From assembly GCA_003135555.1 (NCBI GenBank), contig PLCF01000060.1, positions 1 through 27,999 on the forward strand: a stretch of 27,999 nucleotides of DNA, written 5' to 3'. Position numbers and translations under genes: made by a program. Positions 1-27,999 of this stretch are shown here, one piece after another (position 1 is the stretch's first letter; every line of letters starts with the position of its first letter). The notes beneath the pieces are model-generated. The model was not told the DNA's origin. It ran no database searches and saw only the letters and a program-made list of their open reading frames with translations. Source of the stretch: Vulcanimicrobiota bacterium. Its GTDB lineage: Bacteria; Vulcanimicrobiota; Vulcanimicrobiia; Vulcanimicrobiales; Vulcanimicrobiaceae.

Positions 1-261
1 GGTGACCGTGGGGCCCGTCGAGCCACGAGAAAGCTCGGGCGTGTCGGTGTCAGGCGGGAGGGCGTTCCAGGTCAGCGGTCCGACGATCCCGTCCGCGACG
101 AGGCCGTTACCGCTCTGGAACTGTTTCACGGCCTGTTCCGTCTGTGGGCCGAAGTTGCCGTCGATGGGAAGACCGAGCGACTTGTTCTGCACGAAGATGC
201 GCTGGATCCGCTTGACGTCGGCACCGGTCGAGCCGAGTTGAAGTGTCGGGCCGCTGTTCAT
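1..261 (-). CDS. Peptidoglycan-binding domain protein (PG_binding_1 repeats), N-terminal part; runs off the window edge
   Basis: Not in the ORF track. Manual translation from ATG at 261: MNSGPTLQLGSTGADVKRIQ...IDGNFGPQTEQAVKQFQSGNGLVADGIVGPLTWNAL, the classic LxxGSxGxDV / DGxFGPxT / DGIVGPxTW signature. A second repeat (LSRGSTG) begins at the edge. AAAGGG lies upstream. Confidence 0.85.
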   Translation of the reverse strand, partial: MNSGPTLQLGSTGADVKRIQRIFVQNKSLGLPIDGNFGPQTEQAVKQFQSGNGLVADGIVGPLTWNALPPDTDTPELSRGSTGPTVT

Positions 262-357
262 GATGTACACCCTTTCTCTGGTTGGTACGCCTAGTATTGC
301 AGGCGTTCGATCAGGTTGCCTGCGGGGTAGAGAACCTGCGATGCCAGGAACGCCCGC

Positions 358-1647
358 GTGATCCCTCGCAACGCGACCGCGGTGTTCGTCGGCCGCTGCC
401 GGTCGGGCGCCGCATGGTGCTCGAAAAAGGTTGGTCCCGGCGTCGTCACCGGCGCGGCCGACGACGATCCCTCAGGGATCGCGACGTATGCCATCGCCGG
501 CGCCTCGCTCGGCTACGGGCTGCTGTGGGTCGCGCTCATCACCGCGCCGATGATGATCGTCGTTCAGGAGATGTGTGCGCGGATCGCGATGGTCGGCGGT
601 ACCGGCCTGACCAACGCGATGCGCCGCGTGATGCCGCTGTGGCTGTTGCGCACGCTGGTGTTCCTGGTGGTCGGCGCCAACACGCTCAACATCGCCGCCG
701 ACATCGCGGGGATGTCGTCGGCGGCGGAGCTGGTGACCCACGTCCCCTCGAGCGCCTGGGCGGTCGGACTGGGCGGGTTGCTGATCGTCGTCGAGATCTA
801 TTCTTCGTACCGGCTCTTCGCGTCGATCGTGAAGTGGCTGTGCCTGTCGCTGTTCGCCTACGTCGCGGGTGCGTTCGTCGTGGGCGTGGACTGGCTGTCG
901 GCGCTGCGTCACACGCTGTTGCCGGAAGTGCAGCTCAATCGCGCCTGGATGGCGACCTTCGTCGGCTTTCTCGGCACGACGATCACGCCGTACCTCTTCT
1001 TCTGGCAAGCGGCGCTCGAAGTCGAGGAAGAGCGCGCGATAGGCCGCTCGACGGTGACCCAGCGCCGCGGCGCGACCGAGGCGGAGATCCGCGCGTCGCG
1101 CGCCGACGTGACCTCGGGGATGCTCTTCTCCAACGCGGTCACCTGGTTCATCGTGCTGACGACCGCGGCGACGCTGCACGCACACCACGTGACGATCGTT
1201 ACGGTTCGCGACGCGGCTGCCGCGCTGCAGCCGCTGGCCGGACGCGGCGCCGAGCTGCTCTTCGCGCTGGGCGTCGTCGGCGCCGGACTCCTGGCCGTCC
1301 CGGTATTGGCCGGGTCCTCGGCTTACGCGCTCGCGGAGTCGTTTCGCTGGAAGTCGGGACTCGACGCCAAGCCGTCGTCGGCGCGGGCGTTCTACTCGGT
1401 CATCGCGCTGGGTATCGCGTTCGGCGTGGCCGCCGATCTGCTGCGCGTCGACGCGATCGGGATGCTGTTCTGGTCGGCCGTGGTGAACGGGTTCGTGGCC
1501 GTCCCGCTGCTGATCGGCATCGCGCTCACCGGCAACCATCGCGGGGTCATGGGCCGCTGGCGCAACGGTCGCAGCTCGAACGTGTGGATCGTCGTGACCA
1601 TCGTGCTGATGGCCGCCGCGGCCGTCGGCTTTGTGGTGACCTCCTAG
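358..1647 (+). CDS. NRAMP-family divalent metal (Mn2+/Fe2+) transporter
   Basis: GPGVVTGAADDDPSGIATY, VQEMCARI, GTTITPYLFFWQ and PVLAGS motifs; many hydrophobic helices. Start position uncertain. Confidence 0.88.
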   Translation: MIPRNATAVFVGRCRSGAAWCSKKVGPGVVTGAADDDPSGIATYAIAGASLGYGLLWVALITAPMMIVVQEMCARIAMVGGTGLTNAMRRVMPLWLLRTLVFLVVGANTLNIAADIAGMSSAAELVTHVPSSAWAVGLGGLLIVVEIYSSYRLFASIVKWLCLSLFAYVAGAFVVGVDWLSALRHTLLPEVQLNRAWMATFVGFLGTTITPYLFFWQAALEVEEERAIGRSTVTQRRGATEAEIRASRADVTSGMLFSNAVTWFIVLTTAATLHAHHVTIVTVRDAAAALQPLAGRGAELLFALGVVGAGLLAVPVLAGSSAYALAESFRWKSGLDAKPSSARAFYSVIALGIAFGVAADLLRVDAIGMLFWSAVVNGFVAVPLLIGIALTGNHRGVMGRWRNGRSSNVWIVVTIVLMAAAAVGFVVTS

Positions 1648-4295
1648 CCCGTGACGCGCAAGCCCGCGGCGATGCCGTTGATCGATAGGCGGATCGCGTC
1701 GCGCAGCCGTGGATCGCGCTCACCGGGCGCGCGATAGGCACGCAGCAGCCGCAGCTGCAGGAACGAAATCGGGTCGACGTACGGGTTGCGCAGCTCGATG
1801 CTGCGTGCCAGCGTGGGATCGCCGGCAAGCAGGCGGTCACGCTGCACGACGCGCAGCAGCGCGGCGACGGTCCGCGCGTGCTCGGCCAGGATGCGCGGCA
1901 CGAAGCGGGCCCGCAAGGCGTCATCGGCGACCAGCTCGCGGGCATACCGCTCGAAGATGGTCAGGTCGGCGACCGCGAGCGCGCGCTCGACGCTGCGCAG
2001 CAGGATCGCGAAGAACGGCACGTCGCGCGCCATCGCCTGGAGCGTCGCCACATCGGGGCCGGCCGCTTCGACAGCCGAACCGAAGCCGTACCACCCCGGG
2101 AGCATCCCGCGCGTCTGCGCCCAGCCGAACGACCAGGGGATCGCGCGCAAGTCTTCGATCGAACGGGGTCCGCCGCGCCGGCCGGGGCGCGAACTGATCT
2201 GCAGCTCGCCGATCTCGTCGACCGGCGTGCAGGCGGCGAAGAAGGTCAGGAATTGCGGCTCGTCCACCAGCGCGGCGTACGCCGCGTACGCCGACGCGCC
2301 GAGCCGGTCGAGCACCGCGTACCAGGCCGGCTCGGTTGCCGGCGGCGGCTCCGGCGGCGCCGCGAGCACCGCGGTGACGGCGAGCTCGAGGTTGCGGCGC
2401 GCTAGCGACGGCAACCCGTAGCGCGCGCCGATCACCTCGCCTTGCTCGGTCACCTTGAAGCGGCCGGTGCGCGTCTGCGGCGGCTGCGCGGCGATCGCCT
2501 CGCGCGCGTCGGCGGCGCCGCGGCCGACCGACCCGCCGCGGCCGTGAAAGAACCGCACGGCGACGCCGTGGCGCGCCGCGACCGCGTCGACGGCGAGCTG
2601 CGCGCGGTAGAGCGACCACGAGCTCGAGACGATTCCGGCGACCTTGGTGGTGTCGGAATAGCCAAGCATGATCTCCCACACCGCGCCGCAGCTCGCGACG
2701 TGTGCGCGAAACGGCGCGACCGCGAGCAGCTCGTCGCACAGCTGCGCGCCCTGCGCCAGCGCCGACGGGCTTTCGAGCAGCGGCACGATCTGCGCCGGAC
2801 CCGCGTCGAGCGCGCCGGTCGCGCGCGCGAGCACGTGCAGCGCGAGCACGTCGAAGCGTGATTCGGTTCCGGCCAGGATCAACGACGTGACGCTGTCGGC
2901 GCCCCGGCGCAGACGCAGCTCGGCGACGGCACGCAGTGACGCGAGCACGTCTTCGCTGGGAGCGGACAGCGCGGTCGCCCGCGGCAGCAACGGGCGCAAC
3001 GACGTCAGCTCGCGGTCGAACCAAGCCAGCCGGGCCGCATCGTCGCGCCGCGCGAGCGGCGGCAAGCCGGGCTCGACCGCGGCCACGACCTCGTCGAGCG
3101 CGGCGACGACGCGATCGCGATGCTGGCGCCACTCCAGCGCGCACAGCCGGAACCCGAAGACGTCGACGGCGCGCACGAGGCGCCGCACCGGACGGGCGAC
3201 GTCGTCGCCGCTGCCGGCGCGCACGCTCGCCTCGATCAGCGCCAGATCGGCACGCAGCTCCGCCGGACCGGCGTAGCCGCCCGCTGAGTCGCTCGCGGTG
3301 AGCCGCAGGCGACGGTGCACGAAGGCCAGCTTGCGGCGATACGGCTCCGCCTCTTGGCGGGCGCCGATGGCGTAGCGGACGTCGGGCAACTCGGTCGCGT
3401 CGCGTTCGACCGACGCGATCAGCTCGGGCGAGGCGTGACCCCGGATCGTGTCCTGCGACAGGCGCGTCTGCAGCGCCTCGACCGCTTCGAGGTAGCGCAC
3501 CAAGACGAACCGGCGCGCCTGTTCGTGCGCACCGGCGATCGCCTCGGGCCCGACGTTGGCGTTGCCGTCACGGTCGCCGCCGATCCAGCTGCCGAAGTGC
3601 AGAAACGTCGCGATGTCCCGGCCCAGCCGGCGCTCCAAGCGTTCGAAGAGCAGCGTCGTCTCGTCGAAGATCGACTCGCGAAAGCGCGCCACCAGGTTAC
3701 GAACCTCGTCTTGGACGCTGGGCGGCGTGCCGTAGAGCTCGTTGGTCTGCCAAAACAGCACGATCTGCGCGCGCAGCTCGGCCTCGATCGCCGCGGACTC
3801 CTCGCCGGTGAGCACCCGCTCGTCGAGCGCGCGCAACAACTCCGCCGTGGCGGCGAGCTTCTCGCTCGTCGTGCGCCGCAGCACCTCGGTCGGATGGGCC
3901 GTGAAGACCAGCTCGATCTCCAGGCCGTCGATCCGTGCCGCCGCATCGGGTGCCAGCGTCTCGAGCGAGCCGCGCAGCGGCTCTTCACCCTGCAGCGCGC
4001 GCTCGCGCCGGCGCCGCTCGCGGTGCAGCTGCTCGGCCAGGTTGACCATCTGGAAGTACAGGTTGAACGCGCGGATGACCTCGACCGCGTCGTCTGTGCC
4101 GAGCTCGTCGAGCAGCGCGTCGATCGCCGCATCGGGCGAGGCGCCGAGCTCTTTGCGCCGGCTGCGGGTCAGCGTGCGTAGCCGTTCGACCCGCTCGAAG
4201 GTGCCGGCACGCGCGTGCGAGCGCAGCACGTCGCCGACGAGCCGGCCTAGGAGCGCGACGCGCGCGCGAAGCGGTGCGGCGGAGTCCCGTTCGAT
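1644..4295 (-). CDS. ppc: Phosphoenolpyruvate carboxylase
   Basis: VFTAHPTE, GSWIGGDRDGN, IMLGYSD, FHGRGGSVGRG, TEQGE, LRAIPW, LRNPYVDP and GIAAGLRVTG motifs. The open frame extends 22 codons upstream of the track start (4229) with PEPC-like APLRARVALLGRLVGDVLR; the true start is unclear. Confidence 0.95.
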   Translation of the reverse strand: MERDSAAPLRARVALLGRLVGDVLRSHARAGTFERVERLRTLTRSRRKELGASPDAAIDALLDELGTDDAVEVIRAFNLYFQMVNLAEQLHRERRRRERALQGEEPLRGSLETLAPDAAARIDGLEIELVFTAHPTEVLRRTTSEKLAATAELLRALDERVLTGEESAAIEAELRAQIVLFWQTNELYGTPPSVQDEVRNLVARFRESIFDETTLLFERLERRLGRDIATFLHFGSWIGGDRDGNANVGPEAIAGAHEQARRFVLVRYLEAVEALQTRLSQDTIRGHASPELIASVERDATELPDVRYAIGARQEAEPYRRKLAFVHRRLRLTASDSAGGYAGPAELRADLALIEASVRAGSGDDVARPVRRLVRAVDVFGFRLCALEWRQHRDRVVAALDEVVAAVEPGLPPLARRDDAARLAWFDRELTSLRPLLPRATALSAPSEDVLASLRAVAELRLRRGADSVTSLILAGTESRFDVLALHVLARATGALDAGPAQIVPLLESPSALAQGAQLCDELLAVAPFRAHVASCGAVWEIMLGYSDTTKVAGIVSSSWSLYRAQLAVDAVAARHGVAVRFFHGRGGSVGRGAADAREAIAAQPPQTRTGRFKVTEQGEVIGARYGLPSLARRNLELAVTAVLAAPPEPPPATEPAWYAVLDRLGASAYAAYAALVDEPQFLTFFAACTPVDEIGELQISSRPGRRGGPRSIEDLRAIPWSFGWAQTRGMLPGWYGFGSAVEAAGPDVATLQAMARDVPFFAILLRSVERALAVADLTIFERYARELVADDALRARFVPRILAEHARTVAALLRVVQRDRLLAGDPTLARSIELRNPYVDPISFLQLRLLRAYRAPGERDPRLRDAIRLSINGIAAGLRVTG

Positions 4296-4342
4296 GCAAC
4301 GGCATACGGGGGCCGGATGCCGTCTCCTCGTACGTAGCGGCG

Positions 4343-4951
4343 GTGCGGATTCAAATCGGCGTGATGGGCTCGGCCGGCGGCATCATCACCACAGACCAGC
4401 TGGGACTCGCGCAGCGGGTAGGGCGCCGGATCGCTGAGCGCGATTGCGTGATCGTGACCGGCGCGTGCCCGGGGCTGCCGCACGCTGCCGTGCTGGGCGC
4501 GCACGAGGTGGGCGGCGAGAGCCTGGGCGTCTCACCGGCGCGCTCGCGCGAGGAGCAGGTCGCGGTTTTCCAGTCGCCGCTGGAGCCCTACTCAGCGATC
4601 GTCTTCACGGGCTCGGGGCTCATGGGGCGCGAGGTGCACAACATCCATAGCTCGGACTTTGTGCTGTTCGTCGGCGGGCGCAGCGGGACGCTGGGCGAGT
4701 TCTGCATCGCCTACGACGAGGGCAAGCTCATCGGCGTGCTGCGCGACTCGGGCGGCATCTCCAACGACTTCGCCGCGATCGCGAAGCTGGTGCAGAAGGC
4801 GACGGGCGCCGCGATCGTCGAGGACGACGATCCCCAACGCCTCGTCGATCTCTGCCTGGAGCGCTACCTGCGCGAAGATCGCCCCAGCAGCGTCGCGATG
4901 GCCACGCAGGTGGCGCACACGAAAGTCGTCACGGAGGAGACCGGTGGCTGA
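4343..4951 (+). CDS. LOG/SLOG family protein (TIGR00725-like nucleotide-binding protein)
   Basis: IGVMGS...IVTGACPGLPHAAVLGA...GVSP...GGRSGTLGE signature. GTG at 4343 is the likely start. Confidence 0.85.
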   Translation: MRIQIGVMGSAGGIITTDQLGLAQRVGRRIAERDCVIVTGACPGLPHAAVLGAHEVGGESLGVSPARSREEQVAVFQSPLEPYSAIVFTGSGLMGREVHNIHSSDFVLFVGGRSGTLGEFCIAYDEGKLIGVLRDSGGISNDFAAIAKLVQKATGAAIVEDDDPQRLVDLCLERYLREDRPSSVAMATQVAHTKVVTEETGG

Positions 4952-6293
4952 GCTCACCTTCGTCGGCGCCGCCGGCACGGTCACCGGGAGCAAACATCTG
5001 CTGACCGTCGGCGGAAAGCATCTGTACATCGACTGCGGGATGTTCCAAGGCACGCGCCAGACGCAGGCGCTCAACGACGCGCCGCTGCCGATCGCGCCGG
5101 CGCAAACCGACGCGATCGTCATCACGCATGGTCACATCGATCACGTCGGCTACCTGCCCAAGATCGTGCACGACGGCTACGGCGGGCCGATCTACTGCAC
5201 GCCGGCGACGGCCGGGCTGATCGAGATCGTGCTCGAGGATGCCGCGCACTTGCAGCAGTACCTTTCACGCCGCGGCTACCAGCACGAGCTGCACGCGCCA
5301 CCGCCGTTCTACGACGATGCGGACGTGCAGGCGACGCTCAAGCTGCTGCACACGATCGCGCTCGAAACCGACTTCGACGTCTGTGGCACGGCGATGCGCT
5401 ATCGCAACGCCGCGCACATCCTGGGCTCGGCCTTCGTCGACGCGCACGTCGAGGGCCGGCGCGTGATCTTCTCGGGCGACCTGGGCCGCTACGGGCGCCC
5501 GCTGCTGTACGATCCCACCCCGCTCGAGACCGCCGACGTCGTCGTGTGCGAGACGACCTACGGCGACCGCCTCCATCCGCCCGACGCCCTGGGCGACTTC
5601 GAGAAGATCCTGCTCGACGGAATCGCACGCGGCGGGGCGATCGTGATTCCGGCGTTCGCGGTCGAACGGACGCAAGACATCCTGTACTCGATCGGGGTCC
5701 TGCAAGGACGTCACGCCGAGCTGGCCCGCACGCCGGTCCACGTCGACAGCCCGATGGCGATCAAGGTCGACGCGCTGTTCGCACGCTATCCCGATGCGCA
5801 CAAACCGTTCATCGACACGCCGGCACAGCCGTTCGGCTGCAGCGACGTGACCGTGCACGTGACGACCGAGGAGTCCAAGCAACTCAACGATCTGGCCGGC
5901 CCGGCGATCATCATCGCGGCAAGCGGGATGGCCAGCGGCGGGCGCATCCTGCACCACCTGCACAATCACATCCCCGACCCCACGGCGACGATCGTCTTCG
6001 CCGGCTTTCAGGGACCCGGCACGCTCGGCAACATCCTCGTGCACGGCGCGTCCACGGTGCGCATCTTCGGCGACACGCTCGAGGTGCGCGCGACGATCGT
6101 CAATCCCAGCGGTTACAGCGCGCACGCCGATCAGGCGGAGCTGCTGCGCTGGCTGGGCACGCTCACCACCAAGCCGCGCCTCTACGCCGTACACGGCGAG
6201 CCGGCCGCGGCCGAGGTGTTCGCGACAATGGTCCAGATGAAGCTCGGCTTCGACGCGAGCGTAGCCGAACGCGGCACGACCGTGACGCTGTGA
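4944..6293 (+). CDS. Metallo-beta-lactamase fold / beta-CASP RNA-processing hydrolase
   Basis: GAAGTVTGS, DCGMFQG, THGHIDHVG, HILGS, FSGDLG, ETTYGDR, PAFAVERTQ, SGMASGGRI, YSAHADQ and VHGE motifs. GGAGGA RBS before GTG 4944; overlaps the LOG stop. Confidence 0.93.
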   Translation: MAELTFVGAAGTVTGSKHLLTVGGKHLYIDCGMFQGTRQTQALNDAPLPIAPAQTDAIVITHGHIDHVGYLPKIVHDGYGGPIYCTPATAGLIEIVLEDAAHLQQYLSRRGYQHELHAPPPFYDDADVQATLKLLHTIALETDFDVCGTAMRYRNAAHILGSAFVDAHVEGRRVIFSGDLGRYGRPLLYDPTPLETADVVVCETTYGDRLHPPDALGDFEKILLDGIARGGAIVIPAFAVERTQDILYSIGVLQGRHAELARTPVHVDSPMAIKVDALFARYPDAHKPFIDTPAQPFGCSDVTVHVTTEESKQLNDLAGPAIIIAASGMASGGRILHHLHNHIPDPTATIVFAGFQGPGTLGNILVHGASTVRIFGDTLEVRATIVNPSGYSAHADQAELLRWLGTLTTKPRLYAVHGEPAAAEVFATMVQMKLGFDASVAERGTTVTL

Positions 6294-6303
6294 GACGAGG
6301 CGC

Positions 6304-6939
6304 GTGAAGGCCGTGTTCGGCGGAGCGTTTTGGGACGAGCTCTACCGCTCGCGCCGCACGGTCTGGTCGGGTGAGCCCAACCCGCAGTTGGTCGCTGAGG
6401 TCTCCGGGCTCACCCCGGGTACCGCGCTCGACGTCGGTTGCGGGGAAGGCGCGGACGCGATTTGGCTGGCCGCGCGCGGCTGGCACGTCACAGCAGCCGA
6501 CATTTCTTCCGTTGCGCTGGAGCGCGCGCGGGCAGTTGCAATCAGCCCCGAAATTGCGTCGCGCATCGAGTGGCTGCACATCGACCTCGTCGCCGCGGCG
6601 GCGCCAGGGGAACCCTACGACCTGGTGTCCGCGCACTTCGTGCAGCTGCCGCCGGCGCAACGCGAATCGCTGTTCCGCCGCCTCGCCGCTTCCGTCAAAC
6701 AAGGAGGCTCGCTGCTCGTCGTCGGCCACCATCCGTCGGACCTTCAGACAACGGTGAAGCGCCCTCCGCTGCCCGAGCTCTTCTACACCGCCGCCGACAT
6801 CGCGGCCTTACTCGAGCCGAACGACTGGGACATCATCGTCGAAGCCTCCCGCGGGCGCAGCGCCACCGACCCCGCGAACCGGACCGTCACCGTGCATGAC
6901 ACCGTCCTGCGCGCGCGCCGCCGCGCACGATCGAGCTAG
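6304..6939 (+). CDS. Class I SAM-dependent methyltransferase
   Basis: FWDELY...WSGEPN...ALDVGCGEGADAIWLA...VTAADIS (motif I). Confidence 0.9.
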   Translation: MKAVFGGAFWDELYRSRRTVWSGEPNPQLVAEVSGLTPGTALDVGCGEGADAIWLAARGWHVTAADISSVALERARAVAISPEIASRIEWLHIDLVAAAAPGEPYDLVSAHFVQLPPAQRESLFRRLAASVKQGGSLLVVGHHPSDLQTTVKRPPLPELFYTAADIAALLEPNDWDIIVEASRGRSATDPANRTVTVHDTVLRARRRARSS

Positions 6940-8291
6940 CCGCCCAGCCACACGTAGCGCGCGACGAGCAGCGCGGCGACGGCGTACAAGAGCGGGTCGA
7001 CTTCCCGGCCGCGGCCGCTGAGCAGCTTGATCGCGGCATACGAGATCACGCCGAAGCTCACGCCGTTGGCGATCGAGAACGTCAGCGGCATCGTGACGAT
7101 CGTCAGGAACACCGGGATCGACACCGCGTAGTCGTCCCAATCGACGTTGCGCAGCCCTTCGAGCATAAGCGCGCCGACGACGATGAGCGCCGGCGCGGTC
7201 GCCGCTGTCGGGATCACGCTTGCCAGCGGCCACAACAACGTGGAGAGCAAGAACAGCAGCGCGACCGCCAGCGCGGTCAGGCCGGTTCGGCCGCCCTCGG
7301 CGATCCCGCTGGCGCTCTCGATGTAGGCGGTCGTCGTGCTGGTCCCCAGGACCGCGCCGCACATCGCCGCTAAGCCGTCGGAGGCGAAGGTGCGGCGTGC
7401 GCGCGGCAAGTCGCCGTGCGCGTCGAGGTAGCCGGCGCGGCTCGCGAGTCCAACCAGCGTCCCTGTGGCGTCGAAGAAGTCGACGAAGAAAAACGTAAAG
7501 ACAACCGCGGCGGCGCCCAGGGCCAGCGCGCCGCGGATATCGAGCGCGCCGATCAGGCCGCTCGGCCACACGGGCGGCGCGACGATGCCGTCGGGAAACC
7601 CGCCGAACGCGACCAGCGTTCCGTGGGGTCCGGGATAGAGCGGCGCGTGGGTGAGGATGCCCAGGACGGTCGACGCGACGATTCCGTACACGATCGCGCC
7701 CGGCACGCGGCGCACCAGCAGCGTCGCCGTCACCAGCAGTCCAAACAGCGCAACGAGCACCGGCGGTGACAGGAGCGATCCCAGCGTGACCAGCGTCGCC
7801 GGGTTGGCGACGATCGCTCCGGCGTTCTTGAGGCCGATGAAGGCCAGGAACATGCCGATCCCCGCGGTGACGGCGAACTTGAGCGCGTTGGGGATCGCGC
7901 GCACGACCGCTTGGCGTACGCCGACCACCGAAAGCAGCACGAAGAGCAGGCCCGAGATGAACACCGCGCCCAGCGCCGTCTGCCACGGGATCTTCTGCCC
8001 GAGCACGACGGTGTAGGCGAAGTACGCGTTGAGTCCCATCCCGGGCGCCTGCGCGAAGGGATAGCGTGCGACGAGCGCCATGAGCAGGCTGCCGATCGCG
8101 GCCGCCAGCGCGGTGACGATCAGCAGCTTCGCGAAACCGTTGGGGACGACGATCGCGCTGCCCAGCACCTGCGGGTTGACGAACAGCACGTAGGACATCG
8201 TCAGAAACGTGGTGAGACCGGCGCGCAGCTCGCGCGGGATCGTCGAGCCCGAACGCGCGATGCCGAAGTAGCGTTCCAGCGCCTCGCTCAC
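6936..8291 (-). CDS. NCS2/AzgA-family nucleobase permease (PbuG-like)
   Basis: ELRAGLTTFLTMSYVLFVNP, APGMGLNAYF, FFDATGTL, YIESASG..EGGRTGLT and MPLTFSIANG motifs. GTG 8291 overlaps the GNAT stop (GTGA). Confidence 0.93.
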   Translation of the reverse strand: MSEALERYFGIARSGSTIPRELRAGLTTFLTMSYVLFVNPQVLGSAIVVPNGFAKLLIVTALAAAIGSLLMALVARYPFAQAPGMGLNAYFAYTVVLGQKIPWQTALGAVFISGLLFVLLSVVGVRQAVVRAIPNALKFAVTAGIGMFLAFIGLKNAGAIVANPATLVTLGSLLSPPVLVALFGLLVTATLLVRRVPGAIVYGIVASTVLGILTHAPLYPGPHGTLVAFGGFPDGIVAPPVWPSGLIGALDIRGALALGAAAVVFTFFFVDFFDATGTLVGLASRAGYLDAHGDLPRARRTFASDGLAAMCGAVLGTSTTTAYIESASGIAEGGRTGLTALAVALLFLLSTLLWPLASVIPTAATAPALIVVGALMLEGLRNVDWDDYAVSIPVFLTIVTMPLTFSIANGVSFGVISYAAIKLLSGRGREVDPLLYAVAALLVARYVWLGG

Positions 8292-8791
8292 AGCGCGATC
8301 TGCCACAAGATCAAGTCGCCGTCTTCGGGATCGCTGCGCGTCCCGGCGCGCGCGAAACCGTTGCGCTCCAGCACCCGCTGCGAAGCGACGTTGTCGGTGA
8401 CGGTCTCGGCCAGCACGACGCGCACGCCGTCCCGCCGAGCAGCCGCGAGCATCGCCGCAACGGCGCGCCCGGCGTGGCCGCGACGTCGCCGCGTCGCCGC
8501 GATCCCGTAGCCGATTTCGACGATGCCGCTGCCCGTCGGGGGGTGTTTGTAGCCGCACAGACCGACGACCTCACCGCTCGCTACCACCATCCAGGCACCG
8601 CGGCAACCCGAGCCGCGCAGCCGCGCGGCGATGGCGCGCACGTGCTCGAGCACGATCGGGTCATCGACGCCGCCCGGCGGCAGCGCGTAGCCGCCCGCGA
8701 GCGAAACGCCGCGGAGCATCGCCGCGAAATCGGCGTCCGCGACGTCGACGATCGCCGTCGCGGTGGGGTCGTACTCGCCCGGCACGCTCAT
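8288..8791 (-). CDS. GNAT N-acetyltransferase (RimJ/RimL-like)
   Basis: VVGLCGYK...VEIGYGIA...RRRGHA...NVASQRVLERNGF. Start placed at ATG 8791. Confidence 0.85.
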   Translation of the reverse strand: MSVPGEYDPTATAIVDVADADFAAMLRGVSLAGGYALPPGGVDDPIVLEHVRAIAARLRGSGCRGAWMVVASGEVVGLCGYKHPPTGSGIVEIGYGIAATRRRRGHAGRAVAAMLAAARRDGVRVVLAETVTDNVASQRVLERNGFARAGTRSDPEDGDLILWQIAL

Positions 8792-8842
8792 CCCGGTAGA
8801 AATACTGACGCCGGGGCGGGAGCCCTGTGCTAGGTTGACGGC

Positions 8843-9337
8843 ATGGACGAGACGCCGCGGAAACGCATCGGACGACACCTCGCGATCGGCTGTTTTGGGA
8901 CCCTGGCGATCGCCGTCATCGCGGTCGCGTACGCATGGCATGCCGCAAGCGAACGGGACCGCATCGCGTGCGGCGAGCCGGATCCGCCCAGCGCCGCGCA
9001 GCGGATCGCCGCCGAACGGGACCGCGCCGATCTCCAGCGCGAGCTCGACACGAACCCGCTCGAATATTATGGCCTCAACCCGATCCACGCGCGCGTCGTA
9101 CGGGTCGCCGGACACCGCGCCTATCTCGTCGGCGGCGTGAGTGCGGCGCGGCACGCCCCGGGGTATACGCCGCTCCTCGAACGGTACAAGTATTTATCCG
9201 CGTGGATCCACGTGTTTCGGCGGAATCACCCGGCCGAGGACGGGCGCGCGTCGATAACCGTCACCGCCCCCGAAGCACCCGGGGGGCCCGCCGCGGAGCA
9301 GGCCTACGCCGAGTGCGAGCCCTGGGTCACGCTGTAG
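8843..9337 (+). CDS. Hypothetical protein with N-terminal membrane anchor
   Basis: ATG ORF filling the gap between neighbours; hydrophobic segment LAIGCFGTLAIAVIAVAYAW; no family recognised. Confidence 0.55.
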   Translation: MDETPRKRIGRHLAIGCFGTLAIAVIAVAYAWHAASERDRIACGEPDPPSAAQRIAAERDRADLQRELDTNPLEYYGLNPIHARVVRVAGHRAYLVGGVSAARHAPGYTPLLERYKYLSAWIHVFRRNHPAEDGRASITVTAPEAPGGPAAEQAYAECEPWVTL

Positions 9338-9343
9338 CCGCCG

Positions 9344-10048
9344 CTACGGCATCTGCGTCTGGCGGATCGCTTGCGCCCACTTGTCGCCGTCGACGCCTTG
9401 GGATACCGCTTCGAACTCGCGATAGAGCCGAACGGGATCGCGCATTTCACGGATCGTTCCGGTCCAGCTCGCCGACGGCGGCAGCACGAGGTTACCGTAA
9501 CCGAACATCCGTCCGAAGACGCCCTGCCACATCGTCGTCCCCGCCAGCGCAGTGTTGCCCAGCGGCGTGACGCGACGCCCGAAGAGCCCCTCGACTACGA
9601 AAACGCGGCGGTTCGTCGTCACGACGCGAAAGCCGAAGTAGCGGATGATGCGGCCGGCCAACGCGAAGCCCTCACGCAGCACGAGCAGCGCGGCGATGAC
9701 GAGCGTCGCGGTCCGCGCGATGCCGGTCAGCAAGGGCACGGTGATGTGATGGCCGCGCACGATCGGGTGGACGTCCCAGCCCAGCAGCGTTATCAGCACG
9801 ATCAGGATCACGACGACGTGGATCAGCGGCCGCACGAAGATCACCGGATGCGGCGAGCTGGCAAACGTTACGGCCTCCGTCGGCAGCAGCATCCCGGCCA
9901 GCTCCGCCGGCGCAGCCACCGTCACGACCGCGGCTTGCGCCGATATGCGCTGCATCGCGCGAGTGTCGTCCAAGAGCTCACCGTTAGCAGGCGTAACCGC
10001 GCCCGTACGGGCCGCCAGTTCGCTCGCAGGTTGATCCTCAGGTCGCAT
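9344..10048 (-). CDS. Bacterial PH-domain (bPH_2/YdbS-like) membrane protein
   Basis: Two TM segments followed by VVTTNRRVFVVEGLFGR...QGVFGRMFGYGNL. Confidence 0.75.
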   Translation of the reverse strand: MRPEDQPASELAARTGAVTPANGELLDDTRAMQRISAQAAVVTVAAPAELAGMLLPTEAVTFASSPHPVIFVRPLIHVVVILIVLITLLGWDVHPIVRGHHITVPLLTGIARTATLVIAALLVLREGFALAGRIIRYFGFRVVTTNRRVFVVEGLFGRRVTPLGNTALAGTTMWQGVFGRMFGYGNLVLPPSASWTGTIREMRDPVRLYREFEAVSQGVDGDKWAQAIRQTQMP

Positions 10049-10249
10049 GCGTCATCCCTTGAGTGCGGAGAGCAAGCCCTTCCCCGTTGCGCGCCGCTAT
10101 CACTGCCGGAGCAAGTAAAGCGGTCGGTCGGCGTCGAGCGCGCATCGTGATGCGATGACCCCGTGGCTCAGCCTTTTACCAACTTTAGTGGGTACGTGCA
10201 GCGAAAGAGCCTCGGAATCACCACCCACCGCCATCATAAAGGTATCCCC

Positions 10250-10810
<561 letters not shown>

Positions 10811-10848
10811 CGGCTAACGCCGGATAGTCCCGAACAACACGGAAACAC

Positions 10849-10886
10849 GCAACATCCCAGCGGCGAAGGCGTCGTTGGGATGTTGC
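10849..10886. terminator. Hairpin between convergent genes, probable intrinsic terminator
   Basis: gcaacatccca...tgggatgttgc 11-bp stem; on the minus strand it is followed by gtgtttcc, just after the DUF5069 stop. Confidence 0.6.
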
Positions 10887-10889
10887 ACG

Positions 10890-11321
10890 CTACCCGCCGA
10901 GATAGCGTAGTGCATCGTCGGCTTCGAGGAGGTCGAACACAACGGTGTAACGTTCACGCAACGCGGCCGGATAGGCTTGCTCGAACGTCTCGCGCATGGA
11001 CTCGGGAGTTCGAGCGCTTTCGAACCCCTCCATCTTGGCGTTGATCTTGGGCTTGTCGAGCTCAGCGGTGCGTTCGAGCAACCAAACTTCGACGTCCGCC
11101 TCGGATTCGGCGGCTACGATGCACCGCTGCAAGGCGGTCAAGTCGATCTTCGTATAATACGCCCAGAGCTCACTAAAGCCGGTGAACGGAAAATAGCCGT
11201 TCAACTCGCCGCCCGGAAGTGCGGCGCGTAGCTTGTCGATGACTCGTGCCGTGAAAACGATCCCGGCAACCTGGGCTCGCGGACCACGCGGCGGTACGGC
11301 GAGAAAGCTCAACTGCTGCAT
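10890..11321 (-). CDS. DUF5069-like protein
   Basis: PRGPRAQVAGIVFTARVIDKLRA.L.G.L..Y...FDLLEADD pattern; ATG 11321 is the likely start. Confidence 0.7.
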   Translation of the reverse strand: MQQLSFLAVPPRGPRAQVAGIVFTARVIDKLRAALPGGELNGYFPFTGFSELWAYYTKIDLTALQRCIVAAESEADVEVWLLERTAELDKPKINAKMEGFESARTPESMRETFEQAYPAALRERYTVVFDLLEADDALRYLGG

Positions 11322-11541
11322 CCCGGGCACTACGCGAAGCCGAGTGCCGCTCCTTGCGCGCCGCGCCGCACCGGCAGCAACGGCTAAACGCTCCAAACAC
11401 TTGGGGCTACATCCCAACGACTGGCGATCCCCCAATAGCAAAAGATCGCCCAACAGCCCGTCCCGTAAGGCTTTGACCGTGGAATGACACGCTCAATTCT
11501 CTCACATCACGCCGCCCGCGAAAAGGCAGGGTGGACGGGGC

Positions 11542-11550
11542 TGATATAAT
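11542..11550 (+). promoter_or_regulatory. Extended -10 promoter (TGaTATAAT) for ncRNA copy 1
   Basis: TG-n-TATAAT; repeat unit 1 starts 5 nt after its last base. Confidence 0.7.
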
Positions 11551-11554
11551 CGTT

Positions 11555-11661
11555 GAACCTGCTGGGTAGCGCCACGAAATCGGGAGACCGAGGACACGTT
11601 CACCAGGGGCGGCGGAGGGTAGATCCCCCGCGGCAACGTCGGTCCCTCCGTCTTTTTATTT
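11555..11661 (+). ncRNA. Putative structured small RNA, copy 1 (family not recognised)
   Basis: Promoter upstream; GNRA hairpin tcgg-gaga-ccga; terminal stem ggcggaggg/ccctccgtc followed by TTTTTATTT; homologous to copy 2. Confidence 0.65.
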
Positions 11662-11687
11662 ACTGTGGTCGCGGGCCCTGATACAAT
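11659..11687 (+). promoter_or_regulatory. Sigma70-type promoter for ncRNA copy 2 (TTTACT-17 bp-TACAAT with TG extension)
   Basis: -35 TTTACT 11659-11664; TG 11679-11680; -10 TACAAT 11682-11687; same spacing to the unit as in copy 1. Confidence 0.7.
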
Positions 11688-11691
11688 CCTC

Positions 11692-11795
11692 GAACCTGCC
11701 GGGTAACGCGACGACCGGGAAACCGGGGCTACGTTCACCGGGGGCGGCGAGGGGGAGATCCTCAGCGGCAACGCTGGGCCCCTCGTCTTTTTGTT
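11692..11795 (+). ncRNA. Putative structured small RNA, copy 2 (family not recognised)
   Basis: GNRA hairpin ccgg-gaaa-ccgg; terminal stem ggcgagggg/cccctcgtc followed by TTTTTGTT; compensatory changes relative to copy 1. Confidence 0.65.
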
Positions 11796-11815
11796 GATCG
11801 TTGACATGCCGGCGG

Positions 11816-12994
11816 TCATCTATCTCGGCTGGCTCGCATGCTCGCCAGGACCTCGACGAGCGACTTAGGCGGATTCGCTGCGGCCACTCCTCTGGCTGTC
11901 GCCTGCGGGTTAAGCACGGCCCCATTCCGCTTGGATTTGGCGACCCGTCTGGGCTTGGAGTCTGCTTTAGCCTTGGCACGACGCTTAGGAGCATTTTCGC
12001 GCATCTTACGGCGCTTTGGATCCATTTCGCCGAGGGCGGAATTTTCACGACCTTGGTACCGCCCATCAATGGGAATCAAGACATCGAGCAACGCCCTCAA
12101 CTCGGCGGCCGCGAACCAGGTTGGGTCAAGTTCGACCATCTTCGCGCTTCCCTCATTCGCCGTATAACGCACAATCCCATAATGCTGCAACATCAGGATC
12201 GTGCGTCGAATGGCGCCGGGGTCTGTTGAGGAAGCGCCGCGGTGAAGGGTCATCACGTCTGCCGATCCCATGGCGGCCAAGGTCAGCAATGTCTCGGCTC
12301 TTGGGACGCTCCCGAAGCATTTGCCTATTACGAACTTGGCGCGAGGCTTCGCGTCGCCGTCACCAGCCGTGCATTCGATGGTCCTCGGCGGCCATTTTTC
12401 AGAAAGTTTTCGAAGCAGCGCGATGTATTGTTCTCTCGCCGGCAGTGCGCTGGAAATGTCAACGACGGCCCTCGTCGTTCTTCCGCGGCTCGGATTCAAT
12501 CTGCCGATCCAGCCATCGGACAACAAGAGCCGGTATGTCGATTGATTCATCCTGGTCGCAGCGAACAAGTCCGCGGGACGCATCGGGCCATTCACGGCCA
12601 AGGTCGTAAGCGTTCGAAAGCGGCTGACGGTTCCGAAGAGAAGCGGGGTCCCGTCATTCGAAGGTGCGATGCCGGTCGCGCGTTCGGCCTTGCCCTCAGC
12701 GCGTTCCCAATCGATCAGGCCGTGCCGCTTCGTCGCAGAGATGGGATTTTGCCATTCCTTGGCGTCGTCGCGAAGATCGAACTCGGGGAGCACTTTGAGA
12801 AGCGCTTTGGCATACGCGATCAATTGCCGCGTAGCGGGAAAGTTGCCGCTGATCGTGACGTAATCTCGTTCGACGGAGATGATCCAGCGGTCAACGAGAT
12901 TCTGCAGCATCCGCGCTCTTTGAACGCTGTTCGTTCGTTGGAAGCGTAGGTTCTCAACTAATCCGGAGACGCAACATACGTAGGCAATCTCCAA
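11816..12994 (-). CDS. Hypothetical protein with internal repeats resembling tandem winged-helix domains and a basic C-terminal tail
   Basis: LFGTVSRFRTLTTLAVNG...ISSALPAREQYIALLRKL versus CFGSVPRAETLLTLAAMG...LDPTWFAAAELRALLDVL. Start uncertain (TTG 12994 or ATG 12910). Confidence 0.6.
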   Translation of the reverse strand: MEIAYVCCVSGLVENLRFQRTNSVQRARMLQNLVDRWIISVERDYVTISGNFPATRQLIAYAKALLKVLPEFDLRDDAKEWQNPISATKRHGLIDWERAEGKAERATGIAPSNDGTPLLFGTVSRFRTLTTLAVNGPMRPADLFAATRMNQSTYRLLLSDGWIGRLNPSRGRTTRAVVDISSALPAREQYIALLRKLSEKWPPRTIECTAGDGDAKPRAKFVIGKCFGSVPRAETLLTLAAMGSADVMTLHRGASSTDPGAIRRTILMLQHYGIVRYTANEGSAKMVELDPTWFAAAELRALLDVLIPIDGRYQGRENSALGEMDPKRRKMRENAPKRRAKAKADSKPRRVAKSKRNGAVLNPQATARGVAAANPPKSLVEVLASMRASRDR

Positions 12995-13023
12995 ACAACG
13001 CGCAGAACGACATCAGTTCTGAC

Positions 13024-13542
13024 CTAATCCGCCCGACTGCTGCCGGCGTGCACGGCCGACTCTTCGATTTCCGACACGGTTGCCAGGCGTTGGAAGACAC
13101 CGTCTCTTTGAGCGTACGCAGCGATTCTCGGGTCGTCCCCGAGATCACCGAGTATTAAGAGGACCGGAGTGGCGCACTGCATCTTTGGGTCGGATGCGAT
13201 CTTGTGCATTTGTGCCCGGTCGCTCGGGCTCGCTTCTGGCAGGCCGCCGGGGTGATAGTGCCATTCTCCCAAGTAGTGCTGATCGGCACGCCACGCGCGC
13301 CTCAGCATCTCGTCGAGGCCGGCAATCCCACGGGTGAACCAGGTCGACCCTGATCTCGAATCATTCGGTGCTCCGGTTGCACGAAGAACCGTTGCGAGAT
13401 TCAGGTCCGCCGAATAGTACCCGATGAGGATGCCGCCAGTCTCTTTCGCTTTGGCCCGCGATGTCCGTCGGCGCATGTATTTTGCTACGTCGTCCGGCAA
13501 TTCGAGCAGCATGGTGTTGGAAGCGTCGGCGAATTTGATCAT
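13024..13542 (-). CDS. cap3: CBASS Cap3 JAB/MPN isopeptidase
   Basis: ETGGILIG...YLGEWHYHP...SPSD JAMM motif; ATGA overlap with the Cap2 stop. Confidence 0.92.
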   Translation of the reverse strand: MIKFADASNTMLLELPDDVAKYMRRRTSRAKAKETGGILIGYYSADLNLATVLRATGAPNDSRSGSTWFTRGIAGLDEMLRRAWRADQHYLGEWHYHPGGLPEASPSDRAQMHKIASDPKMQCATPVLLILGDLGDDPRIAAYAQRDGVFQRLATVSEIEESAVHAGSSRAD

Positions 13543-15308
13543 GCCGCGCGGAGCCAGATCGTCTCAAGCGAGGTTTCTGGAGACGTACCTCGCCTAACCC
13601 CCCGCTCGATGCCCTTGAGCATCTCGGCCGCCAGAATCTGCACGTCAGACCAGCGCGCGGGGAAAACTGGATTCCAGCACCCCGCACCGTGCATGGCCGC
13701 CAGGCCGCGCTCCGCTATCAGGTTCTTCTCCTCAGCAAACGGCTCGCGCATCGCGACCTTGTATCGCGCCGCGTCCGGTTGTTCCGCATGCTCGGAGTAC
13801 AGGAACAGACGACGAGCATCGACCCCGAGGGAGCCGACGAAGAACCACCTCTTTCGGCCGTTGCTCTTCTGACGCGCCAGGTGTCCGATTACGTCTTCAT
13901 TCGCCGTACAGTCGATAATCAGGTCGGCATCGTGCAGTGCCGAACGATCCTCATCCAGCCTTTGAGGAAACCAGCCGGCGACGTATCGAACGCGGGCAAA
14001 GGGAGAGACGGAGTTCAAGCGGGTCGCGAGCGCGCGCGCCTTGTACTGTCCCACCTCTTCCGCCGTGAGGACGTGCCTGCGGAGATTTCCCATCTCGAGC
14101 TTCTCGTGGTCGATGATGAGCAGATCGTTCAGACCTTCGCGGACAAGCATCTCGGCAAGGGCTGAACCGAGCGCGCCCGCACCGATAATCACGGTACGCA
14201 TGTTCCGTACCGCTTCGTCTAGGGAGCCGCGGACCCGCAGTCGCTGTTCGCTCCAGTTTTCGGATCGGAGCCATTGCAGCGGTTGATCGTCCGACAGCGT
14301 CCGCGCCAACTGAAACGGCCATGCACCTTGGCTTCCCGGGCGCGCGTGTGTGAGATGCTCACTCGGAATCGGCCGAGGAAGGCAAAGCGGCTGCCAGTGC
14401 ATTTGCGCTGGCGGTCCGTCATAGACGTCCGGGATCGGAAAGCCGATGAGGAGAACTTGGTCGCCCGTCAGGTTCGCTTCACGGATTTTGTGATAGATCC
14501 ATCGCAGACCGCCGTCGAAGTCGACGCCCATCTTGCGTGCGACCGCGCGCATCTCGCCCCACGTGTTCGGAACGTCCCACGGAGCGATCACGGGCATCTC
14601 GGGCAGCGACATCCAGAACACGGGAAGCGATTCCACGCTTGCGTCGATCCGCGCACCCCAACGCGATGGCGTTACGCTCGCGTCGCGCAGCAAGAACGAA
14701 TCGAGCGCGACGGTGTTCTCGCAAATTCTGCGTACGACGCACCGACCGAAACGGCCGAGAAGTGGCTGCCAGATCGCGAAGCGGTCGGGCGATTCGTCGA
14801 ATCCGACGACCGACGCATCGCTGTCGTCGGTGAAGCGCGGCAACTCGAACGGCTCTTCGGGTGCCGTAAGGGTGTCCTTCGCTGCGAATTCGAGCCACTT
14901 CAGCGCCATGCCGACGTGAAAGCGCAATTTCGCGACCGCTGAGTCGGGCTGTCCGGCCATCTCCAGGCTGCCCAGCCACCTCCCCGGACGATCAAGACAC
15001 GGTACGCCATTGCGCCAAAGACCGCCGTCATAATCGTTTCGCGTCATGTGTCGAAACGAGCGGTGCAGTCCGCCGTCCTGCGCTGGCTGAAAAGCCGCGA
15101 ATCCGAGCGGATACGCCGGGTCGATGCGGACGTACCAATCCGTCGTCGCGGGAACCATATCCGAAGGCTCCGCTATGGTGAGGCGAAGATGAATGACCCA
15201 CGACGGCAGCGTGCCATCGTGGGTCAAGGTGTCGGCGATCTCCACGCCTTCCATGTTTTCCAGCGCTTGAACGCCGAAACGCAAGTCGGGCGACGGTCGA
15301 AGTGCCAC
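13539..15308 (-). CDS. cap2: CBASS Cap2 E2-E1 (ThiF) ubiquitin-like transferase
   Basis: N-terminal E2-like WYVRIDPAYP...FRH...GVPCLD; C-terminal ThiF IIGAGALGS, GNLRRH, DLIIDCTAN, GAGCWNPVFPA. GTG 15308 lies 5 nt after the cyclase stop (alternative ATG 15254). Confidence 0.92.
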   Translation of the reverse strand: MALRPSPDLRFGVQALENMEGVEIADTLTHDGTLPSWVIHLRLTIAEPSDMVPATTDWYVRIDPAYPLGFAAFQPAQDGGLHRSFRHMTRNDYDGGLWRNGVPCLDRPGRWLGSLEMAGQPDSAVAKLRFHVGMALKWLEFAAKDTLTAPEEPFELPRFTDDSDASVVGFDESPDRFAIWQPLLGRFGRCVVRRICENTVALDSFLLRDASVTPSRWGARIDASVESLPVFWMSLPEMPVIAPWDVPNTWGEMRAVARKMGVDFDGGLRWIYHKIREANLTGDQVLLIGFPIPDVYDGPPAQMHWQPLCLPRPIPSEHLTHARPGSQGAWPFQLARTLSDDQPLQWLRSENWSEQRLRVRGSLDEAVRNMRTVIIGAGALGSALAEMLVREGLNDLLIIDHEKLEMGNLRRHVLTAEEVGQYKARALATRLNSVSPFARVRYVAGWFPQRLDEDRSALHDADLIIDCTANEDVIGHLARQKSNGRKRWFFVGSLGVDARRLFLYSEHAEQPDAARYKVAMREPFAEEKNLIAERGLAAMHGAGCWNPVFPARWSDVQILAAEMLKGIERGVRRGTSPETSLETIWLRAA

Positions 15309-15313
15309 GGCGG

Positions 15314-16384
15314 CTAAGCGAAGTGCCCCTTGGTCATCGACGCCTGCGCAGTGGGAGCCGTGTAGGCGGTGTACCTGCGGACGCGCTCCGGGAACGGCTC
15401 CCCGAAGACCTCGTGCCACGCGTCGATGCTTGCGTCGGCGTCGTCGAGATTGAGCGCGGCGCGCGCCTGGACCGCGGTTCGTTGAACGGCATCGTAGAAT
15501 AACGCGAACTGTTGAGGCGTGATCCGCGCGAAGACGTCGTGCGTAGGAACGCCGTGATCCGGGAGATAGGGACACGTTCCGTTGATGCGGTCGCCGTGAT
15601 AGTTGTGGACGATCCACTCGAGGGACAAGGTGAACCCCTCGGCGACGCTGCCGATGTGGTCGGGGCAGTTCTGGCCGATGAGATGCTCGAGCGGATAGCC
15701 CTTCGGATATTTTCCGTCGCACTTGTAGGCACGCCACCACTTGCCTGCCTTGACGACATTTACGTAGTGATCGTTGGTGTTCGCGTTCTTCTCGACGGTC
15801 CACGCGATTTGTTCGAGCGGATTCGTTTCTTCCCACATCGCCGCATCGCGGTCGGGAATCCACAACCCTTCGTTCTTCCAGTCCTGAACGCCGGCGGCTT
15901 TCTGGATGCGCTTCAGGCTCTCGCGCGTGAGATGCCCGACGAAATCGTCGCTGAGGCCGCTCTTACGGGCCTCTTTGAAGAACTTCTGCGTCGCTTCCGA
16001 CGGTGCGGACGTCGGAACGAGATCGAGTTTGATGTTGCCGACCTGAACGGCCCAGGAGCGGCTCTGCTGCTCGTATGCGCCGGAGTAGAACTCCTCGAGG
16101 AACGGGATGAACAGGTCGAGGGCCTGCCTTGCCGTCACGGCATTGCGGTCGAGATTCGTCACGACCACGATGTCGACGTCGGCACTCTTTCCGGGCTCGG
16201 GCTTGACGCCGGTGTGCCGGCGATACGAACCTTGAAGAAACGTATCGACGATGATACCTTTCAGCGGTTCGTAGGCCTCGAGTTCCTTGCGGAACATTTC
16301 GTGCGCTTCTTTCGCTTCTTGACGAAGCGCGTCGGGCAGGCGGATCTCGGTCAGGAAATCCTTGAACGATTGATTGGCTTCCAT
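15314..16384 (-). CDS. CBASS cGAS/DncV-like nucleotidyltransferase (CD-NTase), CdnD-like
   Basis: FLQGSYRRHT...ADVDIVV, DLVPT, TNPL, VVKAGKWWR and PKGYPLEH motifs; C-terminus GHFA, like the G-x-F-A/G tails conjugated by Cap2. Confidence 0.93.
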   Translation of the reverse strand: MEANQSFKDFLTEIRLPDALRQEAKEAHEMFRKELEAYEPLKGIIVDTFLQGSYRRHTGVKPEPGKSADVDIVVVTNLDRNAVTARQALDLFIPFLEEFYSGAYEQQSRSWAVQVGNIKLDLVPTSAPSEATQKFFKEARKSGLSDDFVGHLTRESLKRIQKAAGVQDWKNEGLWIPDRDAAMWEETNPLEQIAWTVEKNANTNDHYVNVVKAGKWWRAYKCDGKYPKGYPLEHLIGQNCPDHIGSVAEGFTLSLEWIVHNYHGDRINGTCPYLPDHGVPTHDVFARITPQQFALFYDAVQRTAVQARAALNLDDADASIDAWHEVFGEPFPERVRRYTAYTAPTAQASMTKGHFA

Positions 16385-16400
16385 GATAATCGCCGCTCCT

Positions 16401-17921
16401 TTACGCGGTGTTGAGGAGAATGGAGGGCGAGTATCCCTCGGGGTCATTGCGCTCCAGCGCGAACTCGTACAGTTGTGTGGGGCCGAGGCGGCTGCCGGCG
16501 CGGCCCATCGTGAACGCCACCGTGGCGGGCACGGCCGGAAGAACATGCAGCAGTTGCCGACGCTGCTCGGACGTGCGTTCCCGGTTCACGATCTCCGCGA
16601 AGGTCTCGCCGAGATCGAAGGCGTGCGCGCCATCCCGCACCGCACGTTGGCCACTCCCTCCGACGGGGCGAAGAACAAGGAGCCGACCGACCGAGGGAAT
16701 CCGATTTTCGATGTATGTACGCGCGTCTGCGCCGGAGTCGCTACTGACGGCAACGGCAACCGCAACGTCGGGGGCATCCTCGCGCAAGCGGATGTCTTCG
16801 ACCATCCATGTGTCGTCGGCAGTCGCACCCGCGCCCTCAGTCAGCCGCCAGATTTCGACACCACGCGGACCTGTCTGCCGGAACGAATAGCGCGTGCTGG
16901 ATTTGCGCGAGACCGCACCGCCGGCCGCGTATGCGATGGACAGTTTGCAGTGCAGATGGAGTTCGACGTCGCTGCGGCGGTCGTCGTCGAGGCTGGAAAC
17001 GAAGTCGTCCACGCGCGGTCCGACATCGTTGCTCCAGGTCAGGCCGTCGCGGAGATAGCGGTCGTCGAACAGGTCGAGCAGATCGAGCAACTCGTCCATC
17101 TCTTCTTCGAGGTACGTTGCCTGGCGTTTGAAGGAGCGAATGCCGACGCGCCACGGTTCCGCGACCGGCGCTTCGACGTTTTCGAGCAGCTCTTCCTTTT
17201 CGAAAAGTACGCGCAGTTGCGCGGCGTCGAGCGGGCCCGTCTTCGCCTGGATGAGTTTGCGGGCGAGTTCGTCGTAGACGTTGATTTGGCGATCACCGAC
17301 GGTCTTGAATCGGAATCGCGCAAGACGGTCATCGAGCCGACGTTGCAGCCGGACAAGCGACGAATCGTTGCGAATGCGCCAGCGCGATACCGCGCTCCGC
17401 AGTTCCGCTTCGTCGCACCCGATATGCTCGATCAAGGCCGCGCGCATCTTGGCGGCATCCGACTTCAGTTTATCGTCGAAGAGCGCCGAAACGATGAACT
17501 CGTCGTCGACGTTGCTGACCATCTTCGCCAGCGCGTCTTCGGGATGGAACGACCAGGGTGTCGTCAGGTAGAGGGCCGCGCGCCCTTTGTGCTGCCGGTC
17601 GGCGGCGACCAACCGCTGCATGAGCGACATCTTCTTGACGTTCATCCACGCCGGGGACATCATGCTCTCCCAGGAGAGCGAACCGTCGGGCCGCACGTGG
17701 AATTTCGCTTGGTGGCACTCGATGTCGTAGTCGAGCCCGTGGCCGTCGTTGTAGATGACCACGACGTCGTCGAAGTGCGTGTACTCGCTCTGCTCGATGC
17801 CGACGCGCGCCACCCGCGGATGCGGGTCGAGCATCCGCAGCGCCTCAAGCCAAAAGAGCCGGGCTTGATAATCTCCGCCTTGATCGCGCGCCGCGACGGC
17901 ACCGGCCGTTCCTGAGGTCAT
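16401..17921 (-). CDS. cap4: CBASS Cap4-type effector: N-terminal restriction-like dsDNA nuclease plus C-terminal SAVED domain
   Basis: GGDYQARLFWLEA...FDDVV...QAKFHV nuclease motif; SAVED-like LHLHCKLSIAYAAG...Q...LHVLPAVPATVAFTMGR...QLYEF...YSPSI. Confidence 0.9.
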   Translation of the reverse strand: MTSGTAGAVAARDQGGDYQARLFWLEALRMLDPHPRVARVGIEQSEYTHFDDVVVIYNDGHGLDYDIECHQAKFHVRPDGSLSWESMMSPAWMNVKKMSLMQRLVAADRQHKGRAALYLTTPWSFHPEDALAKMVSNVDDEFIVSALFDDKLKSDAAKMRAALIEHIGCDEAELRSAVSRWRIRNDSSLVRLQRRLDDRLARFRFKTVGDRQINVYDELARKLIQAKTGPLDAAQLRVLFEKEELLENVEAPVAEPWRVGIRSFKRQATYLEEEMDELLDLLDLFDDRYLRDGLTWSNDVGPRVDDFVSSLDDDRRSDVELHLHCKLSIAYAAGGAVSRKSSTRYSFRQTGPRGVEIWRLTEGAGATADDTWMVEDIRLREDAPDVAVAVAVSSDSGADARTYIENRIPSVGRLLVLRPVGGSGQRAVRDGAHAFDLGETFAEIVNRERTSEQRRQLLHVLPAVPATVAFTMGRAGSRLGPTQLYEFALERNDPEGYSPSILLNTA

Positions 17922-18044
17922 CAGTTCTGGCCCTCCCGGTGCGGCACGTCGAAGCCGCCGGCTTCCAGAAATTTTTCGGAAGCGGCAGCCAGCCTAACGA
18001 GTAAGCGTAGGAGCGTCATCAAGGATCGGTATCATCCTATTGGG

Positions 18045-18066
18045 CTGTGCCATACGTATGGCACAG
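18045..18066. promoter_or_regulatory. Perfect 22-bp palindrome upstream of the CBASS operon; candidate operator
   Basis: ctgtgccatac|gtatggcacag. It covers the expected -35 region of a minus-strand TAGGAT -10 (18034-18039). A second perfect palindrome cgaaaccggtttcg lies at 18068-18081. Confidence 0.6.
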
Positions 18067-18225
18067 TCGAAACCGGTTTCGGAAGATCTCCGGCCGGTTC
18101 CATAGTCAGCGGCTTAGGGGGAGCAGCGCGCTGATCGTAGAGGGGAGGGGTTACTTCCTCTTGCTTAGACACTCTCCCTGGTGGGCGAGTTTCGAAGAGG
18201 TACGATATCTTGCGGTAGAGCCGCC

Positions 18226-18447
18226 TCAGCCGGCCCGGCCCTTCGCCGGATCGACGTACTGGGCTTCCTCTCGGCCCGGCAGGATCACGTAGGCATCCAT
18301 GGAGTCGGTCCCGGGCATTCCGCCGGGCGGCGTCGCCATGATGTTGCCGTACATGTTCTTGTAGGCACGGATCTCGGGCTCGGTGCCGACGTTCACTTCG
18401 CGGCCGTCGAATGGACCGCCGAGAAGTTTGATCGTGCGAGTGCCCAT
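18226..18447 (-). CDS. Small hypothetical protein (73 aa, LxGGPxDG motif)
   Basis: MGTRTIKLLGGPFDGREV...; ATG immediately downstream of a LexA-type box. Confidence 0.55.
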   Translation of the reverse strand: MGTRTIKLLGGPFDGREVNVGTEPEIRAYKNMYGNIMATPPGGMPGTDSMDAYVILPGREEAQYVDPAKGRAG

Positions 18448-18448
18448 A

Positions 18449-18462
18449 CGAACGTATGTTCG
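18449..18462. promoter_or_regulatory. LexA/DinR-type SOS box CGAAC-N4-GTTCG
   Basis: cgaacgtatgttcg matches the Bacillota/Actinomycetota-type LexA consensus and sits between two divergent ORFs. Confidence 0.7.
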
Positions 18463-18559
18463 ATACGGACCGGTTGCGATCCCTGGCGCCGCCGACCATC
18501 TTTCACAGCCGGTCGAGCTGCATTTACGATCCGTTGGCTTCGACGAGAAAGAGCCCAGC

Positions 18560-20767
18560 ATGAGAGTCCGAGTGCACAGCCTCCTGAGACCGATCCGATT
18601 CGGCGTCCTGTCGGACACCTCGACGCCCGAAGGCGTTCTGCAGGCCATCAAGGTCAACAGTTTCCTCTGGGGCGGCTCGTTCAATCCGGTCGTCCCGGCA
18701 GTCGACTTGGTTCCGACGTTGTGGGCGGATAAGGATGTTGTCGGGCAAGACTGGACCGCTGAATCGTTGCTCGACGGTTTTCTCCACGCATTTGATCCGG
18801 ATGCACTCGTCGTGTTTCCAGAGGCCAAACTGCACGGGCGTGATCTTTCGGCGTGGCAACAGGCGAGTCGGGAAGACATCATGCGCACGCAGCACACGAT
18901 GGCGCAAAGCCGTTATGGTGTCACGCTGTTCGAAGCGGCACGCGCATTCGTGGAACGAGAAGAACGCTACCCCGACCGAGATCCGGTGCATCTCGTTCAA
19001 CCGAAACTACCCAATGAGTGGCGGATGCTCGAGGCGCTGCTCTATGGCATCGAGCCGGACGATTTTGACCATCTGCTGGACCAGGCCGTAGGAACATCCA
19101 TCCGCATCGAACGGCCAGCGACGACACTTGATGCCTGCCTGGAATACCTTGTTCCGAACATGCTTTCGGTTCGCCGGCTTGGCGGCTACGATCTGAATCA
19201 TCGTCGACGTTCGACATCGTTTTATCTCTTCGATGCGCAGGACCATGAGCAAGTCTTGGATTTTCTCGCGTTGCGAGCGCAGAACCACAACCTCATTCCG
19301 ATCACGGTGCAGGCGACCGAATCGGAGCGCTTCGTCAATTCCGTCCGCGCCCTGCATGTTGAAGATCGCGCGCTTTTCTTCATCTCGCTCGGCGTACCCC
19401 ACGCTACGTGGGGCGATCACCTCGCACGGTTGGCGCTGCCGAATCCGTCCGTCCAGCCTCGCAACTTCCTCACGCCGTTTTCGAACGGCAAGCGAGTATG
19501 GGCCCGTATCGGCGTTGAACGATCTGTCTCGTTACCGATTGAGGATGGCGGCGTTACCGTTCAACTCGATCAGCCCTTCGGTGGCAACTTCGACGAGGGC
19601 TTCGGTGGTCTACTCTTCGCCAGCGATGTCGGCTTGTGGTGGTACGACGCGAAGCGTCTTCCGCCCGACGTGATGCCTGCGGGCATCCGCACGGTGTGGT
19701 CGCCGTCGACGTACTATCACCTGATGCATGGTCGCATCTCGTCGGGTGGCATTACGTTTTACAATCACCTTGGCGGCGAGGAGACCTTCCCGCTTCCCGA
19801 TGCGACGGCGATTGTGCGCGATCAATACCGCCTGAAGGGGTGGTCGGCGGTGCCATCCGATGAAGGACTCCGCGCATCGCAGGCGCTCTCGTTCATTGGC
19901 GGCGTCCTAAACGCGTGGTGGGTCATGAACAATGCCTCGTTCGAGGTTCTCACTTCGTCGGACATTGGAAGCGCGGGTGAAATCGGGGCGAAGAACTGGT
20001 ACGTCGCGCTAAAGAGAAAGGGGCTTCAAGAGAGCGAGATCGAGGGCGTGACCCGGTCATTGCTCGACATGGACATCCTGATAGTGGGGCTGCAATTCAA
20101 GTGCACGACTTGCAACAGATCGCCGTGGTACCCGCTGCGCGACTCGGCGACGTCAATGGAGTGCACGTTCTGCCGGGGCACGGTGAAGCCGCCGGCCGAG
20201 TCGGCCAAGGCACTCCAGGAGTCATGGACCTACCGTCTCCAGCGTCCGTTGGACGATCCAAAGCATCGGTCCAACCTCTTCGGTATCTTCGCCGCGGCCG
20301 GATACTTCGTCCATGTCCGAGGCGACGAGGTGACGGTGTCGTTGGGGCTCGACCTTGCGAATGGCGACCTTAAATCCGAGATCGACCTTTCTGTTCTGAT
20401 GGCCGAGCGCGGTGCGGAATTCGGTTCCGATCCGACACAGATTTTCGTGGAGGCGAAAGGCATCGCAGCCAAGTTCACCGAGTCCGACATCGGAAGTTTC
20501 ACGCGGGTCCTCGCCGATCTCCCGAATGCAGCCTTTTTCTTCACCACGCTGCGTTCAGAACTTACCGAACCGGAGAAAACGCTCATCACTGATTTTGCAG
20601 CGCTCGGGGTAGCACAACACGCCGTCGGAGTGCTGACACCGCATGAAATGATGGAGCATCGCAATTTCAATGACCGGTACTTGAACGCCATAAATCATGG
20701 CGCGATCTACGAGGTCTGCGAATTGACGCGGGCGCGATACCTTCAGGTGGCCGCAGCTCCGGCTTAG
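18560..20767 (+). CDS. Large hypothetical protein (735 aa) with Zn ribbon and C-terminal PD-(D/E)xK-like nuclease motif
   Basis: CTTC...CTFC; EIDLSVL...IFVEAKG...F...D; ATG 18560 after GAGAAAGAG. Confidence 0.7.
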   Translation: MRVRVHSLLRPIRFGVLSDTSTPEGVLQAIKVNSFLWGGSFNPVVPAVDLVPTLWADKDVVGQDWTAESLLDGFLHAFDPDALVVFPEAKLHGRDLSAWQQASREDIMRTQHTMAQSRYGVTLFEAARAFVEREERYPDRDPVHLVQPKLPNEWRMLEALLYGIEPDDFDHLLDQAVGTSIRIERPATTLDACLEYLVPNMLSVRRLGGYDLNHRRRSTSFYLFDAQDHEQVLDFLALRAQNHNLIPITVQATESERFVNSVRALHVEDRALFFISLGVPHATWGDHLARLALPNPSVQPRNFLTPFSNGKRVWARIGVERSVSLPIEDGGVTVQLDQPFGGNFDEGFGGLLFASDVGLWWYDAKRLPPDVMPAGIRTVWSPSTYYHLMHGRISSGGITFYNHLGGEETFPLPDATAIVRDQYRLKGWSAVPSDEGLRASQALSFIGGVLNAWWVMNNASFEVLTSSDIGSAGEIGAKNWYVALKRKGLQESEIEGVTRSLLDMDILIVGLQFKCTTCNRSPWYPLRDSATSMECTFCRGTVKPPAESAKALQESWTYRLQRPLDDPKHRSNLFGIFAAAGYFVHVRGDEVTVSLGLDLANGDLKSEIDLSVLMAERGAEFGSDPTQIFVEAKGIAAKFTESDIGSFTRVLADLPNAAFFFTTLRSELTEPEKTLITDFAALGVAQHAVGVLTPHEMMEHRNFNDRYLNAINHGAIYEVCELTRARYLQVAAAPA

Positions 20768-20771
20768 GCAG

Positions 20772-21650
20772 TCAGGTCCCCGGTTTGACGATCATCTCAC
20801 CGTCTTCCAGCGTGCCGAACAGCAGGCGGTCGAACTGACCGATGGTCGCCGGCAGACGGCCGCGGATTCCATCCATCGAAAGCGACGGGACCTGCATCGG
20901 GTCGGTCAAGATCAACGCGAGCCAGATTGGCCGACCCTGGGTGTACGTCTTGGTCATCTTGTCGCGCAGCCGTTCGTCGAAATCGTCCGCCGATTCGTCC
21001 GGGTCGAACGTGTGCGCGTCAATGTTCATCGACATCGCCGTTGCCGTGCCTTGACCGATGTAGTATTTCGCGCCGATTTTGCCGAGGATCGGCGCGATGG
21101 CCGGGTCCGGCTTCAGGAACTTCTTGCGCTGCATTGTCGCGAAATCAGTGGCGTAGAAGACAGCGATGATCTCGTCCGGGACGGCGCGCGTCTCGCGGCT
21201 GGTGGGAATGCTCGGAAAGCGATATTCCACGAATCGTCCGCTCAGCGCAGCGGCGTAGCCTGCATCGGAATTATACCGCTCGGTCAGCGCGCCGTTGATC
21301 GACTTCACCGCACTCGCCGCTCGAGCCGCGCCGCTCGCCGTGACCTGGGCGACCTCGACGTAGATCTCACGGCCACCGGTCAGCGTAACCGCGAGATCGG
21401 GTTCAGGCGGGACGCGGTTCTCGATGTTGACGATTTCCGAGTCGATGCCGTTCGCGACCGCGAGAAGCGCAAAGGATAGCGCCTCGACAAACTCCTTGCC
21501 GTCGTAGTCGGGAACGTGATCGCCAAACGGTTGCCCCCGGTAGGATATCCGCATGAGCCGGCGGCGGCGGTCATCGTCGTCCGAAATGCTGCCAGCGTTC
21601 AAGTTGTCCAAGACGCCGTATTGTTCACGCAGTGTCCTCGGTTTCTGCAT
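20772..21650 (-). CDS. Hypothetical protein, possible PD-(D/E)xK-fold nuclease
   Basis: PPEPDLAV...IYVEVAQV motif with later DKMTKTY...WLALI. The start may be downstream (ATG 21554) because TATAAT overlaps the 21650 ATG. Confidence 0.55.
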   Translation of the reverse strand: MQKPRTLREQYGVLDNLNAGSISDDDDRRRRLMRISYRGQPFGDHVPDYDGKEFVEALSFALLAVANGIDSEIVNIENRVPPEPDLAVTLTGGREIYVEVAQVTASGAARAASAVKSINGALTERYNSDAGYAAALSGRFVEYRFPSIPTSRETRAVPDEIIAVFYATDFATMQRKKFLKPDPAIAPILGKIGAKYYIGQGTATAMSMNIDAHTFDPDESADDFDERLRDKMTKTYTQGRPIWLALILTDPMQVPSLSMDGIRGRLPATIGQFDRLLFGTLEDGEMIVKPGT

Positions 21651-21699
21651 TATACTTGCCCTCGTGTCGTCTGGAATTCCCTAGACGGTTGCAGTTCAT

Positions 21700-22515
21700 C
21701 TAAAGGCTCTTAAAGATATCCGTGACCTCGACAACGCGTGCGCACATCGCCTCAAGGTCTGCAAGATCGATCCCAGTGTCGCCGACGCTCTTGCCGATGG
21801 CGGGCGTTATGAAATGAACGCTCACGGTAAAGTCCGCTTCGCAGACGATATCTGTGGGAACTGGTGTAGCGAAACGGACCCTTGCGAAGTGAAACTCTTT
21901 ATCGGGTTCCCAAGAGTCGAATTTTGCAACGCGCTCAATGTCGCTGATGGTACGACCACTATGCGTGATTTCTACCTTTCCCCCGACAAACAGGGGAGCG
22001 TAACTTGCAATGATTCGGTGCTTGTCGGCGTTTGAGAATTCATGCACCAAGGAGAGGTTGACGAGTCGCGGGTTTACCTTTTCGTGAAACGGTTGCAGAT
22101 CCCAAATCTCTTGAAGGCCGTGGACAATGTCTTTCAAATACCCCTTAAGATTCACGACCGTCGAGGCTCCGACGGCGTGGACGTATGCGGACTCATCGGT
22201 GAAAATCGGGAATTGATGGCTCTTGCTAACCTCCGTACCGCTGGCGTAAGCCAGGGCAGTGATGATGTAATCAAGCGCGGATCGGAGATTGTGCACGAGG
22301 TCGCCGACGATGATCCCGAGGTTTAGTTCTTTCGTGAAATCTTCGTTCATCAAGTAGAGCGAACACCAGCCGGTTTGCAGATCGACTGTCTGCCGAATGC
22401 TGAATGTATGTCGCTCGGAGAGAACCCGCGAAATCTCTTCCTTGAGGGACTCGAGGTGTACGCGCGCTCTTGCGACCTTTGCGTATGAGGGCGAAAGGTC
22501 GAGGCCCAGCGGCAC
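21700..22515 (-). CDS. Hypothetical protein, possibly HEPN-like helical family
   Basis: AKVARARVHL...GDLVHNLRSALDY...FPI...SNADKHR pattern; A/T-richer codon usage. Confidence 0.6.
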   Translation of the reverse strand: MPLGLDLSPSYAKVARARVHLESLKEEISRVLSERHTFSIRQTVDLQTGWCSLYLMNEDFTKELNLGIIVGDLVHNLRSALDYIITALAYASGTEVSKSHQFPIFTDESAYVHAVGASTVVNLKGYLKDIVHGLQEIWDLQPFHEKVNPRLVNLSLVHEFSNADKHRIIASYAPLFVGGKVEITHSGRTISDIERVAKFDSWEPDKEFHFARVRFATPVPTDIVCEADFTVSVHFITPAIGKSVGDTGIDLADLEAMCARVVEVTDIFKSL

Positions 22516-22800
22516 GATTACTTAAAACCAATGTCCATTTGGGCCCAGAACTACCGTCCGGTGAGATTCGTTTTCAGGAAGCCGCCTTTGCTTCGACGAG
22601 TGGGTCCATCTTATCGGCCACGGCGAGAGCCCACGTCTTCCACTCCTCGTTCGGTTCGAGCGCGCCGGCGGCCGCGGCGACGTAAACGCGCAACCCCACG
22701 GCCTTGCGCCACCGGAAATGTTCGGTTCGGCCGCCGCCGCAATCATTTGGGTTAGTGAACCGGGGGCCGGCCGTCGCTGAGCATGTTAGAATGGACGGTC

Positions 22801-22920
22801 ATGCAGACCATCGGCCCGTGCGGCTCTGCGGCATCGAGCGGCCGCTCGAAGAAAGCCATCTCACCCCGAAGTTCCTCAAGCGCCGCCTGGTCCGGGATTC
22901 CGGCACGGGCAGCCGCTGCC
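22801..22920 (+). pseudogene. Frameshifted fragment of a C-x2-C...SH-x2-P (HNH-like) protein
   Basis: MQTIGPC in one frame continues as RLCGIERPLEESHLTPKFL in another; adding one base restores CRLC...SHLTPKF. No long downstream ORF. Confidence 0.4.
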
Positions 22921-23078
22921 GGCGGAGTGGTACCGAGTCAAAGGCGTCGACCTCGACGACCTCGCGTTCGCGAATGAAATCATTGACGAAGATGCGGAGA
23001 CGCCGGCCCTGCCTGCGGACACGCCGACATCGCACAACGACGCCGACGGTTGGGATGAGACGGCCCAATAACGAAAAT

Positions 23079-23135
23079 GCTCCATCCCACTGACTGCGCG
23101 CCGATGGGCGATCTCGCTAGTCGTTGGGATGGAGC
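23079..23135 (-). terminator. Hairpin downstream of ssrA, probable terminator
   Basis: gctccatccca/tgggatggagc stem; followed by ATTTTCGTT on the minus strand. Confidence 0.6.
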
Positions 23136-23142
23136 AAACACT

Positions 23143-23502
23143 TGGTGGAGCTGCCGGGGAGCCGCCCCCCGGGTCCGAAAAGCCGGACCGCCGCTTTCTC
23201 CAGGCTCAGCACCGATTTTGTCTTGAGCGCGTCAGCTTCTCGGTACAGGAATCAGACGCGCCGCAGTTCCGGTTGAGTTTCGGACGCCTCTCGGAACGGT
23301 CTCCGCGTCCTAGCCGAACTTGTTGACCGCCTGGAGGACGGCATCGGCGACCTCCCCCGGACGGTGACTGTTAACCTAGAAGGTTAGGCAGCCAGAGCGT
23401 ATTCGTTGTTCGCGTGTAAAACGCTGTGATCGTTTTAGGAGGGCTCACAACTCCGCCTGCTTACGTCGGCCACGGATCTCCCCGTCGAGACTACTCAGCC
23501 CC
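23143..23502 (-). ncRNA. ssrA: tmRNA (one-piece), tag peptide ANNEYALAA* encoded at 23413-23384
   Basis: 5' GGGGCTGAGTAGTCTCGAC; 3' CAGCTCCACCA, giving an acceptor stem with G3:U; internal GCG AAC AAC GAA TAC GCT CTG GCT GCC TAA; 360 nt. Confidence 0.96.
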
Positions 23503-23530
23503 TCGAGCGAGTCCGAAGCGGACTGCACCC

Positions 23531-23539
23531 ACTATAACA
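23531..23539 (-). promoter_or_regulatory. Extended -10 promoter of ssrA (TGtTATAGT)
   Basis: TG-n-TATAGT about 28 nt upstream of the mature tmRNA 5' end. Confidence 0.6.
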
Positions 23540-23612
23540 CGGGGTCCAACGGCTCGGTTGCCACGCCGCGGGTTCATCGTTTCCTCAGGTTTGGTGGGAA
23601 ACGCCGAAGACT

Positions 23613-24083
23613 ATGGTAGCAGCCGCCGGGCGCCAGGCAAGGCGCGAGCACGGGACCGTTCGGATCGCGATCGCGGGCGCCGCCGCGCTCGCGCTGATCG
23701 CGGTGATCTTCGTCACGGTCGACCTCTTGACGAACCTCCACATGATGAATCAGACGCTGGGCGCGGTTGCGGCGCGCATGACCGCGCTCGATCCGATGAG
23801 CCGCAAGCTCGATCGCCTGGCGGGGATGCAGGCGCAGCTCACCACGCTGGACCGCCATCTGCGCGACATGAACGCCACGATGCAGAGCATGGACGGCAAG
23901 CTGAGCGCGACGAATGCTCGGCTCGCTTCCACGCAGCAGCACCTCGGGAGCATGGATGCCAAACTCGCGCTCATGACCACCGAGATGAAGACGCTCGATC
24001 GCGACCTCGCCTCGATGCGCGGCGACATTCACACCATGGCGCACAAGATCTCGGGCTCGTTCCTGTTCCGCGCGGTCAAGTAG
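23613..24083 (+). CDS. Membrane-anchored coiled-coil protein
   Basis: One TM helix followed by a Met/Leu heptad pattern (MNQTLGAVAARMTALDPMSRKLDRL...). Confidence 0.7.
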   Translation: MVAAAGRQARREHGTVRIAIAGAAALALIAVIFVTVDLLTNLHMMNQTLGAVAARMTALDPMSRKLDRLAGMQAQLTTLDRHLRDMNATMQSMDGKLSATNARLASTQQHLGSMDAKLALMTTEMKTLDRDLASMRGDIHTMAHKISGSFLFRAVK

Positions 24084-25143
24084 CCGCGGCGCGGGCAGCC
24101 TCGGCGACCGAGGTGAAGCCGTCGCGCCGCAGCAACGCCGCCAGCTCACGCTTGATGCGCGTCACCAGCGCCGTACCCTCATAGATCAGCCCGGTGTAGA
24201 GCTGCACGACGCTTGCGCCGGCCCGGATCTTCGCGTACGCCTCGGCGCCGCCGGCGACCCCGCCGACGCCGATGAGCAGCACCGCGCCCGCGGTCAGGTC
24301 GCGCACGCGCGCCAACAGCGCGGTCGACGGTGTCGCCAGCGGCGTTCCCGAGAGTCCGCCGGCTTCGCGCGCGTGCGCGCTGCGCAGCCCGGCGGGGCGC
24401 TCGCGCGTGGTGTTGGCGACGATGATCCCGTCGATGCGCGCCGCAAGCAACGTCGCGATCAAGCGTTGCACCAACTCGTCGGCCACGTCGGGCGAGAGCT
24501 TGGCCACCAGGGCGGGACGTTGCGGACCCCAGTCGATCGCGCCCAAGCGCGCGAGCAGATCGGCTAGCCGCGCCGGGTCGAGGAAGACTTGACCGTTGGC
24601 GGTGTTGGGACACGATACGTCGAGGGTGAGGTAGTCGGCATAGGGCGCGAAGCGGCGCGCGAGGTGTACGAAATCGTCCGCCGGGTCGGCGCTGTCGGCA
24701 TTCGAGGCGAGGTTGATCCCGAAACCGATCGTGGGCCGCCCCTTGCGGGTCAGCCGCGCCTCCATCGCCGCCGCGCCGGCGTTGGGAAACCCTAAGCGGT
24801 TGATGACAGCGCCGTCTTCGGGCAGGCGAAAGACGCGCGGGCGCGGGTTGCCGGTCTGGGCGCGCGGCGTCACGCCGCCGACTTCGACGAAGCCGAACCC
24901 CTGCGCGCCCATCCGCTCGTAGACGCGCGCATCCTTGTCGAAACCGGCTGCCAAACCGATCGGATTGGTCAACGGACGCCCGAACAACGTGGTCGCGAGG
25001 ATGGGATCGTCCTCACGCGGCTGCCACGGAACGAGGTTCGCCTCGAGCGCGCACAAGGTCAGCTCGTGCGCGCCCTCGGGATCGAGCGCGTGCAGAAAGG
25101 GCTTGGCCAACCAGAACGGGTCGAACACTACCTCACCGAACAC
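24076..25143 (-). CDS. pyrD: Quinone-dependent dihydroorotate dehydrogenase (class 2)
   Basis: LDPEGAH, NPIGLAAGFDKD, GNPRPRVFRL, INRLGF, VSCPNT, KLSPD, NTT, GGLSG and VQLYTGLIYEG motifs. The start could be 25128. Confidence 0.95.
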   Translation of the reverse strand: MFGEVVFDPFWLAKPFLHALDPEGAHELTLCALEANLVPWQPREDDPILATTLFGRPLTNPIGLAAGFDKDARVYERMGAQGFGFVEVGGVTPRAQTGNPRPRVFRLPEDGAVINRLGFPNAGAAAMEARLTRKGRPTIGFGINLASNADSADPADDFVHLARRFAPYADYLTLDVSCPNTANGQVFLDPARLADLLARLGAIDWGPQRPALVAKLSPDVADELVQRLIATLLAARIDGIIVANTTRERPAGLRSAHAREAGGLSGTPLATPSTALLARVRDLTAGAVLLIGVGGVAGGAEAYAKIRAGASVVQLYTGLIYEGTALVTRIKRELAALLRRDGFTSVAEAARAAAT

Positions 25144-26300
25144 CGAGCGCCGCGAAATGGCTCCGCGTGTCGGTGACCGGCCCGCCGACGCGCATCCCGA
25201 TCGCGCTGGGCTGCCCGCCCAAGACGAAGCACGTCGTCAATTCCAGCCCGTCGAACACCGCGCCGTCCGCGCGCCGCACGCGGCGCCGCGGCGCGCGCGC
25301 GTAGCGCTGGAACACCATCGGCTGCGAGTCGTACGCCGGTGCGCCCAGCTCGCCGTGCGCGATCTCTGTGCCCGCGGGATCGAGGATCGCGACGCCGAGC
25401 CCCTCACGCCCGAGCACCGGCTTGCGCACGTAGGTATGACCGTCGTCGGGACGATCGAGGTAAGTGGGCAGGAATAGCCGCGCGATCGCATCGCGTTCGC
25501 GCGCGTCGAACAGCTCGCCGCGCTCGTAGAGGCCCCAGATGAGCGCCTGCGTCGCTTTCGACTGCAACAGCAGCGCCGACGGCGGATTGAGCAGCCGGCA
25601 CGCGCCATCCGCGACGGCGGTGAAGAGCGCCGGACCGTCCGGATCGGCGGCCAGATGCTCGAGCGGATAGCAGCGATACAGCACGTCGAGCGGTCCGTGC
25701 GCGTCGAGCACCGCGCCGCCGGCGACCGCGAGCTCGTGGATCGGAACGAAGACCACCTCGGCGTCGACGCGGGCCGCGATCAGATCGCGCAGCGCGTACG
25801 CCGTTCCCACGTCCTCGCGGTAGACGTTGGTGGCGACGACGCCGATGCGCGCTTCGGCGGCGAGCGGCGCAAGCGCCGTGACGAACGCGTCGCCGAGCCG
25901 CTCGTACTCGCCCGCGTTGGGGTCGCGCAGTCCGGCGCGACGTGCCCGCCGGCCGCTCTCGACGAACGACTCCACCAGGAAGAAAGGCGTCTCGGCGTTG
26001 AGCTCCAGGACCCGGTAGCGTTCACCTTCGCGCACGAAATCGAACCGCGCGACGAGCGTCTCACCGGCCCGTTCGTCGCGCAGGCGCACGACCTCGAAGG
26101 CCGCGGCCGGAATCCCCAGCGCCTGCAAGCCGGCGTCGGGCAACGCGCGCAGCAGCGGAGCGACCCGCGCGTACACCGACCACGCGTCGCGCGCCGCGGC
26201 GCGGATCGCATCGACCTCCGCCGCGTCGAGAACGACGACGTCGGGGAGCGCGTAGGGATGCCCTTCGTAGCTCTCCCAGAACGCGACGGGGTCAGCCGCC
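25133..26300 (-). CDS. Glutathionylspermidine synthase-family ATP-grasp protein; start not resolved
   Basis: ARFDFV...LELNAETP, LYRCYPLE, LLQSKA, YVRKPVLGREG and IGMRVGGPVT motifs. Family-like sequence begins near 26290; the track start (26539) overlaps the lipoprotein gene. Confidence 0.85.
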
Positions 26301-26597
26301 GGCGCCGTGCGCTCCCGCCTTGCCGAAGCCGCCGCCGCTACCCTTGGCGTTTCCGTTCTTCCCGCCCTTGGCGCGGTTGCGGGCCGCCGCGGCGGCAGCG
26401 GCTCCGGCCCCGATCGCGCCGGAGTGCCAGAAATGAATCGACGAGTGGTGCGACGAGCTGTGCGAAGACGAGTTGCCCGTCGAGGTGCGCGGGGTCGGCG
26501 TGGCTTCCGGACGTTCCGCCAACAGCGGCGCGCCGGCACAACCGTCGAGCGCGAGCACCGCCAGCGCGATGCTCAGCAGCCGCTGCGTCTTCTCCAC
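26292..26597 (-). CDS. Small lipoprotein with Ser/His- and Gly-rich tail
   Basis: Signal peptide with LDGC lipobox; tail SSSHSSSHHSS...GSGGGFGKAGAHGAGG. Confidence 0.7.
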   Translation of the reverse strand: MEKTQRLLSIALAVLALDGCAGAPLLAERPEATPTPRTSTGNSSSHSSSHHSSIHFWHSGAIGAGAAAAAAARNRAKGGKNGNAKGSGGGFGKAGAHGAGG

Positions 26598-26598
26598 G

Positions 26599-26952
26599 TC
26601 AGGCGGGTTTCTCCATTCCGCGGGTAAGCAACGACAGGGCCCACGAGATGATGCCCATGACGATCGCGCCCCAGAACGCCGGCCAGAACCCGTCGACGAT
26701 GAGGCCGACGTGGAACGCCCCGACCAACCAGAACAGCAGCCCGTTGATCACGAACGTGAACAACCCCAGCGTCACGATCTCGAGCGGCAAGCTGATGATG
26801 ATGAGGATCGGCCGCAAGATCGCGTTGACGACGCCGAGGATCAGCGCGGCGATGAGGGCGCCGGCGATCCCCGAGACGTGGATCCCCGGAACGATGTATG
26901 CGACCGCGATCAGCGCGACCGCGTTCACGACGACCCGGATCAAAAATCCCAT
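26599..26952 (-). CDS. YvlD/DUF360 (phage holin family 4-like) 4-TM membrane protein
   Basis: ALIAALILGVVNAILRPIL..ISLPL..VTLGLFTFVING...GFWPAFWGAIV. Confidence 0.88.
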   Translation of the reverse strand: MGFLIRVVVNAVALIAVAYIVPGIHVSGIAGALIAALILGVVNAILRPILIIISLPLEIVTLGLFTFVINGLLFWLVGAFHVGLIVDGFWPAFWGAIVMGIISWALSLLTRGMEKPA

Positions 26953-27022
26953 GGCGGCCCCTTCAACGTCGAAGAAGGACCTCCGGCCGGTCATCGCCGA
27001 TGTTGGGCACCTGGAGGAACGC

Positions 27023-27937
27023 ATGAATCGTAGCCGCTTCGTCGCCGGCACGGCGGCGGCGTTTGCCGTCGTCACCATCGCGCGGCCCGGCGCCGCGGCC
27101 GACCCGGCCGTCTTCCGCTTCCCCGTCGCGGGCGGCTCGCTCGCGTACCGCCGTTTCGGCTCGGGCGGGCCGCTGCACGTGCTGCTCAGCGGCGGCCCCG
27201 GACTGGAGCCGGTCTACCTCGAGCCGGTCGCGGTCGAACTGTCGCGCGAACGGACCATCCTGCTGCTCGACCAGCGCGGCACCGGGCTGTCGCGCGACGC
27301 GGTCGGCGACGGCTCCCAACTCACCGTGGCGGGCGCGGTCGCCGACCTCGACGCGTTGCGCCTGGCTTTGGGGTTCAACAAGCTCTCGCTGATCGGGCAC
27401 TCCTGGGGTGCGATGTTGTCGATGGCGTACGCCGGGGCACACGGCGATCGCGTCGCAGCGCTCGCGCTCCTCGATCCGGGCGGCCCCGATCCGAGCTTCA
27501 ACAAGACCTTCGGAGACATCATCGGTGCGCGCTTGACCGACGCGGACAGAGCCGCGATCGACGCCGCCCAGAAGAGCGGGAAAGGAACGATGCTCGCGGT
27601 CCTGCCCGGCTACTTCCAGGATCACGCGAAGGGCGTCGCCTACGCCGCGGCGATGCCGGAGCACTACGTGAACCCCGACGTCACGCTCGCCATGTTCGGC
27701 GATCTCCGCACGCACTACGACGTCAAGGACACTCTGCGCGACACGCCGATTCCGACGCTGCTCGTATACGGCACCGGCGATCCGGCGCGCGCAGCCGAGG
27801 CTCAGCTCGACGCGTTGTTCCCGCACGCGACGAAGGTGATGGTCGCCGACGCCGGACACTTCCCGTGGGTCGAAAACCCGGCGCCCTTCTATGCGGCGAT
27901 CCGCGCGTTCCTCAAAGGCGCGCCGGCGACGAACTAG
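27023..27937 (+). CDS. Exported alpha/beta hydrolase (proline iminopeptidase-like)
   Basis: GGAGG RBS; signal-like MNRSRFVAG...; GGPG, DQRGTGLS, GHSWG, G.GD and AGHFPWVE motifs. Confidence 0.9.
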   Translation: MNRSRFVAGTAAAFAVVTIARPGAAADPAVFRFPVAGGSLAYRRFGSGGPLHVLLSGGPGLEPVYLEPVAVELSRERTILLLDQRGTGLSRDAVGDGSQLTVAGAVADLDALRLALGFNKLSLIGHSWGAMLSMAYAGAHGDRVAALALLDPGGPDPSFNKTFGDIIGARLTDADRAAIDAAQKSGKGTMLAVLPGYFQDHAKGVAYAAAMPEHYVNPDVTLAMFGDLRTHYDVKDTLRDTPIPTLLVYGTGDPARAAEAQLDALFPHATKVMVADAGHFPWVENPAPFYAAIRAFLKGAPATN

Positions 27938-27999
27938 CCGTCGAGCGCGGCCTTCACCTGCGACGCCAGCGCCGGGGTCATCCCCTTCACCGCGGCGAT
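27934..27999 (-). CDS. C-terminal fragment of a helix-hairpin-helix protein, possibly UvrC
   Basis: Minus frame IAAVKGMTPALASQVKAALDG* resembles the terminal HhH of UvrC; only 21 codons are visible. Confidence 0.45.
   Translation of the reverse strand: MAAVKGMTPALASQVKAALDG

Follow-up and report, generated by a model that had tools for sequence, protein, structure and literature searches.

Organisation of the locus

The window analysed here, a stretch of 27,999 nucleotides, has a GC content of 0.52-0.63 from approximately 10.8 to 23.1 kb, compared with about 0.70 outside, and this low-GC stretch ends at a tmRNA gene (Table 1). It accommodates a type II CBASS operon, in which CD-NTase, Cap2, Cap3 and effector were all recognised, a gene of the four-winged-helix family and two tandem repeat units on the opposite strand, towards which that gene is transcribed.

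Table 1 Features of the locus, with positions in the window and the evidence for each.
Feature	Position	Strand	Evidence or remark
10-nt repeat AAACACTTGG	11395-11404	+	adjoins the block on its left
Conserved non-coding leader	11401-11540	+	opens the block; inverted ssrA-terminator copy at its start
105-codon ORF	11502-11819	-	spans both units; overlaps the 392-aa gene's stop codon at ATGA
Predicted promoter 1, TGaTATAAT (TG-extended -10)	11542-11550	+	TG 11542-11543, TATAAT 11545-11550
Putative sRNA unit 1	11555-11658	+	MFE fold, alignment, L062 orthologue at 121.5 bits
Predicted promoter 2, TTTACT, 17-nt spacer, TGaTACAAT	11659-11687	+	TTTACT 11659-11664, TACAAT 11682-11687
Putative sRNA unit 2	11692-11794	+	MFE fold (z -2.36), alignment, L062 orthologue at 115.7 bits
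Four-winged-helix family gene (P0002/P0003), 392 aa	11816-12994	-	convergent with the units
Type II CBASS operon	13024-17921	-	PADLOC, domain searches
Cap3 JAB	13024-13542	-	PADLOC JAB 2.6e-47
Cap2 E1/E2	within 13539-15863	-	PADLOC E1-E2 3.3e-151
CD-NTase	within 15314-16546	-	PADLOC Cyclase 4.5e-124
Cap4-like endonuclease-SAVED effector	16401-17921	-	PADLOC 1.3e-120
ssrA terminator hairpin	23079-23136	-	5′ arm and loop copied inverted at the leader start
tmRNA gene, island anchor	23143-23502	-	Rfam, 108.6 bits

The 392-aa protein lacks about 150 N-terminal residues, its gene being truncated at the 5′ end, as well as the small C-terminal domain of its relatives; full-length members of the family have 450-520 residues. 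A search of 5.8 billion sequences recovered only six family proteins at E<=0.001, that of the window included. An AF2 model (pLDDT 70) of the closest relative, P0004 (77%), displays four helix-helix-helix-strand-strand units, and a fold search with this model returned generic tandem winged-helix proteins only (TFIIIC, ScpB and MarR/ArsR; best E 1.4e-3). Feature searches on the family likewise gave generic winged-helix arrays with MarR/IclR/ArsR-type domains.

Architecture of the tandem units

The two units are diverged direct copies with a start-to-start distance of 137 bp, in agreement with the preliminary description of this DNA, and are identical in 83 of 106 aligned columns. The further elements listed there were also present in both window copies, namely the TG-extended -10 boxes with a conserved start at a fixed distance, a GC stem and T tract at each 3′ end, the GNRA loops (GAGA/GAAA) and the GCAA apex. 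Promoter 1 has no recognisable -35 element, and promoter 2 was the sole site found by a promoter scan of 10800-13100 (1 found versus 0.5 expected). The conserved GAACCUGC start (GAACC from 11555 and 11692, respectively) lies four bases past the -10 box in both units. T5 tracts follow the GC stems at 11653-11657 in unit 1 and at 11788-11792 in unit 2; neither terminator was listed by a simple terminator scan because the stems are bulged.

MFE folding of the plus strand gave the same architecture for the two copies. In the 5′ domain, three helices (P1-P2-P3) and two conserved internal loops make up an irregular hairpin with a GNRA cap; the 3′ domain is a terminator hairpin with a conserved 6-7-nt bulge on its 5′ side and a GCAA cap, followed by the U tract. 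In both copies P1 consists of CC/GG plus CYGG/CCRG and P2 of ARCG/CGUU, and P3 is capped by GAGA in unit 1 and by GAAA in unit 2, both of the GNRA type. Copy 2 folds better than its shuffles (z -2.4), and copy 1 folds no better than its own (z -0.3; -0.29), owing to two mismatches in the upper 3′ stem. The compensatory differences claimed between the copies were all confirmed, with U-A/C-G at column pairs 10/52 and 27/38, G-C/A-U at 62/95 and A-U/G-C at 63/94. Judged from these sequence signals, each unit displays the promoter, intrinsic terminator, non-coding character and conserved structure of a generic trans-acting sRNA gene.

Orthologous units and covariation

Both units were also found in a metagenome contig, L062, at 6000-6104 and 6136-6239, with the scores given in Table 1. 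Each L062 unit is closer to its window counterpart than to its own neighbour, so that the duplication, which copied a whole promoter-RNA-terminator unit and gave rise to the pair, predates the separation of the loci. Among the four copies of the window and L062, 98.3% of pair cells are paired. A covariation analysis of these copies revealed five pairs (10/52, 27/38, 62/95, 63/94 and 76/87) changed on both sides, compared with none in six slid alignments, and none of 500 shuffles reached the score. This base comprises two independent comparisons (paralogues and orthologues) and one uncertain distant relative described below, and its statistics are thin. Related sequences can outscore shuffles without any structure.

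The orthologues of the window and L062 differ at 12 positions, none of which breaks a pair. Two of these changes (C76>G and U90>G) make pairs that are absent from window copy 1, one converts C-G to U-G and three preserve GNRA loops (GAGA>GAAA, GCAA>GCGA and GCAA>GUAA), with the remaining differences falling in unpaired columns; by a rough estimate, 12 random changes would spare every pair in fewer than one case in a thousand. The G-U pairs at columns 7/55, 59/98 and 16/46 are compatible with the plus strand only. The AGATCC bulge and GCAA apex had been described as invariant, which holds within the window but not among the orthologues, where AGACCC, GCGA and GUAA occur.

The signals flanking the folds are retained as well. 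The inter-unit spacer differs between the window and L062 at 6 of 31 positions, and the rest of 11578-11796 at 9 of 188. Promoter 1 is identical in the two loci, and promoter 2 of L062 appears usable despite the spacer drift, with the TG kept and TATACT as its -10 box. TGn and a -10 box stand four bases before the start in all four copies and in the distant candidate, this element not being part of the model, and a hairpin with a T tract is present in every copy. The L062 orthologues, the covariation and the retained GNRA loops and promoters support the view, put forward in the preliminary description, that the edge of the CBASS island carries structured sRNA genes that belong to an unrecognised family and are promoted and terminated independently, and it is likely that the units are genuine transcribed structured RNAs.

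The neighbourhood of the units, noted in the window as convergence on a winged-helix gene beside CBASS, is seen again in L062, where they converge on a 487-aa member of the four-winged-helix family. Behind this gene comes one of 104 aa that shares homology with the C-terminal extension of P0005, and further upstream lie genes for JAB, E1/E2 and a DncV-like cyclase, of which the PADLOC subtypes differ from those of the window; no CBASS effector was seen in the 12 kb examined. The order of type II CBASS, winged-helix gene and RNA block is therefore found in 2/2 long contexts (n=2), with 1.2-2.8 kb between CBASS and the units. Between the loci the RNA block retains 94% identity, yet the identity of the L062 protein to P0004 is only 37%.

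The minus-strand open reading frame

The statement that no ORF is common to the two copies was incorrect in the literal sense, since the 105-codon minus-strand ORF takes in about 27 codons of either unit in one frame, a 2-nt indel turning the spacing of 137 into 135; the ORF nevertheless lacks the behaviour of a coding sequence. A frame that is also open across the units of L062, together with the ATGA overlap at the upstream stop, would be compatible with a 105-aa protein translationally coupled to the 392-aa gene. However, the relatives of the 392-aa protein either stop at the same point or run into an unrelated small domain, and the 105-aa product is a low-complexity, proline-rich sequence that matches no Pfam or PHROG family. 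Furthermore, the window and L062 orthologues are thrown into different frames by indels at 11577 and 11524, and the 14 codon changes in the ungapped part (6 synonymous and 8 non-synonymous) reveal no synonymous excess. Long spurious ORFs are common at a genome GC of about 65-70%, and a protein-coding minus strand is regarded as extremely improbable.

The conserved block and its leader

The units belong to a block (11401-11796) that is 93.7% identical to L062 5846-6241 over 397 bp; outside this block nothing aligns between the window and L062 at the DNA level. Its leader differs between the two loci at a single position within 11402-11512 and is non-coding, since indels between its versions exclude a reading frame. 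Three ATC(N0-2)CCCAA(C/T) repeats were read from the leader sequence, which also contains an inverted repeat, TTGACCGTG-N6-CACGCTCAA, with 9-bp arms at 11473-11496, and its fold z-score is -1.4.

A search of sequencing runs for 11400-11830 listed 20 DNA runs and no RNA run. Further versions of the block were read from contigs of four of these DNA metagenome runs, X4, X5, X6 and X10, aligned to 11300-11900, and were interpreted only where contigs cover this interval. In a wetland run the block matches the L062 form. A 2646-nt contig of a moss run carries the leader and one unit (11402-11657) followed by unrelated sequence, the single unit having copy-2 states in its 3′ stem at 11615, 11616, 11620 and 11627, and the same run yielded a 7012-nt contig covering only 11718-11792. 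A contig of a peat run joins 11526 to 11678, which is again a one-unit form. The left junction at 11401/11402 is shared by contigs of four runs and L062, with at least three different left flanks. The coexistence of one-unit and two-unit forms indicates that the copy number varies by unequal crossing-over, which still yields one-unit forms, and the shared junction, varied flanks and one-unit forms together indicate that the block behaves as one piece.

The ssrA flank and the island junctions

Over its first ~55 nt the leader repeats, inverted, almost unchanged and with a 16-nt insertion, the 5′ arm and loop of the ssrA terminator hairpin. The 10-nt AAACACTTGG occurs twice in the window versus 0.02 expected, the other copy, at 23136-23145, overlapping the CCA end of the tmRNA, and the 12-mer CATCCCAACGAC has exactly three sites in the 3.57-Mb assembly, all within the window, at 10871 (-), 11410 (+) and 23120 (-). 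A third hairpin of the ssrA-terminator type is located at 10849-10887. Within the genus, related hairpins directly follow the tmRNA in 11/11 loci examined; the ssrA-proximal hairpin was accordingly rejected as an element-borne att arm and is taken as the native terminator. Extra copies of the hairpin, at a distance of 0.93 kb in G002 and of 6.4 kb in G011, show that this site receives island insertions in the genus.

We read the block as lying at the distal recombination junction of an ssrA-flank island, a junction that may stem from integration, inversion or transposition. ORF and family searches recognised no recombinase in the window island, and PF00589 had no match on the window contig, so that the mobility of the island is inferred from its junctions only.

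Distribution of the RNA

No second copy of the RNA was found in its own genome (84% complete), and a blastn search of 60 relatives gave only seven short chance matches. The covariance-model search of relatives that had been suggested was carried out in several collections. Model R1 gave no credible match in the 43 other genomes of the genus, where three matches (23-27 bits) were rejected because their alignments lack the 5′ domain or the pairs, and the leader was not found in the same 43 genomes; these counts include the unpublished G032, which has no RNA match, no leader match and one tmRNA match. The RNA was not found in plasmid and phage collections either. Four patterns run against viral contigs gave 0, 24, 0 and 0 loci, and the model upheld none of the 24. 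When 185,579 species genomes were scanned with an exact pattern, 16 loci emerged, of which the model again confirmed 0/16 at the pattern site; some eight or more chance matches would be expected by estimate. A stricter exact pattern returned a single locus in the metagenome collection, L062.

Model R2, built from the four copies of the window and L062, was run over 150 phylum and 150 family genomes and produced one notable match, at G140:C2:1114342-1114438 (-), with 50.7 bits. The G140 candidate consists of one unit, has TGcTATGCT at four bases ahead of its start and shows a terminator stem of the copy-2 type; its P3 has a GCAA cap and three pairs changed on both sides, and its addition raises the number of pairs changed on both sides to 10, in an alignment fitted to the model. 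It belongs to a 75.7-kb element that is delimited by tRNA-Val(TAC), next to which lies a tyrosine integrase, and by a degenerate copy of a tRNA. Within this element the candidate is located 167 nt from the far end, and it points towards the junction, unlike the window units. The co-occurrence with the winged-helix gene and CBASS seen in both long loci does not extend to G140, for which no protein neighbour in common with the window or L062 and no CBASS within the 20 kb examined were detected. The candidate is probably, not certainly, a distant single-copy relative, because its own MFE favours a different 5′ hairpin. Other R2 matches, in G105, G131, G242 and G305 (27-31 bits), were rejected, that in G305 lying inside long ORFs and having no promoter or T tract.

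Comparison with known families and systems

At gathering thresholds, Rfam 15 recognised only the tmRNA in the whole window, and on the L062 block and the G140 candidate it gave nothing relevant, so that the description of the units as an unrecognised family stands. In a permissive scan of 11400-11900, two hairpin matches stayed below their gathering scores: ctRNA_p42d reached 19.1 bits where 50 are required, and BjrC68 12 bits where 39 are required. The former (RF00489) resembles the units in its terminator hairpin, with GCAA in the loop and a U tail, and in its convergent or antisense setting near the gene of a DNA-binding protein of a mobile replicon. However, the match (E 0.19) spans only the 3′ hairpin of unit 2, and the units do not overlap the neighbouring gene.

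PrrF1/PrrF2, OmrA/OmrB and AbcR1/AbcR2 are sibling sRNAs, that is, tandem paralogous trans-acting RNAs. They resemble the units as adjacent paralogues of ~100 nt with a conserved core, each with its own promoter and Rho-independent terminator. Unlike these siblings, which belong to the core genome, the units lie at the end of a mobile island, have no sequence or Rfam relationship to them, offer no identifiable target seed and carry two GNRA caps and conserved internal loops. A riboswitch or cis-acting leader would precede a gene on the plus strand, and none follows either unit, the next real gene being on the minus strand.

Non-coding RNAs at the ends of mobile elements are known in the IS110 bridge RNA, the IS1111 seekRNA and the omega RNA of TnpB/IscB. 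They are similar to the units in being structured, with conserved internal loops, and in lying within the last few hundred bases of the element beside its junction, but no IS110, TnpB or IscB gene is present in the island or among the L062 ORFs. Local alignments between the RNAs and the junctions were no better than those of shuffles, the best case being an 8-nt identity, GGGGCUAC, for unit 2 only (p about 0.05-0.1). Genomic islands are also known to integrate at the tmRNA gene. As in those islands, the low-GC island here starts at the ssrA 3′ flank, and the flank is duplicated at its borders, also in G002 and G011; it differs in having no integrase and in the inverted orientation of the duplicate at the RNA end, which is accompanied by a 10-nt direct repeat. 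The part of the literature on CBASS and defence islands that was covered reports no such RNA, which is not proof of absence.

Proposed role and alternative explanations

The whole is best explained, and in our view probably so, by two paralogous genes for structured sRNAs of ~100 nt within an island-backbone block. Each RNA would be transcribed from its own sigma-70-type extended -10 promoter to its own intrinsic terminator, and the pair, together with the ~150-bp non-coding leader, would make up the terminal ~395-bp block of a mobile island in the tmRNA 3′ flank. The RNAs would act in trans for the island backbone, separately from its cargo. A regulatory role for the backbone is possible, though we put it forward tentatively. 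Protein binding would be the likeliest mode of action, and a folded-RNA role is favoured because the RNAs have capped irregular helices, with no linear seed and no conserved complementarity. The alternative mode would be pairing with an mRNA; whole-length duplex folding for targets gave uniformly strong and uninformative energies in this GC-rich DNA, and reverse-complement k-mers common to the RNAs and both islands did not exceed chance expectation (two 9-mers). In either mode the RNAs might set island maintenance or the expression of neighbouring defence genes. The adjacent four-winged-helix protein is the preferred partner because the units converge on its gene in both long loci. An obligatory partnership is weakened by the truncation of the window gene next to RNAs that look intact, and the protein is a rather doubtful candidate for a direct RNA partner. 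The leader, with its short repeats and inverted repeat, is likely to be control or recombination DNA.

That the block might primarily be a DNA element, such as an att arm or terminal repeat, is suggested by its start exactly at the junction copy of the ssrA terminator, preceded by the 10-nt repeat, and by a leader that is more conserved than the RNAs and contains short repeats and the 9-bp inverted repeat. The repeats would then be binding arrays or hairpin DNA, with incidental promoters and terminators, and the neighbouring protein is predicted to be an array of winged helices of the DNA-binding type. A recombinase, a partition protein or the winged-helix protein has been considered as the binder of such an element. 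However, the compensatory changes and kept GNRA loops indicate folded single strands, the G-U pairs work on the plus strand only, and in all copies the -10 boxes and T tracts keep their fixed distances, in contrast to the drifting spacer. We consider a DNA element unlikely for the block, and this explanation may fit the leader without applying to the units. Tandem RNA genes inside a defence island, with an antisense minus-strand ORF over them in both loci, could also be antitoxin or immunity RNAs (type I or type III-like) directed against a toxic product of the island. In ToxI-type systems the RNA units are short and are released by processing of a single transcript, which lies upstream of an endoribonuclease toxin gene in the same orientation. 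They share with the present units the tandem repetition in a defence context and differ from them in that the latter are 137 bp long, each with its own promoter and terminator, and the gene downstream is convergent and of winged-helix type. PADLOC, Pfam and NCBIfam detected no toxin gene, and no ToxN/AbiQ-, CptN- or TenpN-like or other toxin candidate is conserved next to the units, the flanks of which differ between the loci. The antisense ORF, with its shifted frame, 8/14 non-synonymous changes and lack of a family match, likewise counts against this explanation. With no toxin-like neighbour conserved, the antitoxin explanation is unsupported and seems very unlikely.

The units might, in addition, be accessory RNAs of CBASS that bind the CD-NTase, a Cap protein or the cyclic-nucleotide signal and thereby tune activation. 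A type II CBASS of a different subtype lies nearby in each of the two long loci, and GNRA caps with internal loops resemble ligand- or protein-binding RNAs more than sRNAs with linear seeds; a phage RNA reportedly activates a staphylococcal CBASS cyclase. On the other hand, n is 2 and defence genes cluster anyway, the stretch examined around the G140 candidate is free of CBASS, and the units match neither cyclic-dinucleotide riboswitches nor any other Rfam family. The winged-helix gene moreover lies in between, and the units would be transcribed independently, so we regard a CBASS accessory function as quite unlikely. A bolder proposal, which we treat as a long shot, is that the block is the RNA part of a new island backbone together with the winged-helix protein, in which it directs or controls movement or serves as a CBASS cofactor or brake. 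Such movement would be site-specific, into the flanks of tmRNA or tRNA genes.

Biological significance

Returning to the two paralogous sRNA genes as the preferred explanation, the RNA is convincingly real by comparative criteria, oddly placed and endowed with few homologues. The units appear to form a new, rare and undescribed family of island-borne sRNAs, which would add to the known repertoire two GNRA-capped domains in a duplicated transcription unit and would travel with mobile anti-phage islands in uncultured bacteria from peat, moss and wetlands. If the RNAs are ordinary clade-specific riboregulators, they would be a routine addition to sRNA catalogues. If they are a cofactor or brake of CBASS, they would be the first island-encoded RNA tied to this system. 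If, instead, they regulate the island, the winged-helix protein or CBASS, they would constitute a rare RNA component in the upkeep or control of defence islands, and the block would also mark the ends of such islands in metagenomes.

Repeats bracketing the island and a probable rearrangement around ssrA

The 11.7 kb of the window that runs from the RNA block, the two tandem candidate sRNA units with their leader, to the CCA end of the tmRNA is enclosed by two copies of the 10-nt sequence AAACACTTGG, and just inside each copy lie near-identical sequences of ~38 nt in inverted orientation (see table). This arrangement resembles either terminal inverted repeats accompanied by a duplicated target or the outcome of an inversion at the ssrA terminator. 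A bPH-domain gene is located between DHODH and the tmRNA in six of the 11 relatives' tmRNA loci (L064, L065, L068, L069, L072 and L074), whereas that of the window lies on the opposite side of ssrA, 13 kb off, which indicates that the surroundings of ssrA have been rearranged.

Features of the window and of a related genome
Feature	Position	Strand	Remark
bPH-domain gene	window 9344-10048	-	
Third ssrA-terminator-type hairpin	window 10849-10887		T-rich run after it on minus strand
DUF5069 gene	window 10890-11453		
Direct repeat AAACACTTGG	window 11395-11404 and 23136-23145		10 nt
Inner inverted sequences	window 11406-11460 and 23097-23135		
Four-winged-helix gene	window 11816-12994	-	
Other island ORF	window 18383-20767	+	
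Other island ORF	window 20772-21650	-	
Other island ORF	window 21700-22515	-	
Other island ORF	window 22704-23093	+	
Integrated element at tRNA-Val(TAC)	G140:C2:1114151-1189964		75.7 kb; loci L078, L081, L082

On the left flank of the orthologous RNA block in metagenome contig L062, GGAAATTT is repeated three times in tandem (5815-5845), immediately before the left junction; a similar flank was observed in a contig from the peat metagenome run X4.

Island gene content and related elements

The 5' truncation of the four-winged-helix gene coincides exactly with the point at which the CBASS operon abuts it (Cap3 stop at 13024), and the first ~150 codons of the gene may have been replaced by the CBASS cassette. 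No family matches were obtained for the four other island ORFs, which are possibly further defence genes; the 794-aa ORF product was assigned with very high confidence (Atlas) to a hypothetical family of ~800 aa and gave faint hints of an Mrr/Card1-like nuclease. GC content falls to 52% at 21.6-22.5 kb.

In G140, a genome with a probable distant single-unit relative of the RNA, the integrase of the integrated element lies 194 nt from tRNA-Val(TAC), and the far end carries a nearly full-length, degenerate tRNA copy that scores 34 bits with the Rfam tRNA model and was not called by ARAGORN.

The third ssrA-terminator-type hairpin of the window, directly after the DUF5069 gene, may mark where an older layer of the island had its outer border. 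In two genomes of the same genus the ssrA terminator hairpin likewise occurs a second time, 0.93 kb (G002:C4) and 6.4 kb (G011:C17) downstream of the tmRNA, suggesting that small islands flanked by hairpin repeats occur in other species of the genus.
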